Shown: positions 1 to 43,148 of the stretch, one piece after another
Layout of the letters: each line of letters opens with the position of its first letter
Numbering within the stretch: the stretch's first letter is position 1
From: Flavobacteriales bacterium
Lineage (GTDB): Bacteria > Bacteroidota > Bacteroidia > Flavobacteriales > UBA7430
Length of the DNA: 43,148 bases
Reading direction: 5' to 3'
Assembly (NCBI GenBank): GCA_029247585.1
Contig: JAQWKY010000090.1
Coordinates: 1-43,148, forward strand
Notes under the pieces: model-generated
Databases searched by the model: none
Told to the model about the DNA's origin: nothing
The model's input: the letters and a program-made list of their open reading frames with translations, nothing else
Made by a program: the position numbers and the translations under genes

Positions 1-1
1 C

Positions 2-1279
2 CAATACGCCTGCTACACCGGTACTATTTGCAATACCAAGATTACAGGTGTCTGTTCCCGGACATGCAGTTACATCATGAGTACTGTCAGCCCCCGGCTC
101 TGCAAAACCTAGTCCATCTAACTCACTGTAAAGTACTTTTAGATTCGCCTCTGGGACGAACTTAATTACAAAACCTTGTCCGATAGTAAATCGAATTTCG
201 TCGGAAGCCAAGCGCTCTACAATCTTTGCCAAGGCACGTGCTTGAGTCGTTGTAAAGTCTCCCGTAAGAAGTCTTACATTTACCGCAAAGTAGCCCTCTT
301 GCTTTTGAGCAATCACATTACTTTTAAACCACTTATCGTATGCTTCGGCGTCAACATCTACAGCAACGGCTTCGGTTAAAGGCTCCGGTCTTTTAGTCTC
401 TTCATAAGCCTCGTGATCTATGTGAAAAGTTTTATATTTTAAAGCTTTACGCTCTAACTCTACCAATCTTTGAAACTCTTCAACACCAATCTTTTTCACC
501 AAGTACTTTAAGCGTGCTTTGTTTCTTCGGGCTCTTTCACCGTGTTTGTCAAATACACGTACCAGTGCTTCACTATAAGGAATAATCGCATCTTCCGGAA
601 GGAAATCGTAAACCGACTGAGCTAGGTAAGGCTGAGCACCCAAACCTCCTGCAATTACCACTTTAAATCCGCGTTGCTCTACATTATCAATAATCTTTGT
701 TTTGGCAATAAACCCAATGTCGTGAATGAAGGTGTAAGCGCTGTCTTCTTCGTTTGATGAAAAGGCAATTTTCACCTTACGCCCCATCTCTTGAGAGATA
801 GGGTTTCTCAAGAAGAAATCAAACATAGCGTGTGCGTACGGACTCACATCAAACGGTTCGTTTTTATCGACTCCGGCTAAAGCAGAAGCGGTAATATTTC
901 TTACCGTATTTCCACAAGCTTCACGCAAGGTAACATCATCTTTTTCGAGCTCTGCCCACAGTTGTGGTGTTCTATCCAAACTCACGTAATGAATTTGAAT
1001 ATCTTGACGTGTGGTAATGTGAAGTTTTCCTGTTGAATATTCATCCGCTACGTCGGCAATTCTAAGTAACTGGTTCACTTTTGTCTTTCCGTAAGGAAGC
1101 TTAATCCGGATCATTTGCACACCAGATTGACGCTGCCCATAAACCCCTCTAGCCAACCGAAGACTTCTAAACTTATCTTCGTCTAACTTCCCATCTTTAA
1201 ACAGGTGGATTTTTCTTTCCAGCTCAATAATATCCTTTTCTACTATGGGATTTTCAATTTCAGTTCTAAAACTTTGCAT
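2..1279 (-). CDS. Siroheme/[4Fe-4S] sulfite (nitrite/sulfite) reductase hemoprotein, Bacteroidota type; 3' end runs off the window
   Basis: Not in the ORF track; translated by hand from ATG at 1279: MQSFRTEIENPIVEKDIIELERKIHLFKDGKLDEDKFRSLRLARGVYGQRQSGVQMIRIKLPYG...; also HITTRQDIQIH, LREACGNTVRN, GRKVKIAFS and TACPGTDTCNLGIA motifs of NIR/SIR enzymes. Confidence 0.9.
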   Translation of the reverse strand, partial: MQSFRTEIENPIVEKDIIELERKIHLFKDGKLDEDKFRSLRLARGVYGQRQSGVQMIRIKLPYGKTKVNQLLRIADVADEYSTGKLHITTRQDIQIHYVSLDRTPQLWAELEKDDVTLREACGNTVRNITASALAGVDKNEPFDVSPYAHAMFDFFLRNPISQEMGRKVKIAFSSNEEDSAYTFIHDIGFIAKTKIIDNVEQRGFKVVIAGGLGAQPYLAQSVYDFLPEDAIIPYSEALVRVFDKHGERARRNKARLKYLVKKIGVEEFQRLVELERKALKYKTFHIDHEAYEETKRPEPLTEAVAVDVDAEAYDKWFKSNVIAQKQEGYFAVNVRLLTGDFTTTQARALAKIVERLASDEIRFTIGQGFVIKFVPEANLKVLYSELDGLGFAEPGADSTHDVTACPGTDTCNLGIANSTGVAGVL

Positions 1280-1309
1280 GCTATTTGGGGGTTTAGTGTT
1301 TTTGGGTAT

Positions 1310-1340
1310 AAAAAAAAACCTTTCGATGAGGAAAGGCTTT
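1310..1340 (-). terminator. Intrinsic terminator (attenuator) in the reductase leader
   Basis: mRNA AAAGCCUUUC-CUCAUC-GAAAGGUUUU followed by more U's; ends about 30 nt before the reductase ATG. Confidence 0.85.
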
Positions 1341-1363
1341 GTATATCTATGATTTCTTGTTTG

Positions 1364-1474
1364 TCATGAGCATATATCTAACCTTTCGTTTTGTGTACAA
1401 CAACACATTACATAACAGGCACAACAATTCATCATTGCGTTGTTCTGGTTAGTGTATGTATTTGAATTTTTCAT
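1364..1474 (-). CDS. Cys/Met-rich leader peptide 2 (36 aa, MKNSNTYTNQNNAMMNCCACYVMCCCTQNERLDICS)
   Basis: ATG 1474, TGA 1364-1366; 7 Cys and 3 internal Met codons; directly upstream of a terminator and a sulfur-assimilation gene. Confidence 0.85.
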   Translation of the reverse strand: MKNSNTYTNQNNAMMNCCACYVMCCCTQNERLDICS

Positions 1475-1524
1475 GCTGTTGGTTTGTATGGGTAATTTTG
1501 AGTCTGCTTAAATGAAGGTTCACC

Positions 1525-1611
1525 TTAGCAACAACAGCAAGCTGCCTGTGTGGATACACAAGCTGATCTAGAAAGATCATTCGATAGGGCTAAAAAAGTA
1601 ACTTTGTTCAT
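1525..1611 (-). CDS. Poly-Cys leader peptide 1 (28 aa, MNKVTFLALSNDLSRSACVSTQAACCCC)
   Basis: ATG 1611, four consecutive Cys codons (TGC TGT TGT TGC) immediately before TAA 1525-1527. Confidence 0.8.
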   Translation of the reverse strand: MNKVTFLALSNDLSRSACVSTQAACCCC

Positions 1612-1650
1612 CACTTTTAGGGTCTGTAAAGAATTGTTAAAAACTTTTTG

Positions 1651-1683
1651 TAAATATACAACCATAATCGACTATAAAACAAA
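1651..1683 (-). promoter_or_regulatory. Putative Bacteroidota sigma-ABfr-type promoter for the leader/reductase transcript
   Basis: Minus strand TTTG-N21-TATATTTA, one mismatch to the TTTG-N19-21-TAnnTTTG consensus, 40 nt upstream of leader 1. Confidence 0.5.
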
Positions 1684-1858
1684 CTATTTTTTGATTATTT
1701 TAAAATAAATCGCCTAACCGCACTGTAAGAGGCGCCATTTGCTTGTGGGAAATTCTTATTCACACGCCCTAAATATTAGAAACTTAACAACAAATACATA
1801 TATGGAGTTAATTCAATAATATTGTTTATATTTAATAGATGATATAATTAAATTTTCG

Positions 1859-4393
1859 ATGAACTATTTATGGGTAATACTGTTGTTTGCAAGTCCTTTG
1901 AATGCCCAATTTGCAGATGATTTTTCTGATGGCAATTTCAAAAAAAACCCGCCCTGGCAAGGCATAGAAGAACATTTTGAGATAGATGATAAAAACAGAT
2001 TGCACTTAAATGCGCCCAGAGAAAGTGGGGCTTCCTACTTAAGGACAAAGACTGAGCTGTTAGAAAATGCCTCATGGGAAATGTCCCTGACATTAGAGTT
2101 CAATCCCTCCTCATCAAACTATGTAGACTGGTATTTAATGGCGAATGATTCGGTGTTAAAGAATTCCACAAAAGCCTATTTTGTTCGAATTGGAGGTGCT
2201 CTGGACGAGGTTTCACTTTACCGTAAAACCAACGAAGAAGAAATTAAACTTATTGATGGCTTGAATAAGCGCATTGATAGCAATCCTGTGAATCTGCGCC
2301 TAAAAGCCACACAAACCCTAGATGGGCACTGGAGTTTATGGATAGATGCATTGGAGGGAAAGGGCTGGGTTTTGGAAGGTGATGTAAGAGACTTTGAAGT
2401 TCGTGAAACGAGTTACTCAGGCGTCCATTGTGTATACACTTCCACGCGTAGTAATCGATTTTATTTTGATGATTTTATCCTTGAGGGCACGCTCTTCATA
2501 GATAGCATTCCTCCGAAACTAATTGCATCTTCAATCGTAAAAGAAAATACAATCCAACTGAATTTTGATGCTGAAGATCTTAGTCTTCCCTCTTTGAGTC
2601 ACTACAAATTAACCCCCCAATCAGTACGACCCAAACAAGTTCTACAAACCGGAACTAAAATAATCCTCATCTTTGAAAATGCACTTCCAAGTAACGAGCA
2701 TTTTCAACTCAAAATAAGCGGTATATCAGACACTTTGGGCAATCTAATGGCAGATACACTTCTCAACTTTTACAGACAGAAACATCAACAATTCGACCTC
2801 GTCATACATGAGATCATGATGAATCCAGAGCCTACTGTTCAATTGCCAAACGTGGAATATATTGAACTCTTCAATCGTGCTAATTATGCGCTAAATATCA
2901 AAGGTTGGCAAGTAAAAACAAATAGCTCGGTACGGACAATTCCGGAGGTTACTCTCGAAGCTAATGAATACCTCCTACTGATGAACCCGGAAGATTTGTA
3001 TGCTTTTAACAATGCTTTAAAACGCCCTCTGAGCCCATGGGTATACTTAGGCAACACCGAAGGCTATATAGGCCTTTTGGACGAGAAAGGGGCAATCATC
3101 CACGAGGTCCAATACCATAAATCATGGATTCAAAACTCGAATAAAGAACGAGGGGGTTGGTCACTAGAAATGATTGACCCAAAGCATTACTGTGCTGGAA
3201 AAAACAATTGGGGGGCCTGTAAAAACCAAGTCGGCGGAACACCTGGATATTCAAACAGTATAGAAGAAAATAAACTCGATAGTAACCGTGTACATATTAA
3301 AGCGATTGAAGTCATTCAGCAAAATGAAATACAATTTAACTGGTCAGAAAATCTGTACGACTCGACACTTTTCAAAATCGACTACACCTACTTTCATCCC
3401 GAAATTAGTGTTCATAGCATCCACCATATGAGGAACAAAACCTTTGTTGAATTTACAGACAATTTGGAAGAAGGGAAAAGCTATTTATTTAACCCAAGTA
3501 AACTCAAAGACTGCTACAACAATGAAATAGGGCAACACGAACTAGAATTTATAAAAGGGGCCTGGCCCAAAGTAGGCTCCATTTACCTCAATGAATTATT
3601 GTTTAACCCCAAGGTAGGAGGTTATGACTATGTGGAACTTTACAACGCCTCAGAAGAATACGTGGACCTTTCCAAACTTTACCTTGGAAATTACGACAGC
3701 CTTTTTAATGACATTACAAATACAGAGCGCATCAGCTTAAGGCCCATCAACTTTCCGCCAAAGGCCTACCTTGCTTTGTGTGAAAGCAAAGATTGGATTG
3801 AATCAAATTACAAAACAAATGAGCATCTGTTTTTTCTTGAGGTCGATCAGCTTCCGAACCTCCCTAATAAAAAAGGAAGTATCGCCTTGAGTAATCTGGC
3901 TTATGAAATTATCGACAAGTATTCCTACCATGAAGACAGTCATTTCTCTCGATTAGAGTCCGTAAAAGGGGTTGCTCTTGAAAGGTTAAATCCTTCGTCA
4001 GAAGAATGGTTCTCGGCATCATCGACTGAAAATTACGGCACTCCCGGTAGAAAAAACTCACAATTCACTTACTCAGTGCCGAGCAAAACAAAATTAGAAA
4101 TCGTACCCGACGTTTTTACCCCCAATTTGGATGGCAAAGAAGACTTCACAAACATCACATTAGTGCCAAAAAATCCGGTGAAGACAAACATCCGTATTTA
4201 CAATAAAAAAGGATTAGAAGTCCGAAAAATCTGTCAATCGGAATTGATCACTCAGAAAACAAGCTGGATTTGGGATGGGTTGGACGAAGAGAGTCTCGAC
4301 CTACCGATGGGCATTTATATGATTGTTGTTGAATTGTGGGCATCGAAAGGCAAGCCCGAGTATTTAAAGCACCCTGTAGTTATACATTACTAA
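1859..4393 (+). CDS. Secreted lamin-tail-domain protein with T9SS type B (CHU_C / gliding-motility-associated) C-terminal domain
   Basis: Signal peptide; two LTD-like motifs (IHEIMMNPEP..EYIELFN and LNELLFNPK..DYVELYN); C-terminal VFTPNLDGKED..WDG..LPMGIY. Confidence 0.75.
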   Translation: MNYLWVILLFASPLNAQFADDFSDGNFKKNPPWQGIEEHFEIDDKNRLHLNAPRESGASYLRTKTELLENASWEMSLTLEFNPSSSNYVDWYLMANDSVLKNSTKAYFVRIGGALDEVSLYRKTNEEEIKLIDGLNKRIDSNPVNLRLKATQTLDGHWSLWIDALEGKGWVLEGDVRDFEVRETSYSGVHCVYTSTRSNRFYFDDFILEGTLFIDSIPPKLIASSIVKENTIQLNFDAEDLSLPSLSHYKLTPQSVRPKQVLQTGTKIILIFENALPSNEHFQLKISGISDTLGNLMADTLLNFYRQKHQQFDLVIHEIMMNPEPTVQLPNVEYIELFNRANYALNIKGWQVKTNSSVRTIPEVTLEANEYLLLMNPEDLYAFNNALKRPLSPWVYLGNTEGYIGLLDEKGAIIHEVQYHKSWIQNSNKERGGWSLEMIDPKHYCAGKNNWGACKNQVGGTPGYSNSIEENKLDSNRVHIKAIEVIQQNEIQFNWSENLYDSTLFKIDYTYFHPEISVHSIHHMRNKTFVEFTDNLEEGKSYLFNPSKLKDCYNNEIGQHELEFIKGAWPKVGSIYLNELLFNPKVGGYDYVELYNASEEYVDLSKLYLGNYDSLFNDITNTERISLRPINFPPKAYLALCESKDWIESNYKTNEHLFFLEVDQLPNLPNKKGSIALSNLAYEIIDKYSYHEDSHFSRLESVKGVALERLNPSSEEWFSASSTENYGTPGRKNSQFTYSVPSKTKLEIVPDVFTPNLDGKEDFTNITLVPKNPVKTNIRIYNKKGLEVRKICQSELITQKTSWIWDGLDEESLDLPMGIYMIVVELWASKGKPEYLKHPVVIHY

Positions 4394-4424
4394 AAAGCGA
4401 CCCAAAAAAAAGAAAACAAAAAAA

Positions 4425-4521
4425 GGGCAAGCTACTTAAATCACAGTGCTCAACCCTCTACCCTTGCTGCGTTCCCGCCCTGGGGGAATTCGAGGGGAGC
4501 GACTTGTCTAAGACTTGCCCC
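4425..4521 (-). ncRNA. ffs: Signal recognition particle RNA (small 4.5S type)
   Basis: Long hairpin closed by GGGCAAG...CUUGCCC, with domain IV-like CCAGG-GCG-GGAA-CGC-AGCAAGG; U-run at 3' end; TATCTTTG -7 element at 4525-4532. Confidence 0.9.
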
Positions 4522-4591
4522 GCGCAAAGATACGATTCTTTGGATTTTGACGACCTAAACTTTGGAAATTTTATCGGCCTTGGCAAGCAAT

Positions 4592-4624
4592 AAAAAATCC
4601 CTTTTCCGATTCGGAAAAGGGATT
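4592..4624 (-). terminator. Intrinsic terminator of glyQS
   Basis: Perfect 13-bp stem AATCCCTTTTCCG/CGGAAAAGGGATT with U-run on the minus strand. Confidence 0.85.
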
Positions 4625-4648
4625 GAATGTATCATCTCAAAAATAAGC

Positions 4649-6190
4649 TTAACACTTAGCTAAATTGTGACGTATGCTTACGGATTGATCGATGATGTCT
4701 CGAACGGCATCTATGGGCACCCGTTCTTGTTCCATACTGTCTCTGTGGCGAATGGTCACACAATTGTCCTTTGCCGAATCATTATCCACCGTAATACAGA
4801 AAGGAGTTCCATTCGCATCTTGCCGACGATAACGGCGTCCAATAGAATCTTTTTCTTCAATCACACAATTGAATTCTAATTTCAATTCATCGTATAATTT
4901 TCGAGCCAATTCCGGAAGGCCGTCCTTTTTTGTCAAGGGTAAAATAGCCGCCTTTACCGGAGCTAAAACTGGAGGTAAAGCCAACACAACTCGCGTATCG
5001 TTGTCACCTACTGTTTCCTCACGGTATGCATTGCACATGGTCAATAAGAACATTCGGTCCACACCAATAGAGGTTTCAACCACATAAGGGGTGTAACTTT
5101 CATTGATTTCAGGATCGAAATACTGAACCTTTCTACCTGAGTATTCCTGATGCGCTTTTAGATCGAAGTCGGTACGTGAGTGTATGCCTTCTACCTCTTT
5201 AAATCCAAATGGGAATTGGTATTCTATATCGGCGGCGGCGTTGGCATAATGCGCCAACTTCTCGTGATCGTGAAAACGGTATTTCTCCGCTTCCACCCCT
5301 AAAGATAAATGCCATTTATGGCGTGCCTCTTTCCAATGCTCGTACCATTTCATTTCTTCACCAGGGCGAACAAAAAATTGCATTTCCATTTGCTCAAATT
5401 CACGCATGCGGAAGATAAACTGACGCGCCACAATTTCGTTACGGAACGCCTTACCAATTTGTGCAATACCAAACGGGACTTTCATACGTGCCGTTTTCTG
5501 AACATTCAAAAAGTTCACAAAAATCCCCTGCGCCGTTTCCGGACGCAGCCACAGATCACTCGAACCATCGGCGGTAGCACCCATTTTAGTTCCAAACATC
5601 AGATTAAACTGACGAACATCGGTCCAATTAGCGGTCCCGGAGATCGGGCATTTTATTTCTAACTCTTCAATCAGCGCTTTTACATCTTCCAAATCTTCTT
5701 TTTCTAAGCTTCCATTCAGACGCTTGGAAATAGCCGCCATCTTTTCCTTGTAACCCAAAACTCTTGGATTCGTTTCTAAAAACTGAGCCTTATCAAAAGC
5801 CTCACCAAAACGCTTGGCAGCCTTCTTTACTTCTTTGGCAATTTTACCTTCAATCTTTGCGATGAAATCCTCTACCAAAACGTCTGCTCTATAGCGCTTC
5901 TTGGAATCCTTGTTGTCTATCAAGGGATCATTAAATGCGTCTACGTGTCCTGAAGCTTTCCAAATCGTAGGGTGCATGAAAATTGCAGAATCGATGCCGA
6001 CAATGTTTTCATTCATCTTCACCATAGATGCCCACCAATATTCCTTGATGTTTTTCTTGAGCTCTGATCCGTTTGATCCGTAGTCATAAACAGCTGCTAA
6101 ACCATCGTATAATTCACTCGATTGAAAAACGTATCCGTACTCCTTAGAGTGCGCGATTACTTTCTTAAAAATGTCTTGTTGATTTGCCAT
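4649..6190 (-). CDS. glyQS: Glycine--tRNA ligase (homodimeric alpha2 type)
   Basis: LRPETAQGIF, FRNEI..FIFRMREFEQME, VVETSIGVDR and anticodon-binding domain; start reassigned to ATG 6190 (MANQQ). Confidence 0.95.
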   Translation of the reverse strand: MANQQDIFKKVIAHSKEYGYVFQSSELYDGLAAVYDYGSNGSELKKNIKEYWWASMVKMNENIVGIDSAIFMHPTIWKASGHVDAFNDPLIDNKDSKKRYRADVLVEDFIAKIEGKIAKEVKKAAKRFGEAFDKAQFLETNPRVLGYKEKMAAISKRLNGSLEKEDLEDVKALIEELEIKCPISGTANWTDVRQFNLMFGTKMGATADGSSDLWLRPETAQGIFVNFLNVQKTARMKVPFGIAQIGKAFRNEIVARQFIFRMREFEQMEMQFFVRPGEEMKWYEHWKEARHKWHLSLGVEAEKYRFHDHEKLAHYANAAADIEYQFPFGFKEVEGIHSRTDFDLKAHQEYSGRKVQYFDPEINESYTPYVVETSIGVDRMFLLTMCNAYREETVGDNDTRVVLALPPVLAPVKAAILPLTKKDGLPELARKLYDELKLEFNCVIEEKDSIGRRYRRQDANGTPFCITVDNDSAKDNCVTIRHRDSMEQERVPIDAVRDIIDQSVSIRHNLAKC

Positions 6191-6306
6191 AGCTGCAAAA
6201 GTAATAAATAGTATGATATGACCGAGAGGTGTTTGGCTAAGTTCATGGATTAACACCAGGCCCTGATAAAACAATACCTCAGAAAGGTTCGGTCAAGACG
6301 AAAAGA

Positions 6307-7281
6307 TTATTTTTTACGATCGATGACGTATTTTATAAGCGCTTGTAAAGAGGTTTTGGCCTCGGAATCAGGCATCTCAGAAATGATTTCTACAGCCTTT
6401 GCTTGATAAGCATACATCTTTTCCTCAGCGTATTTTAGCCCTCCACTTTGGCGAACGAAATCAATGACTTCCTTTACTTTTTTCGGATTGTTGTGATGTC
6501 TTTTGATGATATTGATGATCTGCCTACGTGTACTTTTATCACATTGCTGAAGTGCAAAAATAAGGGGCAAGGTCATCTTTTGTTCCTTAATATCGATCCC
6601 CACAGGCTTACCAATCAGTCCTTGTTTTTGGTAGTCAAAAAGGTCGTCTTTAATTTGGAAGGCAATTCCAATCGCCTCACCAAAATCCCACATCTTTTGA
6701 ATTTGTTCTTCATCTTTTGTTACGGAAGAACATCCGACAGCACAACAAGCAGCGATCAATGAGGCGGTTTTCTTACGAATAATTTCATAGTAAACCTCTT
6801 CAACAATATCCAATCGTCTGGCTTTCTCAATCTGTAATAATTCTCCCTCACTCATTTCTTCAACTGCACGAGAAGTAAGCTTTAGAAGGTGAAAGTCTTC
6901 ATTTTTTACCGCCAGTAATAAGCCTTTGGAGAGTAAAAAGTCGCCAACCAAAACAGCGATCTTATTTTTCCATAGCGCATTGATCGAAAAAAATCCGCGA
7001 CGCATATTGGCATCATCAACAACATCATCATGAACTAAGGTTGCCGTATGTAAAAGCTCGATCATTGAGGCTCCACGAAAAGTACTCTCATTCATCTCGC
7101 CACATAATTTAGCAGATAGAAAAACAAACATCGGTCGCATTTGTTTCCCCTTACGCTTTACGATGTAATTTGTGATCTTATCCAATAAAGGCGTTTTACT
7201 CGCCATCGAAGCTTTGAACTTGGACTCAAAAGAGTCCATTTCATTTTTTATTGGAGCTTTTATTTGATCGATAACCGACAT
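6307..7281 (-). CDS. Polyprenyl diphosphate synthase (IspB-like)
   Basis: GKQMRP, LVHDDVVD and FQIKDDLFD aspartate-rich motifs; start ATG 7281. Confidence 0.9.
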   Translation of the reverse strand: MSVIDQIKAPIKNEMDSFESKFKASMASKTPLLDKITNYIVKRKGKQMRPMFVFLSAKLCGEMNESTFRGASMIELLHTATLVHDDVVDDANMRRGFFSINALWKNKIAVLVGDFLLSKGLLLAVKNEDFHLLKLTSRAVEEMSEGELLQIEKARRLDIVEEVYYEIIRKKTASLIAACCAVGCSSVTKDEEQIQKMWDFGEAIGIAFQIKDDLFDYQKQGLIGKPVGIDIKEQKMTLPLIFALQQCDKSTRRQIINIIKRHHNNPKKVKEVIDFVRQSGGLKYAEEKMYAYQAKAVEIISEMPDSEAKTSLQALIKYVIDRKK

Positions 7282-7405
7282 GAAGGCCAAATGTAATAAT
7301 AATTGTCCTTTTGACTTCGTGTAAAATAAATTATTGGTGGGCTTATGGATGAAAAAATTACGTAAATTACAGAGACCTTCCGGTAACTGTCAGGATTATC
7401 TATTA

Positions 7406-7521
7406 TCATCCTAAGCTTTTCGACGGGTGAGTATGCCGTTCTTCGACAGGCTCAGAGTGACATGCTTTTTTATCATTAATCATCCTGCACCTTCAATTGT
7501 CATCCTGAACTTGTCGAAGGA
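7406..7521. repeat. Cluster of REP/REPIN-like palindromic units
   Basis: TCATCCTAAGCTTTTCGACGG (7406-7426), inverted CTTCGACAGGCTCAGAGTGACA (7441-7462), TGTCATCCTGAACTTGTCGAAGGA (7498-7521). Confidence 0.65.
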
Positions 7522-7715
7522 TAAGACAACTTAATGAAAAGCAAAACTTTTGACTGCATGACTGCACGACAATTACTTTTTCTGCTAGTCCGCTTGTTTA
7601 CCACAAAACAATTTTATGGGCTTTTGTCTTGATGCAAAAGGACGTAAATAGGTTTGCGAAAGCAAACAATTTATTTGCCGAAGGAAACTTTTAGGTACCG
7701 AAACGGACTAGCAGA

Positions 7716-8759
7716 TTACTTTTTATTGGCTAACTGCCCACAAGCCGCATCGATGTCTTTACCTCGACTTCTTCGAATGTTTACCACGACCCCTCGTGCT
7801 TCAAGATAATCTCTAAAAGTGTCTACTTTCTCCTCTTTTGCTTGTTTGAACTCCCCCCCATCAATCGGGTTGTATTCGATGATGTTCACTTTACAGGGAA
7901 TGTGTTTGCAAAATTCGTAGAGTTCATGTGCATCTTGTAATTCATCATTAAAATTGTCGAAGATGATGTATTCGTAAGTAACTCTCGATTGTGTTTTTTC
8001 GTAAAAATATTTTAGTGCTTTTGCCAAAACCTCCAAATTATTGGTTTCGTTGATGCCCATTATTTTATCACGCTTCTCATCATTTGCCGCGTGAAGTGAT
8101 AATGCCAAATTGAATTTCACATCATCATCAGCCAGCTTTTCGATCATTTTAGCAACTCCGGCAGTAGAAACAGTAATGCGTTTCGGCGACATACCCAAGC
8201 CTTCTTCAGACGTAATTTTTTCTATAGACTCCAATACGTGATTGTAGTTCAATAAAGGCTCCCCCATCCCCATGTATACGATGTTCGAAAGCGGCTGTCC
8301 GTTTCGCTCCAGAGCCTGATCTCGAATGATTCTTACCTGGTCGTAAATTTCATCGGCATGAATGTTACGCATGCGCTTTAAGCGTCCCGTGGCACAAAAC
8401 TCACAGGCCAAACTACATCCTACTTGAGAGGAAATACAGGCCGTCATTCGGGTATCTGCAGGAATTAACACCCCTTCACAAATTTGATCATCAAACAAAC
8501 GAAAGGCGTTTTTTATGGTTCCATCGTTGCTGTATTGAGAGTCGTCTATTTGAACCGCATTAATGGTGAAGCCCTCCTTCAGCATTTGTCTAGTAGACAA
8601 CGAAAGGTTTGTCATCTGGTCAAAATCGGTAGCCGACTTTTTCCACAACCACTCATATACTTGCTTGGCACGAAAGGCTTTTTCGCCTTTAGCCACAAAA
8701 TATTCTTTGAGTTTTTCTTTCGATAAAGCTCTGATGTCCTGTTTCTCCTGCTTTTTCAT
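7716..8759 (-). CDS. rlmN: 23S rRNA m2A2503 radical SAM methyltransferase
   Basis: CISSQVGCSLACEFCATG, MGMGEP, DIDAACGQL; start ATG 8759. Confidence 0.95.
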   Translation of the reverse strand: MKKQEKQDIRALSKEKLKEYFVAKGEKAFRAKQVYEWLWKKSATDFDQMTNLSLSTRQMLKEGFTINAVQIDDSQYSNDGTIKNAFRLFDDQICEGVLIPADTRMTACISSQVGCSLACEFCATGRLKRMRNIHADEIYDQVRIIRDQALERNGQPLSNIVYMGMGEPLLNYNHVLESIEKITSEEGLGMSPKRITVSTAGVAKMIEKLADDDVKFNLALSLHAANDEKRDKIMGINETNNLEVLAKALKYFYEKTQSRVTYEYIIFDNFNDELQDAHELYEFCKHIPCKVNIIEYNPIDGGEFKQAKEEKVDTFRDYLEARGVVVNIRRSRGKDIDAACGQLANKK

Positions 8760-8764
8760 CGATG

Positions 8765-8788
8765 CAAAGATAGGGATTCTTACCTTTG
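8765..8788. promoter_or_regulatory. Back-to-back divergent -7 promoter elements (rlmN / amidohydrolase)
   Basis: TATCTTTG on minus (8765-8772) and TACCTTTG on plus (8781-8788) within a 43-bp intergenic gap. Confidence 0.65.
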
Positions 8789-8802
8789 TTAAAATTTTAT
8801 TG

Positions 8803-9975
8803 ATGCGCATCATTCAGGCTTCTTATATCATCCCGCTAAATGCAGCTCCCATGGCAAACGGTTACTTGTACATGGAGGATGACGGAACCGTCATTCACAT
8901 TACACAAGAAGCTCCTATTACCCATCAATTCGAAATAGAAATATACGAGGGAATTGTTTGTCCAGGCTTTGTAAATACACATTGCCACTTAGAACTTTCG
9001 CATATGAAAGGAATGATGCCTGAGGGTTCGGGGCTTCCTGCATTTGTGGATCAAATTCCGAAACAAAGACAAAAAAGTACACTCGACTTGGCTCAATCAA
9101 TGAAGCAAAGCGACCAAGAAATGTGTGAGGCGGGGATCGTAGCCGTTGGAGACATCTCGAATACGGAAACAACCATTCAAATAAAAAGCGAAAGTTCAAT
9201 CCGTTACCATTCCTTCGTTGAACTTTTTGGTTTGAACAAAAACGAAGCGCTTCATTTATTGGCTGAGGGGAAAAAAACACTAAAAAAATTCAAAACAGCC
9301 GATTTGGCTGCATCACTCGTGCCTCACGCACCCTACTCTGTTTCACCGGATTTACTCAAAGGTATTTATGCTTACTGTGAGGGTTCCTTGCTGAGTATTC
9401 ATCACCAAGAAACTCCTTCCGAAAATGAACTTTTTTTGCAAGGTCAGGGCGATTTGGCTGAAACATTCTTGAAAAAAGATCTCGATCTCAGCGCTCATTT
9501 GAACTTTGGAAAAAACGCTACAGAATTTAGCCTCATACCTTATTTGTCTAGACATCAAAAAATCCTTTTGGTCCATAATACCTATTCATCAGCCTCAGAC
9601 ATCGACCGTGTGATAAACCATTTCACAGATGCATACTGGTGTACTTGTCCGAAGGCGAATTGGTATATTGAGCGCCGTTTACCCGACTATAATTTATGGC
9701 GTAAAAAAGGACTGAAAATTACCTTGGGTACGGATTCCTTGGCTTCAAACGACTCCTTAAATATTTTGGAAGAGCTGAAACTGATTCAAAATAAATTCCC
9801 AAATATTCCGACCGCTGAACTGCTCTCTTGGGCTTGTAAAAATGGAGCAGATTATTTTGGATTCCACACTTTAGGAACCTTCAAAACCGGAAATAAACCC
9901 GGTGTGGTTTTAATTGAAAAGGTAGATGGTTTGCAATTAACCCCTGAATCTAAGGTTCGGGTATTGGCTCATTAA
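8803..9975 (+). CDS. Amidohydrolase-superfamily metal-dependent deaminase
   Basis: PGFVNTHCHLELS, PHAPYSV, IHHQE, LGTDSLASN; start reassigned to ATG 8803 (MRIIQ). Confidence 0.85.
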   Translation: MRIIQASYIIPLNAAPMANGYLYMEDDGTVIHITQEAPITHQFEIEIYEGIVCPGFVNTHCHLELSHMKGMMPEGSGLPAFVDQIPKQRQKSTLDLAQSMKQSDQEMCEAGIVAVGDISNTETTIQIKSESSIRYHSFVELFGLNKNEALHLLAEGKKTLKKFKTADLAASLVPHAPYSVSPDLLKGIYAYCEGSLLSIHHQETPSENELFLQGQGDLAETFLKKDLDLSAHLNFGKNATEFSLIPYLSRHQKILLVHNTYSSASDIDRVINHFTDAYWCTCPKANWYIERRLPDYNLWRKKGLKITLGTDSLASNDSLNILEELKLIQNKFPNIPTAELLSWACKNGADYFGFHTLGTFKTGNKPGVVLIEKVDGLQLTPESKVRVLAH

Positions 9976-10637
9976 CGAGACATGAGAATCTCTGCTAAGA
10001 GTAAATCTTTGGGGCTGGTTAATTTTACATTCGAGTCCTCTCCCTCACAAAGGTGTACTTTCTCACCTAGGGCCTCCACCACAGAAGCATCATCAGTAAA
10101 TGTATCTCTTTCTTCTTGTTCATAGGCTGCTTGTAAAAGCTCAGAAGAAAAACACTGTGGCGTTTGCACCGAATAATACTGACTTCGGTCCAGGGCTTTG
10201 CTCGAGTCTTCGGTCACTAATCGAATGGACTCAGAAACGGGGCAAACCGGAATGAGCGCCCTCTTCAATTCCGTCTCTTTGTACATCTTCAAAATAAGAT
10301 CTGAGCTGATGAGTGGACGTACTCCATCGTGTACAGCAATAATTGATTCTTCTGAACAATATTCCAAACCCTTTTTTACCGATTTGAACCTCGACATTCC
10401 TCCGGCAGCTATTTGATGAGGAATGTTGAACTGATGTTTCCTGCAAAGTGTTTCCCAAGTGCTGTGATGAGAAGAGGGTAAAACAACAATAAGCTCAATG
10501 GAAGCATTGGCTCTGTAAAATTTCTCCATCGTATGCATTAAAACAGGTCTGTCCGCCAACTCCATAAATTGCTTCGGAATCGAACTTTTCATTCTTTGCC
10601 CACTACCGCCTGCGACTATGATGGCATATCTCTTCAT
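9972..10637 (-). CDS. ispD: 2-C-methyl-D-erythritol 4-phosphate cytidylyltransferase
   Basis: AGGSGQRM..PKQF, VHDGVRP, QTPQCF, TDDASV, NVKLT. Confidence 0.92.
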   Translation of the reverse strand: MKRYAIIVAGGSGQRMKSSIPKQFMELADRPVLMHTMEKFYRANASIELIVVLPSSHHSTWETLCRKHQFNIPHQIAAGGMSRFKSVKKGLEYCSEESIIAVHDGVRPLISSDLILKMYKETELKRALIPVCPVSESIRLVTEDSSKALDRSQYYSVQTPQCFSSELLQAAYEQEERDTFTDDASVVEALGEKVHLCEGEDSNVKLTSPKDLLLAEILMSR

Positions 10638-10707
10638 TTCTATTTCCCCGTGATTTACCGAAAAGTACGGCGTATGTTTGACTCTTCAAAATTTTACCGC
10701 TCAAAAC

Positions 10708-10743
10708 AAAAAAAGCTAAAAGATCAAGACCTCTTAGCTTTTC
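10708..10743 (-). terminator. Probable intrinsic terminator after queA
   Basis: AAAAGCTAA...TTAGCTTTT stem flanked by A/T runs. Confidence 0.6.
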
Positions 10744-10766
10744 TGTAAAATTCTATTTTTTCTTGA

Positions 10767-11816
10767 TTACAAGATTAACATCGCATCTCCGTATGTAAAG
10801 AAGTTGTATTTCTCTTTAATCGCTTCTGCATAAGCCTTTTTTAGCAAATCAAAACCACAAAAAGCGGCAGCATGCATCATCAAGGTCGATTTAGGTGTGT
10901 GTAAATTTGTAATCATGCAGTTCGGAATTCTGAACTCATAGGGAGGGAAAATGAACTTGTTGGTCCAGCCTTCAAACTCATTCAAAGATCCTGAGGTAGA
11001 TACCGAACTCTCTATAGCGCGCAAACTCGTAGTTCCAACAGCACAAACTCTTCGGTTCTCTTTAAGTGCTCTATTTACCGTTTTACAGGCTTCTTCTTTT
11101 ATAATTACTTGCTCAGACTCCATCTTGTGCTTCGATAAATCTTCTACCTCTACCGGTCGGAATGTTCCGAGACCAACGTGAAGGGTAACTTCAGCGAAGT
11201 TTACGCCTTTAATCTCCAAACGCTTCAAAAGATGTTTACTAAAGTGCATCCCAGCAGTTGGGGCTGCTACGGCACCGTGTTCTTTGGCATAGACCGTTTG
11301 GTAACGCTCATCATCTTCTGTATCAGGATCACGATCAATGTACTTTGGAAGTGGGGTTTGACCTAATTCATCCAATTTTTCTCTAAAGGCTTCATAAGAA
11401 CCATCAAACAAAAAGCGTAATGTTCGTCCTCTTGAAGTTGTATTGTCAATTACCTCAGCAACCAAAGAGCCGTCCTTACCAAAATACAGTTTGTTTCCGA
11501 TACGAATTTTTCGAGCGGGATCTACCAAAACATCCCAAAGACGATTGTCTTTGTTTAACTCACGTAACAAAAACACCTCAATCCTAGCGCCTGTCTTTTC
11601 CTTATTCCCAAACATACGAGCCGGAAAAACTTTGGTGTTGTTCAAAATCATAACGTCTTGATCGTCAAAGTAATCAATAAGGTCTTTGAAGTGTTTATGT
11701 TCAATCTTACCTGTATCGCGATGAACCACCATCAATCTAGATTCGTCTCGGATTTGCGTAGGTCTTTTCGCCAACAGCTCATCCGGCAATTCATAGTTGA
11801 AGTGTGAAAGTTTCAT
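10767..11816 (-). CDS. queA: tRNA preQ1(34) SAM ribosyltransferase-isomerase
   Basis: [43 protein letters not shown]; in-frame ATG at 11828 is an alternative start. Confidence 0.95.
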
Positions 11817-11886
11817 TTTGGTAATCATAGCATCTGTATTTTTAGGCTTGCAAATATAGGAAATAAAATAAATTTTTTGCGATTTA

Positions 11887-12579
11887 TCAAGACTTCATCA
11901 AAAGCTCAAAGTCTTGAATATCAAGTGCGTTTTTTAATTCATAGTCCCCAATTTTTGTTCGTTGTAACTTACTCAACCAAGCGCCACTTCCCATTGCCTT
12001 ACCGATATCGTGGGCAAGAGAACGTATGTATGTTCCTTTACTGCATGCTACCCGAAAGCTTACGTAGGGCATTTCTATGCTCAAAAGCTCCAAATCCTGA
12101 ATAGAAATTGGACGAGGTTTTAATGCAATGTCCTTCCCTTTTCTAGCGCTTTCATATAGTTTTTTTCCATCTACTTTAATCGCTGAGAAGATTGGAGGAA
12201 GTTGTTGACTATCCCCGAGAAAGGACTGTAAGGTTTGAGTAATTAAATCTGTATTGATGTGCTGAGTAGCGTAAAATCGATTTTCTGCCGACTCTCCATC
12301 ATAGCTGGGCGTGGTAGCTCCCAATTTTATAGTGGCAATGTATTCTTTGTGTGCTGCCTGATATTGTTCTATTTCCTTGGTCTTTTTTCCGGTGCAAATG
12401 ATCATTAAGCCCGAGGCAAGGGGGTCTAAGGTTCCGGCATGCCCCACCTTAATTTTTTTGACTTTAAGCTTGCGTTTTATCAGCCAGCGCAACTTGTTTA
12501 CCACCTGAAAGCTCGTCCAGTGAAGGGGTTTGTTGATGCATAATACTTCCCCTTCTTTAAATTGAAACTCTTTTTTCAT
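11887..12579 (-). CDS. truB: tRNA pseudouridine(55) synthase
   Basis: [24 protein letters not shown]. Confidence 0.95.
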
Positions 12580-12600
12580 TGACTTGCAGCTGAGGTAAAA

Positions 12601-13890
12601 CTAGGCCCCTTCAATTTCTTGGAGGGTTTCATCGAGTGCCAAAATGGTTTTGTCTAATAATTCTTTGCTGTGGGTTCGAGAAATAAACAACGTCTCAAAG
12701 GCCGAAGGGGCTAAATAAACCCCGCGCTTTAGCATGCCGTGAAAAACCTTTTTAAAGTATTCGGCATCCGCCGCACAAGCATCGTCAAAATTATAAACTT
12801 CATCCACGTCAAAATGAAAGCTAAGCATCGATCCCACACGATTGAGGCAAACCTTCAGCTGGTACTTGTCAAACACGTTCCGCATCCCTGACTCCAGATA
12901 TGCAGTTTTCTCTTCCAGCTCCTCAAAAATAGCCGGATGTTCATTTAATTCTTTCAATAAGGTGTAGCCACAAGACATCGCCAAAGGGTTTCCTGACAAG
13001 GTTCCTGCTTGGTAAACAGGTCCGAGAGGAGCAACCATATTCATGATGTCTTCTCGACCACCAAAAGCGCCTACCGGCAAGCCTCCACCGATAATTTTAC
13101 CCATACAAACCATGTCGGGCTGAATATTGAACCGTTTATGTGCGCCGCCCTCAGACAATCGAAAACCAGTCATTACCTCATCGAATATGAGCAAAGCTCC
13201 ATGCGCATCGCATAATTTTCGAAGTCCTTCTAAAAACCCTTGTTTTGGAGGAATGCACCCCATGTTCCCAGCCACAGGCTCTATGATGATGGCAGCAACC
13301 TCACCTTTATTTTTATTTAAAACCTCCTCGACGTCTGCCAAATCATTATAGCGCGCTAGTAAGGTGTCTTTCGCTGTTCCGCTTGTTACTCCGGGTGAGT
13401 TTGGAACTCCTAATGTAATCGCTCCCGAACCGGCCTTAATTAAAAAGGCATCAGAATGTCCGTGATAGCAGCCTTCGAATTTGATGAATTTCTCTCGATG
13501 GGTAAAGGCTCGAGCCACTCGTATGGCGCTCATACAAGCTTCGGTACCGGAGTTTACCATACGTACTTTTTCAACGCCCGGCATCATCCCACAAATGAGT
13601 TCTGCAATGTCTGTTTCAAGGGCTGTAGGACCACCAAAAGAGGTCGATGCATCTGCGGCCGTTTTTAATGCCTCAAGTACAGGCGGATGACAGTGGCCGA
13701 GAATCATAGGACCCCAAGAGCCGATATAATCAACGTATTCATTACCTTCTACATCCACTAAAACAGACCCTTTGGCTTCTCGGAAGAAAACGGGGGTGCC
13801 CCCAACAGATTTGAAAGCTCGAACGGGTGAATTTACCCCACCTGGAATGTACATTTGTGCTCTTTCAAAGAGCGCCTTGCTTGTTGTCAT
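12601..13890 (-). CDS. hemL: Glutamate-1-semialdehyde 2,1-aminomutase
   Basis: [39 protein letters not shown]. Confidence 0.95.
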
Positions 13891-13942
13891 CAAACTGATT
13901 TTAATCTTTTAATTGTATGGGCTTAAGCGCACAATAGTCTCT

Positions 13943-14926
13943 TTAGGATTTCAAAAGTCGCGCAATGTCTTTGGCAAAATAGCTAGCGATTAGGTCTGCA
14001 CCGGCTCTTTTGAATCCAATAACAGACTCGAGCATGGCGTCTTCCAGATTTAACCAGCCTTTTTCTGCAGCCGCATGAATCATGGAGAATTCTCCCGACA
14101 CCTGATAAGCCGCAACTGGAACCTTAAACTTTTCTTTCACCAAGCGAACCATATCCAAATAGGGCATCCCCGGCTTAACCATCAAAATATCGGCACCCTC
14201 TTGAATGTCTAATGCACATTCTACAAGCCCTTCTTCAGCATTTGCAGGATTCATTTGATAGGTTTTCTTGTCTCCGAAACCTGGGGCTGAATCCAAAGCA
14301 TCTCGAAAAGGTCCGTAAAAACAAGACGCGTACTTCACTGAATACGACATAATACCAACGTTTGGGAAGCCCTGTTCTTCTAAAACTTCTCGTATGTATC
14401 CGATTCTTCCGTCCATCATGTCTGAGGGCGCAACAATATCGGCGCCGGATTGAGCATGTGAAAGTGCCATTTCTCCCAATAACTCGACGCTGGCATCATT
14501 CACAATTTCACCATCTTCTACCAAACCATCATGACCGTCGGAGGAGTATGGGTCTAAGGCTACATCCGTCATCACACACATCTCCGGACAGTTCTTTTTG
14601 ATGGCTTTTATGCCTCGCTGCATCAAGCCTTCCGGATTCAAGGCCTCACTGCCTTTAGAATCTTTAAGTTCATCCGGAACTTTGGCAAAAAGAAGCACAC
14701 TTCGAAGGCCTAAGTCGTAGCACGATTGAACCTCATCGATTAATAAATCGATGGTATATCGATAATAACCCGGCATCGAGGGAATTTCTTCTTTCGCGTT
14801 TTTCCCTTCCATGAAAAATAAGGGGACTATGAAGTCCGTAGCTTGTATGTGGTTTTCTTGCACCAAAGAGCGAACGGCATCAGACTGACGCAATCTGCGT
14901 GGTCGGGTATATGGATGTACAGTCAT
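13943..14926 (-). CDS. hemB: Porphobilinogen synthase (ALA dehydratase), Asp-type (non-Zn) metal site
   Basis: RPRRLR, DVALDPYSSDGHDG, APSDMMDGR, MVKPG, AYQVSGE; start ATG 14926. Confidence 0.95.
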   Translation of the reverse strand: MTVHPYTRPRRLRQSDAVRSLVQENHIQATDFIVPLFFMEGKNAKEEIPSMPGYYRYTIDLLIDEVQSCYDLGLRSVLLFAKVPDELKDSKGSEALNPEGLMQRGIKAIKKNCPEMCVMTDVALDPYSSDGHDGLVEDGEIVNDASVELLGEMALSHAQSGADIVAPSDMMDGRIGYIREVLEEQGFPNVGIMSYSVKYASCFYGPFRDALDSAPGFGDKKTYQMNPANAEEGLVECALDIQEGADILMVKPGMPYLDMVRLVKEKFKVPVAAYQVSGEFSMIHAAAEKGWLNLEDAMLESVIGFKRAGADLIASYFAKDIARLLKS

Positions 14927-14969
14927 GCGAATGAATTTACCTACAAAAGTACGTTGAATTCCTGAATGT

Positions 14970-15446
14970 CTACAATTTATAATTCTGGATTTCACTAAAA
15001 GCCATTGCTTTTTGCTTGATCGCTCCGCTTTCTAGTCCTTCAATCACCAGAAGACAGGCTTTCTGAAAATCGGTCACAAGATCTTCTATGATGAAAATTC
15101 TTTTCGATGCCACAAGCTGCAAATGGTTGTTTTTGCTTTTCATTTTACGCTCCAGAACGATAAAGCCTCCGGGGCTACACATGTGGCTCATGGTACACCT
15201 GAGTTGCTTGTAAAGCCAATCATTGTCGGTAAGGTCGGCATAGGCCTTGGGGAACAGTTTATTCACCGCCAAGTGAAATCTTTTTTTGGACTGACCTTTA
15301 GCACCAAGAGGTTTCTTGTCGAGAAAACTACCCAGAGTTTCCATACCCTGACTCACCAAAAAAAAGACGGGAAAGTAAAACTGGGCCTCCAACAATTTCT
15401 GACTTTCTTCGAGTAGCCTTTGCTGAATAAATTCTTCGTTTTTCAT
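14970..15446 (-). CDS. Hypothetical protein, HEPN-like (RxxxxH)
   Basis: 158-aa apparently helical ORF with ETLG..F..Y..LYKQLRCTMSH pattern. Confidence 0.55.
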   Translation of the reverse strand: MKNEEFIQQRLLEESQKLLEAQFYFPVFFLVSQGMETLGSFLDKKPLGAKGQSKKRFHLAVNKLFPKAYADLTDNDWLYKQLRCTMSHMCSPGGFIVLERKMKSKNNHLQLVASKRIFIIEDLVTDFQKACLLVIEGLESGAIKQKAMAFSEIQNYKL

Positions 15447-15479
15447 TGAAAATAAAATAATCCCGTCGGTGAAAAGGTT

Positions 15480-16097
15480 TTAGCCATTGATGGCAATCAC
15501 TTCCTTTACTAGAGTGGGTAGCATCTGCTTGAGCATACTTTCTATTCCCTGTTTAAGGGTGACTGTAGAAGACGGACAGCCGCTACATGCACCTTGAAGT
15601 AGTACAGAAACTTTTCCGTCTTCAAAAGACACAAACTTGATGTTTCCGCCATCAGACTCCACAGCGGGCGCAACATATTCCTCGAGGATTTCTACGATAC
15701 GTGTTTCAACCTCTCCCAGTTGCTCGGGTTCAACACCTTCAGTGATTTCTGTCGTTCCCTGAGCCTCTTGCTGTACCTCTGCTGTTTGTGATTCTTCAAC
15801 AACAACTCCACCGTCAGCTAGATATTCACGAATAAATTCGCGAATTTCCATCACGATGTCGTCCCATTCCATCATGTCGTACTTGGTTAAGGACACAAAG
15901 TTCTTGGCTATAAAGACTTCTTTCACAAAGGGAAAATGAAACAATTTAACGGCTAATGGCGCATTTTTCGCCTCGTCTATATTCATGAACTCCTGACTGT
16001 CTCCGTATAGGATTGCACGGTTCACTACAAATTTCATTACCCCTGGGTTGGGTGTAGATTCAGCATAAACAGTTGTGGGTACTTTATTCTCTCTCAT
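15480..16097 (-). CDS. nfuA: NifU/Nfu Fe-S cluster carrier
   Basis: ESTPNP Nfu N-terminal domain; DGG..LQGACSGCPSS. Confidence 0.9.
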   Translation of the reverse strand: MRENKVPTTVYAESTPNPGVMKFVVNRAILYGDSQEFMNIDEAKNAPLAVKLFHFPFVKEVFIAKNFVSLTKYDMMEWDDIVMEIREFIREYLADGGVVVEESQTAEVQQEAQGTTEITEGVEPEQLGEVETRIVEILEEYVAPAVESDGGNIKFVSFEDGKVSVLLQGACSGCPSSTVTLKQGIESMLKQMLPTLVKEVIAING

Positions 16098-16136
16098 CTT
16101 CCTTAATTTTACACAAAATTACAAATAAGTAGAGAT

Positions 16137-16655
16137 ATGGCATTAGTGAAATCAATAAAAGGCAAAAGTCCGATTTGGGGCAAAAATTGTTTCTTGGCAG
16201 AAAACGCAACCCTCGTAGGAGATGTGGTATTGGGAAAAGATTGTAGCGTTTGGTTCAATGCCGTCATTCGAGGAGATGTACACTACATTAAAATCGGCAA
16301 TCAGGTAAACATTCAAGACGGTGCGGTCATTCACGGCACCTATCAAAAACACCCAACGAATATTGGTAATAAAGTCTCTATCGGGCATAATGCACTTGTT
16401 CACGGGTGCACGATTCACGACCAGGTATTGGTGGGTATGGGGGCAACCGTTATGGATAATTGTGTGATTCACTCCAACAGCATTATCGCTGCTGGTGCCG
16501 TTGTCTTGGAAAACACAGTGGTTGAATCGGGTTGCATTTATGCTGGTGTTCCGGCAAAGAAGGTGAAAGAGTTAAATCAGGAACAAACCTCTCGGCTTAT
16601 CGAGGGCATATCTAATAACTACGTTAAATACGCAAGCTGGTTGGAAGAAGAGTAA
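16137..16655 (+). CDS. Gamma carbonic anhydrase family protein (hexapeptide repeat)
   Basis: IRGDV, NIQDG..H, IGH..VHGC. Confidence 0.9.
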   Translation: MALVKSIKGKSPIWGKNCFLAENATLVGDVVLGKDCSVWFNAVIRGDVHYIKIGNQVNIQDGAVIHGTYQKHPTNIGNKVSIGHNALVHGCTIHDQVLVGMGATVMDNCVIHSNSIIAAGAVVLENTVVESGCIYAGVPAKKVKELNQEQTSRLIEGISNNYVKYASWLEEE

Positions 16656-16659
16656 ACGC

Positions 16660-17178
16660 CTACAACTCTATGGGAAACTCTCTTATAATTTGTTCCACCC
16701 AAGCCGCTACGCGATCGTCGGTTTGATCAAACTGATTGTCCTCATCAATGGCTAAACCCAGAAAAGTTCCTTTCTCTAATTCGGCTTTGGATTCGGTGTG
16801 CTCATACCCTTCCGTAGACCATTTTCCAACGATGGTTCCGCCATTTTTTATGACAACTTCACCAACAATTCCGACGCCGTCAATGAAATAATCGCAATAG
16901 ACGTATTGGTCTCCTAAGCCAAAAAGCGCTACTTTTTTACCGGTAAAATCTACCTCCTTAAAGGCTTCAAAAAAAGTATCCCAATCACTCTGAAGTTGAC
17001 CATCATGCCATGTAGAAAGGCCAAGAATGATCTGATCATACTCCGCAAAATCCTCCACTTTAGCATCGTACATGTCTATCAAATAGACCTGCTCTTTACT
17101 TATTTTACTTCGAATTTTAAGAGCTATCTCCTCGGTGTTTCCCGTGTCTGATCCATAGAACAAACCAATTTTCTTCAT
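16660..17178 (-). CDS. fldA: Long-chain flavodoxin
   Basis: GSDTGNTE, STWHDGQLQ, FGLGDQ, GLAIDEDNQ. Confidence 0.92.
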   Translation of the reverse strand: MKKIGLFYGSDTGNTEEIALKIRSKISKEQVYLIDMYDAKVEDFAEYDQIILGLSTWHDGQLQSDWDTFFEAFKEVDFTGKKVALFGLGDQYVYCDYFIDGVGIVGEVVIKNGGTIVGKWSTEGYEHTESKAELEKGTFLGLAIDEDNQFDQTDDRVAAWVEQIIREFPIEL

Positions 17179-17351
17179 CGCTGATTAATTTTTTGCAAAG
17201 GTAAGCATTCTCACAATTCAACGTATAAAAACACCACTAAATGAGTTACTGCAAAGTTGGTGAACAACAAATAAATTCGGAAGTAATTGACAGGCCAATC
17301 CTATTTGTTTTGTAATTTTGCAACTGTAAAGAAGAACAAAAAAGAAAAAAT

Positions 17352-17765
17352 ATGTATCCAGAACACATGGTGGCGCCAATGCGTCAAGATTTAACTCAAG
17401 AAGGGTTTACCGAATTACGAAGCGCTGAAGAAGTTGAAAACCTTTTGGGGGCGGAATCAGGTACAGTACTTGTTGTTGTGAACTCGGTATGTGGATGTGC
17501 TGCAGGAAATGCCCGTCCGGGAGCGAAAGCTGCCGTAAAAAATGCTAAGAAACCAGATCACATCACAACGGTTTTTGCAGGGGTAGATAAAGAGGCTGTT
17601 GCCAAAGCTCGTGAATTTATGATTCCTTTCCCTCCATCGTCTCCTTGTATTGCCTTGTTTAAAGGCGGAGAAGTAGTCCACATGTTGGAAAGACATCACA
17701 TTGAAGGCCGTGCTGCTGAGGCAATTGCCGCGAACCTAATGGCTGCTTTTGACGAGTTTTGTTAA
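17352..17765 (+). CDS. BrxA/BrxB family bacilliredoxin
   Basis: VNSVCGCAAGNARP, VFAG, PPSSP. Confidence 0.9.
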   Translation: MYPEHMVAPMRQDLTQEGFTELRSAEEVENLLGAESGTVLVVVNSVCGCAAGNARPGAKAAVKNAKKPDHITTVFAGVDKEAVAKAREFMIPFPPSSPCIALFKGGEVVHMLERHHIEGRAAEAIAANLMAAFDEFC

Positions 17766-17778
17766 CCCAAAAATAATG

Positions 17779-17813
17779 AAAAAAAAACCCTGGAAATTCC
17801 AGGGTTTTTTTTT
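17779..17813. terminator. Bidirectional intrinsic terminator between brx and nrdA
   Basis: A9-CCCTGGA-AAT-TCCAGGG-T9. Confidence 0.9.
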
Positions 17814-17848
17814 CATCTATAAATTATTCTCAAGGGGGGTGCTAGACA

Positions 17849-20233
17849 TTAAGATCCACAAGCCACACAATCATCAGGATTTTCAATGGAGCATGCCAAT
17901 TGCTCTTCTGGGGTAAACTCTTGTACCTCCTCTGTAGCAACAACCGGCTCCATTTGGGCTTTGGATTGCTTTTGTACCGTAAATTTAATCGCATCTACAG
18001 CAGACTTCGTTCTCAGGTAGTACATTCCTGTTTTAAGTCCTTGTTTCCAAGCGTAGAAATGCATCGACGTTAACTTTCCTAGGTTTGCATTTTCCACAAA
18101 CAAGTTTAAAGATTGCGATTGATCGATAAACATTCCGCGCTCTCCGGCCATGTCGATGATGTCACGCATGCTCAACTCCCAAACCGTCTTGTAGAGGTCT
18201 TTGATGTTTTGCGGGATGATCTCAATATTTTGAATGGATCCGTTGGTGCGAAGGATATCGTTTTTCAACTCATCGTTCCACAAACCTAACTTTACCAAGT
18301 CTTTCAATAGGTGCTTGTTCACAATAATGAACTCTCCTGAAAGAACGCGTCGCGTATAAATGTTTGAAGTGTAAGGCTCAAAACACTCATTGTTTCCTAA
18401 AATCTGAGACGTCGATGCAGTAGGCATTGGCGCTAATAGCAAAGAGTTACGAACACCGCTTTCTTTAATTTCTTCGCGCAGTTCATCCCAGTCCCATCGA
18501 CCAGAAAGTTCTTTAGCTTCCACACCCCATAGATCAAACTGGAACTGACCTTGAGAAATTGGAGACCCTTCGAAGGTCTCGTAGGCTCCGTCCACTTTAG
18601 CCAGGTCTTTGGAAGCTTTCAAAGACGCAAAGTAAATCGTCTCGAAAATGTCTTTATTGAGCTGCTTCGCCTCTGGAGAGGTAAACGGCAAACGCAATTG
18701 GATGAAGGCATCAGCCAAACCTTGCACACCGAGTCCTACCGGACGGTGGCGCATGTTTGAATTCCGTGCTTCAGGAACTGGATAATAATTGCGGTCAATC
18801 ACAACGTTTAAGTTCTTGGTTACCTTATAGGTCACTTCGTACAATTTGTCGTGGTCAAATTTTCCGTTATCCACAAACATTGGCAAGGCAATGGATGCTA
18901 AGTTACATACAGCCACCTCATCTGGTGCCGTGTATTCTATAATCTCAGTACACAAGTTGGACGAACGAATGGTTCCGAGGTTCTTTTGATTTGATTTTTC
19001 ATTACAGGCATCCTTATACAACATGTAAGGTGTACCGGTTTCAATTTGAGATTCAACAATTTTCTCCCAAAGTTCACGTGCCTTAATCGTCTTACGACCT
19101 TTTCCTTCCGCTTCGTACTTTTCGTAAAGCGCTCTAAATTTATCACCGTAGGCATCTGCCAAGCCCGGGCACTCGTTCGGACACATTAGCGTCCACTCAC
19201 CATTGGCCTCTACTCGTTCCATGAACAAGTCAGGCGTCCACATGGCGTAGAAGAGGTCACGCGCACGCATTTCTTCTTTCCCGTGATTTTTTCTCAAGTC
19301 TAAGAAGTCAAACACATCTGCATGCCATGGCTCTAGGTATATGGCAAAAGATCCTTTTCTTTTTCCTCCACCTTGGTCTACGTAACGAGCCGTATCATTA
19401 AAGACGCGCAGCATAGGAACAATTCCGTTAGAAGTCCCATTCGTTCCGCGTATGTAAGATCCTTTGGCACGAACGTTGTGAATGCTTAATCCAATTCCAC
19501 CCGCAGACTGCGATATTTTAGAACACTGCTTTAGCGTGTCATAAATCCCATCGATGCTATCGTCTTTCATGGTCAATAAGAAGCATGAAGACATTTGTGG
19601 TTTCGGCGTACCGGCATTAAATAAGGTAGGTGTTGCGTGCGTGAAATATTTCTTCGACATCATCTCGTAGGTCTCGATGGCCGCATCAATATCGTCTTTG
19701 TGAATCCCTATAGAAACACGCATCAACATGTGCTGAGGTCGTTCTGCTATTTGCCCATCCAAACGCAATAAATACGAACGCTCTAAAGTTTTGAACCCAA
19801 AATAATCATATCCGAAATCCCTGTCGTAAATGATCGTAGAATCTAACACTTCTTTATGCTCTTGAATGATTTGATATATATCATCTGCCAAAAGAGGTGC
19901 TTGTTGTTTGGTAATCGGGTTTACGTATTCGTAGAGCTCCGTCATGGTTTCCGAAAACGACTTTTTCGTTTTCTTGTGCAAGTTTGACACAGCAATACGG
20001 GCTGCTAACTGCGCATAATCCGGATGCTTAACGGTTAGCGAAGCCGATACTTCAGCGGCCAAGTTATCCAACTCAAAGGTGGTTACCCCTTCGTAGATTC
20101 CTTCAATCACCTTCATAGCAACTGCAGCAGGATCTACCAAAGCGTCTAACCCATAACAGAGTTTTTGGATTCTGGCAGTAATTTTGTCAAACTTTACAGC
20201 CTCTTGACGGCCGTCTCTTTTTAATACGAACAT
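17849..20233 (-). CDS. nrdA: Class Ia ribonucleotide reductase alpha subunit with ATP cone
   Basis: VLKRDG ATP cone, [23 protein letters not shown]-terminal CxxC. Confidence 0.97.
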
Positions 20234-20255
20234 AGGGATAGGGAGTTAGTGGGAT

Positions 20256-21230
20256 TTAAAAATCAGCGTCAAAGGTGAATCCTGCGTCTTCTTCTTTTCC
20301 TAAGACACCTGCTTTTTGGTATTCCGATACGCGCTTCTCGAAGAAGTTGGTCTTTCCTTGAAGCGAAATCATGTCCATGAAGTCGAATGGGTTTTCAACA
20401 TTGTAGACTTTATCACACCGCAATTCAACCAATAAGCGGTCGGTAACAAACTCTAAATACTGGGTCATCAGGTCTGAGTTCATTCCAATCAGTCGAACCG
20501 GCAATGCCTCGATGATGAACTCTCGCTCAATATCTAAAGCGTCAGTAATAATCTGGGTAATTCGTTCTTTAGGCACTTTATTTATGATGTGATCGTTGTG
20601 CAGCATGCATGCAAAATCACAGTGCAGCCCCTCATCGCGAGAAATTAACTCGTTGGAGAAGGTTAATCCAGGCAAGAGGCCTCTTTTCTTCATCCAGAAG
20701 ATGGAACAGAAAGAGCCTGAGAAGAAAATTCCTTCCACAGCGGCGAAAGCAATCAATCGTTCGGCAAAACTTGGCGACTCAATCCATTTTAGAGCCCAGT
20801 CCGCTTTCTTCTTAATGGCATCAAAGTTTTCAATGGCATTAAACAACTTGTCGGCCTCTGCTTTGTCTTTGATGTACGTGTCAATCAATAATGAGTAGGT
20901 TTCCGAATGGATGTTCTCCATCATGATTTGAAAGCCATAGAAAAACTTAGCCTCAGTGTACTGCACTTCAGAAAGGAAGTTTTCGGCAAGGTTTTCATTT
21001 ACAATTCCGTCTGAGGCAGCAAAAAACGCAAGAACGTGTTTGATGAAGTGTCTTTCGTCGTCGTTCAACTTGGTTTCCCAATCAATGATATCCTGGCTTA
21101 GGTCAATTTCCTCAGCCGTCCAAATGCTCGCTTCTTCCTCTTTGTAAAATTTCCAAATGTCATCGTGTACGATGGGAAAAAGAACAAATCGGTTTTCGTT
21201 TTCTTGTAAAATAGGTTCAACAGCTGCCAT
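20256..21230 (-). CDS. nrdB: Ribonucleotide reductase beta subunit
   Basis: [31 protein letters not shown]. Confidence 0.97.
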
Positions 21231-21510
21231 AACACATTGTATATTTTTGAACTAAATCGTTCAATTGGTTTGAAAATCAACACTTGAGAATCAAGGAATA
21301 AAAAAGCCCATTGGGATTTGAGCTACTACAAAGATTTTAATAAAAACTCTCGCATCCAATAGCGGAATTAAAATTGCTATTTGAAGTTTTCAACAAATCG
21401 TTGATATCCATCCCAAAGTGCGCATTTATAAAGAGTTGCAAAATTCTAATTAGTGTTAAAAACAAAATTAAATTAAAAAAACACGTACAAATAAAAAGTT
21501 GATATTGGGC

Positions 21511-22092
21511 CTATGAACGGCATGATTTCTCGTGCTTTTCCGCAGCAAACTCAAGGGCTTTATACCAATCTATTCCGTATTTTTTTTGAAGAGGCTCCTT
21601 TAAAAACTTATACACCGGAACTTTTAATTTTTGACCGCATTCACAGGCGGGTTCACAGATGTTCCACTTGTGGTAGTTTACCGCCTCAAATTCTGGATAA
21701 CTTTGTACGCGAACAGGATACAATTCGCAAGAAATGGGTTTCTTAAAATCAATTTTCCCGGCTCGATTGGCTGCCTCTATGGCGCATTTTGCGGTTTTGT
21801 TTTCATCGAAAAAAACGTAAACACATTCTTTTCCTTGCACCAGAGGGGTTTCCTTTTCGCCGTCTTCGCCAAGCACCCATTTCCCTTGTTCCTCTACGCC
21901 CTTAATGCCTTTCTCAACCATGTAGGGCTTTACCTCTTCGTAGATGTTTTCAAGCACTTCTACTTCGTCATCTTCCACAGGAGCGCCACCGGTTCCCTCC
22001 ACGCAACAAGCCCCTTTGCAGGCGCTCAAGTCACAGACGAACTCTTGGTCCAAGAGGTCTTCAGAAATCAGGGTGTTTTTAATAGATATCAC
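21511..22092 (-). CDS. DUF3109-like Cys-rich (putative Fe-S/Zn) protein
   Basis: FVCDLSACKGACCVEG, KPISCELYP; probable GTG start at 22092, 4 nt after TATCTTTG. Confidence 0.8.
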   Translation of the reverse strand: MISIKNTLISEDLLDQEFVCDLSACKGACCVEGTGGAPVEDDEVEVLENIYEEVKPYMVEKGIKGVEEQGKWVLGEDGEKETPLVQGKECVYVFFDENKTAKCAIEAANRAGKIDFKKPISCELYPVRVQSYPEFEAVNYHKWNICEPACECGQKLKVPVYKFLKEPLQKKYGIDWYKALEFAAEKHEKSCRS

Positions 22093-22127
22093 CCTGCAAA
22101 GATACGGTTTTCGGAGGCAAAACTGCC

Positions 22128-22673
22128 TTAATCTGTAAGGGCTTTTTCTTGTAATTGCGCGTAAATCCTGCACGATTTGATGTGTGCACCCGAAAGGTAT
22201 CCGGTACTCATTAAAAACTCTTTGGTGATTTCTCCTCCTGTAAACTTGAAGGTTGTCTTGAACACCTTCACCCAGTCTTTATGTGCCTGAGGGTGATGTT
22301 TATCCAGCCAATTTTTAAACGAGCCAAAAATTTCTTGAAGCGTTACTATTTTCTGGGCGTTGTATAGGGCAGCCTCTATCTTCAGTCTGTTGCGAATGAT
22401 TCCGGGATCGTTCATCAATCTAGTAACATCTGCTTTGCTGTACAGCGCTACTTTGGCTATCTGAAAATTTGAATAAGCACGGCGAAAATTTTCTTGCTTT
22501 TTGAGTATGGTGGTCCAAGAAAGCCCTGCTTGGTTGATTTCTAACACCAGGCGGCCAAACAATTCATCATCAGAAGAAACGGGGAATCCATACTGGGTGT
22601 CGTGGTAAATTCTGTCCAAACTGTCCTCTGGCAAGGTTGCTACATACTCGCAATACGATTTGGGCTTTTCCAT
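22128..22673 (-). CDS. tag: DNA-3-methyladenine glycosylase I
   Basis: YHDTQYG, LEINQAGLSW, GIIRNRLKI, FKFTG, H..C. Confidence 0.92.
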   Translation of the reverse strand: MEKPKSYCEYVATLPEDSLDRIYHDTQYGFPVSSDDELFGRLVLEINQAGLSWTTILKKQENFRRAYSNFQIAKVALYSKADVTRLMNDPGIIRNRLKIEAALYNAQKIVTLQEIFGSFKNWLDKHHPQAHKDWVKVFKTTFKFTGGEITKEFLMSTGYLSGAHIKSCRIYAQLQEKALTD

Positions 22674-22779
22674 AAGACTGTTTAACTAAGCTTCTCTATT
22701 ACATGAAGACATTCGCATTGCTGAGAAGGCTTTATTTCCAAGGCGATTCAATTATAGAATTCTCTGTCTGATGGATTGC

Positions 22780-22980
22780 GACCCTGTATAGGGTGTCCTT
22801 CTTGAAACTTTTCTCATCAAAATGTTAATCAAATCATTCGAAGAGAATCCTACCGAAACCTTTTCCATTTTTGAAATAATTCACAACAAGCTCATTATCT
22901 CTTGTGTCAAAAAAGGTCGTCTTGATTGTCGCACTTAGGGTCGCGCCATACCAGAGTTGTTCCTACAGCATTCCCCACAG
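22780..22980 (-). pseudogene. Probable frameshifted remnant of a hypothetical gene
   Basis: Protein-like fragments WYGATLSATIKTTFFDTRDNELVVNYFK / SSNDLINILMRK / VSRRTPYT spread over shifting frames; no intact ORF. Confidence 0.4.
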
Positions 22981-23038
22981 ACCTCGATGTGTCATCTGTT
23001 TTGGAATTTCCTTGTAATTGGACCCAGTTGAGCGCGCA

Positions 23039-23584
23039 TTAAAACAAGTACCTGACACCCAAAGATAGTTTAATCAAATTGTCGGCTTCATCACCAATTC
23101 CAAACGCTTCTTGTTCATCTTTAGTTGGTTTGAAATTAAAATAATCCGCATTAGCGGCCAATGCCCAGTTAGAACCCAATGGAATATTATACGTGGCTCC
23201 TAAAACGACACCTTTACAATCTATTGTAAGTTTATATCCATCAACTTCAATTACTGTACTTACTACCGCATATTGAGGCTTAAAATCAAAACGTCCTGCT
23301 GATATCATCGGGCCCAAAGATAAATACCCAACTCCCACAGTAATCCCTGGATCATATGTAGATATGTGCCCGCTCGCCCCCCAGTTCAAGGTTGCTCCAA
23401 AAGTTTCAGTAAATCGGAATCCAAGATTAATCAGACCAAGTTCAAATCCAGCATCAATAGCATCACCAGTGTCACCGATTGGCAAACCAACACCTAAATT
23501 TAGGCCGACATAACCCTTAGAGTCTTGTGCATAAGATTGTGAGGTTAATAACGTCGCTACAAATAGAACAATTAACTTCTTCAT
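23039..23584 (-). CDS. Outer-membrane beta-barrel protein (OmpA-like transmembrane type)
   Basis: Signal peptide, alternating beta strands, C-terminal LGVRYLF. Confidence 0.75.
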   Translation of the reverse strand: MKKLIVLFVATLLTSQSYAQDSKGYVGLNLGVGLPIGDTGDAIDAGFELGLINLGFRFTETFGATLNWGASGHISTYDPGITVGVGYLSLGPMISAGRFDFKPQYAVVSTVIEVDGYKLTIDCKGVVLGATYNIPLGSNWALAANADYFNFKPTKDEQEAFGIGDEADNLIKLSLGVRYLF

Positions 23585-23636
23585 GTTTGTTTTTCTTTAG
23601 TTAGACAACTAATCTATTGATTTTTTAGCACTAAAG

Positions 23637-23668
23637 AAAACCTCCTCAATAAAGAGGAGGCTTTGTAC
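23637..23668. repeat. Direct-repeat copy of tRNA-Leu 3' end plus terminator (att-like scar)
   Basis: AAAACCTCCTCAATAAAGAGGAGGCTTTGTAC is 31/32 identical to 24760-24791. Confidence 0.9.
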
Positions 23669-23843
23669 ACGATGCGGTGAACTTATCGAACTCTTTGATG
23701 GAAGACCTTGAAAAGCTTGGAAAGTTCTACGAAAAGCACAAAAGCTACATAAAGTCGAAATCTGAGAAGAACCTAGAAGAGGCTTAGTATTACACTACTA
23801 CCCAGTTATAGAACTGAACTAGAACTTAGAAGGAGCGGATTAA

Positions 23844-24722
23844 TTACTTATTCCTCTCTATATTATATGAAATTCCTAAAGTAAAATTTATTGACGATAG
23901 GTTTTGGGTGCCACCACGAGAAGAAAGGTATACGATTTCATAATCCCTCTTATTGGCATACATATACCCCAAAGAATATTCTAGATTTAGATTCTTATAT
24001 AGTCTATAAAACCCATCTAAACCAAACTTATAAATAATAAAATTGTCTACATCATTTATGTTGTCTGGAAATTCACCCAAATTTTCGGCCGTCAGGACCA
24101 CAAAACCATAATTTGGGTCAATTTGGTCTCCAAAAGACAATTGAGACTTATCTAATTCTATAATATATTTATCCCTAGTAATCCCAACCCTAAAAAACGC
24201 CCTTATTATGTTGTCTTGTAATTTTATCGAAGGCCCTATAAACAATCCAAATCTATGAAGATTCCCACTTAAAACACTTGGGGGTTGATATAAAGAATTA
24301 AAAGAAAAAAAGACCTCTCCAGTAATGTGAGCAATTTTATATAAATGAGATTCATAAATTAGGGTGCTGGTAACCCCTAGACCTTGAAAAATTGATTCCG
24401 AAAAATAATTCCCCCCACCTAAAAGGCCAATTTTATTGGATGAAAAATTTGTTTCGAAAAGATTTTTAGGAGGCCTTCCCAGCTTATTAGAAAGTCGGTT
24501 ATTTATAATATCAACTCTACCAGAGTCGTGAATAATTTTAATTATTTTCTTTCGATTAATAAAATAGTTTAAATCCTCACCAAGGTGGGTGTACTTAATA
24601 TTTTTAACTCCCATTTCGACAATCTTTACACTTAAAGTGTCTCCGCTTACTAATACTAATTTATCGCTTTGACAATAACACATTAGAGGAATAAATGATA
24701 GTATCTGTAATAGTTTTTTCAT
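23844..24722 (-). CDS. AT-rich hypothetical exported / outer-membrane protein
   Basis: Signal peptide-like N-terminus, DKLVLVSGDTLSVKI..IKY N-terminal motif, beta-strand-like C-terminus (FTLGISYNI). Confidence 0.65.
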   Translation of the reverse strand: MKKLLQILSFIPLMCYCQSDKLVLVSGDTLSVKIVEMGVKNIKYTHLGEDLNYFINRKKIIKIIHDSGRVDIINNRLSNKLGRPPKNLFETNFSSNKIGLLGGGNYFSESIFQGLGVTSTLIYESHLYKIAHITGEVFFSFNSLYQPPSVLSGNLHRFGLFIGPSIKLQDNIIRAFFRVGITRDKYIIELDKSQLSFGDQIDPNYGFVVLTAENLGEFPDNINDVDNFIIYKFGLDGFYRLYKNLNLEYSLGYMYANKRDYEIVYLSSRGGTQNLSSINFTLGISYNIERNK

Positions 24723-24758
24723 AATCGTAATTTAAATATGAGCTAATATATGAAAAAC

Positions 24759-24787
24759 AAAAACCTCCTCAATAATGAGGAGGCTTT
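24759..24787 (-). terminator. Terminator of tRNA-Leu
   Basis: AAAGCCTCCTC-ATTATT-GAGGAGGTTTTT. Confidence 0.85.
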
Positions 24788-24788
24788 G

Positions 24789-24870
24789 TACCTGGGGCGG
24801 GAATCGAACCCGCACTCTCGAAAGAACTGGATTTTGAATCCAGCGCGTCTACCAATTCCGCCACCCAGGC
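24789..24870 (-). tRNA. tRNA-Leu(CAA)
   Basis: GCCTGGG acceptor stem, D arm GGCGGAATTGGTAGACGC, anticodon arm CTGGA-TTCAAAA-TCCAG, long variable arm, GGTTCGATTCC; CCA not encoded. Confidence 0.97.
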
Positions 24871-25124
24871 TTGAAAAAGGTCGAGGGGCAAAATTAAGAA
24901 TACTTTGGCGCCCACAAAATATTTTTTGTTTTTAATTGTTCCTCTGAAGACTTTCTACGTGATTCTCACTCTTGGCTGTCTTTACCTGTGTTTTTGTCTA
25001 AGTCCGTGATAAACAAAGAGTACTCATAATCCGCCGTATACTAGAGCGTTTTCAATATAATTTCTTACATTTGCACCCCTTACAGAGGAACGGATTAATC
25101 TATTTATCAAAGGATTGCAAAACG

Positions 25125-26054
25125 ATGGATTCAACAATTAAAATATTTTCAGGTAGAGCGACACTCCCTTTAGCAAAAAAAATTGCCGAAGACTATGGTG
25201 TTCCCTTAGGAAATATCATCATTTTCAATTTCAGTGATGGCGAATTTATCCCTTCTTTTGAAGAAACCGTAAGAGGCTCTAAAGTCTTCATCATCCAGTC
25301 TACACCACCTCCATCAGACAATCTCATGGAGTTGTTGCTGATGATTGATGCCGCCAAACGCGCTTCTGCATCACAAATTGTTGCCGTGATGCCTTACTTC
25401 GGAATGGCACGCCAAGATCGTAAAGACAAGCCTAGAGTTCCTATAGGAGCAAAGCTCGTTGCCAATATGCTCACCGCAGCAGGCGCAACGCGCATCATGA
25501 CCTGCGACTTGCACGCCGATCAAATTCAAGGCTTCCTAGAAGTTCCGGTAGATCACTTGTACGCTTCTTCCGTTTTTATTGACCACATCAAATCCTTAAA
25601 CCTAGACCATTTAACCATCGCCTCTCCAGATATGGGCGGATCCAAGCGTGCGCATGCGTATGCCAAGCACTTGGGTTGCGAAATGGTGATTTGTTACAAG
25701 CACCGTAAGAAAGCCAATGAAATTGGTGATATGCGCGTGATTGGAGAGGTAGAAGGAAGAAACATCGTGTTGGTGGATGACATGGTGGATACCGCGGGTA
25801 CGCTAACCACTGCAGCAGACATGATGCTGAAACACGGAGCACTATCCGTTCGTGCAGTTTGTACTCACCCCGTTTTGTCAGGCAAAGCCTACGAACGTGT
25901 AGAAAACTCAAAAATGCTTGAACTTATCGTAACCGATACCTTGCCAAGCCAAGAGAGTCCTAAAATTAAAGTCATAAGCATCGCTCCGCTGTTTGCCAAC
26001 GTGATAAAAAACGTGGTAAACAATGAATCGATTAGTAAAAATTTTATTCGTTAA
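25125..26054 (+). CDS. prs: Ribose-phosphate pyrophosphokinase
   Basis: FSDGE, ARQDRK, DLHADQIQGF, VDDMVDTAGT; start ATG 25125. Confidence 0.96.
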   Translation: MDSTIKIFSGRATLPLAKKIAEDYGVPLGNIIIFNFSDGEFIPSFEETVRGSKVFIIQSTPPPSDNLMELLLMIDAAKRASASQIVAVMPYFGMARQDRKDKPRVPIGAKLVANMLTAAGATRIMTCDLHADQIQGFLEVPVDHLYASSVFIDHIKSLNLDHLTIASPDMGGSKRAHAYAKHLGCEMVICYKHRKKANEIGDMRVIGEVEGRNIVLVDDMVDTAGTLTTAADMMLKHGALSVRAVCTHPVLSGKAYERVENSKMLELIVTDTLPSQESPKIKVISIAPLFANVIKNVVNNESISKNFIR

Positions 26055-26082
26055 TTAGTTTATAAACCAAAAATCAAACCAA

Positions 26083-26703
26083 ATGAAATCAGTATCTATT
26101 AGCGCTGAAAAGCGTGTAGATTTGGGGAAAAAGGAAGCTAAAGCCTTAAGAGCTGCAGGGAAAGTACCTTGCGTTGTTTACGGCGGAGAAACCGTACAAC
26201 ACTTTGCGGCTACAGAAATTGCTTTCAACAACCTTGTTTACACACCGAATGTATACGCGGTGGCGATTGATATTGAGGGCACTACAGTTAATGCCCTTAT
26301 CAAAGACATTCAATTTCACCCCGTAACCGACAGAATCATTCACATCGACTTTGTTGAGTTGACTCCAGGGAAAAGCGTAAACACAGAAATTCCTGTTGTT
26401 ATTAACGGAAATGCTATCGGTGTAAGAAATGGTGGTAAATTGCGTAAAACACTTCGTAAGCTGAGTGTTCGTGCTACGCCTGAAAACTTGCCTGACGCCA
26501 TTACACTCGACATCTCTAAAATGAAAATTGGAGAGAAAATTTACGTTAGAGACGTAGATGCTAAAGGTTTTGACATTCTAACTTCTGGTAATGCGGTAAT
26601 TGTTGCTGTGAAAACGGCTCGTAATGTCGTTGAAGAAGAGGAAGAAGAAGGAGCTGAAGCTGCTGCTGACGCGCCTGCTGCTGAAGCACCTGCTGCAGAA
26701 TAA
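26083..26703 (+). CDS. rplY: 50S ribosomal protein L25/Ctc
   Basis: VPCVVYG, IQFHPVTD..HIDF, acidic Ala-rich tail; prs-rplY-pth synteny. Confidence 0.95.
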   Translation: MKSVSISAEKRVDLGKKEAKALRAAGKVPCVVYGGETVQHFAATEIAFNNLVYTPNVYAVAIDIEGTTVNALIKDIQFHPVTDRIIHIDFVELTPGKSVNTEIPVVINGNAIGVRNGGKLRKTLRKLSVRATPENLPDAITLDISKMKIGEKIYVRDVDAKGFDILTSGNAVIVAVKTARNVVEEEEEEGAEAAADAPAAEAPAAE

Positions 26704-26705
26704 AC

Positions 26706-27272
26706 ATGAAAAAATTCCTTATCATAGGATTAGGAAATGTTGGAGCTGAGTATGCAAATACGCGGCACAATATAGGCTTTAAAGTATTGGAAGCGCTCGC
26801 GAGTGCTTCCAATACTTGTTTTAAGCCCAATCGTTATGCAGATACTGCAACGATAAAAATCAAAGGCCGTTCGGTTACTTTGGTCAAACCAACCACCTTT
26901 ATGAACCTTAGTGGAAAGGCGGTAAACTACTATCTGCAGAACGAAAAAATCGCCCTTGAAAACACCCTAATCATCACAGATGATTTAGCGCTTCCCTTTG
27001 GTGCGCTTCGCATGCGGACAAAAGGCAGCGATGGTGGACACAACGGCTTAAAACACATCATTCAGACCTTAAACTGTTCACAATTCACTAGAATACGATT
27101 TGGGGTGGGCAACGAGTTTTCAAAAGGAAAACAAGTCGATTATGTACTCGGCGAATGGTCTTCTGAAGAAGAAGAAAAATTGAAGGAGCGCTTAGAAACC
27201 CTCTCCAAAATGATTCAAAGCTTTGTTTGTATTGGAGCCCCAAAAACCATGACGGACTTCAACGGGAAATAA
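26706..27272 (+). CDS. pth: Peptidyl-tRNA hydrolase
   Basis: GLGN..TRHNIGF, KPTTFMNLSG, GGHNGL. Confidence 0.96.
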   Translation: MKKFLIIGLGNVGAEYANTRHNIGFKVLEALASASNTCFKPNRYADTATIKIKGRSVTLVKPTTFMNLSGKAVNYYLQNEKIALENTLIITDDLALPFGALRMRTKGSDGGHNGLKHIIQTLNCSQFTRIRFGVGNEFSKGKQVDYVLGEWSSEEEEKLKERLETLSKMIQSFVCIGAPKTMTDFNGK

Positions 27273-27371
27273 TCCCAAAACCTCTCTCAGCCCTTGTTTT
27301 TGTGACGCTTGTAAGGACATCAGGCCTTATCATTTAAATTGCTTATCTTAGTTTCACACAAAAACTCGAAA

Positions 27372-28283
27372 ATGAAAACCCTCTCTCTTTTTGCTGTGTT
27401 TATAAGCATTTCCGTATCCGCACAAAATAACAATTGTTGCATCAACCCAAATTGGGTGAATCCGGACGCCATGTGTACGGAACAATACGAGCCTGTAACG
27501 GGTTGTGATGGAAAGTTGTACAGCAATGCTTGTTTTGCATCGATTGCCGGAGTAAGCTCTTGGGAAAACAGTGCTGGAGAGCTTACCAATATAGATTGGG
27601 ATTGTGCATCTAGCCCGGTCCTTTGTGAAACACCCTCAGGAGTTGTCATTTATGAGGTGGGTGATTGGACCAACCCCGATAATCCTTGCGAAGCGGGTTA
27701 CTGCAGTGCAGATGGATTCTTTTCTCAAATCGTATATGACTGCCCCTACGAGATGGGAATCCCGTGTGAGGGAGAGTTGGTGCAAGTACCTGGGCAATGC
27801 TGTTCGGAATGCATTGAAGAGGAGCCTCTGTGTACTTCTAGCAGTGGAATAGAAATCTATGAAGCCGGAGACTGGTTTAACCCCAACAACCCTTGCGATG
27901 CGGGGTTTTGCGGCGAAGATGGAACTTTCTCCATGATGATTATTGATTGTGCAGAACCTATGGGTGTAGAATGCGATGGTGAATGGGTTGACGTGGAAGG
28001 GCAATGCTGTTCAGAATGTGTTGAAATTACCGATAACGTCTGTTCAGGAGTTTCTATTACACTGAACCAAGGCTGGAATATGATTGGTTTCGGATGTGAC
28101 AGCGACAAAAATGCTTCAACGACTTTTTCCAGCATACAGAACCAACTCATCATCGCCAAAGATGGCGTTGGAAATGCCTACTTAACCGAATATGACTTTA
28201 ACGGAATTGGTGATTTAAAACGCGGCTATGGCTACTTGATAAAAGTCACCGAAGAAATTCCGAATTATAACATTTGCAGGTAA
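27372..28283 (+). CDS. Secreted Cys-rich protein: Kazal-like domain, two VWC-like repeats, C-terminal GWN domain
   Basis: Signal peptide from ATG 27372; CTEQYEPVTGCDGKLYSNAC; two 66-aa repeats ending GQCCSEC; ITLNQGWNMIGF. Confidence 0.7.
   Translation: MKTLSLFAVFISISVSAQNNNCCINPNWVNPDAMCTEQYEPVTGCDGKLYSNACFASIAGVSSWENSAGELTNIDWDCASSPVLCETPSGVVIYEVGDWTNPDNPCEAGYCSADGFFSQIVYDCPYEMGIPCEGELVQVPGQCCSECIEEEPLCTSSSGIEIYEAGDWFNPNNPCDAGFCGEDGTFSMMIIDCAEPMGVECDGEWVDVEGQCCSECVEITDNVCSGVSITLNQGWNMIGFGCDSDKNASTTFSSIQNQLIIAKDGVGNAYLTEYDFNGIGDLKRGYGYLIKVTEEIPNYNICR
27621..28025 (+). repeat. Intragenic tandem duplication (2 x 198 nt, period 207)
   Basis: 27621-27818 and 27828-28025 encode homologous 8-Cys modules. 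Confidence 0.85.
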
Positions 28284-28599
28284 TACACTCTAAAAAAATT
28301 CTATCCGCTATCTCTGGGATTACTCGTTGACGGATTTAAACGTTTGTGGATTACACAAAACAATCCCTTTAAAGAAGGTGTAAAGTAGTCTAGGGTCTCC
28401 GAATACATCTTGAAACGCTGTACCGGAAATGATAAGCATCGTAAATCGGGAAAAGCAATCGTTGTGGGCTATTTGAATACCTCGAAGAGTTTTATGACTG
28501 CTACTTACCCCTCAAATGCATTGGCTGCAATGCTCTAAAAGGTAAAGAACTCAAGAAGCTTCTTAACTCTTCTGTGCTTTGTTTCGGAATTCCTGAAGA

Positions 28600-30441
28600 T
28601 TATTCAACAGTAACCGACTTGGCAAGATTTCTCGGTTGATCAACATGACAACCACGCATCACCGCAATGTGGTAGGAGATTAGCTGAAGTGGTATGGTTG
28701 TCAACAATGGGCTCAAACGCTCATCTACTTCGGGAACCTCAATCACATGGTCCGCGATGCGGGTAACATCAACATCCCCTTCGTTTACGATGGCAATGAT
28801 TTTTCCATCTCTGGCCTTAATTTCTTGTATGTTACTAACGACTTTTTCGTAATGCTCCGTTTTTGTAGCAATCACAACCGTTGGCATGTCTTCATCAATC
28901 AAGGCAATCGGTCCGTGCTTCATTTCTGCCGCTGGATAACCTTCGGCGTGTATGTAAGAAATTTCTTTCAGCTTTAAAGCGCCCTCCAAAGCCACTGGGA
29001 AGTTAATTCCACGTCCTAAGAACAAGCAATTGGGTACATCCTTATAAGCTGCGGCAATTTTTTTCGATTGGGCGTCGAGCTTGAGGGTCTCTTCCACTTT
29101 TTTAGGTAGGGTATCTAACTCTAAGATTAATCTTCTAAACTCTTGCTCTGAAATTGTTCCTCGTTTTCTACCCAAACTCAAAGCCATCGTGATAAAGACG
29201 GTAACTTGGGCGGTGAAAGCCTTTGTCGATGCAACACCAATCTCAGGGCCTGCATGAGTATAGGCTCCTACGTGTGCTTCTCTCGCAATGCTCGAGCCTA
29301 CGACGTTGCAAATTCCAAAAATCGTAGCCCCCTTAGCTTTTGCCAATTTAATGGCGGATAAAGTGTCCGCAGTCTCTCCCGATTGTGAAACCGCAATGAC
29401 GATGTCTTTTTCGGTGATGATGGGGTTTCTGTAACGGAACTCTGAGGCATATTCTACCTCAACAGGGATGCGCGTTAAGTCTTCTATCAAATACTCCGCA
29501 ACGAGTCCTGCATGCCATGAAGTTCCACAGGCTACAATAATAATTCGATCTGCGGTTAAGAATTTTTGCTCGTATTCATCAAGACTGCCTAACCTAATGG
29601 TTCCCTGGTTCACCAATAAGCGCCCACGAAGAGTGTCAAAAATAGATTTCGGCTGCTCGTTAATTTCTTTGAGCATGAAGTGGTCATACCCTCCCTTTTC
29701 AATCGACTCGATTTCTATAGCCAGTTCTTGAACGTAAGGGCGTTTCAGTTCGTTGGCAATCGTTCGAATTTCTAATCCCTTTTCTAAAGAAATAAGTGCC
29801 ACCTCTTCCTCGTTAAGATATACTGCTTGCTTGGTATACTCGATAAAGGGCGTTGCGTCTGAGGCTATAAAATATTCCCCTTCACCAACGCCAATAACAA
29901 GGGGGCTACCTTTTTTAGCCACGACAATTTGATCTGGATTGCCTTCTTCTATAACTGCAATAGCATAAGCGCCAACCACCTGATTTAAAGCCACACGAAC
30001 GGCTTCTGCTAAGCTTACATCTGCATGAATTAAAATGTCCTCAATCAAGTTGACTAGAACCTCTGTGTCCGTATCGCTCTGAAAGGTGTATCCTCGTTTG
30101 GATAATCCTTCTTTGATGCTGGCGTAATTCTCAATAATCCCATTATGGATGATGGCTATACGCTTTGACTGAGAATAATGTGGGTGGGAATTCCGGTCGC
30201 TTGGAGCTCCATGAGTAGCCCATCGAGTGTGACCAATCCCTAATGTCGCTAGGGAGTCTTCTGCCGGGACAATGCTTTCCATCTGGACAACTTTTCCCTC
30301 TTTTTTGTAGATTTCTATTCCGTTGCCATTCAGCAAGGCAACCCCTGCGCTGTCATAACCTCGGTACTCAAGTCTTTTTAATCCTTTAACCAATATTGGG
30401 TACGCTTTTTTGCTCCCCAAATAACCTACTATTCCACACAT
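28600..30441 (-). CDS. glmS: Glutamine--fructose-6-phosphate transaminase
   Basis: MCGIVG, GHTRWATHG, SQSGETAD, PRNLAKSVTVE. Confidence 0.97.
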   Translation of the reverse strand: MCGIVGYLGSKKAYPILVKGLKRLEYRGYDSAGVALLNGNGIEIYKKEGKVVQMESIVPAEDSLATLGIGHTRWATHGAPSDRNSHPHYSQSKRIAIIHNGIIENYASIKEGLSKRGYTFQSDTDTEVLVNLIEDILIHADVSLAEAVRVALNQVVGAYAIAVIEEGNPDQIVVAKKGSPLVIGVGEGEYFIASDATPFIEYTKQAVYLNEEEVALISLEKGLEIRTIANELKRPYVQELAIEIESIEKGGYDHFMLKEINEQPKSIFDTLRGRLLVNQGTIRLGSLDEYEQKFLTADRIIIVACGTSWHAGLVAEYLIEDLTRIPVEVEYASEFRYRNPIITEKDIVIAVSQSGETADTLSAIKLAKAKGATIFGICNVVGSSIAREAHVGAYTHAGPEIGVASTKAFTAQVTVFITMALSLGRKRGTISEQEFRRLILELDTLPKKVEETLKLDAQSKKIAAAYKDVPNCLFLGRGINFPVALEGALKLKEISYIHAEGYPAAEMKHGPIALIDEDMPTVVIATKTEHYEKVVSNIQEIKARDGKIIAIVNEGDVDVTRIADHVIEVPEVDERLSPLLTTIPLQLISYHIAVMRGCHVDQPRNLAKSVTVE

Positions 30442-30487
30442 ATCCTTTACCTTAGTTCGGTTAATTTTTTAGAGGTCGGAATTTTCG

Positions 30488-31294
30488 TTACCCCTCAAAC
30501 AATGTTTCGTAAAAAGGCTTATACTGCTCTTTGTATGCACCCTCCGAAAACTCCAAGGTAGGTAATTTTGAGTCTTCAATCAACTTCAAAACATCTTTAT
30601 CAAGGTCTATGCTTCCCTTAACCACGGCGTCGGAGTAATTGATTGCCGTCTCCGTTAATTTTTTAAAGTCTGCTTTCTCAAACCCAATAAGGTCTTCTTC
30701 GCTATGTCCGTCAAACTTGAGCTTGTTGGATAAATCATCACTAAGAGTACCTTCGAAAGACTGGTTGTATAGTGAAACAACGATTTTGGTGTTCTCAAAA
30801 ATAGGATCGTCGTGGTAAAACTTTTTCAAATACATCGGCAAGAAGCTTGCCATCCACCCATTACAGTGAATTACATCTGGTGACCAGCCTAACTTTTTCA
30901 CAGACTCAATAACACCTCTACAGAAGAACAAGGCGCGCTCGTCGTTATCGTCGTAAAACTTTCCTTTCTTGTCTTCCGTAGTAAACTTTCTCTTAAAGTA
31001 TTCTTCGTTATCTATGAAGTATACTTGCATCCTTGCTTGAGGTATAGATGCAACTTTGATAATCAATGGCTGATCAATATCATTTACGATAAGATTCATT
31101 CCCGAAAGACGTATTACTTCGTGAAGTTGATGTCTTCTTTCGTTGATGCATCCAAAACGAGGCATAAACAACCGAACTTCAATGCCAGACTCATTCATGG
31201 CTTGTGGTAAAAAACGAGAAGTCTTAGATAAGTCATTCTCAGGTAAGTACGGGGAAATTTCTTGTGAAACGTATAGTATTCTTTTCTTAGCCAT
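30488..31294 (-). CDS. Glycogen/starch synthase catalytic-domain-only protein (GT5 N-terminal half)
   Basis: MPRFG, DNDERALFF, PDVIHCNGW; 268-aa short form seen in Bacteroidota next to panC. Confidence 0.85.
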   Translation of the reverse strand: MAKKRILYVSQEISPYLPENDLSKTSRFLPQAMNESGIEVRLFMPRFGCINERRHQLHEVIRLSGMNLIVNDIDQPLIIKVASIPQARMQVYFIDNEEYFKRKFTTEDKKGKFYDDNDERALFFCRGVIESVKKLGWSPDVIHCNGWMASFLPMYLKKFYHDDPIFENTKIVVSLYNQSFEGTLSDDLSNKLKFDGHSEEDLIGFEKADFKKLTETAINYSDAVVKGSIDLDKDVLKLIEDSKLPTLEFSEGAYKEQYKPFYETLFEG

Positions 31295-31396
31295 AACTTT
31301 ACATCCTGTTATTCAAATTCAAGACGCAAAAATACAAAATAATCTCGAGTTTATTAAGTTTTTCAGTAGCTTTAACCCCTGTTTTAGCAAGAAGCG

Positions 31397-32245
31397 ATGA
31401 AAATCATTTCAACCGTATCCGATTTAAGTCTTTTTTTAAATGCAAACTCAAAGTCTCGCAATTTGGGTTTTGTGCCTACTATGGGTGCCTTGCATCTCGG
31501 ACACTTGAGTTTAATTCAAAAGGCTTTGGAACAAAACGACCTTGTTCTGTGTTCAATTTTTGTAAACCCAACCCAATTCAATAACAGCGAAGACTTAGAG
31601 CAATACCCCGACCGAATTCAGGAAGACCTAAAGGCTTTAGAAGAGGCCGGATGTCATGCTGTTTTTACCCCTATCGAATCCGAAATTTACCCTAAAGACT
31701 ACGTCTCTAAACAGTACGATTTTGGTTTGCTCGACAAGGTCATGGAGGGAGAAAATAGACCGGGACACTTTGAAGGGGTTGCTGCGGTTGTGTCAAGGCT
31801 ATTTGAACTTGTAAAGCCCCAAAAAGCCTACTTCGGGGAGAAAGATTTTCAACAATTAACCATCATCAAATCGCTTGTTCAGCAGGAACGGTTAAATCTT
31901 GAAATTGTGGCTTGCCCGATTTTGAGAGAATCCGACGGCTTGGCGATGAGCTCCAGAAACCTTCTTCTTCAACCAAAAGCTCGAGAAGCTGCCGCTCGAA
32001 TCTACAAAAGACTTTTGCGGGTCAAAAGACTTGCCTCAAATCAACCCATTCCCGAAGTCAAAAAGTGGATCACCCAAGCCTTTGATGAGGACCCTGATTT
32101 AACTCTTGAATACTTTGAGATTGTAAATACCGCCGATTTACAGCGCTCTGCCAGCTGGTCTGACCACAAAGATCACATTGCTTGTATCGCCTGCTACGCA
32201 GACGCTATTCGACTGATAGACAACCTTTTTATCGAAATAAATTAA
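31397..32245 (+). CDS. panC: Pantoate--beta-alanine ligase
   Basis: PTMGALHLGH, RPGHF, FGEKDFQQ, GLAMSSRN, RLIDN. Confidence 0.96.
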   Translation: MKIISTVSDLSLFLNANSKSRNLGFVPTMGALHLGHLSLIQKALEQNDLVLCSIFVNPTQFNNSEDLEQYPDRIQEDLKALEEAGCHAVFTPIESEIYPKDYVSKQYDFGLLDKVMEGENRPGHFEGVAAVVSRLFELVKPQKAYFGEKDFQQLTIIKSLVQQERLNLEIVACPILRESDGLAMSSRNLLLQPKAREAAARIYKRLLRVKRLASNQPIPEVKKWITQAFDEDPDLTLEYFEIVNTADLQRSASWSDHKDHIACIACYADAIRLIDNLFIEIN

Positions 32246-32283
32246 TCCGACCGTCTAACAAACATTTTGTTTACCTTTGACGC

Positions 32284-32634
32284 ATGCAAATACAGGTCGT
32301 TAAATCTAAAATTCACCGGGTTAAAATCACCCAAGCTGACTTAAACTACATCGGTAGCATTACCATCGATGAGAGTCTCATGTTAGCCTCTAACATCATT
32401 GAAGGGGAAAAGGTTCAAATTGTAAACATCAATAATGGTGAACGCATCGAAACCTACGCCATAAAAGGTGTTAAAGGTTCGGGTGAAGTCTGCATGAACG
32501 GTCCTGCTGCGCGAAAAGTTCAACCCGGAGATATTGTGATCATCATCTCTTACGCAAGCATGCCACTTAATGAGGCTAAGAAGTTTACGCCCGCATTAAT
32601 CTTCCCAAACGAAGAAACCAACCAGCTTGATTAG
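32284..32634 (+). CDS. panD: Aspartate 1-decarboxylase
   Basis: [20 protein letters not shown]. Confidence 0.96.
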
Positions 32635-32636
32635 TC

Positions 32637-33650
32637 ATGAAGGCCCAGATCTTATCTTTCCTTAAATATGTGTTTTTTCTGGGTATTGGCGCCCTCTTCC
32701 TTTACTTTGTCCTTCGAGATCAGGACATAGACAAGATGCTCCAAGATCTTCGCAACGCAAAATATGGATACCTTATTTTCTCGATGATCTTTGGTTACGC
32801 TGCTTACGTTTTTAGAGGCTTACGCTGGTTACTCTTACTTAAAACCATGAACTACAAAACAAGCGCCAACCTTGCCACACAAGCCATTGCTTCAGGCTAT
32901 CTTGCCAACGCAATATTCCCCAGAGCAGGCGAAATTGTTCGTTGTACAAGCCTCTACAAGGTAACGGGTATTCCGGTAAACAAACTTTTTGGAACCATTC
33001 TTTTGGAGCGCGCCGTTGATTTAGTCCTTTTGGTTTTGTGCATCACTTTAAGCTTTGTTTTGAAGTTCTCTGAACTGAGCAACTTTTTTACATCGATCTC
33101 CAGCGAAACTGAGCCCAATGAAGCTTCGAACACTCCTATTCTTATTCTCGCCGCAGTGGTTGTCATTGTGGGAGCTTTATATTTCTTTAGGAATGCGCTA
33201 AAAAACAGCAAGCTCTACCTAAAAGTTGTCGCGCTTTGGGAAGGCGTCAAAGAAGGTTTTAAAACAGCCTTTTACATGAAAGAAAAGTCTCTATTTATCC
33301 TTTACAGTTTACTCATTTGGCTGATGTATTTGTTGATGACTTACATTTGCTTCTTCAGTGTTCCTGAAACCTCCAACCTAAGCCTTGTTGACGGATTATA
33401 CATTATGGTTATTGGCGGATTGGGAATGATTGTTCCTGTACAGGGTGGGCTGGGTCCTTACCACGCAGCAGTTACCTTGGGTATTGCAAGTATTGGCCTT
33501 GCGGAAAGCACTGGAATCACGCTTGCGGTATTAATTCATACCGCTCAGTCAATAATGATTATCATCACCGGAATTATTGCGGCAATTGTTTTATCTTTCG
33601 CTAAAAGAAAAGCAGGCCATCATGAAGCAAGTGACGCTCCTTCAGTCTAA
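32637..33650 (+). CDS. Lysylphosphatidylglycerol synthase TM-domain (flippase-like) membrane protein
   Basis: Multiple TM helices, RW, PRAGEIVR, LER, PVQGGLG. Confidence 0.8.
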   Translation: MKAQILSFLKYVFFLGIGALFLYFVLRDQDIDKMLQDLRNAKYGYLIFSMIFGYAAYVFRGLRWLLLLKTMNYKTSANLATQAIASGYLANAIFPRAGEIVRCTSLYKVTGIPVNKLFGTILLERAVDLVLLVLCITLSFVLKFSELSNFFTSISSETEPNEASNTPILILAAVVVIVGALYFFRNALKNSKLYLKVVALWEGVKEGFKTAFYMKEKSLFILYSLLIWLMYLLMTYICFFSVPETSNLSLVDGLYIMVIGGLGMIVPVQGGLGPYHAAVTLGIASIGLAESTGITLAVLIHTAQSIMIIITGIIAAIVLSFAKRKAGHHEASDAPSV

Positions 33651-34113
33651 AATTTTATCCTTTTCAGAATTAAAAACACAAACAGAAAAATGGCGTAACA
33701 ACCATGAAAAAATTGTGTTTACCAACGGCTGTTTTGACTTGCTCCACCTGGGGCATATTGACTACTTAGCCAAAGCCCGCGATTTAGGAAGCCGTCTTGT
33801 AATCGGACTAAATACAGATCGCTCTGTGCAAAACATAAAAGGCCCCTCTCGGCCCGTTAAAGACGAGCTTAGTAGAGCTCATATTCTTGCCGCAATGGGG
33901 TTTGTAGATGCCGTTGTTCTGTTCGATGAAGAAACTCCTATTCATCTCATTTCTTTAGTAAAGCCCGACATTCTTGTTAAGGGTGGGGATTATGCTATTG
34001 AGGATATTGTAGGACACGAATTGGTTCAAAAATACGGCGGGAATGTTTGCACCATCCCTTTTGTTGAAGGCTATTCAAGCAGCCGACTCATCAATAAGAT
34101 TAACCAAGGATAA
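33622..34113 (+). CDS. rfaE2: D-glycero-beta-D-manno-heptose 1-phosphate adenylyltransferase
   Basis: FTNGCFDLLHLGH, GLNTD, KGGDY, GYSSS; start ATG 33622. Confidence 0.9.
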   Translation: MKQVTLLQSKILSFSELKTQTEKWRNNHEKIVFTNGCFDLLHLGHIDYLAKARDLGSRLVIGLNTDRSVQNIKGPSRPVKDELSRAHILAAMGFVDAVVLFDEETPIHLISLVKPDILVKGGDYAIEDIVGHELVQKYGGNVCTIPFVEGYSSSRLINKINQG

Positions 34114-35478
34114 ATGGCTAAACCAAAGATTAAAACAGCTTATTTCTGTCAAAACTGCGGAGCCCAACACCCAAAATGGCAAGGCCAATGTGTCGCGTGT
34201 AAAGAGTGGAACACCGTTGTTGAAGAAGTGGTTCAAAAAGAGCCCGTAAAAGTCTGGGCAAAAAAAGAATCAAAGCACAAAGTTAAAGCGCTTAAAGTTG
34301 CCGAAATCTCTCTTGAGAAAGAAGCTAGAATACAAACAAATAATGTCGAGCTCGATCGTGTTTTGGGGGGAGGAATCGTTCCTGGGGCGATTGTTCTATT
34401 GGGTGGAGAGCCCGGTATTGGGAAGTCAACGTTGATGTTGCAACTTGCTTTAAGCTTAAAGAGCTGTAAAACACTTTACGTTTCTGGAGAAGAGAGTGAC
34501 AAGCAAATTAAAATGCGTGCAGAACGACTCGGCGAAGAAGCTTCCGATTGTTACATCCTCACCGAAACCGCAACACAAAACATCTTTACACACATCCAAA
34601 GCTTAGACCCTGACTTGGTTGTAATTGATTCAATCCAAACGCTACACAGTCAGGCCATCGACTCGTCTCCAGGGTCCATTTCACAAATCAGAGAAACCGC
34701 AGCTGAGTTGTTGCGATTTGCCAAAGAAACTGCTACGCCCGTCATTCTCATTGGTCACATTACTAAAGATGGTAATATTGCCGGTCCTAAAATCTTAGAA
34801 CATATGGTTGATGTTGTCCTTCAGTTTGAGGGAGATCGAAACCACATCTACAGAATCCTCAGGGCTCAGAAAAACCGATTTGGATCTACGGCTGAACTGG
34901 GTATTTATGAAATGGTTAACTCGGGCCTTCGCGAAGTTCACAACCCATCCGAAGTTCTGATTTCTCAAAAAGAAGAAGCTCTGAGCGGTACTGCTATTGC
35001 AGCAACGGTAGAGGGGATGAGACCGATGCTTATTGAGATACAGGCACTAGTGAGCTCTGCAGTATACGGCACTCCTCAGCGAAGTGCAACAGGCTTTGAC
35101 CTTCGAAGATTAAGCATGCTCTTAGCTGTGCTGGAAAAAAGATGTGGATTTCGGCTGGGTGCTAAAGATGTGTTCCTAAATATTACCGGAGGAATTAAGG
35201 TAGACGATCCGTCAATTGATTTGTGCGTCGTAGCAGCTATTTTGTCCTCTAATGAGGATGTGGCGATTTCTGATAAAATCTGTTTCGCCGGGGAAGTAGG
35301 CTTATCTGGTGAAATTAGACCCGCTACAAGAATTGAACAACGGATTTTAGAAGCGGAAAAACTGGGCTTCGAACAAATTTTCATCTCTCGTTACAACAAA
35401 GTAGAGATCGGAAAGTTCGGCATTAAGGTCATGGCTTTTGGTAAGATTGAAGAAATTTACCAAAGGCTCTTCAACTAG
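34114..35478 (+). CDS. radA: DNA repair protein RadA/Sms
   Basis: Zn finger CQNC..CVAC, GEPGIGKS, KNRFG, Lon-like C-terminus. Confidence 0.96.
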   Translation: MAKPKIKTAYFCQNCGAQHPKWQGQCVACKEWNTVVEEVVQKEPVKVWAKKESKHKVKALKVAEISLEKEARIQTNNVELDRVLGGGIVPGAIVLLGGEPGIGKSTLMLQLALSLKSCKTLYVSGEESDKQIKMRAERLGEEASDCYILTETATQNIFTHIQSLDPDLVVIDSIQTLHSQAIDSSPGSISQIRETAAELLRFAKETATPVILIGHITKDGNIAGPKILEHMVDVVLQFEGDRNHIYRILRAQKNRFGSTAELGIYEMVNSGLREVHNPSEVLISQKEEALSGTAIAATVEGMRPMLIEIQALVSSAVYGTPQRSATGFDLRRLSMLLAVLEKRCGFRLGAKDVFLNITGGIKVDDPSIDLCVVAAILSSNEDVAISDKICFAGEVGLSGEIRPATRIEQRILEAEKLGFEQIFISRYNKVEIGKFGIKVMAFGKIEEIYQRLFN

Positions 35479-35499
35479 TCTCACCTCGCGAATTCCTCA

Positions 35500-35841
35500 T
35501 CAATCGTGAGGTGCTTTACAGCAAAAGTGAAGGTTTTCATAAGCCAAGGAATCCGCCTTAACCGAATCTGCAGAATAACCTAGCTCACTAATGACCGCTC
35601 TAAGGTGGTCTAAAGACGTTTTATCACGCCTATAACGGATGGTCAAAGCTCCAGACGCCACGTCCATCTCTGCATACTTTACCCCCTTTTCATAAGCTAA
35701 CGTTTTATTGACGATCAGGTTTTCGCACATCTCACAGACCGCACTCGTTTGAATGACTGCTGTAACTACTTTTTTTGCCTTGACCTGAGCAAAGGAGGCA
35801 GTTGTTGTGAGCATCGCCATCAGTAAAAGCCATTTTCTCAT
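35500..35841 (-). CDS. Exported heavy-metal-associated (HMA) domain protein
   Basis: Signal peptide from ATG 35841, VCEMC motif, C-terminal LHFCCK. Confidence 0.8.
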   Translation of the reverse strand: MRKWLLLMAMLTTTASFAQVKAKKVVTAVIQTSAVCEMCENLIVNKTLAYEKGVKYAEMDVASGALTIRYRRDKTSLDHLRAVISELGYSADSVKADSLAYENLHFCCKAPHD

Positions 35842-38105
35842 AATTCCTCTTTTTCTTTGTTTATTCGGAAACGAATTCCTGTGTACCATTTTCTGCCGTG
35901 AGTGGGCCCCCATATCATGGCAGCATCAAAGCCCTCACTGAAAGGGTTCCTAGCATTTCTGATTGGATTTTCTTGTACGTAATTTAGCAAATTTTCGACC
36001 CCCAAATACCATTCCAGCTTTTTAAACCGCTTGGTGTATTGCGCAGAAACCAATTGGAATTTTGGAGACCAATACGATGGAATTCGGTTTCCCTCTGAAT
36101 TGTCTTCTGGGACTCTGCTCGGGCCGACATTTTGAACCGTTATATTTACATCCCATTTGTTTTGCCAAGGTACATAAGAAACTTGAGCCATTGATCTGTA
36201 TTTAGGAACAAAAGGGACTGCTTTGTATCCAGTCTCCGAGCCGTAAGTCGTTTTGGTTTCATTCCACTTATGTGCATACTTCAATTCCCACCCCTCATAG
36301 GGCTCTATGCTTGCGTCCAATTGAAGGCTGTTGGAAAGGGATCGACCTTTCAAATTGTATATTTTTATCCGACTACTCTCTTCTAGGTCAACGACCACTT
36401 GGCTGTTAAAGTCTGTTTGATAGAAATCGATATTTAATGCTGTTTCTTTTCCGTATATGTGTGTGTTGTAGGTAAAATTAACTCCGTAATTCCACGCTTC
36501 CTCTGCGGCTAGGCTGGCATCGGGCATTTCTAAGGTTCTTGAGCTAAAGAAATACGAAATGTTTTCCGAAAAAACATTCGCTTGTCGATATGCCTTGCCC
36601 ACAGATGCGCGCACCACTGCATTTTCTAGAGGGTTGTATCGCAAGTGTAAACGAGGGCTGTACCACATACCTAAGTCTTTTGAGTGGTCTGCACGCATTC
36701 CTAGCGTCCCACAAAACCTTGCGCCTGCTTTGTATTGTAGTTCTCCAAAAACGCCCAAAATGTGGTCTTTTCGATTGAATATTTTCTCGCTTAACTGCCG
36801 TAATTTTAACCCCTCTTGATAGTGGTCGCCATAATAGGTAAGCCCAGCCTTGTAGGTTTTCGAATCATCGCCAAAATTGGACTGGTAAATTGCATTTAGA
36901 TAACTACTTTCTTGCACTCCTTTGTAATGAGAACTGCCGAAAAAAGTCTTTTGATCGTGGAGTCTAAATGTACTTATTAATGCCAGGCTTGTTCCTGGTT
37001 TGTCAAAAATAAACCCTGTTTTAGAGTGTATCTCCAGCTGTTCTGTTTGAAGCCTTACCTCATAAGGGTTTTTAAACTCAATCAGTTCTGTTCTTGGATT
37101 GTCCGTGTTGTATTGGCCCCCCAATTTCTCTTCGCTAAGATATCGCATTCCAAAAGTAATATGGCGATTGTCAAACCCGACATAATCCCAACGATTCAAT
37201 AATGATAGTCTCTTTATTTGAGGGTCTTCTACAAACCCGTCCTTATTATTATCAACCTCCTGACCTAAATAAGAATAGTGTCCTAGCAAAACCGTCTGCC
37301 AATCTCCTTCCAAAAGAGGGGAGGCAACAAAATTATTTTCCAACATGCCCATGCTGTTCAAGTAAGTATTCCACATAAGAGCTGGGGCGGTTTGAGGCTT
37401 GTAGAGCTCAACATTAATTTGTCCACTCAAAGACTCAAACCCATTGACCACAGAGCCTGTGCCTTTAGACACCTGTATAGACTCAATCCAGACTCCGGGA
37501 AGAAAACTTAAGCCATAGGAAGCGGACAAACCTCTCAAAAAAGGCTTATTTTCAAACAACACTTGAGCATAGACTCCGTCTAAGCCAAGCATTTGAATCT
37601 GCTTAGCGCCTGTCAATGCGTCGGTAAAACTTACATCAACGGAGGGGTTGGTTTCAAAACTCTCCGACAAGCTACAACAGGCGGCCTTTTGAAGCTCCTC
37701 GCTAGAAATCCATTCAACATTATTTACCTGTAATAATGACTTCGCATTTGTTTTGCGACGATCCATTAGGTTTACCTCTAAAAGTGTTTTGGCTTGTAAT
37801 ATAAATTTTACCGTCCCCTCTTTTTTTACCTCTACGGTATCACTTTCATAGCCAACAAAGCTAGCCACTAAGGACGTTGGGAACTCAGATGTTGCTTTTA
37901 AGACAAATGCTCCGAGATTATCGGAAATCGTTCCTCGCTGATCTTCAACACAAAAAACATGAGCTCCCGGCAAGGGGGCTAAAACACCTTTGGCATTTCG
38001 CTCGTATACAAAGCCCTCTATATTGATGGCAGGCGGGGCTTGCTGCGCAAATATAGGGCTCGCAAATGCAACAAAAATGAATTGTATAATGTACTTTTTT
38101 ACCAT
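35838..38105 (-). CDS. TonB-dependent receptor, probable metal transport
   Basis: Carboxypeptidase-regulatory-like N-domain, plug with AACCSLSESFETN, C-terminal WGP..GIRF; stop overlaps HMA gene start. Confidence 0.88.
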   Translation of the reverse strand: MVKKYIIQFIFVAFASPIFAQQAPPAINIEGFVYERNAKGVLAPLPGAHVFCVEDQRGTISDNLGAFVLKATSEFPTSLVASFVGYESDTVEVKKEGTVKFILQAKTLLEVNLMDRRKTNAKSLLQVNNVEWISSEELQKAACCSLSESFETNPSVDVSFTDALTGAKQIQMLGLDGVYAQVLFENKPFLRGLSASYGLSFLPGVWIESIQVSKGTGSVVNGFESLSGQINVELYKPQTAPALMWNTYLNSMGMLENNFVASPLLEGDWQTVLLGHYSYLGQEVDNNKDGFVEDPQIKRLSLLNRWDYVGFDNRHITFGMRYLSEEKLGGQYNTDNPRTELIEFKNPYEVRLQTEQLEIHSKTGFIFDKPGTSLALISTFRLHDQKTFFGSSHYKGVQESSYLNAIYQSNFGDDSKTYKAGLTYYGDHYQEGLKLRQLSEKIFNRKDHILGVFGELQYKAGARFCGTLGMRADHSKDLGMWYSPRLHLRYNPLENAVVRASVGKAYRQANVFSENISYFFSSRTLEMPDASLAAEEAWNYGVNFTYNTHIYGKETALNIDFYQTDFNSQVVVDLEESSRIKIYNLKGRSLSNSLQLDASIEPYEGWELKYAHKWNETKTTYGSETGYKAVPFVPKYRSMAQVSYVPWQNKWDVNITVQNVGPSRVPEDNSEGNRIPSYWSPKFQLVSAQYTKRFKKLEWYLGVENLLNYVQENPIRNARNPFSEGFDAAMIWGPTHGRKWYTGIRFRINKEKEEL

Positions 38106-38245
38106 ACAGTAAACCTTAACGCGCTTTTTTGTGTCGGGGAATCAGCAACAAGAGCTCCCCTAAACTTTTTAAAACCTAAATTTACAGCTAAAACTTCAAT
38201 TTTCGTGCCCAAAGCGCTTGAGGGAGCTATGAAGATCTCTTAAAT

Positions 38246-39442
38246 TTAATACAAAAACTTGTTGTATGGGTAGCGTCGAGCGTGTATTTCCTTAACAAGT
38301 TCGTAAACGGTTGTTTTGAACCCTTCCCAATTGTCTTTTTGATGGGCAGAAATAAAAATACAGTTCTCATTCATTTTAGACATCCATGTACTTTCCCAGT
38401 CTGCCAATGAATTGTTGGCTCGAGTTCTTGGGGTTAAATCATCCTCGTCTTTGGGTGTGTATGAAAACAGGTCTATCTTGTTAAAAACCATCAAGGTCGG
38501 CTTGTCAGAAGCCTGTATTTCGTCTAGAATGTTGTTTACGGAGTCTACTTGCTCCTCAAAGTGCTCATGAGATATGTCTACCACGTGAATGAGAAAGTCG
38601 GACTCCCGAACTTCGTCTAGTGTCGACTTGAAAGACTCAACGAGTTGGGTAGGAAGTTTTCGGATGAATCCTACGGTATCGGAAAGTAAAAAAGGAAGGT
38701 TTTCAATTACCACCTTACGCACGGTTGTGTCTAGAGTCGCAAAAAGTTTGTTTTCGGCAAAAACCTCTGACTTGCTCAATGCGTTCATGATTGTCGATTT
38801 ACCCACGTTTGTATAACCTACCAGTGAAACGCGTATCATTTGCCCTCTGTTTTTACGCTGGGTTGCCATTTGCTTATCAATGGTTTTGAGCTTTTTCTTC
38901 AAAAGAGAAATTCGCTCACGGATGATTCGCCTGTCGGTTTCAATCTCTGTTTCTCCGGGCCCTTTCATACCGATTCCCCCCTTTTGTTTTTGAAGGTGCG
39001 TCCACATTCGGGTCAATCGAGGTAATAAATACTCGTATTGGGCCAGCTCCACCTGGGTACAAGCATGAGCGGTTTGGGCTCGGCCGGCAAAAATGTCAAG
39101 AATCAAGTTGGTGCGATCCAGGATCTTTCGCTCACCGAATATCGTTTCTATGTTTCGAAGTTGTGACGGGGAAAGCTCATCATCGAAAATAACAATGTCA
39201 ACATCATTTTCCTTAACATACTCTAAAATCTCATTGATTTTTCCTGAACCGATAAACGTTTTTGGATTCGGCTTAGCTAGTTTTTGCGTAAACCTAAGAA
39301 TTGGTTTAGCGCCAGCTGTTTGCGCCAAAAAAGCAAGCTCATCAAGGTATTCTTTTGACTTTTTTTCGTCTTGGATTTGGGTGATTACCCCAACCAAAAC
39401 GGCCGTCTCTCCTGTTGGTTTAATAGACCCTTTTTTTGGCAT
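38246..39442 (-). CDS. hflX: GTPase HflX
   Basis: GPGETEIETDRR, GYTNVGKS, LFATLD, DTVGF, NKID. Confidence 0.96.
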   Translation of the reverse strand: MPKKGSIKPTGETAVLVGVITQIQDEKKSKEYLDELAFLAQTAGAKPILRFTQKLAKPNPKTFIGSGKINEILEYVKENDVDIVIFDDELSPSQLRNIETIFGERKILDRTNLILDIFAGRAQTAHACTQVELAQYEYLLPRLTRMWTHLQKQKGGIGMKGPGETEIETDRRIIRERISLLKKKLKTIDKQMATQRKNRGQMIRVSLVGYTNVGKSTIMNALSKSEVFAENKLFATLDTTVRKVVIENLPFLLSDTVGFIRKLPTQLVESFKSTLDEVRESDFLIHVVDISHEHFEEQVDSVNNILDEIQASDKPTLMVFNKIDLFSYTPKDEDDLTPRTRANNSLADWESTWMSKMNENCIFISAHQKDNWEGFKTTVYELVKEIHARRYPYNKFLY

Positions 39443-39448
39443 AAATGG

Positions 39449-39883
39449 TTATGGCCAAACTGACCATGGAATCTTACTAAGAATTAATACTAGAGCAACT
39501 AAATAGGAGACCCACTTTACTTTATGCTTTGTGCGATCATCAATGTCTTTTTTAGATTTCGAGTACGCTCTCGTAATCAGAATGATGGCTATAAGCATCA
39601 TTACTGGGTGCTCTAGAGCGTACAGCCTTAATGTGGGGTCTTTCATTACAGAGCCCATGGCAGGCATAGCAGAGGTCGTTATTGGGCTGATGAAATATAA
39701 AACCAAGCCAATGGTCAACTGAAGGTGGGCCAAAATCAAGAGTATCAACCCGTTTTTACGGTGTGCCTCAGTATGTTTTTGGTTTTTTTGATAGGCGATG
39801 AATGACTTCAAAAGGGCCAGAAAAAGTACCGTCAGTAATAAATACGGCATAAAACTATGTAAGTGCTTTAGTCCTGTGTACAT
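39449..39883 (-). CDS. Four-TM hypothetical membrane protein with conserved-looking His residues
   Basis: LHS, AHLQ, EHP motifs in hydrophobic helices. Confidence 0.7.
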   Translation of the reverse strand: MYTGLKHLHSFMPYLLLTVLFLALLKSFIAYQKNQKHTEAHRKNGLILLILAHLQLTIGLVLYFISPITTSAMPAMGSVMKDPTLRLYALEHPVMMLIAIILITRAYSKSKKDIDDRTKHKVKWVSYLVALVLILSKIPWSVWP

Positions 39884-40092
39884 GGTTTTGGGTTTTTTAT
39901 TTCTGCTAATTTACTAATTTCAGAAGCAATGAGAGCATTACCAAGTAGTTCTTATTTACTTCTTATAAAAGTCCGTTCATGCACTCTTTTTGTTTGAGCT
40001 TTATGTTGAAATAAGACAACAGTCTCCATGCGTTTTGATCCGAAATTAAACGCAGAAAAAATTACCTTTGCAAACAGATTTATCAAACACCT

Positions 40093-40575
40093 ATGAAGTA
40101 CAGACGTTTAAGCCCTGAAGAATTAGAGCCTCTGAAAGAGGATTTTATACAGTTTCTGTCCGCCAACACAATTACAGGTGACGATTGGGCAAAAACAAAA
40201 GCAAATAAGCCTGAAGAGGCTCAAAAAATAATCGGTCTATTCAGTGATATCGTTTGGGAGAAGTCCCTAGAAAAAATTGAATCTTTAGAGCATCGAGACG
40301 ATCGATATTTAAAAGTCTTTCTCTTTGAAGAGAAAAAAATAAGCATGGTAGGTTTTTCGGTCCAAGCAGAAGGCGCCCCCTCCCTATTCGAAGAAAAAAC
40401 CTTTTCGGATCTAGCATCAGGGGCGCTGAAGTTTTCTGAACTAGAGGCAGACTTCTTTACTTCCACAAAAAACTACACGAAAGAACGCTCCTACGAGATG
40501 TTTGAAATGATGGAGGCGGGCTGCACGCCCTGTGAAAAATCTTATTTTTACGGAATAAAATCTTTGATGAAATAG
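40093..40575 (+). CDS. Conserved hypothetical protein (DUF6495-like)
   Basis: MKYRRLS.EEL..L..DF.QFL..N.IT..DW pattern. Confidence 0.7.
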   Translation: MKYRRLSPEELEPLKEDFIQFLSANTITGDDWAKTKANKPEEAQKIIGLFSDIVWEKSLEKIESLEHRDDRYLKVFLFEEKKISMVGFSVQAEGAPSLFEEKTFSDLASGALKFSELEADFFTSTKNYTKERSYEMFEMMEAGCTPCEKSYFYGIKSLMK

Positions 40576-40664
40576 CATTGGTTTGACAAAGGCTTTAACT
40601 TTAGGAAAGAAAATGACTAAAACGAGTCCTGCTGTCTACTAAATTCTGATTTTTTCCTGTTCCA

Positions 40665-40703
40665 CAAAAAAACGGGAGTCCCTTCGTGGTTTCTCCCGCT
40701 TTT
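40665..40703. terminator. Probable terminator between convergent genes
   Basis: A-run CGGGAG ... CTCCCG CTTTT. Confidence 0.5.
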
Positions 40704-40775
40704 AATTCCTTTTACCGGACGTTTTATCTAATGACCAATAAATAACATGATCATTTTATCTGACGGCAAACGCTT

Positions 40776-42725
40776 TTAGTTTTTAACGATTTTGAATGTT
40801 TTTATATTTTCTTTTTCCGTGTGCACCATAAGTACGTATGCCCCTGCCGGCAAATTTTCCATACTTATGTTTGTCTGCGACCCTATTACTTTATTCTGAT
40901 CTAATAAGCCCCCCAAAACATCATACAATTGATAATCCAGTCTCTGACCACCATAATTAACGATTTCAAGTGTTAACAGGTTTGTTCTTGGATTAAAGTA
41001 AGTGGTCAGTTCCTGATCAGAATTAGCTATTTCCTTCTTTTTTATTTCCTTCTTTTTCCGGATTGGAGATTCTAAACGACAAGACGCTGCTGAAGTAGAG
41101 GTCTCACAATCTCCTCCATCGTTATTATGACACAATAAATTAGCTCCGTATTGCTGATCATTACCATCACAGTAACAATCTCCAATCCAGGACTCAGGAT
41201 GACACTCTCCACTTCCGTCACAATCTAAAATTTCTCCTGACGGACAAGTTGTGGTTGAAGTGGGAGTAGTACCACAATCTCCTCCATCGTCATCATGACA
41301 CAATAAATTAGCTCCATATTGCTGATCATTACCATCACAGTAACCATCGCCAATCCAGGTTTGAGGCCAACAGTCTCCGCTTCCATCACAGTCCAAAACT
41401 TTTCCCGGTGGACAAGCATCACTACTACAATCACAATCTCCTTGATCAAAATTAAACGCAGAACAACTAAAGTTAATTAATTCGCCCAGATGCCAATAAT
41501 CCGAATTATCACAAAGGTTATTGCCTAACCAGCTTTCCGGAGCACAATTCCCGTTGCAATCTGATATTAATGTTGGTAAATCAACAGTATTAGTAATCCC
41601 AACAGCCTTCCATGCATTTACAACTGCCTGAGCTTCACCTGTGTCAGGGCATCTACCATACATTTCTACTGCTGCATCATACATGTATTTTGCTGCATCA
41701 TGATGATTAATCGTCTCAGTAAATTTTTCGGTTATCGCTTTGTAAACGATCTTTTCTGCCTTTTGAATACCTATGCCTGACACATCATAATTTGTCCCGT
41801 TATCATTTATGCCTGAACCGCCCTCACACAAAAGATAAAACCAATAAGACATAATAGACATATTGGTATGAATACCGCCTTGATCATGGGAATTTGGATT
41901 CGTATCTGCCCAATTATTGCCTAAGTATGTATCCGGTTGATCAGCATAGCCAGGATTATTAATCTTTCTTAAACCTGACTTACCCGGTCTTTTATCAAAA
42001 TCTTCTCCAATAGACCACAAATCATCATGATTTATTGTTCCGGCATAGTTTTCTACACAAACGGCCCAAATATCAGAGAGCCCTTCATTTATGGCTCCTG
42101 ATTCTCCGACAGGATGGTTAAGACCTAAATAACCTTGAGCAACACCGTGACCATACTCGTGTGCCATAACATCGAGAGAGGTCTGACGTAGGAAACCATC
42201 TGTCCCGTTAAAGGTTGAAGGCTCTCTAACAATTATCGAAGCTTGCTTACCCTCCCCATTAATGAAATGCCACTCGGTTTGCCCATAAAGGTTCTCGCCA
42301 CGCTTTTGTGTAGCCAGTGTAATGGCAATTGGAGTGTTATGACCATCAAAACCATCTCTCCCATGAACGCTCTTAAAATAATCATAAGTCATCGCAACTC
42401 CCCAATGCGCATCCAAAGCGGCTTTAGTTTTAGGATTCATAGAACCATCTGGAGTATTATCTTGAACCGTCTGTTCCCAACTCTGATTATTTACAGTCTG
42501 ATAGGCATAACCCTTAGAGGTGAGTGTCTGTATGCCTCTGGTAAGATCAATCAAAACATATTGCCCGGCAGCCCATCCCTCTGTGATCTTCGCCGTATTA
42601 ATCGTTTGATCTCCTGAATATTCGGTAGTAACAACTACCGATACTGATTCGTATCCCGGCGTGACCTGTGCAAATGCACTTGTGATAATTAATGATGCAA
42701 CTAATAATTTATTAATTTTTTTCAT
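40776..42725 (-). CDS. Secreted M4 (thermolysin-family) metallopeptidase with Cys-rich repeats and T9SS type A CTD
   Basis: HEYGH, GAINEGLSD, GGIHTN; GDGYCD..DGGDC repeats; C-terminal YQLYDVLG..LPAGAY..FKIVKN. Confidence 0.88.
   Translation of the reverse strand: MKKINKLLVASLIITSAFAQVTPGYESVSVVVTTEYSGDQTINTAKITEGWAAGQYVLIDLTRGIQTLTSKGYAYQTVNNQSWEQTVQDNTPDGSMNPKTKAALDAHWGVAMTYDYFKSVHGRDGFDGHNTPIAITLATQKRGENLYGQTEWHFINGEGKQASIIVREPSTFNGTDGFLRQTSLDVMAHEYGHGVAQGYLGLNHPVGESGAINEGLSDIWAVCVENYAGTINHDDLWSIGEDFDKRPGKSGLRKINNPGYADQPDTYLGNNWADTNPNSHDQGGIHTNMSIMSYWFYLLCEGGSGINDNGTNYDVSGIGIQKAEKIVYKAITEKFTETINHHDAAKYMYDAAVEMYGRCPDTGEAQAVVNAWKAVGITNTVDLPTLISDCNGNCAPESWLGNNLCDNSDYWHLGELINFSCSAFNFDQGDCDCSSDACPPGKVLDCDGSGDCWPQTWIGDGYCDGNDQQYGANLLCHDDDGGDCGTTPTSTTTCPSGEILDCDGSGECHPESWIGDCYCDGNDQQYGANLLCHNNDGGDCETSTSAASCRLESPIRKKKEIKKKEIANSDQELTTYFNPRTNLLTLEIVNYGGQRLDYQLYDVLGGLLDQNKVIGSQTNISMENLPAGAYVLMVHTEKENIKTFKIVKN
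41106..41414 (-). repeat. Two 141-nt intragenic repeats (LNR/Notch-like modules)
   Basis: 41106-41246 and 41274-41414 encode near-identical 47-aa modules. Confidence 0.9.
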
Positions 42726-42994
42726 TATTCCTTTTGTTAATTAATACCAAAGTACAAAGGTAGTTTATCTACAGTCTGACGAAATAGGTAAAACCTCTCA
42801 TTTAACAGGTGATGTCACCTATTGCGTTGTTATTCTGGCAATTAAACGAAGGCTTTAACCTTTACTAAGACGATGACTTTGAAATTGTCATGCGGTCATG
42901 CAGTTTTAAATTATTCATTATCAACTGTAAATTATCCTTTCTTATTGACTTTGACAATCTCTTCTCTAACTTCTTAACTACTGTCTCCTGAATT

Positions 42995-43029
42995 CTGACT
43001 ACTGACTGCTGACTACTGACTGCTGATAA
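42995..43029 (+). repeat. Heptamer tandem repeat (CTGACTR)n
   Basis: CTGACTA CTGACTG CTGACTA CTGACTG CTGATAA, with degenerate units upstream. Confidence 0.85.
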
Positions 43030-43038
43030 TAATATCTC

Positions 43039-43072
43039 AAAAAAAAGACCCTTTCTTTCGAAAAGGTCTTTT
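43039..43072 (-). terminator. Intrinsic terminator of the gene entering from the right edge
   Basis: AAAAAAAGACC-CTTTC...GAAAA-GGTCTTTT. Confidence 0.75.
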
Positions 43073-43095
43073 AATATTTTAATTCTAGTAAATGA

Positions 43096-43146
43096 TTAAT
43101 AGAACTTTGCTCTATTTTCCTCAATCTCTGCCAAGTCTTTTAAAGA
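43096..43146 (-). CDS. 3' end of an unidentified gene (…SLKDLAEIEENRAKFY*)
   Basis: Open frame from the window edge to TAA at 43096-43098, followed by a terminator. Confidence 0.5.
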   Translation of the reverse strand, partial: SLKDLAEIEENRAKFY

Positions 43147-43148
43147 AT

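What the first reader, a model, noticed from the sequence alone, without database searches (positions are those of the whole stretch)
1280..1683. Tandem cysteine-rich leader peptides: candidate two-stage Cys-sensing attenuator upstream of a sulfite reductase
Seen: on the minus strand the order is putative promoter (1651-1683), uORF1 ending CCCC* (1525-1611), a 50-nt spacer, uORF2 with CCACYVMCCC (1364-1474), an intrinsic terminator (1310-1340), then the reductase ATG (1279). The two ORFs hold 12 Cys codons in 64 residues and lie directly before a sulfur-assimilation enzyme; both are too short for the ORF track. Established: amino-acid attenuators (trp/his/thr) use runs of cognate codons, and poly-Cys short ORFs act as cysteine-responsive attenuators in mycobacteria and other actinobacteria. 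Inference: two sensors are stacked here. Stalling on uORF1 would open the uORF2 start, and stalling on uORF2 would favour the antiterminator, giving an AND-like, steeper response to Cys-tRNA shortage. I do not know of a described tandem Cys-leader cascade in Bacteroidota but cannot check the literature.
Basis: partly seen in the sequence, partly recalled or inferred. Interest (0 to 1): 0.92.

Follow-up and report, generated by a model that had tools for sequence, protein, structure and literature searches.

The report
Two cysteine-codon leader ORFs before sulfite reductase
Two tiny cysteine-rich reading frames and a transcription stop signal sit just ahead of a cysteine-synthesis operon and most likely act as a sensor that switches the operon on when charged cysteine tRNA runs short, a control device that seems widespread but undescribed in this bacterial phylum.

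Summary
On the minus strand lie a Bacteroidota-type promoter, uORF1 ending CCCC-stop, a 50-nt spacer, uORF2 with six Cys in ten codons, an intrinsic terminator and the sulfite reductase ATG. uORF2 has the most Cys of 2318 intergenic small ORFs in this genome. Both uORFs are kept in all 5 family variants found.

uORF2 plus terminator is a classical leader-peptide attenuator. A copy of the terminator's 3' arm lies inside uORF2, 8 nt after the last Cys codon. In 10 of 12 terminator-coupled Cys uORFs from several Bacteroidota lineages, the best antiterminator site lies 4-21 nt after the Cys run.

uORF1 belongs to a second type, poly-Cys then stop with no terminator. This type also stands alone, for example before a serine acetyltransferase gene.

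The proposed AND cascade is only partly supported. An 8-bp helix does link uORF1's Cys codons to the uORF2 start (p about 0.01). However, untranslated uORF2 is predicted to give read-through, not termination.

My searches found no description for Bacteroidota. I rate it a new variant of a known kind.

The parts
1680..1683 (-). -33 element TTTG of a Bacteroidota sigma-A type promoter
   Evidence: Read from the sequence. It lies 21 nt upstream of the -7 box. The region is conserved in 4 relatives. That TTTG is the consensus -33 element is recalled, not tested.
1651..1658 (-). -7 box TATATTTA (consensus TAnnTTTG); predicted transcription start near 1646
   Evidence: G001 has the perfect TATATTTG. 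The consensus and its position at -12 to -5 come from passages of PMC9723704. The start site is inferred, not mapped.
1525..1614 (-). uORF1: GTG 1614 or ATG 1611 to TAA 1527-1525; ends in four Cys codons then stop ('poly-Cys-stop' type, no terminator of its own)
   Evidence: The frame is kept in G000, G002, G001, G004 and L159. GTG is invariant in the four aligned leaders (L159 has GTC there and keeps the ATG); ATG is ATA in G001. G004 has an in-frame 33-nt insertion. The Cys run has 4-6 codons and is always followed by a stop.
1528..1539 (-). Cys-codon run of uORF1 (TGC TGT TGT TGC); bases 1539-1532 form the 5' strand of the predicted helix with the uORF2 start
   Evidence: pair probability 0.97 without ribosomes; duplex -13.3 kcal/mol, 4 of 300 shuffles as good.
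1474..1481 (-). CAACAGCA, the 3' strand of that helix; its last base is the A of the uORF2 AUG
   Evidence: The last seven bases (AACAGCA) plus the AUG are invariant in all 5 variants; the first base (C 1481) is A in G004 and L159, so the helix there has 7 pairs.
1364..1474 (-). uORF2, the leader peptide of the attenuator (36 codons, 7 Cys)
   Evidence: Cys codons are kept through synonymous changes (TGT to TGC in G004). L159 has two extra Cys codons. It ranks first of 2318 intergenic small ORFs by Cys count.
1397..1426 (-). Stall zone: 6 Cys codons within 10 codons (CCACYVMCCC)
   Evidence: With a ribosome placed on the first five Cys codons the antiterminator stays possible. With a ribosome on the last Cys codon or beyond, the terminator wins at P 0.95-0.96 (full leader).
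1380..1387 (-). Antiterminator strand GAAAGGTT (codons Glu-Arg-Leu of uORF2); same sequence as the terminator's 3' arm
   Evidence: it pairs with 1338-1331; the composite is -12.5 kcal/mol. All 8 pairs are invariant in 5 variants. It starts 8 nt after the last Cys codon of the run and ends 13 nt before the stop.
1315..1340 (-). Intrinsic terminator hairpin; its 5' arm 1338-1331 is shared with the antiterminator; T run at 1318-1310
   Evidence: (-10.3 kcal/mol). Conserved in 5 variants.
2..1279 (-). 5' part of the assimilatory sulfite reductase gene, the first gene of the controlled operon (it runs off the contig end)
   Evidence: In the same-genus genome G001 it is followed by genes for a tetrapyrrole methylase, a PLP enzyme (cysteine-synthase type), a JAB protein, ThiF+rhodanese, PAPS reductase and a 2-oxoacid:ferredoxin oxidoreductase.

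Best explanation
The 370-nt leader is a sensor of charged tRNA-Cys, built from two cysteine-codon reading frames in series.

Stage 2 (uORF2, antiterminator strand 1387-1380, terminator 1340-1310) is a classical ribosome-mediated transcription attenuator.
- When Cys-tRNA is plentiful, the ribosome runs past the Cys codons to the stop at 1366-1364. There it covers 1387-1380, so the terminator forms and transcription ends before the sulfite reductase gene.
- When the ribosome stalls in the Cys zone (1426-1400), 1387-1380 stays free. It pairs with 1338-1331 before the terminator's 3' arm is made, and the polymerase reads through.

Stage 1 (uORF1) is a separate module type, a poly-Cys run placed directly before a stop codon with no terminator. 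This type also occurs alone before other cysteine genes in Bacteroidota. It adds a first Cys checkpoint on the same transcript.

How stage 1 feeds into stage 2 is not settled. My preferred reading is that a ribosome held on the uORF1 Cys run keeps the uORF2 start open and the spacer shielded. A ribosome that finishes uORF1 quickly lets the 8-bp helix close and leaves the leader bare. Repression then depends either on timely uORF2 translation or on Rho.

Shown here: the anatomy, its conservation and its recurrence across lineages. Inferred: ribosome positions, folding order and any response to cysteine.
For: Rarity: uORF2 is first of 2318 intergenic small ORFs by Cys count. uORF1 is among 9 with five or more Cys.

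Conservation:
- Both uORFs are present in 5 of 5 family variants: G000, G002, G001 (L117 is a near match to it, 85% identical to the window leader), G004 (L013 is the same record; L138 is very close to it) and L159.
- Synonymous changes occur in Cys and neighbouring codons.
- Length changes are in frame: 33 nt in uORF1 of G004 and 6 nt adding two Cys codons in uORF2 of L159.

Antiterminator:
- It is more stable than the terminator (-12.5 against -10.3 kcal/mol) and lies upstream of it.
- With a ribosome footprint at or beyond the last Cys codon, P(terminator) is 0.95-0.96.

Recurrence elsewhere:
- 12 of 80 sulfite reductase loci from Bacteroidota carry Cys-rich small ORFs upstream on the gene's strand.
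- By the same criteria there are 20 of 803 small ORFs on that strand against 2 of 829 on the other (Fisher p 5e-5).
- In 10 of 12 terminator-coupled cases, the best complement to the terminator's 5' arm starts 4-21 nt after the last Cys-Cys run, although the stem sequences differ between lineages. The binomial p is 1e-6, or 1e-4 after collapsing homologous peptides to 9 groups with 7 hits.
- In 10 of 12 cases the 5' arm is mostly paired upstream in the ribosome-free fold that ends before the 3' arm.

Stand-alone poly-Cys-stop uORFs:
- L014, L076 and L090 (L017 lies downstream of SiR), found.
- The second uORF of L006 and L008.
- In genome G021, one lies 77 nt before a serine acetyltransferase gene and one 158 nt before a TonB-dependent receptor gene. 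The pattern matched 8 times, against 0 for the reversed control.

Other support:
- The controlled operon encodes cysteine synthesis.
- No Rfam family explains the leader or the comparable leaders in 8 other loci (where the only match is a SAM riboswitch in L076).
- Contigs from 4 RNA libraries of 4 studies, from a relative about 92-95% identical, cover the leader. One runs on into the gene, 1131-1534.
Against: - No base pair of the antiterminator, the terminator or the uORF1-uORF2 helix varies among the 5 family variants, so covariation says nothing.
- Equilibrium folding depends on context. When only 1480-1309 is folded, the terminator is favoured even with a ribosome stalled on Cys codons (P(antiterminator) 0.01-0.35). 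The model therefore rests on the order of folding, which I did not simulate.
- Single-locus shuffle tests of the antiterminator are weak: p 0.07 for the window, with a range of 0 to 0.23. L055 shows no upstream pairing (0 of 10).
- The terminator of L008 was not found by my script.
- The RNA evidence comes from assembled contigs. These cannot show ends, strand or level, and DNA carry-over is not excluded.
- For stage 1, the helix with the uORF2 start is one of about one 8-mer complement expected by chance in a region this size (my estimate).
- The helix is not matched in other lineages (p 0.47-0.95 for L006b, L008b, L014 and L017).
- In L159 a 99-codon ORF lies between the two uORFs, and uORF1's Cys run does not pair with that ORF's start (p 0.53).
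- Open-frame retention of uORF1 between G004 and L159 is only mildly unlikely by chance (P 0.10).
Confidence: 0.65

Rival explanations
1. The uORF2 start is closed by the helix 1539-1532: 1481-1474. Only a ribosome stalled on uORF1 opens it, and only then can a second stall in uORF2 prevent termination. Untranslated leaders are switched off. Because the intrinsic terminator is not predicted to form on its own, this needs Rho acting on the bare leader as the default off state.
For: - The helix is predicted with probability 0.97 in the ribosome-free leader. It disappears when a ribosome sits on the uORF1 Cys run or stop.
- The best duplex of the Cys run with the following 71 nt ends at the uORF2 AUG, at -13.3 kcal/mol with p 0.013. 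In G004 the values are -15.0 and p 0.05.
- The same principle was shown by mutation in mycobacteria (passages of bioRxiv 10.1101/834739).
- Bacteroidota initiate translation without Shine-Dalgarno pairing (PMC9723704 passage), so start-site structure should matter.
- A Rho gene is present in the genome.
- The 98 nt after the uORF1 stop have 23 C against 11 G.
- Two complete attenuators in series, which give AND logic, exist in L046 and L068.
Against: - Without a ribosome on uORF2 the antiterminator is predicted to form: P 0.79, and it is the MFE in both folds that end before the 3' arm. Closing the uORF2 start would therefore switch the operon on unless Rho steps in.
- The C-over-G excess is only in the top 6.4% of genome windows.
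- No covariation supports the helix.
- The helix is absent for other poly-Cys-stop uORFs and for the ORF that follows uORF1 in L159.
Confidence: 0.25
2. Only uORF2 with its terminator is a working sensor. uORF1 is a remnant, for example of a former upstream attenuator that lost its terminator, or a neutral passenger. The 8-bp complementarity is chance.
For: - Single Cys uORF plus terminator leaders work alone in other lineages: L015, L023, L028 and L055.
- The uORF1 peptide sequence drifts fast: 29 of 32 changed codons are nonsynonymous between G004 and L159 in an ungapped comparison.
- ATG 1611 is lost in G001.
- In L159 the two uORFs are about 350 nt apart.
Against: - The poly-Cys run followed directly by a stop is kept in 5 of 5 variants, although most other codons change. 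In the simulation, retention of the CCCC end had probability about 0 in 20000 trials.
- The run grows to 5-6 codons in G004 and L159.
- The same module type recurs before cysteine genes elsewhere.
Confidence: 0.1
3. The small ORFs encode cysteine-rich peptides with a function of their own (metal binding, redox, or a modified-peptide precursor) and are not regulatory.
For: They are open, conserved frames with many Cys.
Against: - Only the Cys run and the RNA-pairing segment are conserved; the rest of each peptide drifts.
- The frames are tied to terminators with matching antiterminator strands in many lineages.
- They always precede cysteine or sulfur genes.
- No modifying enzyme genes appear among the neighbours I scanned.
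Confidence: 0.03

Closest known systems
Classical leader-peptide attenuators of amino-acid operons (trp, his, thr, leu, pheA of enterobacteria; Rfam leader families)
   Same: A short leader ORF carries a run of codons for the pathway's end product. An intrinsic terminator precedes the first gene. An upstream strand competes for the terminator's 5' arm, and a ribosome that reaches the end of the leader ORF masks that strand. The weak best Rfam hit was Phe_leader (21.4 bits, E 0.65, far below the gathering score of 55).
   Different: - The codons are Cys codons and the host is Bacteroidota, which lacks Shine-Dalgarno initiation.
- I found no convincing anti-antiterminator (1:2 pairing), so absence of translation is predicted to give read-through rather than super-attenuation.
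- A second Cys uORF lies upstream.
Polycysteine short ORFs of mycobacteria (bioRxiv 10.1101/834739) and the Cys leader peptides without terminators of Actinobacteria (PMC1262725)
   Same: A run of Cys codons sits at the 3' end of a small ORF ahead of cysteine-related operons, with no intrinsic terminator. In the tested mycobacterial case, a duplex between the small ORF and downstream RNA imposes repression, and stalling relieves it (passages). uORF1 and the other poly-Cys-stop uORFs found here look like this.
   Different: - The mycobacterial ORFs are leaderless, whereas uORF1 has a predicted 5' leader of about 32 nt.
- The element downstream of uORF1 is another leader ORF, not the structural gene.
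- The phylum is different.
- In other Bacteroidota cases I found no pairing with the downstream start.
uORFC-8-2 motif before cysS in Rhodobacterales (PMC8632094)
   Same: A uORF with tandem Cys codons is followed by a terminator, and it is interpreted as ribosome-mediated attenuation (passage).
   Different: It has two Cys codons only, controls the tRNA synthetase gene, occurs in alphaproteobacteria and has a single uORF.
Tandem attenuators of the Salmonella mgtCBR leader (PMC3641672; search listing and start of abstract only)
   Same: Two short ORFs in one long leader whose translation is thought to set stem-loop choices.
   Different: The two ORFs there are described as responding to different signals. 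Here both carry the same codon signal.
tna operon leader (TnaC) with Rho-dependent termination (recalled; cited as an analogy in PMC1262725)
   Same: A ribosome held at the very end of a leader ORF could block Rho loading next to the stop codon. This would suit poly-Cys-stop uORFs, which are followed by C-over-G rich RNA (122 C against 72 G in nine cases, compared with 143 against 128 after terminator-coupled uORFs).
   Different: TnaC senses free tryptophan through the nascent peptide and induces a catabolic operon. Here the signal would be tRNA charging, and the operon is biosynthetic. Rho involvement is untested.

Membership tests
Ribosome-mediated (leader-peptide) transcription attenuator | Short ORF with start and stop in the 5' leader of a biosynthetic operon | tested here: met
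   uORF2 at 1474-1364 lies between the predicted promoter and the ATG at 1279. The operon content is cysteine synthesis.
Ribosome-mediated (leader-peptide) transcription attenuator | Cluster of codons for the amino acid made by the operon | tested here: met
   There are 6 Cys in 10 codons. It is first of 2318 intergenic small ORFs by Cys count. Cys makes up 1.16% of residues in long ORFs.
Ribosome-mediated (leader-peptide) transcription attenuator | Intrinsic terminator between the leader ORF and the first gene | tested here: met
   Hairpin at 1340-1315 plus nine T, at -10.3 kcal/mol.
Ribosome-mediated (leader-peptide) transcription attenuator | Mutually exclusive antiterminator, placed so that a ribosome at the end of the leader ORF masks it and a ribosome stalled on the regulatory codons does not | tested here: met
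   1387-1380 pairs with 1338-1331. The same placement occurs in 10 of 12 cases across lineages. This is a prediction, not an experiment.
Ribosome-mediated (leader-peptide) transcription attenuator | Covariation that supports the alternative helices | tested here: inconclusive
   All pairs are invariant within the family. Support comes only from different stem sequences in different lineages.
Ribosome-mediated (leader-peptide) transcription attenuator | Read-through rises when the cognate charged tRNA falls | not testable with these tools
   Needs reporter, Term-seq or Ribo-seq work. RNA contigs show only that the leader is present in RNA libraries.
Mycobacterial-type polycysteine small-ORF attenuator (for uORF1) | Run of consecutive Cys codons at the 3' end of the small ORF | tested here: met
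   CCCC then stop; 4-6 Cys in 5 of 5 variants.
Mycobacterial-type polycysteine small-ORF attenuator (for uORF1) | [quoted passage not shown] | tested here: not met
   The predicted -7 box at 1658-1651 puts the transcription start about 32 nt before GTG 1614. This is an inference from the promoter motif, not a mapped start.
Mycobacterial-type polycysteine small-ORF attenuator (for uORF1) | Duplex between the small-ORF region and the downstream initiation region that imposes repression | tested here: inconclusive
   An 8-bp helix to the uORF2 start is predicted (P 0.97; p 0.013). It shows no covariation, is not seen in other lineages and is not seen for the ORF that follows uORF1 in L159.
Any Rfam family (riboswitch or curated leader) | Match at or above the gathering score | tested here: not met
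   the best hit is Phe_leader at 21.4 bits against a gathering score of 55; no family lies on the Cys leaders of 8 other loci.

The most novel reading that the evidence does not exclude
Bacteroidota may carry a phylum-wide, so far undescribed set of cysteine-codon leaders in two module types: terminator-coupled, and poly-Cys-then-stop. These are combined in series in different orders, with each other and, in Pontibacter, with a SAM riboswitch.

In this window the two types would form a true relay. A ribosome held on uORF1's CCCC run unmasks the Shine-Dalgarno-less start of uORF2 and shields the leader from Rho. Only then can a second stall in uORF2 beat the intrinsic terminator. That would be a translational sensor gating a transcriptional one, giving a steep, low-leak response to Cys-tRNA charging.
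Probability: 0.25. Interest if true: 0.8.

Novelty: new variant of a known kind. Interest (0 to 1): 0.62.

Why it matters
Control of sulfur assimilation in Bacteroidota is poorly known. The element here needs no regulator protein, which suits a 1.8-Mb streamlined marine genome.

The comparative data suggest that Cys-codon leaders are a common, modular way to control cysteine genes in this phylum. They precede sulfite reductase operons, a serine acetyltransferase gene and a TonB-dependent receptor gene. Serial arrangements recur.

Because these bacteria initiate translation without Shine-Dalgarno pairing, such leaders are also a natural test bed for how start-site structure and ribosome traffic set gene expression there.

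The predictions are simple to test with reporters. The leaders could also help annotate cysteine-regulated genes of unknown function, such as DUF2061 and the receptor.

Tried and rejected
Riboswitch or known RNA family: rejected. There was no Rfam match in the window leader or on comparable leaders.

Sigma-70 promoter scan: no site in the leader. The tool does not cover Bacteroidota promoters, so I read the motif by eye against PMC9723704.

More family variants for covariation:
- The tool reported 120 matching stretches, of which 80 loci were listed and checked. Only 3 (L117, L138, L159) were true leader homologues.
- They added no varying base pair.

Anti-antiterminator (1:2 pairing): one alternative fold pairs 1452-1447 with 1383-1378. 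The partner is not conserved in G004, so I did not adopt it.

Rho-site idea: the C-over-G excess is only mildly unusual (top 6.4% of windows; trend). I kept it as a possibility only.

RNA runs:
- All holders were assembled contigs with small word shares.
- Laid on the stretch, they cover 1283-1592, 1131-1534, 1314-1545 and 1363-1578.
- One contig ends at 1314, beside the T run, but ends of contigs are not evidence. No contig covered 1720-1900, which proves nothing.

Loci without Cys uORFs:
- Sulfite reductase loci of family f5 (L005, L007, L009, L010) have none. They show a conserved inverted repeat instead.
- 68 of the 80 loci have none by my criteria.
- The device is therefore not universal.

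Other limits:
Table S7 and Appendix D9 of PMC9723704 and Supplementary Data 3 of PMC7366714 list candidate leader peptides and small ORFs. They may already include cysteine leaders; I could not see them.
- My statement that no description for Bacteroidota is in print rests on searches only.
Full report
WHAT IS THERE.

On the minus strand the window reads, in order:
- a promoter-like pair, TTTG at 1683-1680 and TATATTTA at 1658-1651;
- uORF1, from GTG 1614 or ATG 1611 to TAA 1527-1525. Counted from the ATG it has 28 codons, and the last four are Cys;
- a 50-nt spacer;
- uORF2, from ATG 1474 to TGA 1366-1364, with 36 codons. Six Cys lie within ten codons at 1426-1397 and a seventh at 1372-1370;
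- a hairpin at 1340-1315 followed by nine T;
- the ATG at 1279 of a sulfite reductase gene (Pfam NIR_SIR and NIR_SIR_ferr) that runs off the contig end.

The -7 box matches the flavobacterial sigma-A consensus TAnnTTTG at -12 to -5 (passages of PMC9723704), so I infer a start near 1646. The in-frame ATG at 1665 lies inside the promoter and is not kept in frame in relatives.

IS IT MORE THAN CHANCE?

- The genome has 1.79 Mb and 38% GC, and 1.16% of residues in long ORFs are Cys.
- Runs of three or more Cys codons are common in off-frame translation, 246 in six frames. A run alone proves nothing.
- Among 2318 intergenic ATG small ORFs of 8-70 aa, uORF2 has the most Cys (7). uORF1 is one of nine with five or more.
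- No other locus in this genome has such an ORF.

CONSERVATION.

- Sulfite reductase was found in 8 of 41 related genomes.
- The three closest are two of the same genus and one of another genus in the family, with 91-95% protein identity. They carry both uORFs at the same place.
- The metagenome scan added one further variant, L159.

uORF1:
- The GTG is invariant in the four aligned leaders (L159 has GTC there and keeps the ATG), while the ATG is ATA in G001.
- G004 has an in-frame 33-nt insertion.
- The Cys run has 4, 4, 4, 6 and 5 codons in the five variants and is always followed at once by a stop.
- Most other codons drift. Keeping the frame open between G004 and L159 has a chance probability of about 0.10. 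Keeping the CCCC end has a probability of about 0 in 20000 trials.

uORF2:
- The Cys codons are kept through synonymous changes.
- Neighbouring codons show third-position changes.
- L159 has two extra Cys codons.

STAGE 2 IS A CLASSICAL ATTENUATOR.

- GAAAGGTT at 1387-1380 (codons Glu-Arg-Leu of uORF2) repeats the terminator's 3' arm. It pairs with 1338-1331, the terminator's 5' arm.
- The antiterminator composite is -12.5 kcal/mol and the terminator is -10.3 kcal/mol.
- The antiterminator strand starts 8 nt after the last Cys codon of the run and ends 13 nt before the stop.
- In the full leader, footprints on the first five Cys codons leave the antiterminator likely (P 0.54-0.91). Footprints on the last Cys codon, on the Glu-Arg-Leu codons or at the stop give P(terminator) 0.95-0.96.
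- These are equilibrium figures and depend on context. Folding 1480-1309 alone favours the terminator in all states. The argument therefore also rests on folding order: the antiterminator is complete before the 3' arm is made.

THE SAME DESIGN ELSEWHERE.

- Of 80 Bacteroidota loci that encode a related sulfite reductase, 12 carry Cys-rich small ORFs upstream on the gene's strand (at least 4 Cys, a Cys-Cys pair, at least 10% Cys). The other 68 do not.
- By the same criteria there are 20 hits among 803 small ORFs on the gene's strand and 2 among 829 on the other (p 5e-5).
- Family f6 (L006, L008) also has them. Family f5 (L005, L007) does not.
- I examined 13 terminator-coupled cases. My script found a terminator in 12; it missed L008.
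- In 10 of those 12, the best complement to the terminator's 5' arm within the whole leader ORF region starts 4-21 nt after the last Cys-Cys run. The two exceptions overlap the run (p 1e-6, or 1e-4 for 7 of 9 independent groups).
- The stem sequences differ between lineages, so this is covariation at the level of architecture.
- In 10 of 12 cases the 5' arm is mostly paired upstream in ribosome-free folds that stop before the 3' arm. In 10 of 12 cases the complete terminator wins at equilibrium. The window and L066 are the two where the antiterminator stays favoured.

STAGE 1 AND THE COUPLING.

uORF1 has no terminator of its own. The same module type, poly-Cys then stop without a terminator, occurs in several places:
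- alone in L014, L076 and L090, and in L017 downstream of the reductase gene;
- as the second uORF in L006 and L008;
- in the complete genome G021, before a serine acetyltransferase gene and before a TonB-dependent receptor gene. The pattern matched 8 times, of which 3 are intergenic leaders and 5 lie in or opposite coding sequence. The reversed control matched 0 times.

So uORF1 is a recognisable, self-contained kind of element.

Evidence on the helix in the window family:
- uORF1's Cys codons at 1539-1532 are complementary to 1481-1474, which ends in the A of the uORF2 AUG.
- The predicted pair probability is 0.97 without ribosomes and 0 with a ribosome on the run or at the stop.
- The duplex is better than all but 4 of 300 shuffles; for G004, p is 0.05.

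Evidence against the helix as the coupling:
- The helix is invariant in the four close sequences.
- It has no counterpart for other poly-Cys-stop uORFs (p 0.47-0.95).
- In L159 a 99-codon fragment ORF, whose stop overlaps the uORF2 ATG, separates the two uORFs, and uORF1's Cys run does not match that ORF's start.
- Most importantly, untranslated uORF2 is predicted to give read-through. Closing its start would then switch the operon on, unless Rho ends bare leaders.

Rho is encoded in the genome. The RNA after poly-Cys-stop uORFs is richer in C than G (122 against 72, compared with 143 against 128 after terminator-coupled uORFs). In the window this bias is only in the top 6.4% of genome windows.

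My conclusion is that two Cys sensors in series are well supported, but the AND wiring is one of several possible couplings and is not shown.

TRANSCRIPTION.

- Contigs from four RNA libraries of four studies, from a relative about 92-95% identical, cover 1283-1592, 1131-1534, 1314-1545 and 1363-1578.
- They show that the leader, and in one case leader plus gene, is present in RNA libraries.
- They cannot show ends, strand or level, and DNA carry-over is possible.

COMPARISON WITH WHAT IS KNOWN.

Cys-codon leaders are described in:
- Actinobacteria (PMC1262725 passages; bioRxiv 10.1101/834739 passages);
- Rhodobacterales, before cysS (PMC8632094 passage).

Leader-peptide attenuation upstream of amino-acid operons is mentioned for Flavobacterium psychrophilum, and small ORFs reminiscent of leader peptides in long 5' UTRs for Bacteroides thetaiotaomicron. 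Neither paper names cysteine in the text I could read, and their supplements were closed.

Six searches found no description of cysteine leaders in Bacteroidota. No Rfam family covers them.

I file the finding as a new variant of a known kind. The principle is textbook. New are the phylum, the target operon, the two module types and their serial combinations.

VERDICT.

- Confidence that this is a Cys-sensing leader with two serial uORF modules: 0.65.
- Confidence in the specific AND cascade: about 0.25.
- Interest: 0.62.

Noticed in passing
L076:6373-6596 (also L090:6504-6611): In a Pontibacter locus, a SAM-I riboswitch aptamer (Rfam RF00162, 60.6 bits) lies directly before a poly-Cys uORF ending M-CCCCC-S-C-stop, upstream of sulfite reductase. 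One leader would then sense both SAM and Cys-tRNA.
   Followed up: partly
L219 (G021:C1 near 2014637) and L218 (G021:C1 near 1754830): In a complete Flavobacteriales genome, small intergenic ORFs ending CCCC-stop lie 77 nt before a serine acetyltransferase gene and 158 nt before a TonB-dependent receptor gene. This hints at a set of operons sharing poly-Cys leaders.
   Followed up: partly
L159:3907-4384 (minus strand): A metagenome variant of this leader has a 99-codon fragment ORF between uORF1 and uORF2. By eye it resembles the start of a homoserine O-acetyltransferase; I did not run it against a family library. Its TGA overlaps the uORF2 ATG, and the uORF2 Cys run has grown from three to five codons.
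   Followed up: partly
L046:6692-6960 and L068:3452-3775: Two Flavobacteriales MAG loci carry two complete Cys attenuators in series, each with a uORF, a matching antiterminator strand and a terminator. This is a plain double-terminator design.
   Followed up: partly
L011 (G001:C4:230000-239600): The operon after sulfite reductase in the same-genus genome encodes a tetrapyrrole methylase, a PLP enzyme, a JAB-domain protein, ThiF+rhodanese, PAPS reductase and a 2-oxoacid:ferredoxin oxidoreductase. This gene set recalls the protein-thiocarboxylate route to cysteine; the pathway name is recalled, not tested.
   Followed up: partly
L009:3296-3620 and L010:3226-3606: In another family, the operon of a PAPS-reductase-like gene, two sulfate-adenylyltransferase-like genes and sulfite reductase (upstream genes named by eye) has no Cys uORF. 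It has a conserved inverted repeat just before the first gene, and L009 has a nearby 136-aa ORF that looks like an Rrf2-type regulator by eye. Protein-based control may replace the leader there.
   Followed up: no
window 1592-1618 (minus strand): A predicted 9-bp hairpin includes both candidate start codons of uORF1 in its 5' arm. Relatives change a G-U pair to A-U at one position. Its meaning is unknown.
   Followed up: no
window 1859-4393 (plus strand): The divergent neighbour is an 844-aa protein with two lamin-tail domains and a CHU_C type IX secretion signal. It is not related to the leader.
   Followed up: no

Follow-up and report, generated by a model that had tools for sequence, protein, structure and literature searches.

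The leader-peptide attenuators of enterobacteria include trpL and hisL, as well as thrL and ilvL, which serve several amino acids at once. To our knowledge, the regulation of sulfate and sulfite assimilation in Bacteroidota has not been worked out. In the available text of the reports concerned, the mycobacterial polycysteine leaderless short open reading frames (sORFs) act via a sequestered ribosome-binding site (bioRxiv 10.1101/834739), the actinobacterial cys leader peptides are sORFs with Cys codons but without a recognizable terminator (PMC1262725), and uORFC-8-2, which lies upstream of cysS in Rhodobacterales, is a Cys uORF with a terminator stem and U run that has been proposed to be a ribosome-mediated attenuator (PMC8632094). 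The accessible portion of a report on Flavobacterium psychrophilum mentions leader-peptide attenuation before amino acid operons (PMC9723704).

We analyzed a 43,148-base stretch of DNA (the window), which constitutes the first 43,148 bases of one contig in a genome of 1.79 Mb and 122 contigs (the source genome, G000). The closest named relatives of this genome are uncultured marine Flavobacteriales MAGs. On the minus strand of the window, positions 1474–1310 very probably form a ribosome-mediated (leader-peptide) transcription attenuator of a sulfite reductase/cysteine synthesis operon, as judged from sequence comparison and RNA folding models. We infer that its leader ORF, uORF2, is translated and that both termination and read-through take place in the cell.

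The locus and its leader ORFs

The minus-strand ORF at 1279–2, which is truncated by the contig end, matched the Pfam families NIR_SIR and NIR_SIR_ferr in a domain search, and by these domains it is predicted to be a ferredoxin-type (NirA/Sir family) sulfite reductase hemoprotein. A full-length orthologue of this gene, taken from the same-genus genome G001, was scored against NCBIfam. The neighboring upstream gene (1859–4393) sits on the opposite strand, so 1280–1858 is a divergent intergenic region in which uORF2 and its terminator form part of the sulfite reductase 5′ leader. The features of this leader are collected in Table 1. The promoter-candidate block is conserved in a four-genome alignment (A1) and resembles what we take to be the Bacteroidota promoter consensus (−33/−7), a promoter type that the sigma-70 scan does not cover.

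Table 1. Features of the leader region in window coordinates, arranged in the direction of transcription
Feature	Position	Strand	Basis
Putative Bacteroidota-type promoter (−33 element ~1683–1680, −7 element ~1658–1651)	1651–1683	-	inferred only
uORF1, short form (ATG at 1611)	1525–1611	-	ORF list; kept in G001, G002, G004
uORF2, leader peptide ORF	1364–1474	-	ORF list; 36 codons + TGA
Candidate sensor codon cluster (Met 14, 15, 23; Cys 17, 18, 20, 24, 25, 26)	1397–1435	-	codon positions; footprint model
Antiterminator 5′ strand (segment 2), inside uORF2 codons 29–32; repeats the terminator 3′ arm	1380–1388	-	repeat and duplex test
Spacer hairpin; its 5′ strand includes the stop codon of uORF2; juxtaposes segments 2 and 3	1342–1376	-	folding
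Shared strand (segment 3): terminator 5′ arm and antiterminator 3′ strand	1331–1340	-	folding and duplex
Terminator 3′ arm (1324–1315) and T9 tract (1318–1310)	1310–1324	-	hairpin energy −7.9 to −9.1 kcal/mol

uORF2 has the makeup of a short leader ORF with a cluster of end-product codons, since 7 of its 36 codons specify Cys (the six in the cluster and codon 35) and three internal ones specify Met, just as an earlier note on this DNA had described. Met codons 14 and 15 sit just ahead of the first Cys codons. We scanned the whole genome in six frames for ATG-started sORFs of 8–80 aa, and only 2 of the 23,400 found have at least 6 Cys within 13 residues, one of them being uORF2; uORF1 is among the 9 with 5 Cys in the same scan. 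Seven of the genome's 11 most Cys-dense sORFs lie inside long ORFs, and uORF1 and uORF2 are two of the remaining four. The earlier note also drew attention to the use of TGT in six of the seven Cys codons (the other is TGC). The count is right, but the bias carries no weight because TGT makes up 3995 of the 5433 Cys codons (73.5%) in long ORFs genome-wide. uORF1, which precedes uORF2 on the leader, has four Cys codons immediately ahead of its stop codon and no terminator of its own. In the minimum free energy (MFE) fold (z = −3.21), these Cys codons pair with bases immediately upstream of the uORF2 start codon.

When the leader was used as a DNA query against 40 relatives, real matches came from three only (G001, G002, and G004). 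Many short matches at E > 1e-4 in the relatives were terminator-like or due to chance and were dropped. The leader could be aligned in two same-genus genomes and one same-family genome, with identities of 92%, 85%, and 76%, and also in two metagenome contigs (L188 and L189). All of these (alignment A1; L188 and L189) retain both uORFs, both copies of the 9-mer described below, and the shared strand. Neither arm varies among the true homologues, and the close family therefore offers no covariation. Between the G000-type and G004-type sequences, the uORF2 peptide has changed freely except in the Cys/Met cluster and along the antiterminator strand. Locus L024 has nearly the same RNA motif in another reading frame, and this points to selection acting on the RNA and not on the peptide.

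The genes behind the leader can be followed in G001. The sulfite reductase gene is succeeded there by a tetrapyrrole (siroheme-type) methylase gene and a CysM-like synthase gene, and the operon continues with JAB, ThiS-like, and MoeZ-like proteins, which constitute a sulfur-carrier route, a PAPS reductase, and a two-subunit 2-oxoacid:ferredoxin oxidoreductase. Gaps within the operon are at most 26 bases, or the genes overlap. Nine genes downstream in this cluster, a SAM riboswitch (80.6 bits) lies ahead of metX, an OsmC-like gene, a homoserine-ester sulfhydrylase gene, and metH, so that the met genes, which would respond to SAM, are behind a riboswitch of their own with the sulfide- and cysteine-making operon alongside. 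From this gene content, sulfide from the attenuated operon would be a direct substrate for the synthesis of both cysteine and homocysteine.

Terminator, antiterminator, and modeling of the switch

An intrinsic terminator lies between uORF2 and the first structural gene. The terminator-like hairpin (1340–1315) has 10 pairs, 3 of them G-C, and a loop of 6, and it is followed by a run of nine T; the terminator ends 30 nt ahead of the sulfite reductase start codon (1279). With so few G-C pairs and the calculated energies in Table 1, its predicted strength is modest. The earlier note had stated that a 9-mer occurs both inside uORF2 and as the terminator 3′ arm, and we verified the two minus-strand copies at 1388–1380 and 1325–1317; a third copy on the plus strand (8601–8609) is unrelated. 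The window thus contains 3 matches to the 9-mer versus 0.62 expected, a number reached by 1 of 100 shuffles. The copy in uORF2 can form a duplex with 1339–1331 of 8 pairs, including one G-U, at −9.1 kcal/mol (p = 0.007 against 1000 shuffles of the uORF 3′ end). The terminator and this antiterminator both need 1339–1331, a strand that they have in common, and so they are mutually exclusive, as had been proposed. The TATAT/ATATA and ATGA/TCAT pairs, which had been read as an extension of the antiterminator, do exist and make up the spacer hairpin (1376–1342), which is formed in the terminator and antiterminator states alike. The fold of the whole leader is unexceptional (z = −1.17, with 29 of 200 shuffles equally stable).

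The earlier note had suggested constrained folding with simulated ribosome footprints. We folded the nascent RNA as it would be before the terminator 3′ arm emerges and blocked the bases covered by a ribosome, whose footprint was set to reach from 18 bases before to 12 bases after the first A-site base. In this model, the switch depends on the position of the footprint. The mean pair probability of the antiterminator is 0.97 when the ribosome is absent or has its A site at codons 14–25, it is 0.81 with the ribosome at codon 26, and it falls to 0.00 with the ribosome at codons 28, 30, 32, 34, 35, and 37 (37 being the stop codon). The antiterminator strand has its first paired base 12 nt downstream of the start of the cluster's last Cys codon, just past the front edge of the ribosome. 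A ribosome at the sensor codons therefore permits the antiterminator in silico and one that has moved farther on blocks it, and the earlier claim that stalling at Cys (or Met) codons frees the antiterminator is borne out by the model. When the full-length RNA is considered at equilibrium, the terminator is preferred in every state (P 0.77–0.98), with structure energies of −12.5 kcal/mol for the terminator state versus −8.6 kcal/mol for the antiterminator state. Because the terminator wins at equilibrium, the decision would have to be kinetic, as in other attenuators.

A further element of the earlier picture did not hold up. The hairpin of the Cys-codon region that was thought to act as a protector is weak and does not compete with the antiterminator in the ribosome-free nascent ensemble (P = 0.97, as given above), and we found no convincing 1:2 protector or pause hairpin in that ensemble that would terminate an untranslated leader; the alternative pairing seen in the MFE fold is not conserved in G004. 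In the absence of a convincing protector, an untranslated leader is predicted to read through, unlike in the classic trp geometry. 

From the modeling, the attenuator would operate as follows. RNA polymerase would transcribe uORF2 with a ribosome trailing behind. If Cys-tRNA, and probably elongator Met-tRNA too, is well charged, the ribosome would pass codon 26, cover 1388–1380, and melt the spacer hairpin, in which the stop codon lies. The free 1339–1331 strand would then pair with 1324–1316 to form the intrinsic terminator, and transcription would end at the T9 tract. If the tRNAs are poorly charged, the ribosome would wait at codons 14–26 with its front edge just short of 1388, so that 1388–1380 could pair with 1339–1331 once the latter is made. 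With the antiterminator formed, the terminator would be impossible and the operon would be transcribed. A stall at Cys codon 35, which is located behind the antiterminator strand, would favor termination.

The leader is covered by assembled contigs from four RNA libraries of four studies, 90–95% alike to the window and spanning 1314–1545, 1283–1592, 1131–1534, and 900–1494, although these contigs may be DNA and cannot prove ends, starts, expression, or transcription. Two of them bridge the terminator, and one stops at 1314, one base from the terminator stem, which is at best a weak hint of termination.

Recurrence in Bacteroidota and the methionine codons

We surveyed the regions upstream of sulfite reductase in the best 80 genome loci by similarity, in 47 genomes of the order, and in the best 80 metagenome loci; the gene is present in 51 of 401 genomes of the order. 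The survey yielded 34 candidate Cys-dense sORFs in 22 loci, next to sulfite reductase or its operon. The carriers are a Roseivirgaceae MAG, Kordia, a Pedobacter, several Flavobacteriales MAGs, and two coded families. In seven of the best 80 genome loci (L021, L022, L024, L064, L083, L085, and L091), a Cys-dense sORF lies no more than about 310 nt from the gene. Matches far upstream (e.g., L026, L029, L034, L056, and L097) were left out of this set, and those at L025, L032, L037, L054, and L095 were rejected as an alternative frame of a ferredoxin-like ORF. In the order survey, Cys sORFs were found in G000, G001, G002, G004, G021, G038, G053, and G071. Of 40 upstream regions, each 6 kb long except for one of 5 kb and most of them belonging to the largest family, 39 yielded no leader, defined as an intergenic sORF with at least 4 Cys in 12; four further genomes (L141–L144) were scanned over 800 nt only. 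The metagenome set, in which 2 loci have no recognizable gene start and several are incomplete, has leaders in 9 of its best 80 loci, and three further candidates (L228, L239, and L264) were dropped because they have 3 Cys and lie far upstream. The distribution of the design is patchy.

Where the design occurs, its geometry recurs. We tested 17 leader types from Flavobacteriales, Cytophagales, and metagenomes, each with a hairpin-plus-T-run terminator at the same place. In 12 of the 17, the terminator 5′ arm pairs with the last uORF codons (in or just after) at p < 0.05 against 1000 shuffles, and the Fisher combined p is 1.4e-13; the duplex test failed in the other five (L085, L146, L200, the second leader of L204, and L236). 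From lineage to lineage the arms have different sequences, which amounts to covariation of the design as a whole. In 10 of 12 leaders, 11–21 nt, most often 12 nt, separate the last cluster Cys codon from the paired strand. Two complete attenuators stand in tandem at L091, L183, and L204. At five loci (L145, L146, L147, L200, and L222), a second group of Cys codons lies close to the stop codon. In one metagenomic relative, a tRNA-Cys gene is located behind the attenuators.

A wider proposal is that a multivalent Cys and Met leader family runs sulfur assimilation in many Bacteroidota, often in series, and constitutes a ribosome-based sulfur regulon. We put this forward tentatively, as a proposal that falls a little short of an even chance. 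In such a family the Met codons would be second sensors next to the Cys codons, with one attenuator reading two tRNAs, and the series wiring may include the tandem attenuators, a gating of uORF2 translation by uORF1 in the source genome, and, in one metagenomic relative, the tRNA-Cys gene placed behind the attenuators.

We then consider whether the Met codons belong to the sensor. The leaders were collected by Cys density only, and 16 of the 34, one per type, were used for counting; near-identical kin and one overlapping frame were excluded. The cluster was defined as the Cys cluster plus two flanking residues. Inside the clusters, Met accounts for 29 of 111 non-Cys residues (26%) versus 8 of 276 elsewhere in the same peptides, although the 16 leaders are not fully independent in that tandem copies and kin are included. 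For comparison, Met makes up 8 of 696 residues in 76 spurious Cys-dense sORFs of the source genome and 2.1% of residues in its long ORFs. At least one cluster Met is present in 14 of the 16 leaders, and two have none. In the second uORF of the metagenomic locus L204, Met codons outnumber Cys codons in the cluster. The suggestion in the earlier note that Cys and Met are read jointly is thus supported statistically across leader types, and on balance we think that the Met codons probably act as sensors alongside Cys. An operon that feeds both the Cys and Met pathways, as the gene content indicates, would gain from reading both tRNAs. Sensing by Met codons does not appear in the literature that could be searched. 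A Met-codon sensor has reportedly been predicted for thrA of Pasteurellales.

The alternative is a switch of the kind described that reads cysteine only, with the Met codons serving as extra in-frame starts or being kept for local RNA pairing. As extra starts, they would load ribosomes near the run of Cys codons in a phylum that lacks Shine-Dalgarno pairing, and Met codons 14 and 15, a short way ahead of the first Cys codons, would be well placed for such a role. It is also in keeping with this alternative that codon 23 is GTG (Val) instead of Met in the G004-type relatives, where the local base pattern is kept and Met is lost, and that the uORF1-type leaders in G000 function without Met. However, strictly between the first and last Cys, 20 of 59 non-Cys residues are Met, which is hard to explain by extra start codons because a start at these places would skip part of the sensor. 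The enrichment, at 12.6-fold, is also specific to Met: residues with codons complementary to those for Cys show hardly any enrichment (Thr 2.1-fold, Ala 1.4-fold, and His 0.9-fold), and Trp reaches 3.6-fold on 4 residues. Moreover, Kordia-type leaders retain their Met positions although the neighboring residues change, and the sulfide made by the operon feeds the adjoining homoserine sulfhydrylase route to methionine. We consider a cysteine-only attenuator possible but rather unlikely.

Other readings and comparison with known systems

If the leader is a Cys and Met attenuator as we propose, its control acts on transcription. It could instead act on translation or mRNA stability, as in the mycobacterial sORFs, with the hairpin shaping access to the start codon or protecting the leader RNA. 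The available text on those Cys-rich sORFs describes the freeing of a sequestered ribosome-binding site (bioRxiv 10.1101/834739), some leaders here, those of the uORF1 type, have no terminator, and the two RNA-library contigs noted above cross the terminator of uORF2. Against this, the T9 run follows directly after the hairpin, the hairpin ends 30 nt before the start codon and thus leaves it uncovered, and 17 leader types have a hairpin-plus-T-run terminator at the same place, all of which makes translation-level control improbable. That uORF2 encodes a functional small Cys-rich peptide (metal-binding, redox, or a RiPP precursor) followed by an ordinary terminator in an incidental position can be set aside as barely credible, since conservation of the frame and Cys residues in relatives has to be weighed against peptide lengths and sequences that vary freely among lineages, the divergence outside the Cys/Met cluster and the frame change at L024 described above, an operon of sulfur-assimilation and cysteine-synthesis genes in which no dedicated peptide-modifying family was matched, and a 12-nt spacing rule and an arm copy inside the ORF that it leaves unexplained.

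Taking the locus as a transcription attenuator, we compared it with described RNA families. A permissive Rfam search of 1100–2000 returned chance-level matches only, the best being Phe_leader (RF01859) at 21.4 bits against a cut-off of 55, and in gathering mode 11 related loci gave no leader family and only a tRNA. The SAM (S-box) riboswitch (RF00162) is likewise a terminator switch on sulfur amino acid genes, but it senses its ligand directly through an aptamer and has no ORF, and it has no match to the uORF2 leader. Bacteroid-trp (RF01692) is a leader-peptide-type attenuator that also occurs in Bacteroidota, and so the phylum does use the mechanism, there with Trp codons and the trp operon; it has 0 matches in the source genome, and the control match was obtained in Bacteroides thetaiotaomicron. 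In the literature we did not find a Cys or Met leader for Bacteroidota, and a term search of the accessible part of PMC5737381 gave no such motif, although the supplement of PMC9723704 may list similar leaders.

The actinobacterial and mycobacterial sORFs have in common, in the accessible text of their reports, that runs of Cys codons upstream sense the supply of Cys-tRNA and control cysteine or sulfur genes. The mycobacterial sORFs are leaderless, and Met codons are not described as a sensor in the part of that report that is available; here, uORF2 is preceded by uORF1 on the leader, and what follows it is not a sequestering helix but an intrinsic terminator with a competing antiterminator. 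As far as the available text of PMC8632094 goes, uORFC-8-2 has two tandem Cys codons only, located inside the first stem, belongs to Alphaproteobacteria, and is described with no mention of Met codons. It controls a tRNA synthetase gene, whereas the leader here precedes a sulfite reductase gene, and with the codon pattern and the phylum differing as well, we do not assign our leader to uORFC-8-2.

The attenuator proposed here appears to be of a classic kind that is undescribed for sulfur assimilation in this phylum as far as we searched. If the proposal is true, marine Flavobacteriales and some of their relatives match their sulfide output to the charging of Cys-tRNA, and probably Met-tRNA, without a protein regulator, and cysteine and methionine would join the short list of amino acids that are sensed by terminator-type attenuation. 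It would also supply an annotation rule for unannotated sORFs, namely a Cys/Met cluster, a 12-nt gap, and a repeat of the terminator arm within the ORF, and the tandem forms could act as compact reporters of sulfur status.

The closest match in logic is to trpL and hisL, in which a short ORF likewise has codons for the product of the operon, the antiterminator and intrinsic terminator have a strand in common, and the position of the ribosome decides between them. The amino acids, the pathway, and the phylum differ from those of the enterobacterial attenuators, the sequences are unrelated, and the Shine-Dalgarno context is absent here. The geometry is also predicted to depart from the classic one in that the final codons of the ORF contain the antiterminator strand, whereas the enterobacterial strand lies behind the stop codon, and in that no protector is evident, so that superattenuation is not predicted. 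Finally, two amino acids from the metabolism of a single element would be read together. The mixed Cys and Met codons parallel the Thr and Ile codons of thrL, and the leader would then be a natural case of two-input sensing.

uORF1 and possible access to the uORF2 start

The leader of the sulfite reductase gene carries a second small open reading frame, uORF1, upstream of the proposed Cys/Met attenuator frame uORF2, and uORF1 has no terminator of its own on the minus strand of the window. In the minimum free energy (MFE) fold of positions 1645-1455 (z = -3.21, with an equally good fold in 1 of 200 shuffles), the partner of the uORF1 Cys codons is the stretch immediately preceding the start codon of uORF2. 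Since the Cys codons are paired there in the predicted fold, translation of uORF1, or stalling on it, may open the uORF2 start. Frames of the uORF1 type, which finish with consecutive Cys codons ahead of the stop, also occur in the leaders of a second code-named family (L145 and L147).

Features of the leader, its neighbor and related loci
Feature	Locus	Positions	Strand	Details
uORF1	window	1525-1611	-	four Cys codons immediately preceding stop
Bases just 5′ of uORF2 start codon	window	1475-1483	-	paired with uORF1 Cys codons in MFE fold
Divergent neighbor gene	window	1859-4393	+	844-aa protein; Lamin Tail Domains, CHU_C type IX secretion signal
tRNA-Cys (GCA) gene	L204	720-792	+	ARAGORN; Rfam tRNA, 56.9 bits
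99-codon ORF	L189	407-706	+	between uORF1 and uORF2, G004-like metagenome contig
SAM riboswitch (RF00162)	L268	5172-5270	-	80.6 bits; same-genus genome G001
CysM-like synthase, JAB, ThiS-like and MoeZ-like (ThiF plus rhodanese) genes	L268	9007-11851	-	inside operon

Neighboring frames and variant leaders

The divergent neighbor gene appears to have no relation to the leader. Elsewhere, in four loci from two code-named families (L145, L146, L147 and L183), the stretch separating the Cys leaders from the sulfite reductase gene contains a small conserved ORF, about 90 codons long. Two metagenomic leaders upstream of sulfite reductase (L236 and L255) have a cluster of Cys codons and two Trp codons, the latter replacing the Met codons. 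On the metagenome contig L204, two Cys/Met leaders stand in tandem and the tRNA-Cys gene lies between the terminator of the second and the sulfite reductase gene, where the tRNA might also be raised by read-through.

Methionine and cysteine synthesis genes near the leaders

The 99-codon ORF of L189 matches MetX homoserine O-acetyltransferase over only the first ~70 positions, at E = 1e-7 and far below the cut-off, and from this sequence match it is an apparent gene remnant tying these leaders to methionine genes. In the same-genus genome, the SAM riboswitch lies nine genes downstream of the leader, and thus a leader-peptide attenuator and a riboswitch are joined in one cluster; behind the riboswitch are metX, an OsmC-like gene, a sulfhydrylase and a split metH. 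The CysM-like, JAB, ThiS-like and MoeZ-like genes of the sulfite reductase operon correspond to the gene set of protein-thiocarboxylate-dependent cysteine or homocysteine synthesis, an unusual companion of a Flavobacteriales sulfite reductase.

Follow-up and report, generated by a model that had tools for sequence, protein, structure and literature searches.

Results

Two cysteine-rich short ORFs upstream of the sulfite reductase operon

Two short cysteine-rich ORFs, uORF1 and uORF2, lie in tandem on the minus strand of the DNA analysed here (the window, a stretch of 43,148 nt), upstream of the sulfite reductase operon. Both are carried in the leader of this operon, which is about 330 nt long. 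The first gene of the operon, located 3' of the two-uORF leader, is the sulfite reductase hemoprotein gene sir (2..1279, minus strand), which has NIR_SIR and NIR_SIR_ferr domains by Pfam and is cut by the contig end. The query contig ends within sir, and the content of the operon further downstream was taken from a relative (genome G002), where Pfam domains point to sir, siroheme methylase, PALP, JAB, ThiS, ThiF-rhodanese and PAPS-reductase proteins. The uORF pair is found 5' of genes for cysteine and sulfur metabolism, as judged from Pfam domains in the query sir and the G002 operon, and by domain content the regulated operon is one that joins sulfite reductase to a CysO/CysM-type (JAB) cysteine pathway.

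A Bacteroidetes-type promoter is predicted at 1651..1683 (minus strand), with TTTG at 1683-1680, a 21-nt spacer and TAtaTTTA at 1658-1651; the consensus is TTTG / TAnnTTTG. Both promoter-like motifs are kept in the alignment of relatives. Transcription probably starts near 1645-1642, and these conserved motifs predict that about 30 nt of 5' UTR precede uORF1. An Rfam search found no family at gathering score, and the sole match in the leader was to Phe_leader (1309-1436) with 21.4 bits (gathering 55, E = 3.6).

uORF1 (1525..1614, minus strand) can start at a GTG (1614) or an ATG (1611) and runs to a TAA (1527-1525), encoding a peptide of 28 aa, MNKVTFLALSNDLSRSACVSTQAACCCC. The C-terminus of this peptide is CCCC, with the stop TAA following immediately. 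The four Cys codons, UGC UGU UGU UGC (1528..1539, minus strand), are unchanged within the same genus; the run has 4 Cys codons in the query genus, 6 in a second genus and 5 in L024. In the alignment the frame of uORF1 is kept in G001, G002, G004 and the metagenome loci, and its indels among relatives (36/39 nt and 6 nt) are in frame in every case. In one relative, L003, the GTG is the sole start of uORF1. Since the frame survives in-frame indels and the Cys run differs in length (4, 5 or 6 codons), uORF1 looks translated. As the initial annotation had stated, it is not followed by an intrinsic terminator: a scan of 1200-1900 gave terminator-like sites at 1340-1315 only, past uORF2.

A predicted terminator switch at uORF2

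uORF2 (1364..1474, minus strand) runs from an ATG at 1474 to a TGA at 1366-1364 and encodes 36 aa, MKNSNTYTNQNNAMMNCCACYVMCCCTQNERLDICS. Seven of the 36 codons are for Cys, namely codons 17, 18, 20, 24-26 and 35 (1426-1421, 1417-1415, 1405-1397 and 1372-1370). The positions of these cysteines are invariant among relatives and their neighbours vary (YVM/VAV, TQN/KHK).

Downstream of uORF2 lies a predicted intrinsic terminator (1310..1340, minus strand), with a stem at 1340-1315 in which CCUUUC (1336-1331) faces GAAAGG (1324-1319), and with a U9 tract at 1318-1310. In the scan of 1200-1900 two terminator-like sites were found, compared with 0.2 expected from shuffles, and 29-30 of the 31 terminator bases are conserved among relatives. 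A second GAAAGG (1382..1387, minus strand), at codons 29-30 of uORF2, is predicted to be the 5' strand of an antiterminator; we call it region 2. uORF2 is followed by a predicted antiterminator/terminator pair, and therefore by this model it is a transcription attenuator, so that the output of the leader would be transcriptional; this element was absent from the initial annotation.

We folded this region with the ribosome in different positions. When a ribosome was masked at the uORF2 stop, the terminator was predicted in 4 of 4 sequences; when it was masked at the first uORF2 Cys codon, the antiterminator was predicted in 3 of 4; with masking at later Cys codons, L004 and L024 alone gave the antiterminator. 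When nascent RNA was folded at equilibrium without ribosomes, the antiterminator had a probability of about 1.00 in all six sequences, and the full-length energies of terminator and antiterminator were 0.3-4.1 kcal/mol apart. A helix between regions 1 and 2 (1:2 helix) was present in the minimum free energy (MFE) fold of the uORF2-only nascent RNA in 5 of 6 sequences. Shuffling produced a 1:2 duplex as good or better 20-29 times in 1000 for L001 and L002, and 140-151 times in 1000 for L003, L004, L032 and L024; this helix is not clearly above chance in half of the sequences tested.

The region is also found in RNA libraries. Metatranscriptome contigs of relatives (90-95% alike) came from four runs and cover 1005-1494 (X10), 1131-1534 (X12), 1283-1592 (X9) and 1314-1545 (X13), some of them spanning the terminator; such contigs carry no information on transcript start, end or level, and DNA carry-over is possible. 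The end of the X13 contig adjoins the terminator; as a contig end, it is not evidence of a transcript end.

Predicted pairing between the poly-Cys tract and the start of uORF2

The initial annotation had noted that the poly-Cys codons are exactly complementary over 8 nt to the initiation region of uORF2. A scripted check and a reading of the sequence both bear this out: on the minus strand, UGCUGUUG (1539-1532, uORF1 Cys codons 1-3) is the complement of CAACAGCA (1481-1474). In the RNAfold structure and in the alignment consensus, the former is the 5' arm (1532..1539) of a helix that we denote P1, and the latter is its 3' arm (1474..1481), the final A of which is the A of the uORF2 AUG (1474). 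Two further helices, P2 and P3 (1504..1531, minus strand), span the end of uORF1 from its last Cys codon to its stop; P2 is formed by UUGCU (1531-1527) and AGCAG (1508-1504), and encloses the P3 hairpin (1525-1510). The annotation's finer structural details held in part. The AAGG-UGAA-CCUU hairpin that it placed at the uORF1 stop is present (1526-1515), but RNAfold favours the register AGGUGA/UCAUUU (1525-1510); likewise, a UUG/CAA extension of the duplex beyond a 2-nt bulge exists in the window, but RNAfold gives the UUGCU strand to P2 instead.

The P1 duplex is part of the MFE fold of the 376-nt leader (z = -3.24, with 0 of 100 shuffles equally stable), and the mean pairing probability between the poly-Cys tract and the bases from -8 to +3 around the uORF2 AUG is 0.71. 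When the 50-nt spacer between the uORFs was shuffled (mononucleotide shuffles), a perfect complement of at least 8 nt to the tract appeared within 12 nt of the AUG in 5 of 2000 shuffles and anywhere in the spacer in 28 of 2000 (L001), and the 7-mer complement near the AUG of L004 was matched in 10 of 2000, with p-values that are post hoc, as the pairing was picked after being seen. For L004, the observed pairing probability was reached by 17 of 200 spacer shuffles.

To appreciate how closed this start region is predicted to be, we note that its probability of being unpaired is 0.17, versus a median of 0.52, making it more structured than 97.5% of 200 sampled long-ORF starts from the same genome. 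The start of sir falls in the top 2.5% for accessibility among 200 sampled gene starts. A pairing of the sir start region with the Cys codons was also considered and was dropped, the context of the sir start not being conserved among relatives. From these folds we infer that P1 may form in vivo and limit initiation at uORF2.

Conservation of the pairing and occurrence of similar leaders

A DNA search in 61 relatives found the full leader in 4 genomes (including G000), and six others matched the coding start of sir alone; the uORF2 motif is present in 4 of 17 genomes of the family. Scanning metagenomes gave 36 loci, of which 8 were judged by their flanks to be true homologs and 28 unrelated. 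All true homologs fall within two or three close lineages.

Within this set, the prediction of pairing between the Cys tract and the uORF2 start is conserved: it was obtained in 9 of 9 distinct uORF1-bearing sequences from two genera, with mean pairing probabilities of 0.70-0.80 in one genus (L001, L002, L003, L042 and L052) and 0.45-0.61 in the other (L004, L022, L032 and L045). The P1/P2/P3 architecture was predicted in five of five orthologs, each folded alone, and is also the consensus fold of an alignment of 6 of these 9 sequences. The second genus also has P2 and P3, built from a different sequence, and the changes counted in them are one-sided only. In that genus the Cys run is two codons longer (6 instead of 4), and the spacer holds an AACAAC that pairs with the added codons, and in both genera the whole Cys tract is predicted to be paired.

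The spacer itself, from the uORF1 stop to the uORF2 AUG (1475..1524, minus strand), measures 50 nt here and 49-52 nt in all relatives. Between L001 and L004, the last 7 spacer nucleotides plus the AUG keep 9 of 10 bases and the remaining spacer 17 of 43; between L001 and L003, the corresponding counts are 10 of 10 and 31 of 43. By these alignments the 3' arm of P1 is an island of conservation in a divergent spacer.

Compensatory change was not found: 0 of the 18 consensus pairs in the 6-sequence alignment were altered on both sides, because the Cys codons fix one arm. In the second genus, position 8 of P1 is a G-A mismatch. The local fold z-scores of the five orthologs (-1.5, -3.0, -3.8, -0.8 and -1.1) are weak, being modest in 3 of 5. 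The conservation of P1 may reflect inheritance, given homologs from two or three close lineages and one arm fixed by Cys.

One homolog, L024, has a different layout. It keeps AAAACAGCAUG, though its uORF1 lies 350 nt upstream, beyond a 99-codon ORF; the 3' arm can therefore persist without a nearby partner. Between the two uORFs is a fragment resembling a 348-aa alpha/beta-hydrolase, the full gene of which lies about 10 kb downstream in G001 and G002, and this arrangement shows that the L024 leader was rearranged. The start of uORF2 in L024 overlaps the stop of the preceding ORF (ATGA).

Other cysteine leaders were sought more widely. A CCCC-stop motif was matched in 193 of 401 genomes of the order; among the 20 of its 334 places that were inspected, L067 alone was an ATG-started leader-like ORF, and the others look like out-of-frame coding sequence. 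With 1 of 20 inspected places leader-like, we rejected this tally as a sign that such leaders are common. In two poly-Cys uORFs of the same order (L067 and L005) no pairing of the Cys tract with the next start was found. In family f6 a single Cys-rich uORF is present in 3 of 3 cases; pairing of its Cys tract with the next start was examined in two of them, being partial in L010 and not seen in L005, and the third, L008, has a terminator instead. No convincing Cys-rich leader was found within 6 kb upstream of sir in family f5 (0 of 3), where a 62-codon stop-to-stop frame (L078) was judged not leader-like. Scanning the organism's own genome gave no other convincing Cys leader; one candidate, C56, situated among tRNA genes and terminators, was unconvincing.

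Discussion

It is quite possible, if somewhat short of probable, that this leader holds two ribosome-read cysteine sensors in series, in which the first stage gates the second as an AND gate. In the second stage, a ribosome stalled on the uORF2 Cys codons (17, 18, 20 and 24-26) would leave GAAAGG (1387-1382) exposed; it would then pair with CCUUUC (1336-1331) as an antiterminator, and the polymerase would read through. A ribosome reaching the uORF2 UGA would cover GAAAGG, allowing the terminator (1340-1315 plus U9) to form. In the first stage, helices P1-P3 would fold the end of uORF1, from its four terminal Cys codons to its stop, onto the spacer, and P1 would bury positions -7 to +1 of the uORF2 AUG. 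The phylum is not known to rely on Shine-Dalgarno pairing, accessibility is the presumed basis on which its start sites are selected, and an open start region should therefore matter most. With P1 burying this region, the AUG would therefore become accessible only for as long as a ribosome sits at the end of uORF1, which would be a short time with ample Cys-tRNA and a long one under scarcity. Two successive stalls would thus both depend on low cysteine and result from it, turning the operon on; at high cysteine uORF2 would be either untranslated or read to its stop, and transcription would end within the leader.

That uORF1 governs translation of a second leader peptide had been proposed in the initial annotation. 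The proposal is plausible, as uORF1 looks translated, the pairing is predicted in nine of nine sequences and its 3' arm is conserved; it is unproven, with none of the 18 pairs compensatory. It also depends on what an untranslated uORF2 does. A competing 1:2 helix could restore termination in that case, following the logic of that annotation, and the ribosome-free default of the uORF2 switch is ambiguous in silico. Were a silent uORF2 to mean read-through, the effect of the gate at high cysteine would be to increase expression.

The ribosome-free folds are in line with a different arrangement, which we consider unlikely, in which it is the translation of uORF1 that matters and not a stall. P1-P3 would then be a pause or hold structure melted by the first ribosome, and a ribosome terminating at the UAA, or one loading at that moment, would start uORF2 close behind the polymerase and, by reaching the uORF2 stop, cause termination at high cysteine; a stall on uORF1 would withhold this ribosome, leaving the ribosome-free default (the antiterminator), and the operon would be read. 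The antiterminator is indeed what is predicted in ribosome-free nascent RNA (P = 1.00, six of six sequences), and predicted termination requires a ribosome at or near the uORF2 stop. The constant distance of 49-52 nt between the uORFs is in line with such a relay, as is the ATGA overlap in L024, by which uORF2 translation would be coupled to upstream translation there too. However, P1 would be opened by the very ribosome that stalls on the first Cys codon, and new initiation could follow, so that withholding is not obvious; our literature search gave no documented reinitiation over 50 nt in Bacteroidota; and a pure synchroniser needs no Cys codons in uORF1, yet 4-6 are always retained.

Two other explanations dispense with P1, and to each we assign a lower probability still. 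The two uORFs might be independent attenuators, uORF1 exposing the untranslated A/C-rich spacer to Rho-dependent termination or to mRNA decay and uORF2 working through the intrinsic terminator, with P1 adding little. The scan of 1200-1900 found no terminator after uORF1, the genome has a rho gene, Rho has been proposed for Cys leader peptides that have no terminators (Seliverstov et al. 2005, PMC1262725), and the position of uORF1 before another ORF in L024 suggests a portable module. The initial annotation, in raising Rho, had described the spacer as C/A-rich and G-poor; this is mildly so, as spacer and early uORF2 (98 nt) have C 0.23 and G 0.11, which is the 93rd percentile of C-G in the window, but the stretch is mostly A and the bias weakens in the second genus (C 0.16-0.17, G 0.10-0.11). 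Rho-dependent control is thus not strongly supported, and it leaves unexplained both the conserved island at the uORF2 AUG and the pairing of the whole Cys tract in both genera. No more probable, in our judgement, is that the complementarity is incidental: UGY repeats readily find ACA/GCA-rich partners, the tandem layout would be a by-product of leader rearrangement, ribosomes would keep the region unfolded in cells, and uORF1 may be a weak or vestigial sensor. The lack of compensatory pairs (0 of 18), the modest z-scores in 3 of 5 folds, the post hoc shuffle p-values, and the L024 leader, rearranged with a hydrolase-like fragment between its uORFs and keeping the 3' arm without a nearby partner, are all compatible with this. 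Against it, the observed complement was reached in just 5 of 2000 shuffles, the start-codon context is conserved amid a divergent spacer, the poly-Cys run has not been lost and has even grown longer, with the spacer changing to match, and the uORF1 frame survives in-frame indels.

The closest precedents for the serial two-sensor reading are the mycobacterial poly-Cys sORFs and the two-leader cascade of ermA. In mycobacteria, polycysteine leaderless sORFs such as Ms5788A act as attenuators (Canestrari et al. 2020, 10.1101/834739), and the stalled ribosome is proposed there to free the next start, as the initial annotation had correctly stated. The leader described here shares with the Ms5788A type, as presented in that work, a short ORF that ends in a run of Cys codons upstream of sulfur/cysteine genes, a Cys tract predicted to pair just before the start of the next ORF (here in silico), and the lack of a terminator after the sORF. 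It differs in that what comes next is a second Cys leader peptide with an intrinsic terminator behind it; in that the predicted pairing masks the AUG and 7 upstream bases rather than a Shine-Dalgarno sequence; in its predicted 5' UTR of about 30 nt, in contrast to a leaderless mRNA; and in its spacer of 50 nt versus 97 nt. It also belongs to another phylum, Bacteroidota, and is described from sequence and predicted folds. In the model for ermA (ermAL1/ermAL2), a stall on the first ORF activates translation of the second, whose stall turns on the gene (PMC8274638); the same source describes how the two erm leaders act together as 'not clearly understood'. Common to both is a leader with two short ORFs, in which pairing with the first ORF closes off the start of the second (here in silico). 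In ermA, however, the signal is a macrolide with nascent-peptide arrest and the output is translational, on a resistance gene, whereas here Cys codons and a terminator upstream of a biosynthetic operon are involved.

By itself, uORF2 resembles the classical trp/his attenuators as outlined by Canestrari et al. (10.1101/834739), having regulatory codons, a predicted antiterminator that shares a strand with the terminator, and a U tract before the first gene. Unlike trp and his, its codons are for Cys and a second sensing uORF lies upstream; unlike trp, the candidate 1:2 helix is weak and lies 5' of the stall sites. The Salmonella mgtCBR leader likewise contains a pair of translated short ORFs, and transcription into the operon is controlled by alternative RNA structures coupled to each of them, but mgtM and mgtP read ATP and proline in an independent and additive manner (PMC3641672), whereas here both ORFs would sense cysteine and initiation at the second is predicted to be governed by the first. 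Cys leader peptides have been predicted in Actinobacteria as well, with Cys runs near the stop, upstream of cys operons and without a terminator, for which Rho was suggested (Seliverstov et al. 2005, PMC1262725); as reported there, these have a single uORF with neither a second leader nor a terminator stage, both of which are present here.

According to Canestrari et al. (10.1101/834739), uORF attenuation for cysteine had not been described as of 2020, and in our literature search experimental support for cysteine control by ribosome stalling was found for mycobacteria only, where the output is translational (10.1101/834739). The same search found no Cys leader-peptide attenuator in Bacteroidota; the supplements of PMC9723704 (Appendix D9, Table S7) may list flavobacterial leader peptides. 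The full arrangement, a same-signal two-stage AND gate in which a poly-Cys attenuator masks the AUG of a second Cys leader that in turn drives an intrinsic-terminator attenuator, in a phylum without Shine-Dalgarno initiation, is one that we put forward with considerable doubt. If true, this would be the first case of an amino-acid-sensing 'leader of a leader' and, for Bacteroidota, the first description of a transcription attenuator that works through cysteine codons; the requirement for a double stall would give low leak and a steep response.

The locus joins a module of the mycobacterial poly-Cys type to a classical terminator switch, in another phylum. If the gate works, it would show how two leader peptides can be combined to sense one metabolite serially, and the leader would offer a natural test of the extent to which RNA structure at the AUG can by itself control initiation. 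The host is an uncultured marine flavobacterium, and the finding bears on how sulfur assimilation may be controlled in small-genome marine bacteria.

Organization of the sir leader

The sulfite reductase gene sir (ORF 2-1279, minus strand, with its ATG at 1279 and truncated at the contig end) encodes NIR_SIR_ferr and NIR_SIR domains and is preceded by a leader of about 330 nt on the same strand. Upstream in this leader lies a promoter-like motif pair, TTTG (1683-1680) and TAtaTTTA (1658-1651), both conserved; the assignment presumes a promoter consensus that we take to apply here. The first short reading frame, uORF1, runs from GTG 1614 or ATG 1611 to the TAA at 1527-1525 and encodes 28 aa with CCCC at the end. 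After a 50 nt spacer it is followed by uORF2 (1474-1364), whose 36 aa carry Cys at positions 17, 18, 20, 24-26 and 35, and between uORF2 and the sir ATG there is an intrinsic terminator with its stem at 1340-1315 and a U9 tract at 1318-1310.

A predicted hairpin, AAAAGUGA / UUACUUUU (window 1594-1618, minus strand), encloses the GTG/ATG start of uORF1. Both of its arms are invariant among relatives, with a shorter AAAAG/CUUUU version in the variant locus L024, and it may tune uORF1 initiation. Around the leader, an 844-aa ORF (1859-4393, plus strand) diverges from the promoter region, and a 541-aa ORF at 4649-6274 (minus strand) is presumably similar to a class II aminoacyl-tRNA synthetase. 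The window is assigned to Bacteroidota by a Bacteroidales-type small SRP RNA (4421-4527, minus strand), which scores 86.1 bits and exceeds the gathering score.

Complementarity between the uORF1 Cys tract and the uORF2 start

Reading of the sequence and a check of coordinates bear out the 8-nt duplex proposed in the initial annotation: UGCUGUUG (1539-1532) is the exact complement of CAACAGCA (1481-1474), with the A of the uORF2 AUG at position 1474. The small hairpin described at the uORF1 stop is present as well, and a terminator scan found, as had been claimed, no terminator after uORF1. The duplex belongs to the minimum free energy (MFE) fold of the whole leader (z = -3.24), and the ensemble probability that the uORF2 start, from -8 to +3 of the AUG, pairs with the Cys tract averages 0.71. 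Of 200 long-ORF starts sampled out of 800 in the same genome, only 2.5% reach the degree of structure of the uORF2 start; measured against this sample, the sir start ranks with the most accessible. An 8-nt complement adjoining the AUG appeared in 5 of 2000 spacer shuffles. The complementarity is real, and its origin by composition alone is unlikely, with the caveat that the pairing was picked after inspection.

We were able to find the complete leader in the genome of the window, in two further members of its genus and in a single genome from a second genus. A uORF2 motif gave 36 metagenome loci, of which 8 also carry the complete leader, and the whole set amounts to 10 distinct leader sequences. 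By its behaviour among these relatives, uORF1 appears to be a coding frame whose constant content is limited to its end: its indels measure 36, 39 and 6 nt, one relative has a GTG start only, and the Cys run comprises 4, 5 or 6 codons. In uORF2 the Cys positions are invariant and the neighbouring residues vary (YVM/VAV, TQN/KHK), which is the expectation for regulatory codons rather than for a functional peptide.

Three common helices are predicted in every uORF1-bearing sequence folded: P1 joins the Cys tract with AACAGCA, P2 pairs the spacer with the final Cys codon and stop of uORF1, and P3 is an inner hairpin. One P1 pair is missing from the second genus, in which the two additional Cys codons are predicted to pair with a spacer AACAAC that is absent from the first genus. 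In a comparison of the genera, 17 of 43 spacer bases are retained, against 9 of 10 for the 7 bases before the uORF2 AUG together with the AUG. None of the 18 consensus pairs shows changes on both sides, and local fold z-scores range from -0.8 to -3.8. Since one arm is fixed by the Cys codons and the sample consists of two or three close lineages, this conservation is indistinguishable from inheritance. The claim that uORF1 controls uORF2 translation is a reasonable hypothesis with partial support.

The variant leader (L024:3794-4384, minus strand) has a uORF1 homolog with five terminal Cys and, after it, an ORF of 99 codons whose TGA and the uORF2 ATG overlap (ATGA). This ORF shares 58-59% identity with the N-terminal part of alpha/beta-hydrolase proteins of 348 aa; in the relatives' genomes G001 and G002 the full-length gene is located about 10 kb downstream of the leader. 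In L024, uORF2 carries five consecutive Cys, versus three elsewhere; AAAACAGCAUG is retained, and the AUG is predicted to be mostly unpaired (0.72-0.77). The layout suggests that uORF1 is a movable module and that uORF2 translation is tied to upstream translation here too, and it shows that the P1 3' arm can be retained when no partner is close by.

A predicted terminator switch in uORF2

The GAAAGG within uORF2 (1387-1382) is identical to the terminator 3' arm (1324-1319) and is able to pair with the 5' arm CCUUUC (1336-1331), a connection missed in the initial annotation. With the footprint of a ribosome masked at the stop codon of uORF2, all four sequences were predicted to form the terminator. 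Masking at the first Cys codon gave the antiterminator in three of them, L001 (the leader in the window), L004 and L024, with L003 the exception, and masking at later Cys codons gave it in L004 and L024 only. On these predictions, the simplest reading of uORF2 is as a Cys-codon transcription attenuator. Contigs from RNA libraries that match this region, some of which span the terminator, contribute nothing decisive.

Linking the two stages

In an AND-gate model, low cysteine would switch the operon on through successive stalls on uORF1 and then uORF2, and at high cysteine uORF2 would have to be silent and the operon off. Under equilibrium folding, ribosome-free nascent RNA cut before the terminator 3' arm has an antiterminator probability of 1.00 in six of six sequences, and the best full-length structures with antiterminator or terminator helix are only 0.3-4.1 kcal/mol apart. 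Folded alone up to GAAAGG, uORF2 forms in 5 of 6 sequences a competing helix (CUAACC:GGUUAG in one genus, GUACACAAAAC:GUUUUUUGUAC in the other) that would form ahead of the antiterminator duplex. At -6.7 to -10.6 kcal/mol it comes close to that duplex (-11.5 to -12.9), and it was equalled by 20-29 of 1000 shuffles for L001 and L002 and by 140-151 for L003, L004, L032 and L024. If this helix is a real kinetic trap, as in trp, the AND gate is coherent. If it is not, uORF1 translation may instead feed uORF2 as a relay, or the leader, when untranslated, may be a target of Rho. The genome has a rho gene. The spacer, noted earlier as C/A-rich and G-poor on the mRNA, has only a mild C-over-G bias.

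The downstream operon and other leaders in the order

In G002 the operon (read at L077, G002:C47:105500-119400, minus strand) continues after sir with a tetrapyrrole methylase, a PLP enzyme (PALP), a JAB protein (Prok-JAB), a ThiS-family protein, ThiF-rhodanese, PAPS reductase, two oxidoreductase subunits (2-oxoacid:ferredoxin oxidoreductase-like), an alpha/beta hydrolase similar to homoserine acetyltransferase, and a Cys/Met PLP enzyme. We take this gene set to be the make-up of a CysO-thiocarboxylate (CysO/CysM/Mec-type) cysteine pathway, like that known from mycobacteria. The sulfite reductase of G002 (L077:11165-13259, minus strand) appears as two overlapping ORFs of 467 and 244 aa, which reflects a frameshift or else a mistake in the assembly; that of L024 is a single ORF of 702 aa.

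Leaders of this kind are not universal in the order. In one family, the three genomes (L005, L008, L010) each carry just one Cys-rich uORF, which lies ahead of a small ORF and about 400-570 nt upstream of sir, with peptides ending in ...CCSCCCC, ...MCCCNYCCC and ...MCLCCLKTTICCTYS; a clear terminator follows it in L008 and none in L005 and L010. No Cys leader was found at sir in three genomes of a third family (L078, L079, L080), where sir is preceded on the same strand by ORFs of 233-236, 299 and 414 aa. Further upstream in two of these three (L079, L080) is a 136-aa ORF with an N-terminus presumably like that of Rrf2-type regulators, which suggests protein-based control there.

At another locus (L067, G234:C1:15050-16350, minus strand) a short ORF ends in a 9-Cys run (…MRMCCCCCCCCC), and the interval of 52 nt that separates it from a downstream ORF of 268 aa is similar to the 49-55 nt at the studied loci; no complement to the Cys tract was found near the 268-aa ORF start. 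Order-wide, the CCCC-stop DNA motif had a match in 193 of 401 genomes, far commoner than the reversed control, but 19 of 20 sampled places looked like out-of-frame coding sequence, so that the excess is mostly codon bias.

Relation to known attenuators

The architecture of the uORF1 stage is the same as the mycobacterial poly-Cys sORF design, in which mutation and compensation showed that the Cys tract keeps the next gene's ribosome-binding site sequestered; the same paper states that no uORF attenuation for cysteine had previously been described (10.1101/834739). Cys leader peptides without terminators were predicted in Actinobacteria by Seliverstov et al., who suggested Rho (PMC1262725). For ermA, one of the models in print is a two-leader-peptide cascade (PMC8274638), and mgtCBR has tandem attenuators, each for a different signal (PMC3641672). 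For amino-acid operons of Flavobacterium psychrophilum, leader-peptide attenuation was inferred, with no details in the main text (PMC9723704). Our literature search found neither a Cys leader-peptide terminator attenuator in Bacteroidota nor an amino-acid-sensing leader controlling another leader.

The locus is a new version of known ribosome-mediated attenuation. The specific gate, in which uORF1 stalling licenses uORF2, is possible though somewhat doubtful; that the leader serves as a cysteine-responsive attenuator of some kind is quite probable.
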